From a virus (taxonomy: Duplodnaviria; Heunggongvirae; Uroviricota; Caudoviricetes): a DNA stretch of 31,156 nucleotides. Below the pieces are notes generated by a model. The model had not been told where the DNA came from, did not search any database, and was given only the letters and a program-made list of their open reading frames with translations. The first letter of the stretch is position 1, and each line of letters starts with the position of its first letter. Below, piece by piece: positions 1 through 31,156 of this stretch. The position numbers and the translations under genes were made by a program. The stretch lies in the IMG/VR virus record IMGVR_UViG_2778261417_000015, positions 1-31,156 of that record. One strand, 5' to 3'.

Positions 1-7984: not shown

Positions 7985-8740
7985 TCAGCTATGAAATCTA
8001 TATGCCCTAGACTGGCTTACCAGAACTTTCGCGCAGATACGGAGAGATGAAAAATCACCGTCCTCGATATACCAGGTCTCATATTTTTTATTGTCAGAAA
8101 TCACTGCTAATTTTTTGTGCTGTTTTTGTAGCCGTTTGATATAGAGATCATTGTCCAGAACGAAAATATAAATGCCGTCACCGTCAAAACAGTCGATGCT
8201 GATGTCGACGAATATCTGGTCGCGGGGCTCGAACGTGCCTGACATCGAATCGCCATTAACAGCAATCATTTTTATATGGTCTGCAGGGCGCCCACCAAAG
8301 ACAGCATGAGCCTCTTCGGTCGAATACTCTATGGATCTAATAGTCTCAATAAATTCATCTCGCACAAGAATTCCTTGCCCAGCACTAGCCTGAATATCAA
8401 AAACGTCTACTCGAAAAGAATCATCCCTCACTGCCATATGCCCTTCGGATATGCCATCTGCTCCACTATCGCCTAAAAGGTAAGACGAAGATGTGCCAAT
8501 TATAGCCGCCAATTCCTGCAGCTTCCCACGTCTCGGAATGGATTCCCCATTGAACCACTTGCTTACCGCTTTCGGCGTTAGCTTCATTCGTTTGGCTATT
8601 TCAGCCTGACGACCATGAGCAGGTAAACCAGCTTTATCACAGGCCAGCGCTAGCCGTTGGGAGAATTCAGTACGCGCTTTTTCTTCTTGAACCATAGGTT
8701 CAATCATAATATCACTTGCGTGAACTATCAGTTCCGACAT
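7985..8740 (-). CDS. cI: CI-type prophage repressor (HTH_XRE plus S24 LexA-like peptidase domain), 251 aa
   Basis: N-terminal HTH (QAEIAKRMKLTPKAVSKWFNGESIP) and C-terminal S24 autopeptidase motifs (AVNGDSMSGTF ... LYIKRL). Divergent from the cro-like gene. Start may be internal or leaderless. Confidence 0.85.
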   Translation of the reverse strand: MSELIVHASDIMIEPMVQEEKARTEFSQRLALACDKAGLPAHGRQAEIAKRMKLTPKAVSKWFNGESIPRRGKLQELAAIIGTSSSYLLGDSGADGISEGHMAVRDDSFRVDVFDIQASAGQGILVRDEFIETIRSIEYSTEEAHAVFGGRPADHIKMIAVNGDSMSGTFEPRDQIFVDISIDCFDGDGIYIFVLDNDLYIKRLQKQHKKLAVISDNKKYETWYIEDGDFSSLRICAKVLVSQSRAYRFHS

Positions 8741-8758
8741 AATATGTACTTACAGTTC
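8716..8758 (+). promoter_or_regulatory. Candidate pR promoter with two OR operator sites
   Basis: TTGCGT (8716-8721), 16-bp spacer, CATAAT (8738-8743). Palindromic GAACTATCAGTTC (8722-8734) sits in the spacer and GTACTTACAGTTC (8746-8758) just downstream. Confidence 0.45.
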
Positions 8759-8775
8759 AATTTGAGGGTTAGGAA

Positions 8776-9015
8776 ATGCAACCTAAAAACCTTGGCGACA
8801 TCATCAAGCAAATCCGTGTGCCGGTGGTGGCAAAGGCATGTGAGCGCACGCCGCGAGCAATTTACAAATGGATAAACAGCGGCTGTTTGCCACGAACCGA
8901 TTACACCGGTGAAACCGAATACGCATCAAAAATCGCAGCTGTATCGGATGGCCTGTTCACCGCAAGCCAGATTCTGGAAATCAGCAAACCGAAATCGGTT
9001 CAACCAGCTGCTTAA
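8776..9015 (+). CDS. Cro-like HTH regulator (79 aa)
   Basis: Small ORF divergent from cI with GAGGG RBS. Basic HTH-like N-terminus. Function assigned mainly by position. Confidence 0.6.
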   Translation: MQPKNLGDIIKQIRVPVVAKACERTPRAIYKWINSGCLPRTDYTGETEYASKIAAVSDGLFTASQILEISKPKSVQPAA

Positions 9016-9031
9016 TTTATTCGTTCACCAC

Positions 9032-9079
9032 CGCTCTTTAACAATCTGGAACCCTATTAAACCGGCTGAGTAATCAGCC
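9032..9079 (+). promoter_or_regulatory. nutR-like element: boxA consensus plus downstream hairpin
   Basis: CGCTCTTTAACAAT (9032-9045) matches the boxA consensus; perfect hairpin GGCTGA-GTAA-TCAGCC at 9064-9079, 17 nt after the stop of the cro-like gene. Confidence 0.45.
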
Positions 9080-9112
9080 AATCATTAACTATTCAACGAA
9101 AGGGATAGCGAT

Positions 9113-9655
9113 ATGCAATCACTTACGTATCAACAGAGTACCGGAATACACAGCAGCGTGATGATAAATCGCGCTCAACCGGAACCGGACAATAACCATG
9201 AGTTGATCCGCGCGGCGGTTCGCGCCTGGTCAGCTGCTATCGACAATCAGGACGTGGTATGCGCGCTGATTATCAACGAGTACCGGGAGCAGGGCGGCAC
9301 AGCGATCAACTTTCCGGAAGATGTGAGCCGGGCCAGGCAGAAGTTATTTCGTTTTCTCGATAACCGGTTCGACTCCGATCAGTACCGCGAGAACGTTCGC
9401 GAGCTGACGCCAGCGATTATGGCTGTCCTGCCGCTTGAATACCGTACGCGGCTGCTTCCACAGAACGACACGATGTCTTTGATTGCTTCTGCAATGAAAG
9501 AGTGTGCTGAGGCTAAGCAGGCGGTACTCCTTGGCGCGCCAGAGCATCAGAAATTGAAGGAGGTAAGCGAAGGTATAGCGTCGCTGTTCCGACTCATGCC
9601 TGAACAGGTAGGCCCGCTGATGACGATGGTCACTTCGATGCTGGGAGTTATGTGA
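9113..9655 (+). CDS. YdaT-like protein in the cII position (180 aa)
   Basis: Intact ORF directly after the nut-like site. The N-terminal segment resembles recalled YdaT-family proteins found after cro-like genes. Functional assignment is tentative. Confidence 0.45.
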   Translation: MQSLTYQQSTGIHSSVMINRAQPEPDNNHELIRAAVRAWSAAIDNQDVVCALIINEYREQGGTAINFPEDVSRARQKLFRFLDNRFDSDQYRENVRELTPAIMAVLPLEYRTRLLPQNDTMSLIASAMKECAEAKQAVLLGAPEHQKLKEVSEGIASLFRLMPEQVGPLMTMVTSMLGVM

Positions 9656-9745
9656 TGGGAAGTTTCAAAAATGGCGAAAGCCAGTCTGCGCGAACAGAAC
9701 TGGCCTTCAGATGCAAATCGTGTGCACTCATTGCAGGAGGAATAA

Positions 9746-9891
9746 TGGCAAAAAATCCACGCTATTACCATACCGCTGTACATAAAAACATAACCCGCGA
9801 CCGCTTCATCCGCTCGGTTAACCCGATTGTGGCAGAGAAGATGCGCGCCATCCTGGAAGAACTGAAACGTAAGGAGAGTGGCCGTGGGTAA
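9746..9891 (+). CDS. Small basic hypothetical protein (48 aa)
   Basis: Strong AGGAGG RBS 5 nt before the ATG at 9746. The longer track ORF starting at 9652 lacks an RBS. Confidence 0.4.
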
Positions 9892-10762
9892 CGTATCCAA
9901 TTTAGCCGAAGCCAGAGAGGCCAGAAGGCTCCAGAAACCGCGCACGAATGACGGTAAGGGGTTTGCCTTGCTGCACCGTAAAATTATGGATGTGCCGTTC
10001 TACAAGGACGCTGAGGCGGCTCATTTATGGGTTCACATGCTCCTGCGTGCTAATCACGAACAGACACTGGTATCTACTGATGTTGGCGATGTGATCTGCG
10101 AGCGCGGAGAGTTCATCACCGGGCGAAACACACTGGCAATGGAAACGGGTTTGACCGCTGATCGCGTTAAATCCCTTCTCCGTAAATTCCAGAATCTGGG
10201 CATGATCACCACCAAATCGAACAACCGTTTTACTGTTCTAAAAGTGGTCAAATATGACGAATATCAGTCAAATTTTTGTCCAGCAGATGTCCAGCCAGCG
10301 TCCAGCCCAAACATAGTCGTACCAATGCCTGCGGAGGTGGAGTGTCCAGCCGATGTCCAGCCAGTGTCCACAGATAACAATATATTAAATAACTTACTAC
10401 CTAACGGTAGTAAGTATGTCGCAAATGACCAGAAACCCGCTGAAGAGAAAAAGTCTCGTTTGTCATGCGATGAAGTATGGCAATGCCTGAAAGACGAACT
10501 GCCTGAAGCACGGGGATGGAGATGCCTCACTGATGAGCGACGCAATCTGATCCGCACATTCTGGGGTAAGGCTAATAAGATTGCCCGCAACCTGGACGGC
10601 AAGCCGATGGATATGGACGGTTTCAGAAGCTATCTGCGTTACATCGCTCAGAACTGCCGCTGGATGCTTGAAGACCGACCAGACCAGAAGTCTGGGAAGA
10701 CCTGGCGCCGTATGAAATTCGATAAGTTCCTGACCGAAAAGCTCTACATCGAAGTGCGCTAG
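9878..10762 (+). CDS. Replication initiator (lambda O-like) with internal origin, 294 aa
   Basis: Winged-helix-like N-terminal domain, iterons embedded in mid-gene, immediately upstream of the DnaB-type helicase. Confidence 0.6.
   Translation: MAVGNVSNLAEAREARRLQKPRTNDGKGFALLHRKIMDVPFYKDAEAAHLWVHMLLRANHEQTLVSTDVGDVICERGEFITGRNTLAMETGLTADRVKSLLRKFQNLGMITTKSNNRFTVLKVVKYDEYQSNFCPADVQPASSPNIVVPMPAEVECPADVQPVSTDNNILNNLLPNGSKYVANDQKPAEEKKSRLSCDEVWQCLKDELPEARGWRCLTDERRNLIRTFWGKANKIARNLDGKPMDMDGFRSYLRYIAQNCRWMLEDRPDQKSGKTWRRMKFDKFLTEKLYIEVR
10277..10373. repeat. Origin iterons, followed by an AT-rich stretch
   Basis: Six copies of a TGTCCAGCC-type unit in two clusters (10277-10308 and 10342-10373), followed by AT-rich ATAACAATATATTAAATAA. 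Encoded as a repeated PADVQP peptide. Confidence 0.6.
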
Positions 10763-10772
10763 GGGGATCGTG

Positions 10773-12206
10773 ATGACCGCTGATTTCATGGCTGTACCAC
10801 AAAACCTCGAAGCAGAGCAGAGCGTTATCGGTGGCCTGCTGCTGGATGATGACAACAGCGAGCGAGTCCAGAAGGTTCTGGCGATGCTCAAGCCTGAATC
10901 GTTCTACAGCCGACCTCACCAGCTGATCTTTGCCGAGATGCGCCAGATGTTCCGCGACAACAAGCCAGTCGATGGTCTGACATTGTTCGACGCGCTCGAA
11001 GGCAAAGGGCTCGCGGAGCAGGTAGGTGGCTTTGCTTACCTGGCGGAGATCGCCAAGAACACTCCCAGCGCTGCAAACATCGTGGCATACGCTGCGTCAG
11101 TCCGGGAAGCCGCAATGGAGCGCTACGGTATCAGCCGCCTGACCGAAGCTACTGAGCTGCTGTATTCCCGCAATGGCATGAGCGCCACGCAGAAGTACGA
11201 GGCCATTCAGGGTATTTTCACCCAGCTCGCAGACCATTCAAAAACCGGTAGTCGCCGTGGGTTGCGGTCGTTCGGCGAGGTTATGGATGACTGGGTAGCA
11301 GATCTGGAGAAACGCTTTGACCCTTCAGGCGAACAGCGCGGCATGAGCACCGGCATCCCGTCACTCGACCGGCTGCTGGCGCCGAAAGGTCTGGTTAAAG
11401 GCTCTCTGTTCGTGATTGGCGCAAGGCCAAAGATGGGCAAGACAACCCTGTACGGTCAGATGGCGATCAACTGCGCGGTTCGTGAGAAAAAGCCAGCGCT
11501 GATGTTCAGCCTCGAAATGCCGGGCGACCAGATCCTCGAAAAACTGGTTGGTCAGAAGTCTGGAGTTAACCCGAGCATTTTTTACATGCCAGCCACGGAT
11601 GACGCCGATGACCAGTACCAGGGCGATTACGACGGCGACTTTAAGAAGGCGATCGCCACCGCCGGGCGATTGAGTGAAATCGACATGCTGTACATCGACG
11701 ATACTCCTGGCCTGTCACTGGCGCACATCGTTAGCGAAAGCCGCCGAATCAAGCGCGAGAAGGGCTGCGTAGGAATGATTCTGGTTGACTACCTGACTCT
11801 AATGACCGCCGAAAAAGCCGACCGTAATGACCTGGCCTACGGGATGATCACCAAAGGTCTGAAGAATCTCGCCAAAGAGCTTGGCTGCGTCGTCGTGCTG
11901 CTGACCCAGCTCAACCGCGAACTGGAGAAGCGAGTGAATAAACGCCCGTTGCCGAGCGATTCCCGCGACACAGGGCAGATTGAGCAGGACTGCGACTACT
12001 GGGTTGGTATCCACCGGGAAGGTGCTTTCGATGACAGCGTGCCGCCGGAAGAAACCGAGTTAATACTGCGACTCAACCGCCACGGCAGTACCGGAACGGT
12101 TTATTGCAATCAGAACAACGGGGCAATTTACGACACAGACCAGCAGGCCGCCGCCGCAGAACGCCGCGGGCGTGAGCAGCAGCCGAAAAAGAAAGGGGGG
12201 TTCTGA
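10773..12206 (+). CDS. Replicative DNA helicase, DnaB family (about 477 aa)
   Basis: DnaB N-terminal domain (LEAEQSVIGGLLLD) and RecA-like ATPase core with Walker A (GARPKMGKTT). ATG at 10773 follows an AGGGGG RBS. Confidence 0.85.
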   Translation: MTADFMAVPQNLEAEQSVIGGLLLDDDNSERVQKVLAMLKPESFYSRPHQLIFAEMRQMFRDNKPVDGLTLFDALEGKGLAEQVGGFAYLAEIAKNTPSAANIVAYAASVREAAMERYGISRLTEATELLYSRNGMSATQKYEAIQGIFTQLADHSKTGSRRGLRSFGEVMDDWVADLEKRFDPSGEQRGMSTGIPSLDRLLAPKGLVKGSLFVIGARPKMGKTTLYGQMAINCAVREKKPALMFSLEMPGDQILEKLVGQKSGVNPSIFYMPATDDADDQYQGDYDGDFKKAIATAGRLSEIDMLYIDDTPGLSLAHIVSESRRIKREKGCVGMILVDYLTLMTAEKADRNDLAYGMITKGLKNLAKELGCVVVLLTQLNRELEKRVNKRPLPSDSRDTGQIEQDCDYWVGIHREGAFDDSVPPEETELILRLNRHGSTGTVYCNQNNGAIYDTDQQAAAAERRGREQQPKKKGGF

Positions 12207-12550
12207 TGACCATAACAATTCGTGGGCAGATTCTTGCAGCCCTGCGTAATAACCCGGGCCTGAATAGTGCTTTCATTGCCAGGATGATCGGCATGACCAC
12301 CAAAAAGATTTCCGGCCCGTTAAGTACGTTGTTTGCAGACGGCCTGATCGAGTTCGAAGGCAAGCACGGACAGCGGCTTTATCGGCTGACCGATTACGGC
12401 ATGAAATACGCACCAGAAACAATCCCGGCTATGCCGAAGGGAAATTCGAAGCTGGTGCAGCGTACAGAGGCAAACGTGATCTGCCAGGAGTGCCGGAAAA
12501 GTCCGGCTATGAAGCGAGTATTGATGGTTTGGGGGAGGGTAGGGGTATGA
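12206..12550 (+). CDS. ren: Ren-like protein (114 aa)
   Basis: The C-terminus (CQECRKSPAMKRVLMVWG) and central segment resemble recalled lambda Ren. Located directly after the helicase gene with a TGATGA overlap. Confidence 0.5.
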   Translation: MTITIRGQILAALRNNPGLNSAFIARMIGMTTKKISGPLSTLFADGLIEFEGKHGQRLYRLTDYGMKYAPETIPAMPKGNSKLVQRTEANVICQECRKSPAMKRVLMVWGRVGV

Positions 12551-12849
12551 AACAGAAATTTATTGATGGGATTGATATGGATAATATCAGCTACACACCG
12601 GCGATCACCACGGATGGAACATATGATCATCAGAAAAACTGCAAATGTTCGAGGAGTACCAAGCCAGAGTGGCTGAAGGTAAAGCCAGATGATTGGTTAT
12701 GGCTATTGAAAACGCGGGAATGGACGTGTTCTTTGATACCTTATTATCTCTCGTCTTGCAAGGGGAACCCGCTTCTGCTGACATTTGCATTGGTGGTGTT
12801 AAGCTCGTTATCAGAGCGGGTCAGTAGAACCAGCAAGCTAAGGCACTGA
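12547..12849 (+). CDS. Hypothetical ORF with uncertain reading frame, possibly degraded
   Basis: ATG at 12547 has a GGGAGGG RBS, but the 3' half translates to implausible sequence while a shifted frame (12699..12827) gives a more protein-like 42-aa peptide. Confidence 0.3.
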   Translation: MKQKFIDGIDMDNISYTPAITTDGTYDHQKNCKCSRSTKPEWLKVKPDDWLWLLKTREWTCSLIPYYLSSCKGNPLLLTFALVVLSSLSERVSRTSKLRH

Positions 12850-12868
12850 TAGACTATGATTTTTATGC

Positions 12869-13621
12869 TTAGTCATGTTTAAATCCTGGATTCCCTATAG
12901 AATTTGCCTCGAAGGATTTTTGAATCTGATAGTGCTCAATTTCCTGTTTAATGTTAGTGATTTCATCTTTAAGTTTTTCATTATCTGCGTAGGCTTGCGC
13001 TAAATCCTTCTCTAGATCAAGAATTTTATTGTTTTGCTCTTTAACCATTTTATCCGAGTGAATCGCCTGTTCGCTAAAGCGTGTTGATGATTCCTTCAGG
13101 GCTGTTTGTGCTTTAAGTAGCTCTTCTAATTCCAGCTTGAGTTTATCCCGTTCTGCAGTAATCTCACCCATCCTCTCCTGAGATTTCACAATACTTTCAC
13201 GCATTTCTTGTATTTCTTTCTCTGCCCCAGCCTTGAATCGATTATATGTAACGTCCCGTTTTGCCCTATATCTCTCCACACTGATATCAGCAACTAACGC
13301 CTTCTTGCGTCGAATCGCCATCAATACTGAGGTTCGTGAAATAGGCTTAGACTGCAAAGCAGTAAATTTCTCGTTGATGATTGGCAAAGCAATTGCCAAA
13401 AGTATAGCAATTAGAAGAGGAAGCAGAAAAATAATTGGATATGTATTGCTTATAAAGGTCAGCCTTGATTCGATTTTCATTTCACTGAAAAGCAAAACAG
13501 CCACAGCCTTCCAATTGCATGCAAACCAAGACAAGATAAAGACACCATAGAAAGGGCTTTTGAATCGCTCTGTAGATGTTTTTTGAACTGAAAAGTAAAT
13601 TTCTTTTATTGATTCCCACAT
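12869..13621 (-). CDS. Membrane protein: two predicted transmembrane helices plus long coiled coil (250 aa), opposite strand
   Basis: Hydrophobic segments (FYGVFILSWFACNWKAVAVLLF; YPIIFLLPLLIAILLAIALPII) followed by heptad-rich charged sequence. Strongly AT-rich. Orientation opposes flanking phage genes. Confidence 0.6.
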   Translation of the reverse strand: MWESIKEIYFSVQKTSTERFKSPFYGVFILSWFACNWKAVAVLLFSEMKIESRLTFISNTYPIIFLLPLLIAILLAIALPIINEKFTALQSKPISRTSVLMAIRRKKALVADISVERYRAKRDVTYNRFKAGAEKEIQEMRESIVKSQERMGEITAERDKLKLELEELLKAQTALKESSTRFSEQAIHSDKMVKEQNNKILDLEKDLAQAYADNEKLKDEITNIKQEIEHYQIQKSFEANSIGNPGFKHD

Positions 13622-13790
13622 ATCGCATGAGCCATGTCAGAAGTAAACTATGTCAATCATACCCAACAGGGGATGCCATAACTATAATAAAACACTAAAA
13701 AACGGCAAAGAAGTAGAAAAATACTACGCCCTACAGGTGAAGCTGAGTTGGTTGGCGATAATTGTGGCGGCACCAAAGGTAAGAACGAAG

Positions 13791-13809
13791 AAGGGGCAAC
13801 CCCTTTTAT
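13791..13809 (+). terminator. Possible short terminator-like hairpin
   Basis: AAGGGG-CAA-CCCCTT followed by TTAT, inside the intergenic region of the accessory island. Confidence 0.3.
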
Positions 13810-13964
13810 GGGGGTGGGATTCGACCATGCGACCACTTTTCTGGTAAGCGCAGTATCAATGCGCCGCTTTCGGCCGCTCAGCCATCCCGCAATGTTTGGA
13901 ATTGATAAAATTTATCTAATACCGTTAAGTGGACGCCAATTATCCATTTTTATTAGGTGGTAAT

Positions 13965-14213
13965 ATGTCTGACTGGAACATATCTGCAAAGCCGCAGGAA
14001 GAGCGCGACAAGGTTAACGTTGACCTTGCGGCCTCTGGTGTTGCATACAAAGAGCGCCTGAACATGCCGGTTATCGCTGAAGTGGTGATGCGTGAGCAAC
14101 CCGAGCATCTTCGTGATTACTTTCTTGAGCGTTTGCGTCATTATCGAGAAGTAAGCATCAGCCTTCCTAGGGCTGGCAACCCCCGCTACATCAAGAATGA
14201 AGAGGTAAAATAG
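13965..14213 (+). CDS. Hypothetical protein (82 aa)
   Basis: ATG at 13965 is preceded by AGGTGG. Its stop is 1 nt before the next gene start. Confidence 0.5.
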
Positions 14214-14214
14214 C

Positions 14215-14700
14215 ATGACTTCTGAGGCATGGAGCGCCGTAGCAGGCGTTGCATCAGCTATAGCAGCTTCCGTGAGCCTTATCATCACATGGAGAGGGCT
14301 AATCTATCAAAAGGCTTCACTAATCGAGTCAAGGCGAAGAAATATCCAAGACTTACTTAGTTATCAAGCAGAAAGGGCAAATTCATCATGCAGTGGAAAA
14401 ACAAGTTCAGACTGGTCGTTCTCTGAATTTGCAAACATTATGTTCGCTATCGATACTGCGAGAAACATGGTCGCACGGATAAAAGATAGCGATGGCATTA
14501 GCAAGGAAGAGGCTGGAAAATATTTTTTAGATTTACTCAACCAGCATATCGTAGCCACGTTCAAGCACGGCAGCCCTCCAGACGGGGCTTTTAAAAATAA
14601 AGGCTCAATCCCTGAGAGCCTTGAGGTTATTCAGTTGTGGAACCCTAACGCTCATTTTCTGGGTTTTACAGATGTGGATTTTGGCATAAGTAAACTTTGA
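14215..14700 (+). CDS. Membrane-anchored hypothetical protein (161 aa)
   Basis: N-terminal hydrophobic helix (AWSAVAGVASAIAASVSLIITW) then a soluble domain. AT-rich and coupled to the upstream 82-aa gene. Confidence 0.55.
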   Translation: MTSEAWSAVAGVASAIAASVSLIITWRGLIYQKASLIESRRRNIQDLLSYQAERANSSCSGKTSSDWSFSEFANIMFAIDTARNMVARIKDSDGISKEEAGKYFLDLLNQHIVATFKHGSPPDGAFKNKGSIPESLEVIQLWNPNAHFLGFTDVDFGISKL

Positions 14701-14880
14701 TTTTCTGAAATCAACAGGCCATAATCTCCCCGTGGCCTGAACAACCACAACCCAATCCCCAGCGTCGTGAAGAGGAAACCTCATGGCGCTGTATGAAGTT
14801 ACAATCCGACCTCTTTCACAGATGCTTTCTGGCACCTGTGATTTTCTGCATTCTGCGTTTGACCTCTGCGGAGGTGAAGC

Positions 14881-15330
14881 GTGAAGCAACAATACTGTCT
14901 CGTTAACGACAACGTGAAACGCAACGTCGTCGCCTTAATCCAGTCGCTCCCGGTCAATCCCCGTGCTCCGATGGTAATCGAAGCACGAGAAGAAACTCGC
15001 ACCGACAAGCAAAACCGCATGATGTGGCCATTACTCAAAGACCTGTCTGACCAGGTTGTCTGGCACGGCGAGAAGCTGACACGTGAGGAATGGAAGGACC
15101 TCATCACCGTTCTGGTTAATCAGACTCATGACCAGCAGCAGAAGTCCGCACCGGGCATCAACGGTGGTCGTGTTTATTTCGGCGTCCGCACATCCAAATC
15201 CAGCAAACGCTACATGGTCGATGTCATAGAGGCGATTTACTGGTTCGGTACCGACCGCGGCGTGAAATTCTCCGAAGCATCCAGTGCTCGAATCTCCTGG
15301 GCGCAGGAGTGGAGGGCATCCCATGCATAA
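14881..15330 (+). CDS. ninB: NinB (Orf) recombination mediator (149 aa)
   Basis: Matches the recalled lambda NinB pattern (DKQNRMMW ... VVWHGEKLTREEWK ... GTDRGVKFSE). GGAGG RBS before the GTG start. Confidence 0.8.
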   Translation: MKQQYCLVNDNVKRNVVALIQSLPVNPRAPMVIEAREETRTDKQNRMMWPLLKDLSDQVVWHGEKLTREEWKDLITVLVNQTHDQQQKSAPGINGGRVYFGVRTSKSSKRYMVDVIEAIYWFGTDRGVKFSEASSARISWAQEWRASHA

Positions 15331-15964
15331 GCCATCCCGCCGTAAGTGCAAAGTCTGTGATGAGTGGTTCGTGCCGAAATACCACGATATCCGGATCCGC
15401 TGGTGCTGCCCGGAGCATGGCGCCATCCTGGCAATTGAGGAGCGAGCCAAGGAGAAAGTGAAGGAGGCCGCGAAGCGCATTAAAGAGCAGAAAGAGGCCG
15501 AGAAGGCAGGGCGCAAGCGCCGCAAGGAGCGACTGGCAGAGCTACGTCCTGCAGGTTACTACAAGGCGCAGGCTCAACAAGCATTCAACGCCTTCATCCG
15601 TGCCCGTGATGCCGATTTGCCATGTATCAGTTGCGGCGAGTCCAATCCGCCTGATCTGCATGGCGGTCAGTGGGATTGCGGCCACTTCAAGACGGTCGGC
15701 GCCAACCCTGAACTGCGTTTTGAAGAGCGGAACGCTCATAAGCAGTGCAAATCCTGCAATGCAGGGGCTGGAAAGTACACCGCCAAAGAGGCGACGGTCG
15801 CGCAGCAATACGAAGCCGGTCTGGTTGCTCGTTTTGGTCAGGAGTACGTCGACTGGCTTAACGGCCCCCACGAAATGACCAACTACCGACGTGAAGACTT
15901 TATCCGGATCCGGGATGAGTACCGCGCCAAGCTCAAAGCACTGAAACAGCAGGAGGCAGCATGA
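15323..15964 (+). CDS. ninG: NinG (Rap) recombination protein (213 aa from the internal Met)
   Basis: Matches recalled lambda NinG (RKCKVCDEWF ... QQAFNAFIRARDADLPCISCG ... HKQCKSCN). ATG at 15323 has a GGAGGG RBS and overlaps the ninB 3' end. Confidence 0.8.
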   Translation: MHKPSRRKCKVCDEWFVPKYHDIRIRWCCPEHGAILAIEERAKEKVKEAAKRIKEQKEAEKAGRKRRKERLAELRPAGYYKAQAQQAFNAFIRARDADLPCISCGESNPPDLHGGQWDCGHFKTVGANPELRFEERNAHKQCKSCNAGAGKYTAKEATVAQQYEAGLVARFGQEYVDWLNGPHEMTNYRREDFIRIRDEYRAKLKALKQQEAA

Positions 15965-16101
15965 AAAAGGAAGCCATTGCAGCACTCAAAACTCGCTGGC
16001 AGCGCCAACGCCTGTACCGCTTCCCCGGCTCAGTCCTGACCTATTACCGAATCATCCATAACGCAGCCCGTCTAATTCAGAAAGCAGGAGCCACGCAATG
16101 A
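15961..16101 (+). CDS. Small hypothetical protein (46 aa), translationally coupled
   Basis: Hand-translated ORF (MKKEAIAALKTRWQRQRLYRFPGSVLTYYRIIHNAARLIQKAGATQ) with ATGA overlaps at both ends, to the ninG stop and the Q-like start. Confidence 0.4.
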   Translation: MKKEAIAALKTRWQRQRLYRFPGSVLTYYRIIHNAARLIQKAGATQ

Positions 16102-16787
16102 ATACGCAATATCTTGAGTTTGTTCGACAACAGCTCATCGTGGCAACCGCTGACCTGAGCGGAGCGACGAAAGGGCAACTCATAGCTTTCGCTGAGAACG
16201 CGCAATTCACCGCGACGGCGCGCTGCCGGGGCCGGAAAAAAGTATTCGACAAGGATAAGCAGCGCATGGTGAACCCGGACGGCCCGCCGATGAGCGGCAG
16301 CCAGTCGCGCGCCAAAGGCTCATCAATCGCTCTGGTAAGCCCGGTAGAGTTCAGCACCGCATCCTGGCGACGCGCTGTTTTGTCACTGGAAGAACATCAG
16401 AAGGCCTGGCTTCTGTGGAACTACAGCGAGAACATCCGCTTTGAGTATCAGGTGGCGATCACTCAGTGGGCGTGGGCAGAGTTTCGTGAACAGCTCGGCG
16501 TGAAGAGGGTGGCGGGCAAGACGATGGAGCGCCTGAAGAAACTGATATGGCTGGCGGCGCAGGACACAAAAGAAGAGCTGGCAGGGCGTGAGACGTACGA
16601 ATACCAGGTGCTGGCGTCGCTGGTTGGCGTAACACCAAAGAACTGGTCAGAGACCTTTACGGACCACTGGATGGCGATGAGACGCATCTTCCTGAGCCTA
16701 GATAGTGGCGCTTTATTGCAGGTAACACGATCACGTTCACAACAAAAGGCGACAAACTCTCATGAAAGTCTTGCAAAACTGGATTGA
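16098..16787 (+). CDS. Late-gene antiterminator Q-like protein (229 aa)
   Basis: Assigned by position: last gene of the nin region, followed by a candidate promoter, strong terminators and the lysis cassette. Sequence resembles the recalled phage antitermination Q family, unverified. Confidence 0.55.
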   Translation: MNTQYLEFVRQQLIVATADLSGATKGQLIAFAENAQFTATARCRGRKKVFDKDKQRMVNPDGPPMSGSQSRAKGSSIALVSPVEFSTASWRRAVLSLEEHQKAWLLWNYSENIRFEYQVAITQWAWAEFREQLGVKRVAGKTMERLKKLIWLAAQDTKEELAGRETYEYQVLASLVGVTPKNWSETFTDHWMAMRRIFLSLDSGALLQVTRSRSQQKATNSHESLAKLD

Positions 16788-16798
16788 AACGCATATAT
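16770..16798 (+). promoter_or_regulatory. Candidate late promoter (pR'-like)
   Basis: TTGCAA (16770-16775), 17-bp spacer, TATATT (16793-16798), overlapping the 3' end of the Q-like gene and about 50 nt upstream of a strong terminator. Confidence 0.35.
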
Positions 16799-16851
16799 TT
16801 CATGTAAATCTGATATCGTCGCCATAGCTTCGGTAGTCGACAAACATTAAG

Positions 16852-16880
16852 AGCCTCGCCATCGTGCGGGGCTTTTTTAT
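16852..16880 (+). terminator. Rho-independent terminator (tR'-like)
   Basis: GCCTCGC-CATCGT-GCGGGGC (7-bp stem with one G-U pair) followed by TTTTTTATTT. Confidence 0.6.
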
Positions 16881-16983
16881 TTGTACTTCTTGTCGATTTT
16901 TATAAGGGTGAACTACGCTAAATATGCTCTCTGGACAATGACCATCAGACGGAATTGCCAAAGCAATCAACAGCTATTTGCTC

Positions 16984-17014
16984 CGGCCGTACGTTAACAA
17001 CGTCGGCTTTTTTA
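16984..17014 (+). terminator. Possible second terminator in the Q-holin leader
   Basis: Imperfect hairpin CCGTACG...CGTCGG followed by TTTTTT. Confidence 0.4.
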
Positions 17015-17155
17015 TGGGCATTGAAACTTCCTAAAAGACTGTAATGATTGCATGTTTTGCAACATTCCTGACTCAATATCATTACAATGCCGCCCAAGAG
17101 ATTTCTCTTGTTCACGAATTTTGATTTAGTTTCATCCGCATTTATTTAGCATTCA

Positions 17156-17185
17156 GGCTGCCATTCGGCGGCCTTTTTTTATTTT
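17156..17185 (+). terminator. Rho-independent terminator in the Q-holin leader
   Basis: GGCTGCC-ATTC-GGCGGCC followed by TTTTTTTATTTT. Confidence 0.55.
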
Positions 17186-17278
17186 CAGGTTCCGGGAATC
17201 ATCCTCGACATGCTTTGTTGTTAAATTCAGCCCGAGAACCTGACCCCTTTCAAACACAGCACCCGCAACTGTAGCGAG

Positions 17279-17602
17279 GTGATCATGGCAAAACGTATGA
17301 ATGACGACCACAAAATTGTAGGCCTGTCCTGGCTAATCCTGCTCGGCATTGCATGCTGGGGCGGTTTAGTACGCTACCTCATTGACGTAAAGCAGAATAA
17401 AGCCACATGGAGCTGGATAAACGCTCTGGCACAGATCGCCGTCTCCGGCTTTACCGGGCTGATCGGCGGATTGATAAGCGTGGAGAGCGGCCTGAGTTTT
17501 CACATGATTCTGGTTACCTCAGGCATTAGCGGGGCTATGGGCTCCGTGGCTCTGACTTATTTCTGGGAACGACTGACGGGGATGAAGAATGCAAACCAGT
17601 GA
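17279..17602 (+). CDS. Holin (107 aa), possible dual-start motif
   Basis: Hydrophobic segments typical of holins and position directly upstream of the endolysin. N-terminus M-I-M-A-K-R-M offers alternative starts. Confidence 0.7.
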   Translation: MIMAKRMNDDHKIVGLSWLILLGIACWGGLVRYLIDVKQNKATWSWINALAQIAVSGFTGLIGGLISVESGLSFHMILVTSGISGAMGSVALTYFWERLTGMKNANQ

Positions 17603-18038
17603 TAAAGGCATTGCTCTGATCAAGCAGTTCGAAGGCTGCAAGCTTACGGCTTATCCCGATCCTGGCACAGGTGGCGCGCCTTGGACAATTGGCTATGGAT
17701 GGACACAGCCTGTCGATGGAAAACTAGTGCGACCAGGAATGACGATTGACCAGGCAACAGCTGACCGCTTGTTAAAGACCGGGCTGGTGAGTTACGAAAA
17801 TGACGTCTCGCGACTGGTGAAGGTAAAACTGAGTCAGGGCCAGTTCGATGCGCTGGTGTCATTCACGTACAACCTGGGTTTCCGATCGCTGTCGACATCA
17901 ACACTGTTGAGCAAGCTTAATGCCGGTGATTATGCTGGCGCTGCCGACGAATTCCCGCGCTGGAATAAGGCTGGCGGCAAAGTACTTAATGGGCTGACAC
18001 GTCGGCGTGAGGCGGAGCGCGCTCTGTTCCTGTCGTGA
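17589..18038 (+). CDS. Endolysin, GH24 phage lysozyme (149 aa)
   Basis: T4/P22-type lysozyme motifs (FEGCKLTAYPDP ... WTIGYG). Overlaps the holin 3' end. Confidence 0.85.
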   Translation: MQTSDKGIALIKQFEGCKLTAYPDPGTGGAPWTIGYGWTQPVDGKLVRPGMTIDQATADRLLKTGLVSYENDVSRLVKVKLSQGQFDALVSFTYNLGFRSLSTSTLLSKLNAGDYAGAADEFPRWNKAGGKVLNGLTRRREAERALFLS

Positions 18039-18511
18039 TTTACGCGTTCGTAAAGCGCTACTGGCTGCAGTTGATGGTGATTGCGGTAATCTGCGTACTG
18101 GCGTTTTTCGTGAACTACTACCGCGACAACGCCATCACCTATAAAGACCAGCGCGATAAAGCTCAATCACTTGCAGAGCAGCAGCAGGACACCATTAACG
18201 ACATGCAGGTACGCCAGCGCGACGTTGCTGCACTGGATACCAAATACCTAAAGGAACTGGCAGATGCCAAAGCTCAGAACGATGCTCTTCAGCGCAAGCT
18301 TGATAATGGTGGTCGGGTGCTCGTCAAAGGCCGATGTCCAGTGCCAACCTCAACCGAAACCGCCAGCGCCTCCAGCATGGGCCATGATGCCACCGTCGAA
18401 CTCTCTGACGTTGCTGGACGAAACGTTCTCGGTATCCGAATCGGGATCAAGAAAGACCAGTCAGCCTTGATGGTGCTGCAGGAGTACATCAACACGCAGT
18501 GCCTTAAGTAA
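18035..18511 (+). CDS. Rz: Rz i-spanin (158 aa)
   Basis: N-terminal transmembrane helix, coiled-coil periplasmic domain, GTG start overlapping the endolysin stop, and an embedded Rz1 ORF. Confidence 0.7.
   Translation: MIYAFVKRYWLQLMVIAVICVLAFFVNYYRDNAITYKDQRDKAQSLAEQQQDTINDMQVRQRDVAALDTKYLKELADAKAQNDALQRKLDNGGRVLVKGRCPVPTSTETASASSMGHDATVELSDVAGRNVLGIRIGIKKDQSALMVLQEYINTQCLK
18264..18470 (+). CDS. Rz1: Rz1 o-spanin lipoprotein, embedded in Rz in another frame (68 aa)
   Basis: Signal peptide with lipobox (LIMVVGC) and a proline-rich mature region, entirely inside Rz in a different frame. Confidence 0.65.
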   Translation: MPKLRTMLFSASLIMVVGCSSKADVQCQPQPKPPAPPAWAMMPPSNSLTLLDETFSVSESGSRKTSQP

Positions 18512-18515
18512 ATGA

Positions 18516-18544
18516 GCCTCGCCATCGTGCAGGGCTTTTTTTGT
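18516..18544 (+). terminator. Rho-independent terminator after the lysis cassette
   Basis: GCCTCGC-CATCGT-GCAGGGC followed by TTTTTTT; near-identical to the terminator at 16852. Confidence 0.5.
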
Positions 18545-18571
18545 AACTAGAAGACGAAGAAGGAAGTAACC

Positions 18572-18955
18572 ATGTTTACAGTAAAAACCATCATCAACGG
18601 CGTAACGCATATCTGCGAAATGCCTACGTTTACAGTGGCACGCGCAGACTCAGAGCGATTTGACGACATCCTCAAGCTGACCAATGACCATTCCAATCCT
18701 GACTTTGCTATCTGGCTGCCGGATGTGTATGCCGATCCAGAATGCAAAAACGCACTGCAGGAAGAGGAGTTGATTGTCAGTGAGCGCGACGGCGTATTGG
18801 ATCATGAAGCCATTGCTGTCCTGATTGAAGACTTCGAAAGCCCTGAGCATGCGAAGAAACGCGCCTTTGATGGCATCCGTTACCAGTTCATCTACCCCGG
18901 CGATCAGGTTTACGTGATGAACTCTCACGGCTCGACCATCGAAACAGTTAAGTAG
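18572..18955 (+). CDS. Hypothetical protein (127 aa)
   Basis: Intact ORF with GGAAG-type RBS. No recognisable motif. Confidence 0.5.
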   Translation: MFTVKTIINGVTHICEMPTFTVARADSERFDDILKLTNDHSNPDFAIWLPDVYADPECKNALQEEELIVSERDGVLDHEAIAVLIEDFESPEHAKKRAFDGIRYQFIYPGDQVYVMNSHGSTIETVK

Positions 18956-19053
18956 TCATTACAGAAGCTCTTCACTAAGGGGCTTCGATAATGGATATAC
19001 CCTACAGCGGATAATCAACCAAATATCCCCACAAGCGGATAAAGAGGCTCTCA

Positions 19054-19257
19054 ATGTCCGACATCTACATCATCAAACTGACTACGAACGACGGCGGCGA
19101 GTACACAGGCAAGATGTCACGACGTCAGCCTGAGCTGGTTAATGGCTTCGTGCCGCTGGCGACCGAGACGGGCGAGTGGCTGTATTTCGCTCCGGCCGAT
19201 GTGAAGTGCGTGCAGTTCACCCCGATATCAGTAGTTGAAGATGGGGCTGCGCAATAA
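19054..19257 (+). CDS. Hypothetical small protein (67 aa)
   Basis: Intact ORF with plausible spacing. No recognisable motif. Confidence 0.4.
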   Translation: MSDIYIIKLTTNDGGEYTGKMSRRQPELVNGFVPLATETGEWLYFAPADVKCVQFTPISVVEDGAAQ

Positions 19258-19305
19258 GCATGGCATCTACGATTGGAGATTTACGAGTCCAAGGTAATGC
19301 CATGC
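19258..19305. repeat. 9-bp perfect inverted repeat between convergent genes
   Basis: GCATGGCAT (19258-19266) and ATGCCATGC (19297-19305) separated by 30 nt. Confidence 0.5.
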
Positions 19306-19320
19306 TGGTCACTTAGTTGC

Positions 19321-19539
19321 TTAGACCTTCTTATATGAGATAGATCGTCCAAATGGGGGATATGTAGAAGTTGAATCTTTAATTTCATAAGTAGCTACAA
19401 CATTTCCCGCAGCGTCTAACTCACGATAAAGATATTCGTCTGTATCCTGGCCTTTTCGGGCTCCTTTCCAGTTAGAAGAGACAAGCTCTAAGGTGTGATC
19501 GTCTGGGATACCGATTTTCTGTTTGTATTCATCACTCAT
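19321..19539 (-). CDS. Hypothetical small protein on the opposite strand (72 aa)
   Basis: Intact AT-rich ORF convergent with the upstream genes and divergent from the terminase small subunit gene. Confidence 0.5.
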   Translation of the reverse strand: MSDEYKQKIGIPDDHTLELVSSNWKGARKGQDTDEYLYRELDAAGNVVATYEIKDSTSTYPPFGRSISYKKV

Positions 19540-19561
19540 GTGAAGTCCTTATAGGTTAATT

Positions 19562-20134
19562 ATGGCACTCACCGACAAACAAGAGATGTTCTGTCGCGAG
19601 TACCTCATCGATTTAAACGCCACGCAAGCGGCTATTCGGGCGGGGTACAGCGCAAAGACAGCTAACCGCACAGCGTCCGAAAACCTGTCAAAACCTGACA
19701 TCCAGTCCAGAATTGCCGAACTTAAAGCGCAACGCAATGATCTGGTTGGCATAAATGCGACATACGTCCTGAATCGTCTCGTTGAGATTGACCAGATGGA
19801 CGTGCTCGACATCCTCAAAGACGACATGAGTCTGAAGCCAGTAAGCGAGTGGCCTTCATCCTGGCGAAGATATTTGAGCGGCTTCGATGTGGCTGAGATG
19901 TTTGAAGGTCGTGGGGAGGAGCGTGAGATGGTCGGGCTGCTCAAGAAAATTAAGTGGCCTGATAAAGTCAAAAACCTCGAGCTGCTCGGGAAGCACATAG
20001 ATGTGATGGCTTTCAAAGAGCAGGCCACTCATGAACACACAGGCAAGAACGGCGGGCCTATCGAAATGGCGACGCTGACGAAAGAAGAATATAAGGCTGC
20101 CCGGCGGGAGATGCTGGAGGATGACGACTGCTGA
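19562..20134 (+). CDS. Terminase small subunit (190 aa)
   Basis: Terminase small-subunit signature near the N-terminus (KQEMFCREYLIDLNATQAAIRAGYS), directly upstream of the large subunit. Confidence 0.8.
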   Translation: MALTDKQEMFCREYLIDLNATQAAIRAGYSAKTANRTASENLSKPDIQSRIAELKAQRNDLVGINATYVLNRLVEIDQMDVLDILKDDMSLKPVSEWPSSWRRYLSGFDVAEMFEGRGEEREMVGLLKKIKWPDKVKNLELLGKHIDVMAFKEQATHEHTGKNGGPIEMATLTKEEYKAARREMLEDDDC

Positions 20135-21593
20135 GCAAAAGGCTTACGCCCGCAAGATTGAGTGCGAAGAAGACGGGCTTTACTACGCTCGCTACTTCTT
20201 CAAGCAACGCACTGGCGGCAAGATGATTGTCGCGCCGCACCACAAGGTAATTCAGCAAACGCTGGACCGCGTCATTGATGGTGAGATTCAACGCCTGATC
20301 ATCAACGTACCGCCAGGCTATACGAAAACGGAACTGGCGACCATCAATATGATGGGCCGAGGGCTGGCGCTGAACTGCCGGGCCCGTTTCATGCACCTGT
20401 CCTATTCGCATAATCTGGCGCTGCTGAACTCATCCACAGCGCGCGGCATGATTAAGTCGCAGGCATACCAATCCATGTGGCCGATGGCGCTGCGCGATGA
20501 CGCTGATAGTAAGGCGATGTGGTGGACAGAGCACGGCGGCGGTGTCTATGCGTCATCTGCTGCAGGACAGGTTACAGGTTTCCGTGCTGGACACATGGAG
20601 CCAGGCTGGCAGGGCGCGCTGATTATCGATGACCCGGTAAAGCCTGATGACGCTTACTCTGAGATCGTCCGCGACGGGGTCAACAACCGTTTTAACGAGA
20701 CAATCAAATCACGACTGGCGATCGAGACGACGCCGATGATTGTCATCATGCAGCGGATCCATTACCACGACCTGAGCGGCTATCTTCTGCGGGGCGGGAG
20801 TGGTGAGAAATGGCATCACCTGAATCTGCCGGTGATTATCGACAATAGTCAGCCATACGCAGCGCAGTACCCTGAAAACTCACACGCTATACCGATTGAC
20901 CATGGCTTACCTGACGGCTGGCTGTGGCCTTTTAAGCATAATGAATCGCATCGTGTATCGCTGTTCTCGCACCGGCGCACCGCAGAAGCCCAGTACATGC
21001 AGAACCCGAAACGCTTCAACGCGGAGGGGGCGCTGTGGAACGAGGAAATGATCAGCGCCGCACATGTGATGCGGATCACCCAGGAACTGGCCCGTACGGT
21101 CGTGGCAATCGACCCGCAAGCGACCAACAGCGAAGAGAGTGACGAATCAGGCATTGCCGTCGCCAGTGTTTACGGCAGCGGTGATGAGCGGCAATACAGC
21201 CTTGATGCTGATTACAGCGGCAAATACTCGCCTAATGGTTGGGCTACGAAAGCTATTGATGCCTATGTACAGCATGAAGCTGATGCGATCGTCATTGAAA
21301 CTAACCAGGGCGGCGATATGGCAGAGGACACTCTCCGCAACGCCGGGTTTACCGGTCGCGTTATCCGTGTGCATGCCAGTAAAGGCAAGTATGCCCGAGC
21401 AGAGCCGATATCTGCTCTGTACGCCCAGGGGCGTGTAGCTCACCGCGGCAGTCTGTACGAGGTCGAAAACCAGTTCATGGAATACGTGCCATCCACTGCG
21501 AAAAAATCACCTGACCGCCTCGACGCTGCGGTTTATGCGCTAAGCGAACTATCAGAACCACAATCACTCGGCATGTTGGTGCGCTCGCGCTGA
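20121..21593 (+). CDS. Terminase large subunit (490 aa)
   Basis: Length, position and ATPase/nuclease-type organisation. Overlaps the small-subunit 3' end. Confidence 0.85.
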   Translation: MTTAEQKAYARKIECEEDGLYYARYFFKQRTGGKMIVAPHHKVIQQTLDRVIDGEIQRLIINVPPGYTKTELATINMMGRGLALNCRARFMHLSYSHNLALLNSSTARGMIKSQAYQSMWPMALRDDADSKAMWWTEHGGGVYASSAAGQVTGFRAGHMEPGWQGALIIDDPVKPDDAYSEIVRDGVNNRFNETIKSRLAIETTPMIVIMQRIHYHDLSGYLLRGGSGEKWHHLNLPVIIDNSQPYAAQYPENSHAIPIDHGLPDGWLWPFKHNESHRVSLFSHRRTAEAQYMQNPKRFNAEGALWNEEMISAAHVMRITQELARTVVAIDPQATNSEESDESGIAVASVYGSGDERQYSLDADYSGKYSPNGWATKAIDAYVQHEADAIVIETNQGGDMAEDTLRNAGFTGRVIRVHASKGKYARAEPISALYAQGRVAHRGSLYEVENQFMEYVPSTAKKSPDRLDAAVYALSELSEPQSLGMLVRSR

Positions 21594-21604
21594 CGGAGGA
21601 AACC

Positions 21605-23056
21605 GTGAACGAAAGCGAAATGAACAAACAATTTGCCGCAAATGCCAGCCTCGATCGTGATCGTATGCGCTACGTTAACGCTCTGTTTAATGGCACCAGT
21701 AATACGAAACGCCAGCGACTTTACCAGGAGTTTGGCTATCCACTGAACCTGACGTTCGACGACTTTTTCCGGGCCTACAGCCGTAATGCAATTGCCAATG
21801 CTGCGGTTAACCGGATGGTTGATGGCTGCTGGGAGGACTTCCCGGATGTCTACGAAGGTGACCAGACGAAGGATGCCACCAAGCAAACGGAATGGGATAA
21901 GCGCGTAAACAAACTGCTCAAGCGTTGCTGGAAACAGATTAAAGGCGCTGACAAGCGAAACCTAGTGGGGCGCTACTCTGCGCTGCTGATCCAGGTAAAG
22001 GATAACCGGACCTGGGATAAGCCGGTCGATAAGATAGTTACTGCCAGGCAGAAGGAAAAGGCGCTGGTTAAGTTGATCCCGGTGTGGGAGGCACAGATTG
22101 AGCCTGTCACTTACAACGAAGATCAGAGCAGCGAGAACTATGGTGACATCACCATGTACTCGTTTACTGAAATTCCGGTACAACAGCAAGCTGGTGGGCA
22201 GCCCGGGCGCATCATCAACGTCCATCCTGACCGCGTAATTATCCTTGCTGAAGGTTCAGATGATGGCCGCCTCTACTCTGGAGAATCACTACTTGCTGCC
22301 GGTTTCCATAAAATTATGGACAGCGAGAAGGTCTCCGGCGGTGCCGCCGAGGGGTTCTTCAAAAACGCCAGCCGCCAGCTCAACTTCAACTTCAGCGCCA
22401 AAACAAACCTCTCAGCGCTGGCTAAGGCTCTTGGTGTTTCAGAATCTCAGCTATCCGAAGCCCTTGATGGGCAGGTGCGACGCCTTAACGACAGCTCTGA
22501 TAGCGCTGTGATGATGCAGGAGGGCGATGTCAGCGTGCTTTCGGTTGCAGCGGCAGATCCTGAACCCACGTGGCGAACCATTCTGAATGAGTTTTGCGCC
22601 ACCGTGCCGATCCCGGTCAAAGTCCTGGTAGGCATGCAGACGGGGGAGCGGGCCAGTACTGAGGATGCGAAGGACTGGGCCAAGACCCGAATGAGCCGGC
22701 GAACCGGCTTCCTGACAGACCTGATAACGGACATCGTTACCCGATTCTGGGAGTTTGGCTTTATTCCTCCAGCTGCAGGTGAGGAAATTACCGTCGGATG
22801 GTCTGATCTACTGGCACCGAGCCAGGCAGAGAAGATTGCCAACATGGACAAACTCGCGGATGTGGCCGTGAAGTCGACAAACGCGTTTGGCCGCTCAGCT
22901 ATCACCGAAAACGAGATACGCGCGGCGGGTGAACTGCAAGCCCTGCCAGAACTTGATGATGAGGTGCCGCCAGATGGCAACCAGCCAAAGCCTGACCCTC
23001 TGGCCGACCCAGAATCAGAAGCCGAAGAGTCCGGTGATACCACGGTCGAAAGTTGA
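21605..23056 (+). CDS. Portal protein (483 aa)
   Basis: Size and position immediately after the terminase large subunit, with an acidic C-terminal tail. GGAGGA RBS before the GTG. Confidence 0.7.
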   Translation: MNESEMNKQFAANASLDRDRMRYVNALFNGTSNTKRQRLYQEFGYPLNLTFDDFFRAYSRNAIANAAVNRMVDGCWEDFPDVYEGDQTKDATKQTEWDKRVNKLLKRCWKQIKGADKRNLVGRYSALLIQVKDNRTWDKPVDKIVTARQKEKALVKLIPVWEAQIEPVTYNEDQSSENYGDITMYSFTEIPVQQQAGGQPGRIINVHPDRVIILAEGSDDGRLYSGESLLAAGFHKIMDSEKVSGGAAEGFFKNASRQLNFNFSAKTNLSALAKALGVSESQLSEALDGQVRRLNDSSDSAVMMQEGDVSVLSVAAADPEPTWRTILNEFCATVPIPVKVLVGMQTGERASTEDAKDWAKTRMSRRTGFLTDLITDIVTRFWEFGFIPPAAGEEITVGWSDLLAPSQAEKIANMDKLADVAVKSTNAFGRSAITENEIRAAGELQALPELDDEVPPDGNQPKPDPLADPESEAEESGDTTVES

Positions 23057-23063
23057 CCCCACA

Positions 23064-23984
23064 ATGTCGCGCAAGTCCGTCAGCAAGATGGAGCGCGACA
23101 TTGAGGGCCGGTATTACGCGATAAAGGTGGCGTTGAAAGCGCTGTTCGATCAGCGCATGACCGGACGAGAGCGCGAGGTAAACAGCCATAACTGGCATTT
23201 CCTTTGCCACGACCACGGCGAGGATATGCGGCTGTACCAGGTCAACGCCGGCAAGTTCATCTATGACATGTCGGCACAGGAACTGGCTGACCTGCTAGAG
23301 GCGGTGCAGGGCATTCTCGATGATTACCTGCTGGAAGGTGGCGAGCAAAACCTGTGGGCGATGGATTACGTCGTCGCTGAAGCGCAGCGCGGCACGCTGG
23401 AGGCATTCAATAACCTCGCGCAGCAGTCGCAGGTATACGCAAGCCAGACGACGCTGCAGCAGATTTTAAGCAGCACCGGTCACCTTAATCAGGTGGCGGC
23501 GGCCAGGCTGACAACGTTCAGCGACTGGAAGGTCATCAGCGACACTGCCCGCGGCGACCTGACCAACATCATCACCGATGCCGTAGCTCGCGGGGTGAAT
23601 CCTCGCGAGACTGCAAGCGTAATCAGTAAGCGCCTCGATGTGAGCATGTCGAAGGCGAAAAACATCGCTCAGACTGAGCAGGTAGGAGCGCTGCGGCAGG
23701 CGCAGTGGAACGAAACGGACTGGGCTGCTGACCGGCTGGGGCTGAATACCGGCCTGATGTGGTTATCAGCGCTAAAGCCGACGACACGCACCTGGCACGC
23801 CAGCCGTCACGGACTCGTTTACACCACCGAAGAGGTACGGGACTTCTACGCCGAGAACGGCAACCGGTACAACTGCTATTGCAGCCAGATTCCGGTGCTA
23901 CTCAACGATGACGGCAGCATTTTCAATGAAGGCCTGGAAGACAAGTTGGTGAAAGAGCGCAAAGGTTGGAAAGGTTCTAAGTAG
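23064..23984 (+). CDS. Head morphogenesis protein, Mu gpF / SPP1 gp7-like (about 306 aa)
   Basis: Follows the portal gene; sequence resembles the recalled minor-head MuF-like family. The track ORF begins inside the portal gene, so the first ATG after the portal stop was used. Confidence 0.6.
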   Translation: MSRKSVSKMERDIEGRYYAIKVALKALFDQRMTGREREVNSHNWHFLCHDHGEDMRLYQVNAGKFIYDMSAQELADLLEAVQGILDDYLLEGGEQNLWAMDYVVAEAQRGTLEAFNNLAQQSQVYASQTTLQQILSSTGHLNQVAAARLTTFSDWKVISDTARGDLTNIITDAVARGVNPRETASVISKRLDVSMSKAKNIAQTEQVGALRQAQWNETDWAADRLGLNTGLMWLSALKPTTRTWHASRHGLVYTTEEVRDFYAENGNRYNCYCSQIPVLLNDDGSIFNEGLEDKLVKERKGWKGSK

Positions 23985-24026
23985 TGATATCATCATACTC
24001 ACGAGAGAATGACATGCAGGTGAGTA

Positions 24027-24542
24027 ATGAGCAGTGTAACTGCGGCAGAAGTAGGTTCTTTTTTGCTATCTCTGGTTGTGCCTGTTATCACAGGTGTTGT
24101 TGCGGCAGGATTCACAGCATATTTTGCCCTAACAAGATTCTACAGAGAGAAATGGTGGGAGAAAAAACATGCCGCTTATAACCAGTTGATAGAAAAACTT
24201 TTTGAACTTAAAGACCTATACATCATTGCATCAGATATTACGGAGATGGAATTCGAAGCTCATAGAGGCGAACGAGACCCTCCAAAAGCTAAGGTTGATT
24301 GGCATAAGCTGAATGAAGTGAGATCTCAGGTTCACAGACTTTATGTCCTATCACCTATCTCCTTCAGTGGTAATGTCAGAGAGTTATTGGACAATCTTCT
24401 TACTCAAGATACTGAAAAAAATATCAGCATCTATGAAGAGGGATATCTTGAATTTATTGCTTATCACGAAATGTCAGGCGTAATACAGTCATCCATTGAT
24501 GCAATAGTCGCAGATGCAAAGGAAGAGCTTAAGTTCAAATAA
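24027..24542 (+). CDS. Membrane-anchored unknown protein (171 aa): moron inside the head module
   Basis: AT-rich ORF with AGGTGAG RBS, N-terminal transmembrane helix (FLLSLVVPVITGVVAAGFTAYFAL), and its own terminator downstream. Confidence 0.55.
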   Translation: MSSVTAAEVGSFLLSLVVPVITGVVAAGFTAYFALTRFYREKWWEKKHAAYNQLIEKLFELKDLYIIASDITEMEFEAHRGERDPPKAKVDWHKLNEVRSQVHRLYVLSPISFSGNVRELLDNLLTQDTEKNISIYEEGYLEFIAYHEMSGVIQSSIDAIVADAKEELKFK

Positions 24543-24552
24543 AATTACATGA

Positions 24553-24577
24553 GGTCGCCAAGGCGGCCTTTTTTATT
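24553..24577 (+). terminator. Rho-independent terminator after the head-module moron
   Basis: GGTCGC-CAAG-GCGGCC followed by TTTTTTATT. Confidence 0.6.
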
Positions 24578-24605
24578 GCCTGAAATCCACCAATGAGGAC
24601 GCAAC

Positions 24606-31156: not shown

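Follow-up and report, generated by a model that had tools for sequence, protein, structure and literature searches.

A conserved nut-like site with an rrn-type boxA between the cro and cII-type genes of a lambdoid prophage

According to the usual teaching, early antitermination in lambdoid phages depends either on an N protein and its nut sites, as in lambda, P22 and 21, or on the put RNA of HK022. The nut sites themselves vary, and those of mEp021 and mEpimmI (Gp17) combine boxA and boxB with A-rich loops in non-canonical arrangements (PMC11893012). The put RNA acts without protein factors, and HK022 manages without N (PMC9378689). A boxA can also work outside the phage context. The rrn region containing the cac-boxA-spacer sequence is reported to be sufficient against Rho-dependent terminators without N or boxB (Berg et al., cited in PMC2724277), and the rrn cac-boxA-spacer RNA is the best NusA binder (PMC2724277). 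N-independent boxA antitermination has been established at CRISPR arrays (PMC7665894), as has an N-independent boxA function for suhB (PMC5725501). At the rrn and CRISPR loci, the Nus complexes nucleated by boxA shield untranslated RNAs from Rho (PMC7665894).

The stretch of DNA analysed here (31,156 nucleotides, referred to as the window) is a lambdoid prophage. Its cro gene (8776-9015) and the ORF of the cII type (9113-9655) are separated by a gap of 97 nt, and this gap houses a boxA and a hairpin. The window letters 3' of the stop codon of ORF 8776-9015 are taatttattcgttcaccaCCGCTCTTTAACAATctggaaccctattaaaccGGCTGAGTAATCAGCCaatc. The features of this region and the distal end of the rightward operon are the following:

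7985-8740, minus strand: gene of an S24-type CI repressor, to the left of cro
8776-9015, plus strand: cro-like gene, 79 aa (phrog_35, transcriptional repressor), directly upstream of the element
9029-9053, plus strand: extended boxA composed of CAC, CGCTCTTTAACAA (core 9032-9044) and the flank TCTGGAACC; predicted NusB/NusE site with NusA on the flanks
9032-9045, plus strand: boxA CGCTCTTTAACAAT, read directly from the sequence
9046-9063, plus strand: 18-nt spacer from boxA to the hairpin, C-rich and G-poor, with the motif AACCC(A/T) conserved in the alignment
9064-9079, plus strand: boxB-like hairpin GGCUGA-GUAA-UCAGCC (DNA GGCTGA-GTAA-TCAGCC), a perfect 6-bp stem with a GNRA tetraloop
9113-9655, plus strand: phi80-type gene with a CII/YdaT domain (phrog_163, CII-like activator; Pfam YdaT_toxin; 78.5% DNA identity to phi80 cII)
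16098-16787, plus strand: gene of a Q-type late antiterminator, the distal target of the pR transcript (phrog_304; Pfam Phage_antiter_Q, E = 2.4e-87)

The gene of the cII type is followed by genes for an O-like initiator, a DnaB helicase and ren, by a foreign gene on the opposite strand (12869-13621) and by the nin genes, Q and the lysis genes. The cI and cro proteins are HK022-like as judged by eye rather than by alignment, and the DNA of the pL promoter/operator is 81% identical to that of HK022 over 47 nt. An identical Cro protein was present in 7 fetched loci of the same architecture. The cII and replication genes resemble those of phi80 and Enterobacter phage CobraSix. The element is located at a mosaic boundary, as the homology to the relatives of cro stops at ~8994 and the homology to phi80 cII begins at 9096.

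The preliminary description, made from the sequence, had placed a boxA followed 18 nt later by a hairpin with a 6-bp stem and a 4-nt loop after cro. Our analysis confirmed this arrangement (9032-9079) as well as its nutR-like placement, as lambda and P22 likewise keep nutR between cro and cII. Over the 31-kb window, the exact 13-mer CGCTCTTTAACAA has a single match. Allowing up to 2 mismatches, it has 4 matches in the window versus 0.87 expected, and none of 100 shuffles reached 4. The sequence GCUCUUUAACA fits GYTCTTTAANA, the experimentally derived functional consensus of boxA (Baniulyte et al. 2017, PMC5725501), and is the only perfect match to this consensus in the window. Perfect 6-bp hairpins with loops of 3-8 nt are common and occur in ~5% of 45-nt windows. 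Apart from the hairpin at 9064-9079, neither strand of the 31 kb has a perfect 6-bp stem with a GNRA tetraloop, and no second copy of the hairpin sequence was found in the window at up to 3 mismatches. The MFE and centroid folds of 9016-9115 both contain the hairpin, the centroid with boxA unpaired. The dG of the isolated hairpin is -8.9 kcal/mol (-7.9 for lambda boxB), and the stability of the fold of the 100-nt region is unremarkable (z = -0.67).

Two simple accounts of the element were rejected. A chance occurrence does not agree with the uniqueness of the boxA and the hairpin in the window or with the conservation of the cassette described below. An intrinsic terminator of the tR1 type was dismissed because the hairpin is followed by AAUCAUUAAC, which contains no U-run; the terminator scan did not pick up the hairpin on either strand. 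The Rfam search with the cassette gave no family at the gathering score or at E values up to 5.

The preliminary description had also stated that the boxA matches the consensus in its rrn-like form exactly. This held for GCTCTTTAACAA and failed for the first base, which is C, as in lambda and P22, where rrn has U. The boxA is of the rrn type with CUUUA, and GCTCTTTAACAATCTGGAAC is identical at 20/20 positions to the boxA of the rrn 16S-23S spacer of many Enterobacterales. A scan with the 18-mer TCTTTAACAATCTGGAAC, using one genome per species, gave at least 120 loci. Among the 120 loci listed, more than 110 were the boxA of the 16S-23S spacer, TGCTCTTTAACAATCTGGAACAAGCTGAAAATTGAAAC, in Yersiniaceae, Morganellaceae, Pectobacteriaceae and their relatives. 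The boxA of the window is preceded by CAC and followed by AAU, and 17/20 positions match the cac-boxA-spacer RNA of E. coli rrn (PMC2724277). The extended boxA, with 20/20 positions of the spacer sequence and 17/20 of cac-boxA-spacer, is what the element has in common with the rrn antiterminator, the closest known system together with the N-independent boxA sites of CRISPR arrays and suhB. A further plausible likeness is that a long untranslated RNA may have to be shielded from Rho (PMC7665894). The arrangements differ, however. The boxB hairpin of rrn is located 5' of boxA and is dispensable, whereas the prophage element has a conserved hairpin 3' of boxA, and the prophage site is part of an mRNA, with a translated gene on either side.

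An alignment with known nut sites, which the preliminary description had proposed, showed that the boxA, the 3' flank and the distal part of the element align with nutR of P22, the target of the P22 N analogue gp24. P22 nutR reads CGCTCTTTACCAATCTGAACC-GCCGACAACGCGG...AACTAACTATTAAC, and the window reads CGCTCTTTAACAATCTGGAACC...GGCTGAGTAATCAGCC...CATTAACTATTCAAC. The similarity between CGCTCTTTACCAATCTGAACC of P22 and CGCTCTTTAACAATCTGGAACC of the window is direct, and AACTATT precedes the start of the cII-type gene in both. P22 nutR also occupies the same slot, between cro and c1/cII, and has the same order of boxA, spacer and hairpin. From this alignment it follows that the cassette is related to a genuine nutR of the N type but has another hairpin. 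The boxB of P22 has a 5-bp stem and a GACAA pentaloop near boxA, whereas the window has a 6-bp stem and a GUAA tetraloop 18 nt after CGCTCTTTAACAAT; this gap is longer than that in lambda or P22, and the hairpin is a true tetraloop where both of these phages have a pentaloop. Moreover, P22 repeats boxB at nutL and encodes gp24, while the searches of the window gave no second hairpin and no gp24-like gene. By its sequence, we read the element as a conserved nut-type site of P22-nutR ancestry that carries an rrn-identical boxA.

Other described systems resemble the locus in part. The nutR and nutL sites of lambda have, like the window, a boxA and a GNRA-like hairpin on the early transcripts. Lambda nutR lies within the rut region of tR1, and the window site likewise lies after cro, in a rut-like stretch rich in C and poor in G (at 8990-9069, C is 0.29 and G 0.15). 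In contrast, the boxA of lambda is the weaker CGCUCUUA, which needs N, while that of the window has the consensus form CUUUAACAA; lambda possesses N and a matching boxB at nutL, and none was found in the window. The putR site of HK022 occupies the cro-cII gap, the same slot as the window element. The put RNA is a two-stem structure of ~70 nt that binds the zinc-binding domain of beta' and does not need the Nus factors, whereas the window has a boxA and a 16-nt hairpin. A put-like RNA in the cro-cII gap of the window was rejected, as no similarity to HK022 putR was seen in sequence or size. In mEp021 and mEpimmI, an arginine-rich antiterminator is conserved together with the nut sites, while none was identified in the window.

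The cassette was recovered in 34 copies representing 19 distinct versions at prophage and metagenome loci. The copies came from pattern scans and look-ups and originated from viral contigs, metagenomes, one E. coli genome and the loci with the identical Cro. In all 34, a cro-type gene precedes the cassette and a cII-type gene follows it. The 3' ends of cro upstream of them are of at least 9 unrelated kinds, the gene downstream is either of the phi80/YdaT type or of the lambda CII type, which are two unrelated families, and the distance from the cassette to the start codon of this gene varies between the loci. Among 15-16 distinct representatives, the mean pairwise identity of the 50-nt cassette is 90% versus 57-61% for the flanks. 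As the loci were found with a seed of 18-21 nt inside boxA, identity was measured again for the parts outside the seed. It amounted to 81% for the spacer and 82% for the hairpin, compared with 62-65% in equally long neighbouring segments. The boxA itself is perfect to the functional consensus in nearly all copies.

The stem GGCTGA/TCAGCC is near-invariant across 17 distinct versions, in 14 of which the loop is GUAA, GCAA, GGAA or GAAA. The variation is therefore at the free position of a GNRA loop, loop position 2. The exceptions are GUUA, UUAG and GUGU, the latter two with stems lengthened to 7-8 bp, and one locus (L009) has a different hairpin at this position of the cassette. Formal counting of pairs gave 88.9% pairing, and only the basal pair varies (UA in 7, CG in 2, unpaired in 9). 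Since the stem is too invariant, covariation is uninformative; the structure of the hairpin is backed by conservation and the loop pattern, not proven by covariation.

The cassette is rare. Of 5,426 complete E. coli genomes, only 1 had it, and the 50,697 records of sequenced phages yielded no copy, only matches of the length of boxA, in lytic phages. Clustering of the ORFs of 19 cassette loci revealed no family of antiterminator candidates common to them; the families shared by most of these loci were unidentified ORFs of 50-115 aa.

Some relatives do not have the cassette. In phi80, CobraSix and E. coli PCP06021, the cro-cII gap is only ~30 nt long, with a small hairpin over the stop codon of cro, and no rightward boxA was found in the fetched loci of these three. 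E. coli PCP06021 combines a cro that is 85% identical with a YdaT-type cII. The preliminary description had named absence of the motif from close relatives with conserved flanking genes as a finding that would speak against its reading. This applies in part, since PCP06021, phi80 and CobraSix keep cro and/or cII. As the cassette is missing from these relatives and rare in genomes, it is an optional module rather than a universal requirement, and since close relatives manage without a rightward boxA in the fetched loci, the site is not essential to this genome type.

The leftward operon was examined for an N gene and for a left partner of the hairpin. Its features are as follows:

6580-6597, minus strand: tL1-like hairpin with a U-run resembling an intrinsic terminator (7 pairs, 5 of them G-C, then TTTTATCGCC), right after the first pL gene
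6599-6856, minus strand: first pL gene, in the position of N, for an acidic 86-aa protein that is not N-like (phrog_21696, unknown function; no Pfam match)
6980-7172, minus strand: leftward leader with the boxA-like GCTTCTTTAACAA (7172-7160) followed by a structured RNA of ~165 nt, common to the 'nutL' region of phi80
7192-7207, minus strand: 5' hairpin of the pL transcript, GCUGA-GCGAAG-UUAGC, with both arm sequences in common with the nutR hairpin

A tblastn search of the window with lambda N, P22 gp24 and the phi80 'N' gave no match, PHROG and Pfam scans revealed no N-like gene among the pL-proximal genes, and a scan of the pL operon for arginine-rich N-termini returned nothing credible. 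It should be noted that N proteins evolve fast and a homology search does not exclude one. The only strongly basic ORF of the pL operon, a 46-aa ORF in an alternative frame (6831-6691), was dismissed. It starts with TTG, has no Shine-Dalgarno sequence, lies inside the 86-aa gene and was taken for a by-product of codons rich in purines.

The leftward leader (7230-6980) shares 92.6% identity with the part of phi80 (M11919) that is annotated as nutL. Its hairpin CACG-AAAA-CGTG differs from the nutR hairpin, and no repeat of the latter was found at the leader at up to 3 mismatches. Among the phages that share this leader, the genes in the position of N are unrelated (98 aa in phi80, 86 aa in the window and 87, 103, 59, 212 and 215 aa elsewhere). 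The phages with the cassette have at least 3 types of left leader. The pL 5' hairpin is kept in the leader types A, B and C and is missing in the MDK9L1-type phages, which carry the cassette. Three cassette phages (L009, L016 and L259) have a left leader resembling HK022 putL, with 93%, 83% and 80% identity over 60-75 nt, and no putR-like sequence was found in any cassette locus. The variants of the nutR hairpin do not track the type of the left leader.

The preliminary description had allowed for either N-type or host Nus-factor antitermination. The N-type alternative did not gain support, since no N homologue or arginine-rich pL protein was found, the nutR hairpin is not repeated at nutL, the N-position genes are unrelated and some of the left leaders are putL-like. 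The absence of a recognisable N, the unrelated N-position genes and the putL-like leaders make a dedicated N-boxB partnership unlikely here. The host Nus-factor reading is the better fit. As no matching N protein was found, the element probably works with host Nus factors alone; the binding of the Nus factors, Rho as the target and the independence from a phage protein are what we infer.

We tentatively propose, as the most likely of the explanations considered, that host Nus factors acting at the site protect the pR transcript from Rho without an N protein and that the GNRA hairpin has an accessory role. RNA polymerase would pass cro, and the nascent RNA would expose the rrn-type consensus boxA, CAC-CGCUCUUUAACAAUCUGGAAC. 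NusB-NusE(S10) would then bind to boxA and NusA to its flanks, and together with NusG and SuhB they would form a complex on the elongating RNA polymerase, like those of rrn operons and CRISPR arrays. The polymerase modified in this way would be resistant to Rho and would read cII, the replication genes and an antisense stretch of ~0.9-1.1 kb towards the nin region and Q. The GNRA hairpin would be a boxB-like accessory that may stabilise the complex, keep boxA single-stranded or represent a docking site inherited from a P22-type nutR.

The terminator scan found no convincing plus-strand intrinsic terminator between nutR and Q, and most of the right operon is translated. One part of it stands out:

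12850-13928, plus strand: stretch of ~0.9-1.1 kb without a convincing plus-strand gene (from the ORF lists and the called genes of the relative L268)

This stretch is antisense to the gene at 12869-13621 and includes a segment with a strong excess of C over G (13120-13300). At 13160-13239, the content of C is 0.34 and that of G 0.09, a composition that Rho prefers. Judging from these data, the stretch is a likely target of Rho that a boxA complex would protect.

The more specific idea that the cassette is a self-sufficient antiterminator mimicking the boxA of the rrn spacer is a possible one, and we hold it with somewhat more reserve. According to it, the boxA and the GNRA hairpin would suffice, with no phage protein, to bring in the host Nus complex, and the cassette would have replaced nutR or putR in N-less lambdoid prophages with HK022-like immunity and left leaders of the phi80 or put type.

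These explanations have to be weighed against several others, the most serious of which is that the element is a classical N-dependent nutR, where an unrecognised N analogue of the phage binds the GNRA hairpin as boxB and works with the Nus factors. The order of boxA, spacer and hairpin is that of N-type sites, the homology to P22 nutR points in the same direction, the loop is held to GNAA, a fold class that N peptides recognise, and an invariant stem is expected for a specific protein contact. The N-type layout, the P22-nutR ancestry and a conservation of the stem sequence explicable by a protein partner were likewise counted against N-independence. The pL 5' hairpin, sharing both arms of the nutR hairpin, could be the left partner, and the left intrinsic terminator is one that the Nus factors alone should not defeat. 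In addition, the cassette locus L015 encodes an arginine-rich protein, with a C-terminus resembling P22 gp24, after a leader containing boxA and a hairpin with a GAUA loop. However, this N-like gene lies 6.8 kb downstream of nutR in the same orientation and may belong to another element. No homologue of N, gp24 or the phi80 N was found in the window, and its pL operon contains no credible arginine-rich ORF and begins with a gene for an acidic protein. Where both the cassette and the leader are shared, the genes in the position of N are nevertheless unrelated; phages of the MDK9L1 type carry the cassette without the pL 5' hairpin, three cassette phages have put-type left arms, and the hairpin varies independently of the leader type. 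On balance, we consider N-dependence unlikely.

A boxA-tethered Nus complex, with or without the hairpin, could instead repress or time the translation of the cII-type gene 70 nt downstream, which would mirror Nus at suhB and N/Nus at lambda nutL. The cassette always immediately precedes a gene of one or the other cII type, translational repression by boxA tolerates a distance of up to 100 nt from boxA to the Shine-Dalgarno sequence (PMC5725501), and the apparent viability of the relatives without the cassette fits a modulatory role. Such tuning of cII is nonetheless improbable, as the element is kept with cII genes of two unrelated families and with start codons at varying distances, its position and homology are those of nutR, and the outcome at suhB is Rho termination of the operon, which would here cut off the replication genes and Q. 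We give as little weight to the view that the cassette is a fossil, that is, the remnant nutR of an N-type ancestor kept as a junction for module exchange among lambdoid phages and functionless here. The failure to find a cognate N, the near absence of covariation in the stem, as after a recent spread, the location exactly at the mosaic boundary (~8994/9096) and the close relatives without the cassette would agree with it. Yet a boxA perfect to the functional consensus is kept in nearly all copies and the changes in the loop are concentrated at the one free GNRA position. The cassette also persists behind at least 9 cro types and with two cII types and at least 3 left-leader types, which indicates retention through many recombination events. 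Finally, the palindrome GGCTGA-N4-TCAGCC might be a DNA operator for a dimeric Cro, CI or CII/YdaT protein, with boxA being incidental. It is a perfect inverted repeat beside regulatory genes, and YdaT-type proteins bind inverted repeats. This is very improbable, because the repeat is kept whatever type of cro, cI or cII flanks it, its centre is an asymmetric, strand-specific GNAA, which resembles RNA rather than a symmetric operator, and the repeat and boxA travel as one unit.

The protection of the pR transcript by host Nus factors alone would, if true, extend the N-independent uses of boxA known from suhB and CRISPR arrays to the early operons of phages. It would constitute a third strategy of early antitermination beside N/nut and put and would mean that phages can borrow the rrn machinery directly. 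The cassette, which resembles a nut site in sequence and position and contains a copy of the host ribosomal boxA, travels among prophages with unrelated genes in the place of N or with a put RNA. Annotators should therefore be cautious, as a nut-like site does not imply an N protein. With its ~50 nt, the cassette is also a compact candidate part for insulation against Rho in synthetic operons.

The left operon deserves a separate remark. The terminator at 6580-6597 is located in the same place as tL1A of phi80, and no rrn-type complex is known to overcome an intrinsic terminator. As such a complex should not defeat the left terminator, the phage must have a further mechanism on the left, an observation that was counted against a mechanism of the rrn type only. 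This further mechanism is possibly the structured leader. The leader has no Rfam match at the gathering score or at E values up to 5, and its consensus fold comprises 43 predicted pairs, 8 of which show compensatory changes.

The leftward early transcript of the window opens with a leader RNA, and two elements were distinguished in it:

7190-7210, minus strand: 5' segment of the pL transcript, GACAGCUGAGCGAAGUUAGCCAGC, with a 5-bp hairpin, conserved across leader types
6980-7172, minus strand: leftward pL leader, a boxA-like sequence followed by a structured RNA of ~165 nt

Sequences ~88-93% identical to the leader occur in the 'nutL' region of phi80, in a PA2-type Stx2a phage (locus L027), and in several prophages. 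Of the 43 pairs in the consensus fold, 8 show compensatory changes, and a search of Rfam with the leader (6980-7172, minus strand) matched no family. As the gene lying 3' of the shared leader is a different one in every phage compared, the sequence comparison suggests a leader RNA that is protein-independent and perhaps put-like. The first ~45 nt of the transcript (GACAGCUGAGCGAAGUUAGCCAGC) are kept ahead of three otherwise dissimilar leader types, including the putL type; the comparison loci sharing this segment with the window are L009, L016, L020, L199, L259, and L261.

Among the prophages bearing the boxA-hairpin cassette that follows cro, three (L009, L016, and L259) have RNAs resembling putL of HK022 in their left arms, while their right arms contain the boxA-hairpin cassette and not putR. 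With each locus oriented so that the cassette is on the plus strand, these RNAs are located as follows:

L009, ~4848-4774, minus strand: putL-like RNA, 93% identity to HK022 putL
L016, ~3634-3570, minus strand: putL-like RNA, 83% identity to HK022 putL
L259, ~3874-3815, minus strand: putL-like RNA, 80% identity to HK022 putL

In the leftward leaders of the cassette-bearing loci L179, L259, and L263, a short stretch that looks coding, M(R)GAKRKxIYSSPFEAEW, is conserved; the window lacks it.

A different arrangement was seen in the comparison locus L015, again oriented with the cassette on the plus strand:

L015, 8060-8729, plus strand: pL-like promoter with phi80-like operators, then a leader, then a protein gene

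The leader of this unit contains a boxA and the hairpin GCGAA-GATA-TTCGC, and the gene 3' of it encodes a 123-aa arginine-rich protein with a C-terminus similar to that of P22 gp24. The unit lies 6.8 kb downstream of the nutR cassette of that locus in the same orientation, and it may represent a second element or a rearrangement.

The window was also examined for further matches to the functional boxA consensus GYTCTTTAANA (Baniulyte et al. 2017, PMC5725501). At one mismatch or fewer, 10 matches were found (9 with exactly one mismatch) versus 2.75 expected, and none of the 100 shuffles gave as many. A second near-boxA lies inside a gene that is inserted in reverse between ren and the nin region, so that the early rightward transcript must cross this gene antisense:

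12869-13621, minus strand: gene for a 250-aa coiled-coil/membrane-like protein, phrog_4780
13035-13047, plus strand: near-boxA TGCTCTTTAACCA, directly upstream of the most C-rich/G-poor stretch of that region (13120-13300, plus strand)

In a search of sequenced-phage records, ACCGCTCTTTAACAATCTGG with the same 3' flank was found in unannotated intergenic DNA of 44 records (for example, MK380014 2011-2036 and MH059639 39589-39614), the hosts being Klebsiella, Dickeya, Yersinia, Pectobacterium, Erwinia, Aeromonas, and others. Judging from this match, these phages appear to carry the same boxA of the rrn-spacer type.

Directly 3' of the Q gene, the window matches the Rfam family isrJ:

16771-16876, plus strand: region with the isrJ match, 69.9 bits
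16771-16799, plus strand: promoter-like site
16849-16876, plus strand: strong terminator

The match appears to be the prophage's short late-leader transcript (pR'-tR'), not an independent sRNA gene.

In the cassette-less phi80, CobraSix, and E. coli PCP06021, the cro-cII gap is ~30 nt. A small G+C-rich hairpin, GCCGCYTAACSGGCGGC, common to all three, extends over the cro stop codon:

L001, 6340-6360; L002, 4165-4185; L007, 3253-3275: GCCGCYTAACSGGCGGC hairpin of the cassette-less relatives

Follow-up and report, generated by a model that had tools for sequence, protein, structure and literature searches.

The replication module and its initiator gene

The window analysed here is the whole stretch of 31,156 nucleotides from a virus of the Caudoviricetes. 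Its replication module comprises an O-like initiator gene, which contains a repeat array, an A+T-rich tract and a palindrome in its middle part, and the gene of a replicative helicase directly downstream.

9878..10762, + strand: ORF of the initiator gene, O-like, HK022/HK620/Sf6/L gp18 family (phrog_345)
9998..10252, + strand: N-terminal domain of the initiator (about aa 41-125), predicted winged helix (AlphaFold model)
10277..10309, + strand: iteron cluster 1, three 11-bp units with the core GTCCAGC
10310..10342, + strand: inter-cluster spacer, 33 bp, constant in length and hypervariable in sequence
10343..10375, + strand: iteron cluster 2, whose last unit, GTCCAC, merges into the A+T-rich tract
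10371..10391, + strand: A+T-rich tract, 21 bp, 86% A+T (G+C 0.14)
10392..10415, no strand assigned: perfect palindrome ACTTACTACC-taac-GGTAGTAAGT, 10-bp stem and 4-nt loop
10460..10759, + strand: C-terminal helical domain of the initiator (about aa 195-294), pLDDT 70-86
10770..12206, + strand: phage DnaB-family replicative helicase, the partner of the initiator (TIGR03600 phage_DnaB, E 1.9e-164, above the cut-off)

The true start of the initiator gene is probably the GTG at 9884, situated 7 nt past an AAGGAG at 9871-9876 and in agreement with the annotation of phage CobraSix; the stop codon, a TAG at 10760, is unique to this window among the relatives compared and removes the C-terminal tail EGDRDDR. 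Residues 5-294 of the product match phrog_345, 'replication initiation O-like' (E 9e-64). In tblastn comparisons the protein is 51% identical to HK620 O over 100% of the query (E 7e-91) and 41% identical to Sf6 gp43 (E 2e-59), and further full-length homologues are HK022 O, VT2-Sakai O and gp18 of SE1/ST64T. Two PHROG families described as 'DnaD-like helicase loader' also match, in aa 27-172 (phrog_2514, E 6e-23; phrog_186, E 1e-14). No Pfam or NCBIfam family was assigned to the protein, a sub-threshold match to MksE being the only one at the E 0.01 cut-off; the Pfam families of replisome organisers and DnaD-like proteins, PF09681 and PF07261, gave no match, nor did a PDB sequence search with the profile of the family.

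In the AlphaFold model, which was built on a shallow alignment of 12 sequences and has a mean pLDDT of 60, the N-terminal domain contains a helix-turn-helix (83-90 and 94-106) followed by a beta-hairpin wing (110-123), with pLDDT 57-81. The best PDB fold matches of this domain are all winged-helix DNA binders and are weak (E 0.009-0.07); since they are generic and none has E <= 0.001, we do not name a specific structural family. The N-terminal domain of the model is a plausible candidate for the repeat-binding part of the protein, and the C-terminal domain is presumably the one that recruits the helicase. Between them, aa 126-193 have a pLDDT of about 30, and the stretch encoded by the origin, aa 134-180, is predicted to be a disordered linker, hence the underlying DNA would be free to act as a binding array. 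A conserved KYD(D/E)(Y/F)Q-coding stretch lies between the N-terminal domain and the repeats.

The downstream helicase gene is also matched by Pfam DnaB and DnaB_C, and no P gene is present in the window. Further on, the Ren/MarR-like product of 12206-12550 has weak winged-helix matches in Pfam.

The repeat array

Direct reading of the sequence in 10277-10375 yields six units with the core GTCCAGC, spaced by 11 bp and arranged as 3 + 3.

Unit 1, start 10277: TGTCCAGCAGA
Unit 2, start 10288: TGTCCAGCCAG
Unit 3, start 10299: CGTCCAGCCCA
Unit 4, start 10343: TGTCCAGCCGA
Unit 5, start 10354: TGTCCAGCCAG, identical to unit 2
Unit 6, start 10365: TGTCCACAGAT, shortened to GTCCAC

The period within a cluster is exactly 11 bp, the second cluster is offset from the first by 66 bp, and the two clusters are 93% identical over 28 bp (repeat family D1). 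The 97 bp of the array contain 6 copies of the pentamer GTCCA, compared to 0.065 expected from its frequency in the whole window (21 copies in 31 kb). Similarly, the densest 100-bp group of matches to TGTCCAGCC with at most one mismatch is found at the array and has 5 members, the maximum group size in 300 first-order Markov simulations being 2. We observed no reverse-complement copies of the core within the array, and the window showed neither a second repeat array nor another A+T-rich segment that could be a candidate origin.

The initial annotation had described six repeat copies in two clusters of three, with an AT-rich segment after them; the copies were placed in the central part of the initiator gene and said to encode a repeated PADVQP linker. 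The location was correct, as the iterons correspond to residues 134-166 of the ORF 9878-10762, and so was the AT-rich segment, found at 10371-10391 with G+C 0.14. The number and grouping of the copies also stand, except that the sixth is a half-unit, GTCCAC, as it is in every relative. The peptide description needs to be narrowed: the iterons do encode CPADVQPASSP ... CPADVQPVSTD, but the peptide is repeated only between the clusters, whereas the three units of a cluster are each read in another frame as 11 is not divisible by 3.

Selection on the array and its geometry in relatives

The array could be a protein feature only, that is, a flexible linker CPADVQP that has been duplicated and has no function at the DNA level. 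Disordered linkers often expand by duplication, the heptapeptide is indeed repeated in a region predicted to be disordered, and deletions and duplications of 66 bp occur among the relatives. We consider this explanation scarcely credible, as the 11-bp unit is out of the codon frame and the variation among relatives follows the DNA and not the peptide. In a set of 73 unique relatives with 91.6-99.9% nucleotide identity, where a polymorphism was counted only if two or more sequences had it, the cores were polymorphic at 1 of 42 sites. At third codon positions the cores had none (0/14), compared to 101/249 (41%) in the remaining gene (p = 0.0012). The A+T tract and the palindrome (10374-10415) were equally invariant, with one polymorphic site out of 42. 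Vice versa, 17 of the 33 spacer sites (10310-10342) were polymorphic, compared to 17% in the remaining gene; the variability of the DNA between the cores together with the spacer was five times that of the gene on average (p = 7e-9), and the amino acids encoded between the cores varied freely. These patterns point to purifying selection that acts in the array on DNA, not on the peptide.

The same is observed at larger distances. Counted from the KYD codon, the cores start at +28, +39, +50, +94, +105 and +116 in each of the 17 loci measured out of 18 diverse ones, the offsets of the window being identical to those of HK620 and Sf6, and this geometry is shared by five repeat classes with the cores GTCCAGC, TACCAGC, GTCCAAC, TGCCAAC and GCCAAC-like. 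The encoded peptides differ by class (PADVQP, PADYQQ, PTVVQR, PTDCHQ) while the DNA geometry is constant, which again argues against a linker peptide as the conserved entity. Of 186 unique origins, 180 have an offset of exactly 66 bp to the second cluster, and the shortened last unit is present in all family loci compared. Natural variants with one or three clusters also occur, the natural 66-bp deletion corresponding to the loss of cluster 1. Since one-cluster variants persist in many Salmonella contigs, the six units may not all be needed.

The A+T-rich tract and the palindrome

At the A+T-rich tract, 40-bp windows go down to G+C 0.25. The tract is presumably the DNA-unwinding element; it is also, as chimeric loci show, the recombination junction between one module that comprises the N-terminal domain with the iterons and another that comprises the palindrome with the C-terminal domain. 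In 18 family loci the tract is 12-24 bp long, has G+C 0.05-0.23, starts at most 5 bp after the array and is followed by a conserved dyad.

The palindrome at 10392-10415, beyond the A+T tract, is absent from the initial annotation. As a DNA hairpin it has a free energy of -8.6 kcal/mol (z = -4.3). Among 12 distinct family sequences, 8 of the 10 pairs have changed on both sides, and pairing is kept in 97.5% of cells, compared to 30-48% with the partners slid, these pair counts being biased upward as the palindrome was located in each sequence by a best-stem search. Despite this bias, a perfect stem of 9-10 bp at a fixed offset is far beyond chance, the offset being constant in 14 of 18 loci. The palindrome is a conserved element and appears to belong to the origin.

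An alternative is that the palindrome and the T-rich tract together act as an intrinsic terminator of leftward transcription, or that they form a hairpin in mRNA, with no part in the origin. Read on the minus strand, the stem and the TATTTAATAT that follows it score as terminator-like, and the compensatory changes keep the pairing, as for an RNA stem. However, G-C pairs account for only 4 of the 10 in the stem, terminator-like sites in the scan are about as numerous as expected by chance (6 versus 4.6), the replication module has no evident leftward transcription unit, and the lambda origin has a similar dyad at the same place; we therefore regard a terminator or mRNA hairpin as unlikely and retain the origin element as the preferred reading. 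Apart from the minus-strand hairpin, the promoter and terminator scan around the origin gave nothing above chance, and Rfam and tRNA scans had no match in the origin. The sequence GTGTCCACA was considered as a DnaA box and rejected, its resemblance being partial and missing in repeat classes C to E.

Repeat class and the N-terminal domain

Within a repeat class the N-terminal domains are at least 59% identical (median 83%), and between classes the identity is 42-60% (median 49%). The identity of the C-terminal domains has no relation to the repeat class. When loci were retrieved by the repeat pattern alone (n = 240), 176 had an N-terminal domain of the two tested classes, and in all of them it was the cognate one. 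The repeat class follows the N-terminal domain and not the C-terminal one. This co-segregation could partly reflect linkage and not selection, because the repeats are physically adjacent to the DNA that encodes the N-terminal domain. The objection is lessened by the palindrome, which is only 20 bp off and nevertheless reassorts, and by the KYD(D/E)(Y/F)Q stretch that intervenes between the domain and the repeats.

Chimeric genes lead in the same direction. In two loci (L099 and L100) the N-terminal domain, six repeats, the A+T tract and the palindrome are fused to a C-terminus of the lambda O type, 62% identical to residues 162-299 of lambda O (E 3e-61), and a gene for lambda P (PF06992, E 5e-65) comes after the chimeric gene. 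The C-terminal domain is hence interchangeable with that of lambda O, and the module would be functionally equivalent to that of lambda.

We also considered the possibility that the repeats are bound by another protein, be it a host factor such as IHF or DnaA or the winged-helix, Ren/MarR-like protein encoded at 12206-12550, for which the weak domain matches mentioned earlier could be taken as support. No DnaA box (TTWTNCACA, at most one mismatch) is found in 10240-10420; a host factor is at odds with the change of the repeat sequence along with the class of the initiator N-terminal domain within the same hosts; and L099 and L100 retain the array although the remaining module is of the lambda type. 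A binder other than the initiator is therefore highly improbable.

The repeat core is not confined to the family. Of the 240 pattern-matched loci, 51 had no recognisable N-terminal domain of the family, and the nine of these that were examined included other initiator families and intergenic arrays. One (L113), with Phage_rep_org_N and Rep_Org_C domains, has three GTCCAAC units within the gene, also at 11 bp, and in three unrelated contigs (L124, L179, L244) 11-bp arrays with the same core are intergenic. Such intergenic arrays would suit the alternative that the initiator-binding sites are mainly regulatory, serving for instance to autoregulate the operon, to control copy number through array pairing or to interfere with superinfecting phages of the same specificity, with the strand opening elsewhere. 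Plasmid iteron arrays serve both replication and regulation. Moreover, cloned iterons of ori-lambda inhibit lambda-type replication in trans (PMC3349717). On the other hand, the A+T tract and the dyad that follow the array within 5 bp in 18 loci reproduce the layout of the proven lambda and SPP1 origins, and the window has no other array or A+T-rich segment that could be seen as a candidate for the opening. A mainly regulatory role is thus very unlikely, and a role of the array in initiation is the reading we adopt below.

Comparison with known and proposed origins

The closest counterparts are the origins proposed in HK620, Sf6 and L. The GenBank records of HK620 (AF335538) and Sf6 (AF547987) contain a putative rep_origin at the equivalent codons, and gene 18 of phage L was described as having 'six imprecise 11 bp repeats... 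likely the origin' (PMC8022706); all three are predictions based on sequence. The comparison with iterons of related phages proposed in the initial annotation thus gave the same position and the same 11-bp, 3 + 3 layout in HK620, Sf6 and L. Together with HK022, these phages share with the window a full-length homologous initiator (41-51% amino acid identity to the window protein), 3 + 3 units with the 11-bp period, the 66-bp offset of the clusters and a shortened sixth unit, an A+T tract, a palindrome with a 9-10-bp stem and a 4-nt loop, and, after the initiator, a gene for a DnaB-type helicase. They differ in the arm sequence of the palindrome and in the repeat core, which is GTCCAGC in the window, TACCAGC in HK620 and GTCCAAC in Sf6 and L. 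As the N-terminal domain of the window protein is only 46-60% identical to the HK620 and Sf6/L classes, its origin specificity is likely distinct. A literature search found no experiments on origins of the HK022/HK620/Sf6/L type (origin cloning, footprint, 2-D gel), and a search for the repeat sequence returned only primer noise.

The initial annotation stated that the arrangement mirrors ori-lambda, which holds for the layout and not for the protein, the repeat type or the partner gene. In lambda, the central part of gene O contains four iterons of 18-19 bp and an A+T tract of 38 bp (PMC3349717, PMC7466680), with a 12+4+12 dyad just right of the tract; in both systems the central, linker-coding part of the initiator gene contains an array, then an A+T tract and then a dyad centred on 4 nt. 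Lambda O binds its origin through its N-terminal 162 aa (PMC2629481), and its C-terminal domain contacts the partner that delivers the helicase, a division of labour that the window protein would share. However, the best BLASTP match between the window initiator and lambda O has E = 12, that is, no detectable similarity. The lambda iterons are imperfect inverted repeats, each bound by a dimer, whereas the six 11-bp units of the window are direct repeats without internal symmetry; and the partner is a phage DnaB-type helicase in the window, compared to the P loader and host DnaB in lambda. By analogy, the window system would work like ori-lambda, although its protein is not a detectable homologue of lambda O. 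Work on Stx phages (PMC7466680) was set aside as a precedent, since it concerns the lambda-type O of P27 and 933W, which belongs to another family.

A third comparison is offered by SPP1, where gp38 binds the direct repeats of oriL inside gene 38, beside an A+T-rich unwinding element (PMC6316719). The presence of direct repeats and of such an element within the initiator gene is common to both systems, and a further resemblance to the replisome organisers and DnaD-like initiators of Gram-positive phages lies in the matches of the window protein to the PHROG families of DnaD-like helicase loaders. Unlike the window, SPP1 has a separate loader, gp39, and the number and arrangement of its repeats are different.

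Proposed function of the array as an origin

Homology, the annotated relatives, selection at the DNA level, co-variation with the N-terminal domain and the chimeric genes jointly favour the main claim of the initial annotation, namely that these are origin iterons within an O-like initiator gene. The segment 10277-10415 very probably serves a lambdoid phage or prophage from the Enterobacter/Klebsiella group as its origin of theta replication, situated inside the phage's own initiator gene. This type of origin has already been proposed from sequence for HK620, Sf6 and L; new here is the repeat sequence, GTCCAGC.

The following sequence of events may be suggested. The N-terminal winged-helix domain would bind the six GTCCAGC units spaced by 11 bp, probably with one domain per unit and with adjacent domains on almost the same side of the helix. 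The protein-DNA complex would destabilise the adjoining 21-bp A+T-rich tract, and the C-terminal domain would recruit the DnaB-type helicase whose gene comes next. The palindrome at the far edge of the tract may form an extruded hairpin or cruciform as a mark for the entry of helicase or primase. Binding, unwinding, recruitment of the helicase and any role of the hairpin are all inferred.

It is also possible, if rather doubtful, that the array represents one allele of an origin 'grammar' of fixed geometry, common to enterobacterial lambdoid phages and some Gram-positive phages with replisome organisers. Such a grammar may consist of 11-bp, out-of-frame (G/T)NCCA(A/G)C repeats with a shortened last unit, an A+T tract and a hairpin maintained by compensating changes. 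If this is true, mutually orthogonal replicons would arise when 1-2 bp of the core and the recognition helix change together, and a phage DnaB that acts without a separate loader would use the covarying hairpin as its signal for entry or priming.

The current understanding of lambdoid replication is unchanged by these observations. They very probably locate the origin for a very common group of prophages of Enterobacter, Klebsiella and Salmonella, for which more than 1,600 related proteins were found, and in which the closest isolated phage, CobraSix, has the initiator gene annotated merely as a 'hypothetical protein'. GTCCAGC would be a further class of origin specificity beside those of HK620 and of Sf6 and L, and the conserved hairpin beside the putative unwinding element now has a concrete hypothesis. 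Taken as a set, the five repeat classes, the variants with one or three clusters and the lambda O chimeras provide a system for studying how the specificity of a winged-helix initiator changes.

Repeats within the initiator gene

Features of the window
9113–9655 (+): gene in the cII position
9652–9891 (+): small ORF, orf48/hkaW homologue, overlapping the initiator start
9878–10762 (+): initiator ORF (probable true start, GTG 9884)
10277–10375: six 11-bp units in two clusters
10371–10391: A+T-rich tract, 21 bp, G+C 0.14, 3' of the last core
10392–10415: perfect palindrome ACTTACTACC-taac-GGTAGTAAGT, 3' of the A+T tract
10770–12206: phage DnaB-family helicase gene directly after the initiator gene (TIGR03600, E 1.9e-164)
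16803–16875 (+): match to the Rfam isrJ Hfq-binding sRNA family (69.9 bits, gathering score 37, E 4e-11), downstream of a 229-aa ORF (16098–16787)

By direct sequence reading, the first cluster, from 10277 onward, consists of the units TGTCCAGCAGA, TGTCCAGCCAG and CGTCCAGCCCA, and the second, up to 10375, of TGTCCAGCCGA, TGTCCAGCCAG and TGTCCACAGAT, with a period of exactly 11 bp inside either cluster, a 33-bp spacer and a cluster-to-cluster offset of 66 bp; the two clusters of three proposed in the initial annotation were thus recovered. Over 28 bp, the clusters share 93% identity. The GTCCA pentamer occurs six times in the 97 bp of the array (0.065 expected), and five near-matches to TGTCCAGCC were observed within 100 bp, more than two being seen in 0 of 300 first-order Markov simulations of the window. 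The array spans residues 134–166 of the ORF and encodes CPADVQPASSP...CPADVQPVSTD. As 11 is not a multiple of three, the three units of a cluster each fall in another reading frame, and hence the peptide repeat exists between clusters only: the PADVQP peptide noted initially is encoded twice, once per cluster, without repetition inside a cluster.

Pfam and NCBIfam profile searches of the initiator ORF matched no family. It matches phrog_345 'replication initiation O-like' (E 9e-64), its N-terminal half matches PHROG 'DnaD-like helicase loader' families, and full-length homologues include the O proteins of HK620, HK022 and VT2-Sakai (about 51% aa identity), SE1/ST64T gp18 (about 48%) and Sf6 gp43 (41%). 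The GenBank records of HK620 and Sf6 annotate a rep_origin at the equivalent gene position, that of Sf6 as 'putative; repeat region reminiscent of the phage lambda origin'. For phage L, PMC8022706 names six 11-bp repeats in gene 18 as the likely origin. Given the phrog_345-type gene and these positions, the proposal of origin iterons inside an O-like initiator gene is supported. The origins of the family are themselves predictions from sequence, and our literature search found no experimental test of an HK620/Sf6/L-type origin.

The gene neighbourhood is a lambdoid early-right operon, with a CI-like repressor, a Cro-like gene, a CII/YdaT-like gene and the orf48/hkaW-like small ORF 5' of the initiator gene. 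Among isolated phages, Enterobacter phage CobraSix (97.8% nt), where the initiator gene is annotated as 'hypothetical protein', comes closest, followed by Klebsiella phage Chronis (92.8%). PHROG 1913 and a number of RefSeq entries call the small ORF 'tail protein', a label that is almost certainly wrong and passed on between records, given the constant position of the ORF between the cII-like gene and O. The cII-position gene is YdaT_toxin by Pfam (E 8e-28) and 'CII-like transcriptional activator' by PHROG (163, E 4e-59), two conflicting names for one family. The TAG ending the initiator gene (10760–10762) is unique to the window among 73 unique close relatives, which have GAG (71) or GAA (one) there and read seven further codons (EGDRDDR), overlapping the helicase start; hence the window protein lacks this tail, which is conserved across family members paired with a DnaB-type helicase. 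Either a genuine nonsense mutation or an error in sequencing could account for the TAG.

Selection on the repeat DNA

Variation was counted in the 73 relatives (91.6–99.9% nt identity), a site being polymorphic if at least two sequences carried the variant. The core of the window units is GTCCAGC.

Polymorphic sites
Repeat cores, all sites: 1/42
Repeat cores, third-codon sites: 0/14
A+T tract and palindrome: 1/42
Inter-core positions and spacer: 29/55
Rest of gene, all sites: 125/746
Rest of gene, third-codon sites: 101/249

At third-codon sites the cores are less variable than the rest of the gene (Fisher p = 0.0012), and the inter-core and spacer sites are more variable than the rest (p = 7e-9). 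This variation is evidence that selection acts on the repeat DNA and not on the encoded peptide; that the repeat functions in the protein only is unlikely. In the structure model, residues 126–193 form a disordered linker (pLDDT about 30), and therefore the coding sequence would tolerate a DNA-level array.

The AlphaFold model (12-sequence alignment, mean pLDDT 60) has an N-domain at about residues 41–125, with a helix-turn-helix (83–90, 94–106) and a beta-hairpin wing (110–123), followed by the linker and a helical C-domain. The leading PDB fold matches are all winged-helix DNA binders (CodY, ArsR/SmtB, MarR, CRP), none at E ≤ 0.001, and include 4pt7 'Structure of initiator' and 4pql 'N-Terminal domain of DNA binding protein'. 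Such matches are consistent with a DNA-binding N-domain, short of being decisive.

Conserved geometry of the putative origin

The comparison with iterons of related phages revealed the same 11-bp geometry in 17 measured of 18 diverse loci: relative to the KYD codon, a conserved point 5' of the repeats, the cores lie at +28, +39, +50, +94, +105 and +116, identically in five core classes, and the sixth unit is truncated at every locus where it was read.

Repeat-core classes
A: GTCCAGC (window, Chronis, Erwinia/Citrobacter/Enterobacter prophages)
B: TACCAGC (HK620)
C: GTCCAAC (Sf6, SE1, L)
D: TGCCAAC
E: GCCAAC-like

The second cluster lies at exactly +66 bp in 180 of 186 unique origins. Among the exceptions, loci L108, L284 and L326 have a precise 66-bp deletion leaving a single cluster, L237 and L194 a precise 66-bp duplication giving three, and L309 looks degenerate. 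Thus, a 66-bp module of three repeats and a spacer varies in copy number (e.g. Salmonella locus L108, 3397–3424, protein P0008), which suggests unequal recombination. One-cluster origins, encoding 277-aa initiators, are present in Klebsiella and on 20 or more Salmonella contigs, and three-cluster ones in phages of classes B and C. Judging by these deletions, the three units adjoining the A+T tract may be enough for an origin.

The AT-rich segment described after the repeats was also found, in 18/18 diverse loci (12–24 bp, G+C 0.05–0.23), each time with a palindrome 3' of it (9–10-bp stem; 4-nt loop TAAC, TGAC or TAAA); the initial annotation had missed the one in the window. As a DNA hairpin, the window palindrome has a free energy of -8.6 kcal/mol (z = -4.3 against shuffles). 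The palindrome arms vary by lineage with pairing kept (both-side changes at 8/10 pairs; pairing in 97.5% of cells vs 30–48% with partners slid, the stems being picked by best-stem search per sequence). Even allowing for this search, chance falls far short of explaining perfect 9–10-bp stems at a fixed offset. Read leftward (10415–10385, - strand), the palindrome and T-rich tract score as intrinsic-terminator-like, and the total of such sites around the origin is no higher than in shuffles; that the palindrome is only a leftward terminator or RNA hairpin is unlikely.

Specificity and modular exchange

Initiators of one repeat class have N-domains at least 59% identical (median 83%), against 42–60% (median 49%) between classes, and C-domain identity is unrelated to class, with 98% between the C-domains of class B HK620 and class C Sf6. 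Repeat patterns of class B or C alone were used to fetch 240 loci. Of these, 176 have a class B or C N-domain, in every case the cognate one; in the other 64, an N-domain could not be recognised at 51 loci and gave matches to distant relatives only at 13. Linkage could contribute to this co-segregation, but a conserved KYD(D/E)(Y/F)Q-coding stretch separates the N-domain from the array, and no crossovers were seen within it. It is unlikely that the array is purely regulatory, or that it is bound by a factor other than the initiator; against the latter, a search of 10240–10420 allowing one mismatch gave no DnaA box.

Recombinants are common, with the junction inside the A+T tract, and hence the palindrome travels with the C-domain. 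In the natural chimeras L099 (1423–3065) and L100 (1486–3131), a lambda-O-type C-terminus (62% identical to lambda O 162–299, E 3e-61) is joined to a window-family N-domain with six 11-bp repeats, A+T tract and palindrome, and a lambda P-family gene (PF06992) follows in place of a DnaB-type helicase gene. Thus, in nature the N-domain with its repeats can stand in for its lambda counterpart and vice versa. Sf6-like or window-like O genes also occur in assemblies with non-enterobacterial labels, L097 (Chryseobacterium sp. 18061 contig) and L102 (Xanthomonas pisi, 386-bp contig), probably by contamination.

Comparison with lambda and proposed mechanism

The experimentally established ori-lambda has four 18–19-bp iterons and a 38-bp A+T tract in mid-O (PMC3349717, PMC7466680), bound by the N-terminal 162 aa of O (PMC2629481). 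The suggested mirroring of this arrangement applies to the layout, including a 12+4+12 dyad directly right of the lambda A+T tract, comparable to the window palindrome, and to the proposed mode of action. It does not extend to membership in the lambda O family, as the window initiator has no detectable sequence homology to lambda O, its repeats are 11-bp direct rather than 18–19-bp inverted ones, and its partner is a helicase rather than the P loader.

The array, A+T tract and dyad very probably form an initiator-dependent theta origin working like ori-lambda. Initiator N-domains would occupy the six units, the protein-DNA complex would open the A+T tract, and the C-domain would deliver the neighbouring DnaB-type helicase; the dyad would belong to the origin.

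By repeat pattern only, 3–7 units of 11 bp with the cores GTCCAAC, GTCCAGC or TACCAGC were also found within more distant initiator genes (L113, Phage_rep_org_N + Rep_Org_C; L141, DnaB_2 C-domain; L228) and in intergenic arrays (contigs L124, L179, L244). The in-gene units, with GTCCAAC or GTCCAGC cores, tie the layout to phages of the replisome-organiser type, among them SPP1, where gp38 binds oriL repeats within gene 38 (PMC6316719). By every testable feature the window origin is a member of the HK620/Sf6/L-type family, set apart by its repeat sequence and its class of N-domain, and the core and the 11-bp period seem to predate this enterobacterial family and to be more widely spread.

Follow-up and report, generated by a model that had tools for sequence, protein, structure and literature searches.

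The gene at positions 12,869–13,621 on the complementary strand of the window, the whole 31,156-nucleotide stretch of phage DNA analysed here, encodes a protein that, to judge by its sequence, lies outside every characterised family and is part of a large, unannotated family borne by mobile elements. The protein is predicted to join a strongly conserved N-terminal module with two transmembrane (TM) helices to a long C-terminal coiled coil that is exchanged among relatives, and its gene travels between phage types as a cassette. From the company that its relatives keep, we tentatively propose a role in defence against other phages.

Position in a lambdoid prophage and expression signals

An earlier note on this DNA had placed an opposite-strand open reading frame (ORF) at exactly 12,869–13,621, and the frame was found there as described, running from an ATG start through 250 codons to a TAA stop. 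An identical protein was present on seven contigs in an exact-protein look-up, and pairs of homologues gave omega values of 0.02–0.12 over the N-terminal domain, which together argue that the ORF is not a chance reading frame. It was also intact in every phage locus looked at.

The window is a lambdoid prophage. The complementary strand carries the early-left genes, including a RecT-like one (3,740–4,669), and a gene for a cI-like repressor (7,985–8,740). These are followed by a cII-like gene (9,113–9,655), an O-like gene (9,878–10,762), and genes for a DnaB-type helicase (10,770–12,206), a Ren-like winged-helix protein (12,206–12,550), a homologue of the theta subunit of pol III (13,929–14,213), and NinB (14,881–15,330). 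NinG and then Q come next, followed by holin, lysozyme, and Rz-like genes (approximately 17,279–18,511), so named as the complete lysis cassette of the phage's own, with holin, endolysin, and spanin genes, and then by the terminase and head genes. The target gene occupies the slot between the ren-like gene and the nin genes and runs against the pR-type operon. In the gene calls made for the identical prophage in NCBI assemblies, all the others in the stretch bounded by cro and the lysis genes face the opposite way, and the earlier claim that it is the sole gene transcribed against the early-right operon thus held. A second small opposite-strand call, of 72 amino acids, lies at 19,321–19,539 of the window, between the lysis genes and the small-terminase gene.

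The gene was further claimed to have a promoter of its own. A candidate −10 hexamer, TATGAT (13,656–13,661, complementary strand), starts 40 nt before the ATG, and its position is kept in relatives; in 13 of 28 loci, drawn from unrelated contexts, a hexamer matching in at least five of six positions started 36–40 nt ahead of the start codon. A second promoter-like site, consisting of TTGCCG, a 16-nt spacer, and TATAGT (13,681–13,708, complementary strand), matched in 9 of 12 positions. However, a consensus scan of the region gave no more promoter-like sites than the shuffled expectation. It is the conserved position of the hexamer, a phylogenetic footprint, and not any enrichment of consensus sites, that supports a candidate promoter belonging to the gene itself. 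The gene may be expressed in the lysogen, although AT-rich foreign genes in enterobacteria are often silenced by H-NS.

No Shine–Dalgarno sequence was found before the ATG. Several relatives carry, on the strand of the gene itself and just 5′ of the promoter, a strong hairpin followed by a T-run. In the corresponding place, upstream of its candidate promoter, the window has a weak hairpin with a T-rich tail (13,791–13,805, complementary strand), which was rejected as a terminator because it did not reach significance (z = 0.87). On the downstream side, where a terminator is among the criteria for a moron, no terminator-like site was found between the stop codon and position 12,438.

Family membership and modular architecture

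Searches of Pfam, NCBIfam, and PADLOC with the protein gave no above-threshold match and only sub-threshold matches to coiled coils. The matches to JetC, LmuB, and PbeC in PADLOC (E ≥ 1e-3) and those to KASH_CCD, SMC, and Rad50 in Pfam and NCBIfam were all confined to residues 105–240 or so, in the coiled coil, lay far under the family cut-offs, and were set aside as noise from coiled-coil composition. In PHROGs, the protein matched phrog_4780 (E = 4.3e-38, residues 1–225 against positions 1–216 of the 275 of the profile) as well as the related families phrog_13369 and phrog_35327, all three without an assigned function. The statement in the earlier note that no specific family could be recognised therefore has to be replaced: the protein belongs to PHROG 4780 and to a far larger family, defined by its two-TM domain, that is absent from Pfam.

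A word-indexed search returned 25 relatives from Enterobacter, Pantoea, and Lelliottia, the best of which showed 63% identity, and in the alignment of these 25 proteins residues 1–150 were conserved, with both sequence and length varying beyond. When a profile of residues 1–152 was searched against 1.84 billion cluster representatives, 2461 proteins were recovered at E ≤ 1e-3, including 362 at E ≤ 1e-10. The best 150 of the 2461 were nearly all 150–390 amino acids long with the domain at the N-terminus, the exceptions being a few short fragments and one protein of 514 amino acids. The hosts of the family include Enterobacterales, Vibrio, and Flavobacterium, and the named members, from Cronobacter, Klebsiella, Raoultella, Pantoea, and Flavobacterium, are all labelled 'hypothetical protein'. 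One allele is carried by 25 of 5426 complete Escherichia coli genomes, and more members were found in a Vibrio filamentous prophage and on Klebsiella plasmids. The genomic contexts described below were drawn from exact-protein look-ups and IMG/VR; an alignment-based scan of genome contigs yielded no confirmed relative. A literature search by family, PHROG identifier, and protein accessions found no mention of these proteins.

The membrane domain of 104 diverse members matched no Pfam family in any case (0/104), and residues 1–100 of the query likewise matched none. No related solved structure was found by a sequence-profile search of the PDB, and Foldseek searches with the full model against BFVD and the PDB, and with the N-domain model against the PDB, returned nothing at E < 0.1. 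The order of elements in the N-domain model is the same as in NaK/K+ channel subunits, a likeness for which the Foldseek scores are meaningless. A two-TM P-loop cation channel of the KcsA/NaK type was considered and rejected, as NaK topped the Foldseek results only at E > 4, with a TM score of 0.2 and an rmsd of 11 Å, and no TxGYG-like motif is present.

Kyte–Doolittle hydropathy in 19-residue windows reached maxima at residues 27–45 (1.83) and 63–82 (3.08), and two hydrophobic stretches were delimited at residues 24–45 and 61–82. We assigned the former as TM1 (13,487–13,552, complementary strand), on the basis of hydropathy, AlphaFold2, and conservation, and the latter as TM2 (13,376–13,441, complementary strand), on the basis of hydropathy and AlphaFold2. 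AlphaFold2 was run on the full-length protein with 26 homologues (mean pLDDT 79.7) and a second time on residues 1–98 with 35 diverse homologues (pLDDT 82.9). Both models agreed on helices at residues 2–19, 23–35, 37–45, 50–60, and 66–90, after which a single helix at residues 96–242 follows. In these models, the helices at 23–35 and 37–45 together make one TM segment, TM1, kinked at the invariant pair N36–W37. The conserved N-terminal module (residues 1–155; 13,157–13,621, complementary strand), as delimited by the alignments and omega values, is thus predicted to be made up of an amphipathic helix at residues 2–19, TM1, a short loop helix at residues 50–60, TM2, and a basic juxtamembrane helix, with 13 K/R within residues 83–130 of the target protein.

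The predicted long helix is uninterrupted over 147 residues, with pLDDT above 90 at approximately residues 131–220, and about one-third of its residues are hydrophobic. Its hydrophobic power at a period of 3.5 residues was 1.33 compared with 0.24 ± 0.24 in 5000 shuffles, a proportion of 0.005 of which reached the observed value, and there was no peak at 3.6. The heptad periodicity, along with the hydrophobic share, indicates a coiled coil and not a lone charged helix, and it may oligomerise as such in the cytoplasm. The layout given in the earlier note, two TM helices plus a coiled coil of about 130 amino acids, agreed with these predictions, except that the helix is somewhat longer than had been stated.

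Averaged over the 104 members, the net charge was +1.5 ahead of TM1, −0.6 between the two TM helices, and +2.5 over the 25 residues that follow TM2. According to the positive-inside rule, both termini and the coiled coil should therefore be cytoplasmic. The most likely arrangement, predicted here from simple charge counts, is an inner-membrane protein whose two ends face the cytoplasm. Approximately 15 residues, in the loop between TM1 and TM2, are predicted to be periplasmic.

The residues N36 and W37, in the middle of TM1, were invariant in the 104 members, and R19, P23, G26, S46, P68, and P80 were conserved in at least 90% of them. Column conservation was at its maximum at residues 21–40 and fell steadily toward the C-terminus. 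The omega values of the N-terminal module, calculated for homologue pairs by the Nei–Gojobori method, indicate strong purifying selection. Both the invariant N36–W37 pair and the conservation profile suggest that the membrane module defines the family and is its functional part, and not a mere anchor.

The variable coiled-coil module (residues 156–250; 12,872–13,156, complementary strand) behaved differently. Pairs of proteins that were 99–100% identical over residues 1–155 were only 38–70% identical after this point; P0004 and P0010, for example, are 100% identical over residues 1–155 and 52% identical beyond. At the DNA level, the identities of the N- and C-terminal modules were 95.7% and 64.7%, respectively, for the locus pair L022/L026, and 91.6% and 60.1%, respectively, for L007/L013. 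Omega in the C-terminal module was 0.2–0.7 (Nei–Gojobori), and dS within one pair differed 3–8 fold between the modules, being 0.22 in the N-terminal and 1.76 in the C-terminal module of L022/L026. The contrast was reversed in L015/L016, with dS of 0.56 in the N-terminal and 0.06 in the C-terminal module. Such a discontinuity in dS indicates that old C-terminal alleles have been reassorted by recombination onto a constrained N-terminal module. Positive selection on the C-terminus was not supported: omega was below 1 in all pairs, and the discontinuity in dS points to recombination. The higher omega of the C-terminal module is compatible with a plain relaxation of constraint, and coiled coils diverge fast with or without an arms race.

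Among the distant members, at least 14 have at their C-terminus a small domain with the pattern '...GLI...Y.LT..G..F'. We did not adopt a winged-helix identity for these tips, the matches to HTH_34, HTH_45, and EarA being sub-threshold only (E 0.006–0.1), and the target protein itself has no winged-helix-like tip at its C-terminus.

A mobile cassette and its genomic contexts

Several lines of comparison give good support to the view that the target gene is a horizontally mobile moron, an AT-rich cassette that moves between phage types. Its GC content is 0.38, compared with 0.53 in the flanks, and it forms the most AT-rich stretch of the early-right region (0.38–0.41 against 0.53–0.59). The same held for its relatives: the GC content of the gene (0.32–0.39) was below that of the flanks (0.41–0.56) in 30 of 30 loci. 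The ren-like flank recurs in the phages HK639, HK225, and mEp237, and the theta flank in E. coli prophages, and the gene is absent from all of these. Members of the family were found in at least six insertion contexts.

The closest relative, with 63% identity including the C-terminus, occupies a slot of Uetakevirus-like type between the genes for the large terminase (TerL) and the portal. DNA similarity between the window and this locus extends from approximately 45 nt before the ATG to approximately 60 nt past the stop codon. Abutting the stop of the target gene, at the 3′ edge of the cassette, lies a fossil, broken by a frameshift, of the C-terminal end of a large terminase of the Uetakevirus type (12,760–12,872, forward strand). 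It consists of two collinear matches, KGNPLLLTFALVVLSSLS at 12,760–12,813 and QQAKALIDYDFYA at 12,831–12,869, the latter followed by TAG. The lambdoid phage KO-TP1 carries a 51-amino-acid terminase fossil at the same place (E = 6e-21), and the window's own terminase is unrelated to the Uetakevirus type. On the upstream side, a search for a remnant of the neighbour that lies toward the portal in Uetakevirus found none. The 3′ end of a terminase gene, dragged along, indicates that the cassette reached the ren/nin slot of the lambdoid phage out of a genome of the Uetakevirus type. A 100-amino-acid 'gene' called by pipelines at 12,547–12,849 matched no family and reads as partly a terminase pseudogene remnant. 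The fossil is a clean case of a moron that crossed between unrelated phage backbones with a piece of its old neighbour.

Relatives were seen antisense in five temperate-phage backbones. In gene maps, annotated or called, both immediate neighbours of the gene are on the opposite strand in each of several settings: in the lambdoid window, KO-TP1, and an Enterobacter ludwigii prophage; in the slot between large terminase and portal of Uetakevirus-like phages; in the integrase-proximal early (early-left) region of Enterobacter prophages; and in SSU5-like phage-plasmids. The evidence for defence contexts came from a handful of hand-picked loci. In a P2-like prophage, the gene for the 514-amino-acid relative from Pantoea (E = 3e-20 to the N-domain profile) has gpA on one side and the portal gene on the other, and the gpA/portal locus of P2 is a hotspot of anti-phage systems and the home of old and tin (Rousset et al., PMC9122126). 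In Flavobacterium stagni, the gene is directly followed by PDC-M43A/B (E = 8e-68 and 3e-131), ShosT/ShosA, and a gene for a PD-DExK protein. Copies in Enterobacter prophages adjoin PRTase-CE and NADAR genes that gave weak matches to the retron III-A PRTase and PDC-M42C models. The copy in a Vibrio inovirus comes after a DUF2726 gene, and a Cronobacter prophage has two tandem paralogues that differ in their C-termini. A plasmid copy adjoins a TacAT-type toxin–antitoxin pair, and truncation of a plasmid copy by IS1 was seen. No conserved adjacent antitoxin partner gene was present in the loci compared.

Proposed function and alternative explanations

Taking the defence contexts together with the constraint on the membrane module and the exchange of the distal part, we favour, with a confidence that stays somewhat short of even, the possibility that the protein is a single-protein anti-phage factor acting from the prophage by abortive infection or exclusion, a reading that rests on context. 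Within it, abortive infection through membrane perturbation weighs about twice as heavily as an early block of entry. We propose the following scenario. The AT-rich cassette, lying antisense in the prophage with its own promoter, would express the factor. The conserved membrane module would be the effector and would perturb or gate the inner membrane, leading to abortive infection or to an early block, and the swapped C-terminal part would set which invader is recognised; effector and sensor would then be separate parts of one protein. In distant relatives, the recognition part would end in the small winged-helix-like domain. As pR transcription (or late transcription in other phages) runs antisense through the gene, read-through during the prophage's own lytic growth could turn the gene down, and a self-shut-off is possible.

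Among known systems, SieB of lambda and P22 is, like the target, a small membrane protein that begins with two hydrophobic helices and continues through a basic juxtamembrane stretch into a C-terminal part in the cytoplasm, and lambda sieB is likewise antisense in an early operon (pL) and abuts its convergent neighbour N. SieB acts from the prophage and brings about superinfection exclusion of the abortive-infection type. Unlike the target, it has no long coiled coil, and no homology was detected: hhalign gave a probability of 0.3% for the N-domain and the C-terminal tips, and no Pfam SieB match was found in the query and 104 members. A resemblance by eye between the C-terminus of lambda SieB and the winged-helix-like tips was dismissed after hhalign of the same stretch (probability 0.3%, E = 0.18). 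For RexB of lambda, the hhalign probability was 0.2%. ZorA of the Zorya system combines a membrane module with a very long cytoplasmic helical tail in defence signalling; it is a MotA-like, multi-TM protein that works with ZorB, ZorC, and ZorD. Its likeness to the target is conceptual only, as no PADLOC Zor model matched and the target gene stands alone. Outside the coiled coil, no PADLOC or Pfam match was obtained to the known defence effectors that carry TM helices (SLATT, CBASS/Pycsar 2TM, Rst, PD-T4/T7/lambda, and PDC). Lactococcal AbiP and staphylococcal PdpSau are abortive-infection proteins that, like the target, are encoded singly on prophages or plasmids, are anchored in the membrane at the N-terminus, and bear positive charge on the cytoplasmic domain. 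In place of two TM helices and a coiled coil, however, each combines a single TM helix with an OB-fold domain, and no sequence relation was found. PdpSau alters membrane potential and permeability on infection (PMC10127798).

P22 SieA, HK97 gp15, and T4 Imm are also inner-membrane proteins encoded by phages or prophages, and these block DNA injection. The target could act similarly, causing superinfection exclusion without cell death by blocking genome entry or an immediate-early step, and its predicted inner-membrane location and prophage moron status fit such a role, as do the members found in a filamentous phage and on conjugative plasmids, a distribution that would suit a general entry-exclusion function. 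HK97 gp15 is named as a classic moron where it is cited in PMC10883804. From its cytoplasmic side, the protein could engage either the conduit of injection or the end of the incoming DNA, and the winged-helix-like tips of some relatives could bind nucleic acid; however, the winged-helix match is sub-threshold and the target is without that tip, and only the short loop is predicted to face the periplasm. SieA, moreover, has 162 amino acids, three TM helices, and the cytoplasmic motif FxRYPxEAxxFNK (PMC10883804), whereas the target has two hydrophobic segments only, lacks the motif, and showed no homology to SieA. None of SieA, gp15, and Imm has a long coiled coil, gp15 and Imm being set apart from the target by description. 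Overall, exclusion of this kind appears unlikely.

We also consider it doubtful that the gene serves an accessory role unconnected with defence, either in envelope physiology or division, in the manner of EzrA or Kil, or as an addiction or toxin module that stabilises the element. A membrane anchor with a cytoplasmic coiled coil is a generic scaffold architecture, no defence model matches the protein, and the family occurs on many kinds of mobile element including plasmids, with one copy next to the TacAT-type pair. Against this, at least two of the slots in which relatives are found hold defence systems, either validated by experiment or candidates, the conservation of the membrane module goes far beyond the needs of an anchor, and the gene keeps no antitoxin partner alongside.

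A function in the phage's own lytic growth, whether in lysis timing as a holin- or antiholin-like protein or as a membrane scaffold for assembly or replication, is very improbable. Class II holins share the arrangement of two TM helices with both termini inside, and the Uetakevirus-like copies sit between terminase and portal genes. However, wherever the gene lies within a lytic operon it runs against it, phages closely related to its carriers do without it, and the family has members in non-phage contexts as well; the phage, moreover, has its own holin, endolysin, and spanin. The target gene is outside the lysis cassette, and no match to holin or spanin families was obtained in Pfam and PHROGs, nor in Pfam for the 104 members. 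The earlier note had named homology to a structural or lysis protein as evidence against its view; such homology was looked for and none was found. That the ORF is decaying or spurious, as the missing Shine–Dalgarno sequence, the AT-rich foreign DNA, and the IS1-truncated plasmid copy might suggest, is effectively refuted by the conservation pattern, with low N-domain omega over many pairs, intact phage loci, and the 362 relatives at E ≤ 1e-10.

If the anti-phage reading is correct, the protein would be a very compact single-gene membrane system that has been missed by defence catalogues, with no model in PADLOC, Pfam, or NCBIfam. Alleles with identical membrane modules but different C-terminal cassettes, such as P0004 and P0010, could map specificity directly. 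A bolder form of the proposal, which we regard as rather improbable, is that the N-terminal module is a new, widespread, minimal membrane effector built from an interfacial helix, a kinked TM1 with its N–W pair, a short loop helix, and TM2, that the cytoplasmic coiled-coil stalk oligomerises and gates this channel-like device, and that the exchangeable C-terminal tips, whether plain coiled coil or winged-helix-like domain, are plug-in sensors for different invaders. Were this to be true, the family would represent a modular single-gene immune receptor–effector that serves tailed and filamentous phages, plasmids, and defence islands of the chromosome in two or more bacterial phyla.

Sequences flanking the moron

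The 3′ side of the moron (the gene for the predicted two-transmembrane, coiled-coil protein) is adjoined by a 100-aa ‘gene’ called on the plus strand in NCBI assemblies (window 12547–12872), which matched no family. The 3′ part of this call is a frameshifted remnant of the C-terminus of a Uetakevirus-type large terminase, a fossil brought along by the moron.

On the 5′ side, a short upstream ATG lies on the minus strand 14 nt before the main start and in a different frame (window 13622–13635), and its reading frame, MAHAICGNQ-stop, overlaps the main start codon. The Enterobacter relatives at loci L007, L009, and L013 also have an ATG at this distance of 14 nt before the start and outside the main frame; in L007 and L013 this ATG is preceded by AGGAG. 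Furthermore, in nine loci carrying family members (L008, L017–L020, L022, L023, L026, and L027), the motif AAGACTATTC(C/T)TAAC was found directly 5′ of the candidate −10 hexamer, about 40–55 nt before the start codon, and was more strongly conserved than the surrounding sequence. The motif, which could be a binding site for a regulator, is absent from the window's copy of the moron.

Tandem and truncated family members

The slot in one Cronobacter Uetakevirus-like prophage (L036) holds two tandem paralogues (5083–5964 and 6001–6807) with different C-termini, the upstream one matching the profile of the family's N-terminal domain with E = 6.5e-21 (hhalign). On the Klebsiella plasmid pFF1076_1 (L041), a family member is reduced to its N-terminal 102 aa (4998–5306); this remnant is truncated by IS1 and adjoins a DUF1778/GNAT (TacAT-type) toxin–antitoxin pair; similar remnants are present on many Klebsiella conjugative plasmids.

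Other genes and AT-rich islands of the prophage

Between the moron and ninB, family matches on the plus strand (window 13929–14700) identified a homologue of the DNA polymerase III theta subunit (E = 9e-34), followed directly by a 161-aa protein of phrog_1779, a PHROG of unknown function. Immediately 3′ of the gene for the Q antiterminator, the plus strand (window 16803–16875) matched the Rfam family isrJ, an Hfq-binding sRNA (69.9 bits, E = 4e-11). Between the lysis cassette and the small-terminase gene there is a second opposite-strand gene call, of 72 aa (window 19321–19539, minus strand), which matched no family.

Two further ORFs lie in AT-rich DNA. The 171-aa ORF inside the head-gene module (window 24027–24542, plus strand) occupies a sharp AT-rich island with a GC content of 0.40 versus about 0.56; it had no match in Pfam or PADLOC and looks like another moron. 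The 195-aa orphan ORF (window 7386–7973, minus strand), in an AT-rich patch with a GC content of about 0.41, had no match in Pfam, PHROG, or PADLOC. It sits directly downstream of the cI-like repressor gene, in the slot that rexAB occupy in lambda, and may be a second accessory gene expressed in the lysogen.

Follow-up and report, generated by a model that had tools for sequence, protein, structure and literature searches.

In the window, by which we mean the whole 31,156-nt stretch of Caudoviricetes DNA analysed here, the lysis genes lie between two nearly identical 28-bp sequences. These are probably two members of a widespread family of intrinsic terminator hairpins at both ends of a lambdoid prophage lysis cassette, copy 1 being the leader terminator tR' and copy 2 the post-lysis terminator, and the hairpins behave as interchangeable modules at mosaic junctions. 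Both copies are probably ordinary terminators; an active role as recombination linkers is plausible, if doubtful.

The repeat pair and the predicted leader RNA behind Q

Copy 1 (GAGCCTCGCCATCGTGCGGGGCTTTTTT, 16851-16878, + strand) and copy 2 (GAGCCTCGCCATCGTGCAGGGCTTTTTT, 18514-18541, + strand) are identical at 27 of 28 positions, the sole difference being position 18, which is G in copy 1 and A in copy 2. The sequence-only reading had reported such a duplicated repeat with a one-base difference, and both copies are indeed present, with copy 1 shifted one base to the right of where it had been placed. The identity is confined to the 28 bp: the 5' flanks read CATTAA at copy 1 and GTAAAT at copy 2, and the 3' flanks ATTTGTAC and TGTAAC. 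No further match with up to 3 mismatches was found in the window, and none of 100 dinucleotide-preserving shuffles contained one. The gene context claimed earlier, with copy 1 after Q and holin, endolysin and Rz between the copies, agrees with the PF06323 and phrog matches. The features of the region are as follows.

16098..16787, + strand: Q antiterminator gene, 229 aa (Pfam PF06323, Phage_antiter_Q, E 2.4e-87, covering 4-221)
16771..16799, + strand: late promoter candidate (pR'-like), TTGCAA-17-TATATT, overlapping the last Q codons (consensus scan)
16803..16878, + strand: IsrJ-family leader RNA of about 75 nt (Rfam RF01393, isrJ)
16851..16878, + strand: copy 1, tR'-type intrinsic terminator hairpin, stem GAGCCUCGC/GCGGGGCUU, loop CAUCGU, T6
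16886..17170, + strand: AT-rich inserted segment (41% GC) between copy 1 and t3 (GC content, alignments)
17155..17181, + strand: terminator t3, AGGCTGCC-ATTC-GGCGGCCT-T7 (-15.0 kcal/mol, z -4.0)
17175..17282, + strand: conserved 5' leader of the holin gene (72-87% identity across about 50 fetched loci)
17285..17602, + strand: holin (phrog_785, E 7.8e-39)
17589..18038, + strand: endolysin (phrog_7, E 6e-67)
18035..18511, + strand: Rz spanin (phrog_13, E 5.4e-59)
18264-18470, + strand: Rz1, embedded in Rz (phrog_3198, E 1.7e-22)
18514..18541, + strand: copy 2, post-lysis terminator hairpin with a tR'-type loop and a G-to-A change at 18531
18542..18955, + strand: conserved spacer (GTAACTAGAAGACGAAGAAGGAAGTAACC) and phrog_1453 gene (127 aa, phiKO2 gp63-like, E 1.8e-51)

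Copy 1 has the layout of an intrinsic terminator, that is, a G+C-rich stem of at least 5 bp, a loop of 3-8 nt and a T tract directly 3'. Its G+C-rich stem of 9-11 pairs, including a U.G wobble, carries a 6-nt loop and is followed by the T6 tract; the folding energy is -14.5 kcal/mol for the hairpin alone and -19.2 kcal/mol with its flanks (z -5.0). It also forms the 3' hairpin of a match to the isrJ family (16803-16875, 69.9 bits, E 4e-11), which covers model positions 1-75 and lies well above the gathering score of 37, so that the copy 1 region belongs to RF01393 over the full model. The isrJ-like RNA gene begins 16 nt past the Q stop codon, and the RNA is predicted to fold into a 5' hairpin and the terminator hairpin. 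The earlier claim that the repeats are terminators is supported for copy 1 by the stem, loop and T6 tract, the folding energy and the position at the isrJ 3' end; copy 2 shares the architecture but has a mismatch that probably makes it leaky.

The promoter candidate matches 9 of 12 consensus positions and is nearly invariant in 27 aligned Q relatives, even though the coding end that it overlaps is less conserved. In a Gifsy-1-like locus (L001), homology to the window restarts exactly at the promoter -35, past a 1-kb insertion, and the promoter stays with isrJ although this isrK-anrP insertion separates it from Q. The near-invariance of the promoter and the early leader is compatible with a Q-binding element and a promoter-proximal pause in this sequence. 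The order of the listed features (Q, promoter, terminator, then the holin gene) is that of a pR'-tR' region, and of the 80 loci most closely related in Q, 79 have the same promoter-terminator arrangement downstream of it. By this analogy, copy 1 would act as tR', the terminator of the late-operon leader. For the Q protein itself, no relative was found by sequence in the PDB.

In the mechanism that we propose, a constitutive late promoter over the 3' end of Q would start the leader RNA of about 75 nt. When Q is absent, transcription would end at copy 1 and the small RNA would be released. When Q is on the RNA polymerase, the known lambdoid Q mechanism suggests that transcription would pass copy 1 and the two hairpins that follow it, run on across the lysis genes and past copy 2, and enter the phrog_1453 and terminase genes.

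The lysis cassette and its closing hairpin

The spacer between copy 1 and the holin gene is 400 nt long and holds two more terminator-like hairpins. One of them (16985-17013) lies in the AT-rich segment, where hairpin and promoter scans also pointed to a promoter-like site at 17021-17048; this segment is common to only one fetched locus (L140, 95.8%). The other is t3, which marks another mosaic junction, with 37 alignment starts at 17170/17175. The exact t3 24-mer, our control terminator, was found in 24 viral contigs and in 10 flank combinations.

Direct repeats identical at 27 of 28 bp around a discrete 1.66-kb block are what one might expect from a local event, such as a duplication of the target-site kind or the scar left when the lysis cassette was recently inserted or duplicated. 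The comparative data largely refute this reading, which we regard as very improbable, as many phages have one of the hairpins on its own: the tR' copy occurs without a matching post-Rz copy in many of them, and a post-Rz copy occurs without a matching tR' in N15, phiKO2, ENT39118, L391, L396 and L397. Moreover, the block is itself mosaic, with internal breakpoints, and no transposase or integrase was found in it.

At copy 2, one pair of the stem becomes a C.A mismatch through the G-to-A change, and the folding energy is -9.3 kcal/mol as against -14.5 kcal/mol for copy 1, with a T7 tract following. With its flanks the hairpin folds no better than shuffles. From these models copy 2 is probably leaky as a terminator, given the mismatch and the folding values, and it may even be non-functional, since its folding with flanks is no better than that of shuffles and the terminator scan did not call it. 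In our reading, copy 2 would be the usual closing terminator of the lysis cassette in this phage group, weakened here by the C.A mismatch. The A variant, when searched separately, was found in one viral contig (L121), where it stands behind a promoter-like leader and not after Rz, and all 45 of the 45 species-genome matches of the core are of the G variant. Relatives L387, L391, L394, L396, L397 and L398 have CATCGT or CATCGC loops at the post-Rz hairpin, and ENT39118 matches the window from Rz through the hairpin, which has the same position and the same stem.

A weak isrJ match (21.6 bits, E 0.62) also overlaps copy 2, and might be taken to mean that there are two isrJ small-RNA genes here. 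It lies under the gathering score of 37 and overlaps the Rz coding sequence, and for these reasons a second isrJ gene was rejected and copy 2 is taken to share only the hairpin with isrJ; when 16700-19600 was searched against Rfam at high sensitivity, no other RNA family came up. As for a pure chance resemblance of two terminators, the empty shuffles and the identical 6-nt loop speak against it. That either two isrJ genes or chance accounts for the pair is hardly credible.

The phrog_1453 gene was located in 68 viral loci. In nearly all of them a family hairpin lies about 50 nt upstream of the gene, and it is preceded by at least nine unrelated sequences. Judging by these alignments, the gene and its spacer travel with the hairpin. 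The annotated putative terminators of N15 (43982-44005) and phiKO2 (50818-50841) follow an Rz-like gene in the position of copy 2, and that of phiKO2 also precedes a gp63-like gene, as copy 2 precedes phrog_1453. They have the same stem as copy 2, GCCTCGC/GCGGGGC with a U.G wobble, and a T6 tract. The loops, however, are different, being AATA in N15 and ATTT in phiKO2, whereas copy 2 combines a 6-nt loop, CATCGT, of the kind usual at the tR' position with the destabilising G-to-A change.

The hairpin family at mosaic junctions

At least 119 viral contigs and at least 45 species genomes (Enterobacterales, Pseudomonas and a few others) contain the exact 24-nt core, and the genomes carrying it range from 39 to 66% GC across the Gamma-, Beta- and Alphaproteobacteria. 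The counts of this comparison describe a non-random sample, the loci having mostly been fetched for containing the hairpin, a neighbour gene or Q, and several of them are lower bounds. The exact core stands in 102 flank combinations, made from 73 upstream and 76 downstream sequence classes, and the information content falls to about zero directly outside the hairpin unit. Some copies of the core follow Q genes, which belong to three unrelated families, and others lie within structural operons, for example between head genes or between baseplate genes. A literature search for the exact repeat sequence gave no match.

Among 119 sampled 6-nt loops on the shared stem, CATCGT accounts for 50 and the next commonest for 7, and the loop variants retain CA..GT while the two apex bases change. 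An unbiased sample collected through Q showed changes at the loop apex and one compensatory stem pair, which would be the pattern of an RNA hairpin under structural selection. Such constancy invites the idea that some factor reads the hairpin sequence and not only its shape, the hairpin serving, for example, as an Hfq-binding 3' module of leader small RNAs or as the target of a phage or host protein or nuclease. The loop preference, the sharing of the exact 24-mer by genomes of such different GC content and the labelling of isrJ as Hfq-binding in Rfam would fit this idea. We nevertheless judge it improbable, as dozens of other loops are found on this stem, many changes are tolerated in the post-lysis copies, an unrelated hairpin is about as frequent among close Q relatives, or more so, the hairpin appears in functionally unrelated places within the structural operons, and no candidate binding protein is linked to it. 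Among the closest Q relatives, about 41 of 79 use a different hairpin between the same flanks, for which reason co-adaptation of the hairpin with the PF06323 Q family was also dropped. The stem alone was dropped as a family marker: when any loop of 4 or 6 nt is allowed, it is so common, the contigs having 36-65% GC, that it may have arisen by convergence.

Alignments to the window break at 16877-16886, 17170-17175 and 18505-18532, and 56 alignment ends cluster in the first of these intervals, at the edge of copy 1. Paired family hairpins 0.9-2.5 kb apart were found in 20 fetched loci, with a tR'-type hairpin upstream in at least 17 of them. In the four pairs examined (L038, L136, L223 and L010), the hairpins flank lysis cassettes of different gene families: holins of phrog_785, 1350 or 126, endolysins of phrog_7 or 181, and spanins of phrog_13 or 214. 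The same short sequence thus recurs at junctions between non-homologous modules of related phages. The earlier proposal that the repeat lies at module boundaries in relatives is supported by these pairs and by the way homology stops at the hairpin edges.

The sequence-only reading went further and saw the repeats as recombination linkers marking a swappable module. Here the boundary position is supported; a causal role is more doubtful, as the control terminator behaves alike and hairpins are swapped between identical flanks. In its active form, the linker proposal makes the unit of about 24-35 bp a crossover site, where RecT, Red-beta or Erf would pair the shared hairpin and swap modules, and the hairpin would be kept partly for exchange. 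The many flank combinations and the loss of information outside the unit are in line with this, and so is the fact that one leader is joined, no more than 8 nt from its T tract, to at least nine different downstream sequences. The unit length fits the minimal pairing segment of Red-beta, 23-27 bp, and about 70% of phage mosaics are without longer homology traces (PMC3945230). The window itself encodes a RecE-like exonuclease, RecT, NinB/Orf and NinG/Rap, and a loop of the tR' type after Rz implies that the two sites have exchanged hairpin sequence. We still regard the active linker as doubtful. The control terminator of the same window is just as multi-context, so the 28-mer is special only in its abundance and can no longer be called uniquely promiscuous. 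In the unbiased sample collected through Q, either of two unrelated hairpins may stand between one leader and one downstream sequence, whereas a conserved linker between variable modules should give the reverse picture. Viable junctions directly after tR' would also be expected from selection by itself, and the deletion product between the copies (leader, hairpin and phrog_1453 spacer, without lysis genes) was not found among 48 candidate sites.

A broader version of the proposal, which we consider unlikely, is that the invariant hairpin of about 35 nt (A-GCCTCGCCATCGTGCGGGGC-T5) serves as a portable homology cassette that lets RecT/Red-beta/Erf-type recombinases move late-gene modules from one temperate phage to another, in Enterobacterales, Pseudomonas and, on occasion, further Proteobacteria. 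If true, it would explain a part of the mosaic junctions without a longer homology trace, and the copies in the window would be one pair of exchange points.

In the reading that we prefer, two ordinary terminators of one family, the hairpin would act as a small, self-contained and interchangeable module, with both copies placed exactly at mosaic junctions. The identity of the copies would then come from exchange among family members, and from neither local duplication nor coincidence, and the tR'-type loop would have entered the post-Rz site in an ancestor common to L387, L391, L394 and L396-L398. A weak point of this reading is that the 6-nt loop would have had to pass between two sites with only arms of 9 and 13 bp in common.

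Relation to known leader RNAs and module boundaries

Susskind and Botstein (1978), Juhala et al. (2000) and Clark et al. (2001) are said to have described conserved linker or boundary sequences in the modular theory of lambdoid phages, as well as terminator-bounded "morons". The window resembles both in having a short conserved sequence at the junctions of exchangeable modules and terminators that delimit inserted units. It differs in that the element is a defined terminator hairpin, is shared beyond the lambdoid coliphages (for example, by Pseudomonas) and can itself be swapped between identical flanks.

The pR'-tR' leader of lambda is 194 nt long. Leader small RNAs of this kind include StxS, lambda 6S and their equivalents in phages 21, phi80, 82 and P22 (PMC7547250). 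Like them, the window would have a short RNA from a Q-adjacent promoter, with an intrinsic terminator, upstream of the lysis genes; in lambda 6S and StxS, the terminator is read through by Q-modified polymerase (PMC7547250). The leader of the window is, however, only about 75 nt long compared with 258 nt for StxS (PMC7547250), its sequence is unrelated to those of lambda 6S and StxS, and its Q is of a different family (PF06323). Lambda tR' was also compared and is a different hairpin.

The closest counterpart in sequence is IsrJ of Salmonella Gifsy-1 (RF01393; PMC2330248, PMC4825925), whose full model is matched by copy 1 and the preceding 50 nt, and the window has its promoter, its leader and the exact hairpin in common with the Gifsy-1-like locus L001. 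The two differ in that an isrK-orf45-anrP block parts Q from the RNA gene in Gifsy-1, whereas in the window the RNA gene directly follows Q. IsrJ has been treated as a virulence-linked small RNA and not called a late-promoter leader (PMC2330248, PMC4825925), and a stable Hfq-binding transcript of about 74 nt is known only for the Salmonella IsrJ (PMC2330248). From the present comparison, Salmonella IsrJ seems to correspond, in Gifsy-1, to lambda 6S RNA and StxS; it would be a Q-controlled late-promoter transcript parted from Q by the inserted isrK-anrP block.

For the window, the result is mainly a clarifying one: the "duplicated terminator" is probably an IsrJ-family tR' together with the usual end-of-lysis terminator, and no special device. 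If IsrJ is a late-promoter transcript, the reading of its regulation would change. Identical short terminators, which recur in more than 100 unrelated contexts and border lysis cassettes that have been swapped, are a testable candidate for the short homologies behind "trace-less" mosaic junctions.

The repeat around the lysis genes

Two copies of the 28-mer lie on the + strand, one on each side of the lysis genes, and they differ only at position 18. The sequence-only reading had described such a pair, with Q upstream and holin, endolysin and Rz in between, and the PF06323 and lysis gene assignments agree with it; its coordinates hold for copy 2, but copy 1 starts one base further right.

Features of the late region (strand given for the two copies)
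16098-16787, Q antiterminator (PF06323, E 2.4e-87)
16771-16799, candidate sigma-70-like promoter, TTGCAA-17-TATATT, overlapping the final Q codons
16851-16878, + strand, copy 1 of the 28-mer, GAGCCTCGCCATCGTGCGGGGCTTTTTT, G at position 18
17153-17176, t3, the window's other strong terminator, CAGGCTGCCATTCGGCGGCCTTTT
17285-17602, holin
17589-18038, endolysin
18035-18511, Rz
18264-18470, Rz1, embedded in Rz
18514-18541, + strand, copy 2 of the 28-mer, A at position 18

The gene set of the window (RecE-like exonuclease, RecT, CI, CII, O-like initiator, DnaB, NinB, NinG, Q, lysis genes and terminase) is that of a typical lambdoid temperate phage. The flanks of the two copies are not identical, and their sameness is confined to 28 bp. 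No further match with up to three mismatches was found in the window, and the absence of any match in 100 dinucleotide-preserving shuffles rules out a chance origin of the pair. Local duplication or a target-site scar as its origin was rejected by the comparison of loci.

The window contains other repeats. A terminator-like hairpin (ACCCGC-TCCG-GCGGGT plus a T run) recurs with 19/19 identity at 6578-6596 and 29641-29659, on opposite strands and 23 kb apart. TGTCCAGC-type 28-mers at 10277-10304 and 10343-10370, within the O-like replication initiator gene, are probably origin iterons, and a tandem 9-nt repeat at 27693-27764 (GCAGAGCAG, about eight copies) encodes (AEQ)n near the C-terminus of a late protein.

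Copy 1, IsrJ and the candidate late promoter

A full-length match to the Rfam family isrJ (RF01393) spans 16803-16875 and scores 69.9 bits (E 4e-11), above the family's gathering score of 37 bits; its 3' hairpin is copy 1. This RNA gene begins 16 nt past the end of Q, and the candidate promoter predicts a transcription start at about 16803-16806. The folding energy of copy 1 is -14.5 kcal/mol alone and -19.2 with flanks (z -5.0). Among the 80 closest Q relatives, collected by protein and independently of the hairpin, promoter and early leader are near-invariant in 79, though the overlapped coding end of Q is less conserved.

In a Gifsy-1-like locus (L001, oriented 4443-6281), the Q homologue aligns to that of the window up to residue 220 only and is followed by about 1 kb with isrK, a C4-like RNA and an ORF6N (AnrP-type) gene; homology restarts precisely at the -35 hexamer of the isrJ promoter and runs through isrJ. 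This restart identifies the isrJ promoter with the promoter abutting Q, and the 1-kb isrK/C4/ORF6N (anrP) block is an insertion in L001 between Q residue 220 and the isrJ -35. By position and logic, the promoter and copy 1 would make up a late leader unit, pR'-tR', namely the late promoter next to Q and the terminator of its short leader RNA. The same arrangement is known from lambda 6S RNA and StxS (PMC7547250). The lambda tR' itself differs from copy 1 in sequence. From the known lambdoid Q mechanism we infer that copy 1 is subject to Q-dependent readthrough. A second isrJ gene at copy 2 was rejected, as the hit there reaches 21.6 bits (E 0.62) and overlaps Rz.

Relatives vary around this leader. 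L387 has a small ORF inserted at 226-455, which separates the late promoter from the tR' hairpin and encodes about 75 aa with the C-terminal sequence ...EPEWGDWKPVP*; the same ORF type lies inside the leader, upstream of the hairpin, in L075 and L100. tRNA genes frequently start about 10-30 nt past the tR' hairpin (L120, 4265-4496; L392, L396, L394, L387, L010), as they likewise follow tR' in Stx phages, whereas the window has no tRNA gene there. Only one fetched locus, L140, shares the 285-nt stretch that separates copy 1 from t3 (16886-17170; 95.8%), and in L140 an isrI-like RNA (RF01392) lies directly upstream of it. This segment is AT-rich (41% versus 52% GC) and has a hairpin at 16985-17013 and a promoter-like site at 17021-17048, while its ORFs are all tiny (19 and 27 aa). 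Possible readings are a moron or a small RNA not yet characterised. The 5' leader of the holin gene (17175-17282, about 108 nt), which begins exactly at the t3 T tract, is 72-87% conserved in about 50 fetched loci.

Copy 2 and the boundaries of the lysis cassette

Copy 2 lies 2 nt beyond the stop codon of Rz, and 30 nt separate it from the conserved 127-aa gene that follows (phrog_1453, the phiKO2 gp63 family). N15 has an annotated terminator with the stem of copy 2 after its Rz-like gene 55 (GGAGCCTCGC-AATA-GCGGGGCTTTTTT), phiKO2 has a same-stem hairpin with loop ATTT ahead of gp63, and Cronobacter phage ENT39118, which aligns with the window from Rz through the hairpin, has the loop TATTA. 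A family hairpin, that is, one with the 28-mer stem type, stands about 50 nt upstream of the phrog_1453 gene, with a conserved spacer, in nearly all of 68 viral loci, and is preceded there by at least nine unrelated kinds of sequence. The common loops at this site are AATA, ATTA, ATCC and ACTA. Some of the closest relatives (L387, L391, L394, L396, L397 and L398) have the loop CATCGT or CATCGC together with an individual point change in each; the G-to-A change of copy 2 is another such variant. The window and these relatives probably inherited the tR'-type loop at this site from a shared ancestor. The G-to-A change creates a C.A mismatch (-9.3 kcal/mol), and with flanks copy 2 folds no better than shuffles. 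The decayed stems at this site in several relatives suggest a weaker constraint than at tR'.

When all fetched loci were aligned to window 15500-19600, alignment ends clustered on the 3' edge of copy 1 (16877-16886, 56 alignments) and starts on the t3 T tract (17170/17175, 37 alignments); alignments also begin or stop at 18505-18532, at copy 2. The check proposed with the sequence-only reading, a search of relatives for the repeat at module boundaries, had a positive outcome: pairs of family hairpins spaced 0.9-2.5 kb apart occur in 20 loci, the upstream one being tR'-type (with a CATCGT-like 6-nt loop) in 17, and all four pairs that were examined enclose a lysis cassette. The gene families differ among these four (holin phrog_785, 1350 or 126; endolysin phrog_7 or 181; spanin phrog_13 or 214). 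The paired loops are CATCGT at both sites, 2.47 kb apart, in L387, and CATTGT and CATCGC in L394. A deletion product between two hairpin copies was sought among the loci and not found. We consider it likely that the two family members are tR' and an end-of-lysis terminator, both at mosaic junctions, and that Q-modified polymerase would pass through both.

Spread and exchange of the hairpin

The exact 24-nt core of the tR'-type hairpin, GCCTCGCCATCGTGCGGGGCTTTT, is present in at least 119 IMG/VR contigs, with the G variant in all, and in 45 species-representative genomes (about 23 Pseudomonas and 19 Enterobacterales; the remainder one Paraburkholderia, one Salipiger, one Alteromonadaceae and metagenome-assembled genomes). 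The GC content of these genomic loci ranges from 39 to 66%. The 164 occurrences of the core fall into 73 flank classes upstream and 76 downstream, combined in 102 ways, and information content drops to about zero beyond A-[core]-T-YR-TTT, so the conserved unit is about 35 nt. The genes upstream fall into 26 protein clusters, among them three unrelated Q families (PF06323, 33 loci; PF06530, 25 + 7 loci; PF03589, 3 loci) as well as ORF6N, Mu-F-like head proteins, HNH endonucleases and a GpV-like protein; products encoded downstream include three holin families, scaffold proteins, an HNH endonuclease and a baseplate protein. From this range, the hairpin seems to act most often as tR' and to serve within late operons as well.

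In high-GC viral contigs (L004, L007, L020, L028, L034, L053, L055, L059, L062, L068, L071, L073, L076 and L080) a second conserved hairpin, GACCCGGCC-nnn-GCGCCGGGTTTTCCATTTCTAGA, precedes the 28-mer hairpin; the tandem unit of about 62 nt is found after unrelated genes (Mu-F-like, HNH, others) and before seven different downstream sequences. In L036, a 61% GC contig, the exact hairpin follows a PF06530-like Q, a Proteo-phage-1 RNA motif (RF03044, 65 bits; 1698-1776, - strand) lies 16 nt downstream, and a second similar hairpin follows the motif.

Most locus sets were picked through the hairpin or its neighbours, and IMG/VR is redundant. As a control, the exact 24-mer of t3 was found in 24 viral contigs, all with 49-55% GC at its occurrences; its flanks fall into 9 classes upstream and 8 downstream, in 10 combinations. 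Finding one identical terminator between unrelated flanks is thus general among these phages, and the 28-mer is the most abundant and most widespread example. On the fixed stem, the 6-nt loop CATCGT accounts for 50 of 119 sampled matches (runner-up 7; 50 further loop types), and 4-nt loops are as numerous as 6-nt ones (37 types), so the stem by itself is not diagnostic.

The unbiased Q-based sample has the 28-mer hairpin type in only 32 of 79 loci (22 exact; the variants differ mainly at the two bases of the loop apex, with one compensatory pair in the stem). Commoner is an unrelated tR' hairpin, given as AGCCCGAGG-TTAAC-GCCTTGGGCT and also as AGCCCGAGG-TTAAC-GCCTTGGGCTTTTT, about 50 nt past the leader start in about 41 of these 79 closest relatives (L453-L531). 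Either type can stand between an identical leader and an identical downstream sequence, so the hairpin is not co-adapted with Q and behaves as an interchangeable mini-module. One locus, L500, combines another stem with nearly the same loop (AACCCGC-CATCGA-GCGGGT).

This exchange, together with the unrelated flanks of t3, weakens the case for the hairpin as an active recombination linker, which the sequence-only reading had entertained. Such a role is plausible but less likely; the 35-nt unit fits the minimal pairing segment of Red-beta (23-27 bp; PMC3945230), and the window has RecT, NinB and NinG genes. Recognition of the hairpin by sequence would account for its invariance across classes, but is improbable when other hairpins substitute so freely.

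The elements themselves are of known kinds: intrinsic terminator, late-leader RNA, the Rfam isrJ family and the annotated N15 and phiKO2 terminators. Modestly new are the comparative hairpin pattern, which we did not find in the literature searched, and the interpretation of IsrJ as the leader of a late promoter, which is not stated in the IsrJ/IsrK literature searched. Judged from these comparisons, the virulence-linked Salmonella sRNA IsrJ looks like the Q-controlled leader of a phage late promoter.

Follow-up and report, generated by a model that had tools for sequence, protein, structure and literature searches.

Morons are independently acquired cargo genes and are usually bounded by small hairpins. 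They are recognized by a slot that is closed up or differently filled in relatives, by deviant base composition, by a terminator of their own and by a promoter of their own from which they are expressed in the repressed prophage. Small phage proteins also include anti-restriction and restriction-alleviation proteins, such as lambda Ral, T7 Ocr and ArdA. One moron of lambda is bor, a reverse-strand gene located just downstream of Rz/Rz1 (Juhala et al. 2000; Hendrix et al. 2000). In position and orientation, bor appears to be the closest analogue of the gene described here as ORF3.

We analyzed a window of 31,156 nucleotides, by which we mean the whole stretch of viral DNA under study. The window is a lambdoid prophage; among its scanned ORFs, the early and replication region encodes RecT and YqaJ recombination genes, a CI-type repressor and a DnaB helicase. 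The antiterminator gene Q is followed by the genes for holin, endolysin and the spanins Rz (PF03245) and Rz1, the interval studied here, the small terminase gene terS, the large terminase gene terL and the portal gene. The features of this part of the window are as follows.

16098-16787: antiterminator Q, its family taken from the gene of identical length in loci L068 and L070
18572..18955, plus strand: ORF1, 127 amino acids, acidic (pI 4.56), PHROG 1453
18964..18986, plus strand: short hairpin GAAGC...GCTTC followed by GATAATGG, just past the ORF1 stop
18995..19042, plus strand: two tandem elements of 18 to 20 bp (TATAC/TATCC-N8-GGATA) at a distance of 28 bp, immediately before the ORF2 ribosome-binding site
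19054..19257, plus strand: ORF2, 67 amino acids, acidic (pI 4.40), PHROG 6581
19257-19266 and 19297-19306, minus strand: arms of the inverted repeat, AGCATGGCAT / ATGCCATGCT, 100% complementary, with 30 nt between them
19321..19539, minus strand: ORF3, 72 amino acids, low GC, unnamed family with the signature G-x-D-T-D ... D-S-T-S-x-Y-P-P-F
19540..19561, no strand: divergent ORF3/terS intergenic region of 22 bp, both Shine-Dalgarno sequences on a near-palindrome
19562..20134, plus strand: small terminase terS (Terminase_2; PF03592, E=2.5e-40), the right edge of the cargo slot

We consider it probable that this interval is a mosaic moron slot in which ORF3 forms a separate low-GC moron with its own 3' hairpin, and that the ORF3 protein may be tied to restriction or defense conflicts.

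The cargo slot and its genes

The initial annotation had described three small ORFs of unknown function in a cargo hotspot between the lysis and packaging modules, together with an inverted repeat that might act as a bidirectional terminator or a protein-binding site. Its observations of the ORFs, the repeat and the hotspot held up; the bidirectional terminator did not. All three ORFs were recovered at the coordinates and on the strands listed above, each preceded by a plausible Shine-Dalgarno sequence. Not a single phage record or complete E. coli genome covered at least 80% of the interval, and the same arrangement was found, identical, in several draft assemblies (L064-L068 and L070). The comparison of synteny with related phages revealed a mosaic slot with differing cargo, in which other reverse-strand genes lie upstream of terS: genes for DUF6953 and YodC next to a homologous terS in L003, and a gene for a 171-amino-acid hypothetical protein in L081. 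The neighbors of ORF3 are likewise mosaic and consist of ORF1 and ORF2, a DUF4145 gene, Rha-like genes, a kinase/phosphatase pair or a metallopeptidase gene. The region is an ordinary moron hotspot, and its architecture is unsurprising. Of broader interest is a single element, the ORF3 family, which is unnamed, under tight constraint and found in contexts linked to restriction and methylase genes.

The profile and structure searches suggested with the initial annotation (Pfam, NCBIfam, PADLOC, PHROG function and PDB) assigned none of the three proteins to a characterized family. Scans against Pfam, NCBIfam, PADLOC and PHROG matched no packaging accessory protein, and the repeat is conserved, whereas packaging matches combined with an unconserved repeat had been named as what would speak against the annotation. 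An Rfam search of positions 18400-19700 gave nothing above threshold, and a literature search by accession numbers and PHROG identifiers retrieved no paper.

ORF1 matches PHROG 1453 (function unknown) across its full length and is predicted from its structure model to be a mostly beta protein. It has 87 homologue clusters in Enterobacterales, nearly all of them unnamed. In prophages of Enterobacterales the gene directly follows the spanin gene; in Salmonella prophages, a 67%-identical ORF1 again stands directly after the spanin gene, despite different holin, endolysin, spanin and terminase genes. Its pN/pS ratio is 0.32 (pN of 0.22 and pS of 0.67 relative to the Salmonella copy). A hairpin occupies the position homologous to 18964..18986 in L048, L003, L029 and L077, with stems of different sequence (GCCATTC/GAGTGGC, GATGGG/CTCATC, and GGCCACC/GGTGGCC with a T-run). 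By this comparison, the element at 18964..18986 is a hairpin at an intergenic boundary, found again in relatives with other stem sequences.

ORF2 matches phrog_6581 (function unknown) with an E value of 6.9e-32 and has 282 homologue clusters; among the 120 listed, every named one is called “hypothetical” or “uncharacterised.” Its pN/pS ratio is about 0.33 to 0.42, and the gene is a pseudogene with in-frame stops in L001, is annotated with an “internal stop” in L081 and is reduced to remnants in L063 and L069. ORF2 is weakly constrained and dispensable. Its leader contains the two copies of a direct repeat (18995-19014 and 19023-19042) that make up the tandem elements. A single copy of the palindrome TATCC-N8-GGATA is present in the window, where 0.00 would be expected; upstream of ORF2 it is found in 13 loci, with two copies in L003 and L029. 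The arms of these elements are kept while the spacers vary. The segment is a conserved ORF2 leader, with an operator pair or RNA hairpins as candidate roles. ORF1 and ORF2 are co-oriented with the late operon, which most likely includes them in its transcript, and each is bounded by small hairpins.

ORF3 is the best conserved of the three genes and is under very strong purifying selection. Its dN/dS ratio is 0.008 to 0.042 when measured against relatives that show heavy divergence or saturation at synonymous sites, and an identical 72-amino-acid protein is encoded by two DNA lineages that differ at 21 to 24 of 219 positions (about 10%). The protein is mildly acidic (pI 5.2) and is modeled as a soluble alpha+beta fold of 8 kDa, in which a single N-terminal helix accompanies a four-stranded antiparallel sheet. 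No match to ORF3 was obtained in Pfam, PHROG, NCBIfam or PADLOC, nor did any of 79 family members searched singly match Pfam, and a profile of the family retrieved from the PDB nothing but beta-hairpin noise from OspA. Profile comparison also gave no relation to DUF6953 or YodC, which occupy the slot elsewhere, or to DUF2188, a neighbor of ORF3 homologues in type I restriction-modification islands.

These data bear on the view that at least one of the ORFs is decaying or nonfunctional filler and not a working gene. The decay of ORF2 in several relatives and its weak constraint would agree with it, but ORF2 is intact in the window and in its 282 clusters, ORF1 and above all ORF3 are under clear purifying selection, and both of the latter yield confident structure models. 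We therefore regard filler as quite improbable and treat the three ORFs as working genes.

In the phage collection, ORF3 was found solely in Cronobacter phage phiES15, where it is unannotated. In every enterobacterial phage locus recovered, it lies opposite to the late-gene strand in the gap between the lysis and terminase genes, usually 22 bp from terS, which it adjoins in 21 loci. The near-palindrome within these 22 bp reads CCTATAAGG in the window and CCTTAAGG in relatives. Given that just 22 bp separate the starts of ORF3 and terS, the ORF3 promoter must sit inside the terS coding sequence. Consensus scans of the 170 nt upstream of ORF3 found no σ70 promoter; a perfect TTGACA about 150 nt upstream was rejected as a candidate, since no −10 element accompanies it and the coding sequence of terS accounts for it. 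Transcription of ORF3 probably starts at a promoter within the 5' part of terS and most likely takes place in the lysogen.

The features of a moron can be followed in ORF3 one after another. Its presence is patchy: the gene is absent from L003 and L081, which carry other cargo, and occurs in 16 of 5,426 complete E. coli genomes. Its base composition deviates from that of its surroundings, in agreement with the initial description of an AT-rich minus-strand ORF, with a GC content of 0.39 to 0.40 (19250-19474) versus 0.50 to 0.58 in the flanks. The place of a terminator of its own is taken by a conserved, ORF3-linked hairpin, which is canonical in some lineages and has a long loop and a weak T tract in the window. 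Judged by these comparisons, ORF3 and its hairpin seem to behave as a classical lambdoid moron.

The inverted repeat downstream of ORF3

The convergent genes ORF2 and ORF3 leave a gap of 63 nt between their stop codons. The inverted repeat lies in this gap and overlaps the ORF2 stop codon by one base, its own first and the codon's last. The repeat is real and perfect and has the 30-nt loop initially described, but its stem comprises 10 bp, one pair more than the 9 bp first given. The loop pairs further internally (TTGGA/TCCAA), generating a two-tier hairpin, and RNA folding gave −24.0 kcal/mol for the minus strand (z=−3.49) and −26.1 kcal/mol for the plus strand (z=−2.91). By statistics alone, the 10-bp repeat is unremarkable: first-order Markov simulations of the 31-kb window contained on average 1.34 perfect 10-bp repeats with loops of 3 to 40 nt, 59% of the simulations held at least one, and the window itself has two others besides the one between ORF2 and ORF3. 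For the motif CATGGCA-N8-36-TGCCATG, 0.05 occurrences were expected in the window and one was found. Since a repeat of this length is not rare in 31 kb, the case for its function rests on the comparison with relatives.

For this comparison, all loci were oriented on ORF3 and read 3' of its stop codon. Core arms ATGGCA/TGCCAT were found there in six lineages, namely A (the type of the window), B, L036, L037 (phiES15), L038 and L004 (Pantoea). These lineages differ in the spacer before the proximal arm, in the loop and in the distal flank, which is unalignable past the distal arm; the loop measures 10 nt in L004 and 28 to 33 nt in the other lineages with core arms. The pS of ORF3 between the window and the other core-arm lineages ranges from 0.44 to 0.75 and is saturated for L004, L036 and L037. 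The arms have been kept while synonymous sites diverged heavily or to saturation, so the arms are under selection. Covariation between them is almost nil and amounts to one inner pair, in L038.

The repeat is absent from L003, which has ORF2 and a 79%-identical terS but no ORF3, and it is found in L036, L037, L004 and L001, in which ORF2 is missing or decayed. This shows that the repeat travels with ORF3 rather than with ORF2 or terS. Homologues of ORF3 outside the core-arm lineages have other structures at the matching place: the Klebsiella lineage has the same architecture with a 7-bp stem of entirely different sequence (AGCCTCA/TGAGGCT) and a structured loop of 24 nt, while L039, about 47 marine loci and L056 carry canonical terminators with a GC stem and a T-run. 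Among the core-arm lineages, the distal arm is followed, in the sense of ORF3, by CTTTTTTC in L036, TTTTAAT in L037 and TTTTTTAT in L038. In the window, the corresponding flanks are GTGACCAG...CTTATTG, and the T tract is weak.

Based on these comparisons, the repeat is most likely the 3' terminator or stabilizer hairpin of the ORF3 transcript and not a bidirectional terminator. In this reading, the acting form is an RNA (or single-stranded) hairpin that belongs with ORF3; the ORF3 transcript would end there or be stabilized by it, and ORF2 and the lysis genes would be shielded from antisense transcription. Like an intrinsic terminator, it has a stable stem right after the stop codon, with T-rich tails in some relatives and canonical terminators in the same place in other ORF3 lineages. 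Several observations stand against this reading, among them the negative σ70 scans for ORF3 and the frequency with which 10-bp repeats arise by chance in 31 kb. A canonical intrinsic terminator consists of a GC-rich stem, a loop of 3 to 8 nt and then at least five Ts; a consensus scan of 18400-19700 found none on either strand, and the hairpin in the window, with its two-tier 30-nt loop and the tail CTTATTG, fails this definition. Furthermore, in contrast to the stems of ordinary terminators, the arms keep their sequence and show hardly any covariation, which would fit a sequence-specific recognition site equally well.

The initial proposal of a bidirectional intrinsic terminator, ending the transcripts of ORF2 on the plus strand and of ORF3 on the minus strand, draws on the location exactly between convergent stops and on the stable folds of both strands, and L003 has an unrelated compact hairpin (AGGGCGA/TCGCCCT) between ORF2 and a convergent gene. 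A bidirectional terminator has an A-tract upstream and a T-tract downstream, so that both strands terminate. The flanks in the window lack this arrangement, no lineage compared has a plus-strand T-run after the hairpin, and the T-rich tails occur in the sense of ORF3 only and in some relatives only. The element is also tied to ORF3 alone, occurring without ORF2 and missing where ORF2 stands without ORF3. Since no promoter-like site was found in 18400-19700, the late plus-strand transcript must cross the repeat to reach terS, terL and the portal gene, and efficient termination on this strand would block these packaging genes. Together with the result of the consensus scan, this makes a bidirectional terminator unlikely.

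We give a similarly low probability to the arms being a sequence-specific DNA or RNA recognition site for a regulator, for a packaging factor, or for a nuclease or recombinase by which the ORF3 cassette is moved. Such a site would account for a core that is near-invariant in six lineages while spacer, loop and distal flank are unalignable, and for the distal arm being the point where the homology of the ORF3 module ends; moreover, ORF3 homologues elsewhere are integron cassettes that end in a folded attC with variable loops. However, arm spacing varies among relatives (10 nt and 28 to 33 nt), which is incompatible with a dimeric protein that binds a duplex at fixed spacing and which makes it unlikely that the protein-binding site proposed initially is a double-stranded one; a folded hairpin fits this variation better than a duplex site of fixed spacing. 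The Klebsiella stem, wholly different in sequence with the architecture kept, and the ordinary terminators of other ORF3 lineages also speak against recognition of a particular sequence. In an integron attC, an imperfect palindrome next to an integron is flanked by the core sites RYYYAAC ... GTTRRRY. The arms GCATGGCAT/ATGCCATGC have no AAC/GTT core, so an attC reading was rejected; true attC sites are present only in L006 and L027. No recombinase gene lies nearby. A σ54 reading of the arms was also rejected, as there is no TTGC −12 element. As a separate observation, the arms share a 6-mer with the start of terS (ATGGCAC), and the idea that they arose from this start by target-site duplication extends to that 6-mer only.

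Loop inversion between lineages

Between lineage A (the window, L030-32, L064-68 and L070) and lineage B (L001, L029, L033-35, L048, L063 and L069), the 30-nt loop is reverse-complemented: 22 to 23 of the 30 positions match in inverted orientation, a value reached by none of 100,000 shuffles, versus 7 of 30 in direct orientation. Loop orientation follows nucleotide lineage without exception, at an ORF3 dS of about 0.7 between A and B. In all 16 of the E. coli genomes that carry ORF3, the alignment to the window breaks inside the loop.

We weighed whether the repeat flanks a miniature invertible switch, a 30-bp loop that flips between two orientations. The opposite orientations in lineages A and B are what such a switch would produce, but an inverton shows both orientations in one lineage or population and is accompanied by a site-specific recombinase. 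Here, orientation is fixed in each nucleotide lineage, other lineages carry unrelated loops, and no invertase or recombinase gene was found in the neighborhood. Given that orientation tracks lineage perfectly, one ancient inversion suffices to explain the data. To our knowledge, 30 bp is also far below the size of recombinase-driven invertible segments. A switch of this kind is thus highly improbable, and nothing in the compared sequences points to an active one.

The inversion would instead be the change expected of template switching at a hairpin that forms in vivo. Template switching at hairpins has been credited with such inversions in quasipalindromes of E. coli (PMC7202029), and small hairpin-associated inversions are common in the spacers and noncoding DNA of chloroplasts (PMC12928735). 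As in these cases, a short spacer between arms is found in opposite orientations among relatives; unlike them, the inversion described here lies in the 3' hairpin of a prophage gene and is fixed between lineages rather than being a polymorphism. The ORF3 hairpin is a clean natural case of a frozen stem with a replaced or inverted loop, and should be useful for understanding how terminator-like hairpins evolve and mutate in phages.

The ORF3 family and its relation to described systems

Although unnamed and without a Pfam entry, the ORF3 family is widespread. An exhaustive profile search yielded 103 representatives, mostly stand-alone proteins of 70 to 90 amino acids, and scans of genomes, viral sequences and metagenomes yielded 130 loci. 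The domain is also fused to the C terminus of PIN_8 nucleases and follows a CxxC...CxxC zinc ribbon in other fusions, the ribbon being a separate upstream gene in the integron copies. Members occur again and again in prophages, in type I restriction-modification islands, as integron cassettes and in nuclease fusions. In about 47 loci from many gammaproteobacterial genera, the gene order is HsdS-like, DUF2188, ORF3-like, HsdM, a gene for a 281-amino-acid protein, and HsdS; the ORF3-like protein of these type I restriction-modification islands is 63% identical to ORF3 of the window. The homologues in L006 and L027 are carried as integron cassettes whose repeated attC sites read GCCTAAC...GTTAGGC, and the L006 cassette lies next to an IntI-type integrase. 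Other lineages adjoin genes for C5, N6_N4 or D12 DNA methylases, a putative AbiC, or GIY-YIG, Mrr-like, HNH or T5orf172 proteins.

When homologues were clustered at 75% identity, 7 of the 23 resulting lineages had a DNA methylase gene at most two genes away, a raw count with no background rate beside it. Four Pfam families are represented among these neighbors (N6_Mtase, N6_N4_Mtase, DNA_methylase C5 and MethyltransfD12). No DNA methylase was found among the scanned ORFs of the window prophage. These genomic contexts suggest, as a lead, a role of the family in restriction or defense conflicts, in which the ORF3 protein would bind a partner of DNA methylation or restriction or of other defense systems. 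The profile of the family is typical of still-uncharacterized components of defense or antidefense.

More specifically, but only tentatively and at rather long odds, the family could be a new partner-binding module of restriction/methylation conflict systems. If this were true, ORF3 would modulate or counteract methyltransferase or restriction complexes or would be a sensor domain of PIN-like nucleases, and the module would be carried by prophages as a moron expressed in the lysogen, by type I restriction-modification islands and by integron cassettes. Like Ral, Ocr and ArdA, ORF3 is small, soluble and phage borne, and it has homologues in type I operons and beside several methylase families. 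It differs from them in that no sequence or fold similarity to them was found, in its only mildly acidic pI of 5.2 and in its location opposite to the late genes rather than in an early operon.

Two further comparisons concern the way in which the gene is carried. The homologues in L006 and L027 are single integron cassettes bounded by attC, whereas ORF3 of the window, without an attC core or an integron integrase, is a prophage moron. In contrast to Bor, the ORF3 protein has no signal peptide, lipobox or Bor similarity, and its gene abuts terS, at a distance of 22 bp, instead of cos. Otherwise, ORF3 resembles bor and other lambdoid morons in its location between the lysis and packaging modules, its orientation against the late operon, its lower GC content, its own 3' hairpin and its patchy distribution.

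Loop orientation in the ORF3 hairpin and other features of the window

The 30-nt loop of the hairpin lying 3' of ORF3 (window 19267-19296) is found as its reverse complement in the lineage-B prophages L001, L029, L033-35, L048, L063 and L069. Between the two DNA lineages, loop identity is 22-23/30 when one sequence is inverted versus 7/30 in direct alignment (0 of 100000 shuffles). Since orientation follows DNA lineage, we read the difference as an ancient inversion of the hairpin loop rather than as a switch.

Additional structures were observed elsewhere in the window. A perfect 11-bp inverted repeat with a 20-nt loop, CAATGTCGCGC, lies directly past the portal gene stop (23062-23103), and a weak hairpin followed by a seven-T run lies directly past the Rz stop (18514-18542). 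The sub-threshold Rfam isrJ match to the latter (E=0.28) probably just mirrors the terminator-like shape of hairpin and T run. Downstream of the DnaB helicase gene, a reverse-strand ORF of 250 aa (12869-13621, -), whose sole Pfam match is coiled-coil-like, may be another moron.

Sequences flanking ORF2, ORF3 and terS

18995-19042, pair of TATCC-N8-GGATA palindromes in tandem, immediately 5' to the ribosome-binding site of ORF2
19540-19561, 22-bp gap between the divergent start codons of ORF3 and terS

The palindromes are 28 bp apart, the first copy being imperfect; in relatives they are always linked to ORF2, with arms kept and spacers varying, and they could represent an operator pair or RNA hairpins. 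ORF2 itself is a pseudogene or remnant in lineage-B prophages (L001 3109-3296; L081 2533-2751; L063, L069), where the ORF3 beside it is perfectly conserved.

A near-palindromic block common to the ORF3 and terS starts, which reads CCTTAAGG in relatives, provides a Shine-Dalgarno sequence on both strands. Synonymous divergence across the first 30 terS codons (19562-19651) is 3-4x lower than in the remaining gene (pS of 0.16-0.27 versus 0.70-0.76), also in L003, a relative that lacks ORF3. The low divergence may mark a recombination junction, or else a signal embedded in the codons, such as an ORF3 promoter, a pac-related site or a structure at the translation start.

ORF3 homologues in cassettes and restriction-modification islands

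L006 2791-3219, L113; proteins P0086, P0114: small CxxC...CxxC zinc-ribbon gene with an ORF3 homologue

Within an integron cassette, the zinc-ribbon gene lies directly upstream of the ORF3 homologue, and in other organisms zinc ribbon and ORF3 domain form a single fused protein; together, adjacency and fusion point to a functional partnership.

ORF3-like genes also occur in about 47 loci (L005-L028, L095-L121; e.g., L013 2039-6210) with the order HsdS-like, DUF2188, ORF3-like, HsdM, 281-aa gene, HsdS. That this island is near-unchanged across Vibrio, Acinetobacter, Marinomonas, Pseudoalteromonas, Pseudomonas and other genera suggests that it is a type I restriction-modification module capable of horizontal transfer.

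Follow-up and report, generated by a model that had tools for sequence, protein, structure and literature searches.

A probable moron for a predicted membrane protein in the head operon of a lambdoid phage: a variable cargo slot and a candidate anti-phage gene

Our analysis of a 31,156-nucleotide stretch of viral DNA (Caudoviricetes; IMG/VR record IMGVR_UViG_2778261417_000015, analysed at its full length and called the window below) revealed a short AT-rich gene between two capsid-assembly genes, and we are confident that it is a horizontally acquired accessory gene, a moron. Its site is a hypervariable cargo hotspot of which this gene is one tenant, as surveys of related phages showed the same junction to be empty or filled with other cargo. 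As to function, the balance tips slightly towards some anti-phage role of the encoded protein.

The window represents a temperate phage or prophage of the lambdoid type. Its genes run from a cI-like S24 repressor through a Q antiterminator, lysozyme, Rz spanin, the small and large terminase subunits and the portal to a MuF-like head morphogenesis gene, the moron ORF, a DUF2213 gene, a decoration protein gene and the gene for a DUF6260 major capsid protein. The genes to which the text refers are the following:

7985-8740, minus strand: cI-like S24 repressor gene
16098-16787, plus strand: Q antiterminator gene (PF06323, E 2.4e-87)
23067-23984, plus strand: 3' part of the MuF-like head morphogenesis gene, bounding the slot on the left (PF04233, Phage_Mu_F, E 9e-11; phrog_758, E 3.5e-136)
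24027-24542, plus strand: moron ORF of 171 aa with ATG start and TAA stop (phrog_17948, function unknown, E 3.7e-25)
24606-25967, plus strand: DUF2213 head gene, protease- or scaffold-like, bounding the slot on the right (PF09979, E 1.3e-5; phrog_760, E 1.1e-177)

The listed ORF of the MuF-like gene starts at 22887, the real start lying probably further downstream. A second copy of the moron ORF family was searched for across the window, and none was found.

The composition of the moron ORF is clearly foreign. Over positions 24000-24600 the GC content drops from about 0.58 to 0.38-0.42; the ORF itself has a GC content of 0.393 versus 0.55-0.58 in the flanking genes, and a third-position GC content (GC3) of 0.337 versus 0.742 in the MuF-like and 0.711 in the DUF2213 gene. 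A preliminary description of this DNA had reported an AT-rich 171-aa ORF with an N-terminal membrane helix and its own ribosome-binding site between the MuF-like and a scaffold-like gene. The GC3 of 0.34, the single hydrophobic segment of the protein, and a Shine-Dalgarno-like AGGTGAG at 24018-24024 upstream of the ATG bear this out. The pairwise dN/dS across alleles is 0.15 overall, hence the gene is functional and under purifying selection; it is 0.06 for residues 36-60, the stretch that holds the most constrained part of the protein, the signature at 37-47.

Under the Hendrix/Juhala definition, a moron is extra DNA that one phage has between two neighbouring genes and that its relatives lack there, further marks being a deviant base composition, an own promoter and terminator, and expression from the repressed prophage (PMC3594210). 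Most of the relatives surveyed lack the ORF between these two genes, and its base composition is unlike that of its surroundings. The earlier reading of the gene as a moron is supported by this foreign composition, by its absence from most syntenic modules, by a promoter motif in front of it, and by the presence of its relatives outside head modules.

The MuF-DUF2213 slot and its junctions

Two samples of related head modules were surveyed, namely 78 viral contigs that could be scored and that encode a MuF protein with 90% or more identity to that of the window, and 23 species-representative genomes with a close DUF2213 gene. The ORF family was present in five of the 78 contigs and absent from the other 73; among the latter, four had an empty junction, two had short slots (143 and 177 nt) without an ORF of at least 40 aa, and the remainder carried other cargo, with more than 25 unrelated cargo genes as alternatives. 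None of the 23 species-representative genomes contained the ORF; five had an empty junction of 27-38 nt and two the hairpin alone. The absence from otherwise syntenic head modules that a moron should show is thus found in 73 of 78 contigs and all 23 species genomes, and the gene, present in 5 of 78 contigs, is far from being a universal part of this module type. A role as a head-assembly component was considered and rejected, as the ORF is not conserved across modules and also occurs outside head modules.

The related cultured phages KO-TP1, ST101-KPC2phi6.1, and Kp4856-1 have other small genes in the slot, and none of them has the ORF there. In related E. coli prophages the slot is either empty or occupied by a Rap1a/Tai immunity gene or by other hypothetical genes; the ORF was found in one of 5426 complete E. 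coli genomes, in the same slot. Both surveys pooled, the 99 cargo ORFs fall into 34 clusters. The commonest alternative cargo is a Rap1a-type immunity lipoprotein (PF18602), encoded on the opposite strand and acting against type VI amidase effectors, which indicates that the slot hosts cargo of benefit to the host bacterium. Ten representative cargos were scanned; Rap1a and one HNH endonuclease were recognized, and the remaining eight had no Pfam or PADLOC match. The inserts are all AT-rich, with a GC content of 0.37-0.48 in most slots versus 0.55-0.60 in the flanks. The identity of the ORF to its alleles is uncoupled from that of the flanks: in one locus (L086) the MuF, ORF, and DUF2213 products are 92, 57, and 94% identical, and in another (L046) 82, 99, and 58%, respectively. 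Hence, recombination at the slot has reshuffled the alleles. The slot has at least 30 cargo families, nearly all of them without a known function, and could be mined in the same way as the P2/P4 hotspots.

The transcription and translation signals around the ORF are the following:

23966-23993, plus strand: sigma-70 extended -10 promoter-like site (-35 TTGGAA at 23966-23971, TG at 23985-23986, -10 TATCAT at 23988-23993)
24018-24024, plus strand: Shine-Dalgarno-like AGGTGAG at short spacing from the ATG, from reading of the sequence
24551-24577, plus strand: intrinsic terminator (8-bp stem 24551-24558/24563-24570, CAAG loop, T-run to 24577)
24578-24605, plus strand: conserved leader with the ribosome-binding site for the DUF2213 gene (gcctgaaatccaccaatgaggacgcaac), nearly identical after unrelated cargos

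The interval 23985-24026, named in the preliminary description as the place to look for a promoter, holds an extended -10 element, TG-a-TATCAT, at 23985-23993, and the matching -35 element lies within the end of the MuF-like gene. The spacer is 16 nt, and the transcript is predicted to start at about 24000. This TTGGAA/TATCAT pair, a match to the consensus, is the sole sigma-70-like site found in 22500-26500. The -35 hexamer is embedded in the conserved C-terminal W-K codons of MuF, and the extended -10 lies one base past the MuF stop codon. The pattern TGnTATnA[AT] was found in 30 of 53 distinct sequences upstream of ORF alleles versus 1.2 ± 1.1 in shuffles, a count that is supportive but does not amount to a probability, as the 53 sequences are related. 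It is mostly located 42 nt before the ATG and is seen in several different sequence classes. Moreover, caGGTGAgnaATG recurs at the ribosome-binding site of many ORF alleles.

The terminator hairpin begins 8 nt past the ORF stop codon and has a folding energy of -13.2 kcal/mol (z = -2.35 versus shuffles). A pattern scan found three terminator-like sites in the region, with 4.9 expected in shuffles, so that one scan match alone is not significant; the terminator is judged real because it is conserved with 39 different stem sequences across related loci. For these counts, a hairpin followed by a T-run was sought within 75 nt of the DUF2213 start, and hairpins were detected in each sequence separately with G-U pairs allowed, MAFFT having placed the stems in different registers. 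Of the 80 loci with the ORF, 70 had hairpin and T-run, as did 54 of the 88 with other cargo and both hairpin-only slots; none of the nine truly empty junctions had them. The stems vary (e.g., ggtcgc/gcggcc, acccgc/gcgggt, cccagc/gctggg, and ccacctct/agaggtgg) while pairing is kept, which argues for a real terminator that forms part of the right-hand junction of the slot. The ORF had been described as having a private terminator; the hairpin and T-run are indeed there at 24551-24577, but many different cargos share them, and the predicted terminator is common to plus-strand cargos.

Behind many cargos, and also in the hairpin-only slots, a leader of 35 nt that hardly varies (attgcctgaaatccaccaatgaggac...) links the hairpin to the DUF2213 start. 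In the lytic cycle, late transcription would be expected to pass the slot terminator with the help of the Q antiterminator, as is established for lambdoid phages. The terminator-leader junction may keep cargo transcription in the lysogen from reaching the head genes, and the junction together with the 3' end of MuF may offer homology for cargo exchange. If this is true, the junction doubles as a transcriptional insulator and a recombination handle; that it is shared suggests a way in which cargo may be swapped inside an essential operon without disturbing it.

The predicted membrane protein and its relatives

Two segments of the protein are referred to below:

24060-24131, plus strand: transmembrane helix, residues 12-35 (from hydropathy and flanking charges)
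24135-24167, plus strand: juxtamembrane signature RFYREKWWEKK, residues 37-47 (from conservation in close and distant homologues)

The hydropathy profile has a single hydrophobic segment at residues of about 9-35 (maximum KD19 2.25). The net charge is -1 for the N-terminal tail and +3 for the 15 residues after the span, which by the positive-inside rule points to an N-out/C-in orientation with the bundle in the cytoplasm; the location in the inner membrane is a prediction only, from the one transmembrane helix and its flanking charges. The AlphaFold2 model, built with 36 homologues (pLDDT 82.5, pTM 0.71), has helices at residues 6-79 (a long one that begins as the membrane span), 92-107, 115-137, and 142-168, so that the predicted protein consists of a membrane anchor that runs on into a four-helix bundle.

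In the close family, comprising 36 homologues, residues G23, A26, A27, T30, L35, Y39, and E41-K47 (EKWWEKK) are invariant, and so are Y51, P110, I157, A164, E167, and L168. Distant members keep the signature in the form RFYxE[KR]WWE[KR]K; among them W44 never varies, and F38, E41, and L168 hardly do. A stripe of small residues (G23, A26, A27, T30, A31, and A34) runs along one face of the membrane helix with the spacing i, i+3/4, i+7/8, i+11, which would be typical of tight helix-helix packing. The invariant helix face and the invariant, interfacial RFYxEKWWEKK signature suggest that the helices pack together or against a membrane partner. Beyond the membrane, conservation is found in the juxtamembrane part of helix 1, the turn at 104-112, and the C-terminal end, and the variable stretches are 61-100 and 122-150; going by the helix order, the conserved parts would lie at the membrane-proximal base of the bundle and the variable ones at its distal tip.

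Scans of the window protein and 71 distant relatives against Pfam, NCBIfam, and PADLOC gave nothing above noise. In PADLOC-DB 2.0 the window protein matched no family at E <= 1, and the 71 distant members gave scattered weak matches with E values of at least 3.7e-4. Weak matches to PIN_12 and C2c1 (E 0.05-0.08) and to Csx28 and tm_HEPN (E about 0.003, three of the 71 members) were judged to be effects of chance or composition. A profile search of the PDB yielded matches to HIV gp41 heptad repeats over about 30 residues, which were set aside as a helical coincidence, and fold searches returned generic four-helix bundles only, with no specifically similar solved or predicted viral structure. In the literature searched on the slot, DUF2213, and membrane morons, neither this family nor the hotspot was found described.

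A word-indexed search retrieved 52 homologues at 40-98% identity, those with names all coming from Enterobacterales; the best one, from Cronobacter sakazakii, is 98% identical. The gene occupies the same slot in all seven homologues whose context was viewed in genomes of Cronobacter, Klebsiella, Raoultella, E. coli, and Citrobacter, and in 61 of the best 80 IMG/VR loci. The family as a whole is much larger: an exhaustive profile search found 1075 representative clusters (clustered at 50% identity) at E <= 1e-3, and among the 150 clusters listed nearly all are stand-alone proteins of 150-200 aa.

Gibbsiella quercinecans has an intact, 71%-identical copy in a decayed prophage that is without MuF and whose DUF2213 gene is reduced to its first 43 codons. 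The protein is found on 21 contigs, and the gene adjoins the PADLOC candidate system PDC-M09A/B and an Old-family nuclease gene. Relatives at 25-39% identity occupy other accessory positions of temperate phages: adjacent to xis/int in Serratia phage OS31, Enterobacter phage CobraSix, and two IMG/VR loci (L115 and L122), that is, in the early-left operon; just past the cI-N region in two further loci (L111 and L125); and directly after Rz, before the HNH/terminase block, in one (L100). Intact as it is in a decayed prophage, and with relatives in other accessory positions, the ORF does not depend on the head genes.

Four distant chromosomal members complete the picture. One (L208) is located behind a BREX system and ahead of integrases; another (L209) among HEPN_RiboL-PSP, HATPase_c_3, and integrase genes; a third, from Chromobacterium (L206), among ordinary metabolic genes; and the fourth among transposases. 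Hence, defence genes (Old with PDC-M09; BREX; HEPN) stand beside three of the five non-slot chromosomal contexts, a sample too small for statistics. Against a defence reading it may be noted that this is guilt by association from a handful of loci, and that the neighbours of L206 are metabolic.

Possible function

An anti-phage function is suggested by the layout as a moron, by the resemblance to the cases of HK97 gp15 and P22 SieA, by the accessory positions in which relatives occur, and by the neighbouring defence genes. In the mechanism proposed here, the ORF would be transcribed in the lysogen from its own promoter, and transcription would end at the slot terminator, hence leaving the downstream head genes silent; after induction, Q-modified RNA polymerase would pass the terminator and the head operon would be expressed normally. 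The protein would reside in the inner membrane, its short N-terminus facing outwards and its four-helix bundle of 135 residues extending into the cytoplasm. This bundle would sense a phage product, whereupon the membrane helices would assemble and permeabilise or depolarise the membrane, so that the infection is aborted.

Such an abortive defence of the lysogen by a sensor-pore at the inner membrane is put forward tentatively, at clearly less than even probability. It is favoured because most of the protein is predicted to face the cytoplasm, because the membrane and interface residues are invariant and the distal part of the bundle is variable, and because the family is broad and has chromosomal members as well. 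A sequence motif is what suggests that the protein may oligomerise and form a pore. At the supposed sensor tip, the crude regional dN/dS is 0.23-0.24, and positive selection was not seen.

The main rival is classical superinfection exclusion, that is, a block of DNA entry at the inner membrane of the kind provided by HK97 gp15, P22 SieA, and T4 Imm; here the protein would bind incoming ejection or tape-measure proteins or a host inner-membrane channel, and the cell would not be killed. We regard it as unlikely, yet it has much in common with what was found: the product is a small predicted inner-membrane protein from a moron in a late structural operon, exactly as HK97 gp15; SieA, which stops injection, is an inner-membrane protein of 162-164 aa; the conserved helix face offers a possible binding site for a host membrane protein; and strong late expression would be harmless for such a protein. 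However, most of the protein is predicted to lie in the cytoplasm and not on the route that an incoming tail takes through the periplasm, and no sequence relation to gp15, SieA, or Sie2009 was detected (hhalign probability below 1%). Moreover, the family is broad, with its 1075 clusters, and found also in chromosomal defence islands outside prophages, for which reason a generic defence module fits better than a phage-specific entry blocker.

A lysogenic conversion that has nothing to do with phages, with the protein protecting the host against membrane-targeting toxins (e.g., pore-forming bacteriocins or type VI effectors) or raising its tolerance of envelope stress, is improbable. The Rap1a-type lipoprotein, as the commonest alternative cargo of the slot, speaks in its favour, and so do the membrane anchoring of the protein and the retention of its gene in a decayed prophage. 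However, Pfam and profile scans found no similarity to known immunity families, immunity proteins against pore-formers are usually polytopic, and the nearest non-phage neighbours of the gene are anti-phage rather than toxin genes.

Still less probable is a dispensable, and therefore variable, helper of the phage's own lytic cycle, acting on lysis timing, the state of the membrane, or membrane-tethered assembly. As the ORF lies on the same strand as the late operon and inside it, read-through from the late promoter should express it, and it would be strongly transcribed late in the lytic cycle; the relative directly behind the Rz spanin gene would also suit such a role. On the other hand, the gene is absent from 94% of the closest head modules, where it is replaced by unrelated genes, some of them on the opposite strand, or by nothing; it is intact where the head genes have been lost, it has relatives in the early-left operon by xis/int and after cI-N, and it is preceded by a promoter motif of its own. 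Finally, a counter-defence gene disabling a host immune system is very improbable: variable phage hotspots carry anti-defence as well as defence genes (10.1101/2024.10.15.618418), but expression from within the late operon would come too late to counter host defences, and membrane anchoring, copies in chromosomal defence islands, and survival in a dead prophage fit defence better.

To return to the sensor-pore reading, its widest form is that the ORF represents a large unannotated family of single-gene membrane defence proteins, each with one membrane helix, the RFYxE[KR]WWE[KR]K signature, and a cytoplasmic four-helix sensor, which would be Csx28-like sensor-pores without CRISPR, traded by temperate phages through the slot by means of its insulator and recombination junction; taken as a whole, this is possible but rather doubtful. 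Membrane-protein morons are a familiar way for prophages to protect or modify their hosts, and the layout in itself is ordinary. What is new is a very large family without annotation in Pfam, NCBIfam, the PHROGs function categories, or PADLOC, which recurs in prophage accessory slots and beside BREX, Old, HEPN, and candidate defence genes. This makes the ORF family a well-defined and inexpensive candidate for a novel single-gene defence.

Comparison with known systems

The family profile was compared by hhalign with lambda SieB and RexB, HK97 gp15, P22 SieA, and Tuc2009 Sie2009, and all probabilities were below 1%. In layout, the moron ORF matches HK97 gene 15, the first moron described, which is likewise an AT-rich insert in a lambdoid late structural operon, has its own expression signals, and has a terminator placed 12 nt ahead of the late gene that follows. 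The product of gene 15 is a small YebO-like inner-membrane superinfection-exclusion protein made in the lysogen. However, gp15 has 62 aa and is encoded in the tail operon, whereas the window protein has 171 aa and a predicted cytoplasmic four-helix bundle and is encoded in the head operon, and the two are without sequence relation (hhalign probability 0.2%). P22 SieA is similar in being an inner-membrane protein of 162-164 aa that is expressed from the prophage, encoded beside structural genes, and blocks injection; it differs in its three predicted membrane helices and its own motif FxRYPxEAxxFNK (0.5%).

Sie2009 of Tuc2009 resembles the window protein in size (173 aa), in its single N-terminal anchor, and in its accessory position, which is beside the integrase gene, a position also held by distant members of the ORF family. 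It differs in having a lysine-rich N-terminal tail and a non-helical Ser/Thr-rich linker (0.6%), and because of this tail the opposite topology, with the bulk of the protein outside, is expected for it. [quoted passage not shown] However, the hhalign probability is 0.2% for each, and the window protein has no match to Pfam SieB. RexB is polytopic and requires RexA, and SieB belongs to a different family. In its presumed way of working the predicted protein resembles moron-encoded membrane exclusion proteins, but by sequence comparison it belongs to none of the families compared.

The slot itself resembles the defence hotspots of P2 and P4 prophages, which are fixed positions between conserved phage genes with many alternative cargos (PMC9122126). 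The P2/P4 hotspots differ in phage type and in position, the MuF-DUF2213 slot being located in the head operon and having a shared terminator-leader junction.

For the proposed mechanism, another parallel is offered by Csx28, which has one N-terminal membrane helix and a cytoplasmic all-helical domain and forms an oligomeric pore that depolarises the membrane; it depends on Cas13b and has a divergent HEPN domain. The ORF, in contrast, stands alone and its product is without a conserved R-x4-6-H motif; the Csx28 model of PADLOC was touched by two of the 71 distant members, at E about 0.003, and not by the window protein. By analogy of architecture, Csx28 would be the closest mechanistic counterpart of the proposed sensor-pore.

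Cargo of the slot between the MuF-like and DUF2213 head genes

The junction between the MuF-like and DUF2213 head genes (window 23985-24605), where the candidate moron (24027-24542, plus strand, 171 aa) is located, is a cargo hotspot. In the window slot and its equivalents in the related loci L001-L205, 99 cargo ORFs were found, forming 34 clusters. The most frequent cargo is Rap1a-type immunity lipoproteins, encoded on the minus strand; other cargos include an HNH_3 endonuclease (226-230 aa) and the families 'YLYHWV' (209-225 aa) and 'MAKPDEPYRK' (90-109 aa). When ten representative slot cargos were scanned with Pfam and PADLOC, no model was matched except by the Rap1a and HNH cargos. In some slots bearing the candidate moron, a second small cargo is located between its terminator and DUF2213 (L004, L005 and L047, where the slot has 797 nt; also L062, L066, L077, L079, L087 and L117), an example being a 52-aa Cys-rich ORF in Cronobacter prophages; thus, the slot is able to stack cassettes.

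In the Gibbsiella locus L006 (4255-7486 and 1705-3585), the surviving copy of the candidate moron adjoins an Old-family nuclease gene (E 5e-57) and two genes matching PDC-M09A and PDC-M09B (E 4e-27 and 6e-20), which flank an unassigned gene of 190 aa. Together they form a small defence island whose foundation is in part the remnant of a prophage.

Borders of the slot

On the left border, the predicted promoter of the moron takes its -35 element (TTGGAA, 23966-23971) from conserved W-K codons in which the MuF gene ends, and therefore the backbone may lend half a promoter to any cargo that brings a -10 element. With other cargos, e.g., in L003, L024, and L027, TGGAAA-N15-TGATACAA is seen.

On the right border, the terminator and the 35-nt leader upstream of the DUF2213 start (24551-24605) are kept behind unrelated cargos and also in otherwise empty slots; they are absent from truly empty MuF/DUF2213 junctions. 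The terminator stems of the slots comprise 39 different sequences. The terminator-leader junction could be an insulator and a recombination handle at once. The DUF2213 genes (L002, L009-L013, L126 and following) are of two types with a mutual identity of about 50%, and near-identical MuF genes pair freely with either type; the slot thus marks a mosaic recombination boundary within the head module.

Other accessory gene candidates and further ORFs of the window

Two further ORFs stand out, of which the first may be another accessory gene expressed from the prophage (the second such gene) and the other a third moron:

7386-7973, minus strand, 195-aa ORF; its island is AT-rich, with a GC of about 0.41
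12869-13621, minus strand, 250-aa ORF; its island (GC 0.385-0.41) has the highest AT content in the window

Elsewhere in the window, ORF 9113-9655 of the immunity/early-right region encodes a YdaT_toxin domain (PF06254, E 8e-28), and a perfect (AEQ)5 repeat, which arises from a GCAGAACAG-type tandem repeat, is present in a 92-aa ORF (27513-27791) located just 3' of the major capsid gene.

The 250-aa ORF is antisense to the neighbouring replication/nin genes; its sole Pfam match is a weak, coiled-coil one, and no PADLOC match was found. The 195-aa ORF, with no match in Pfam or PADLOC, immediately follows the gene for the cI-like repressor on its downstream side, in the position equivalent to that held by rexAB in lambda.
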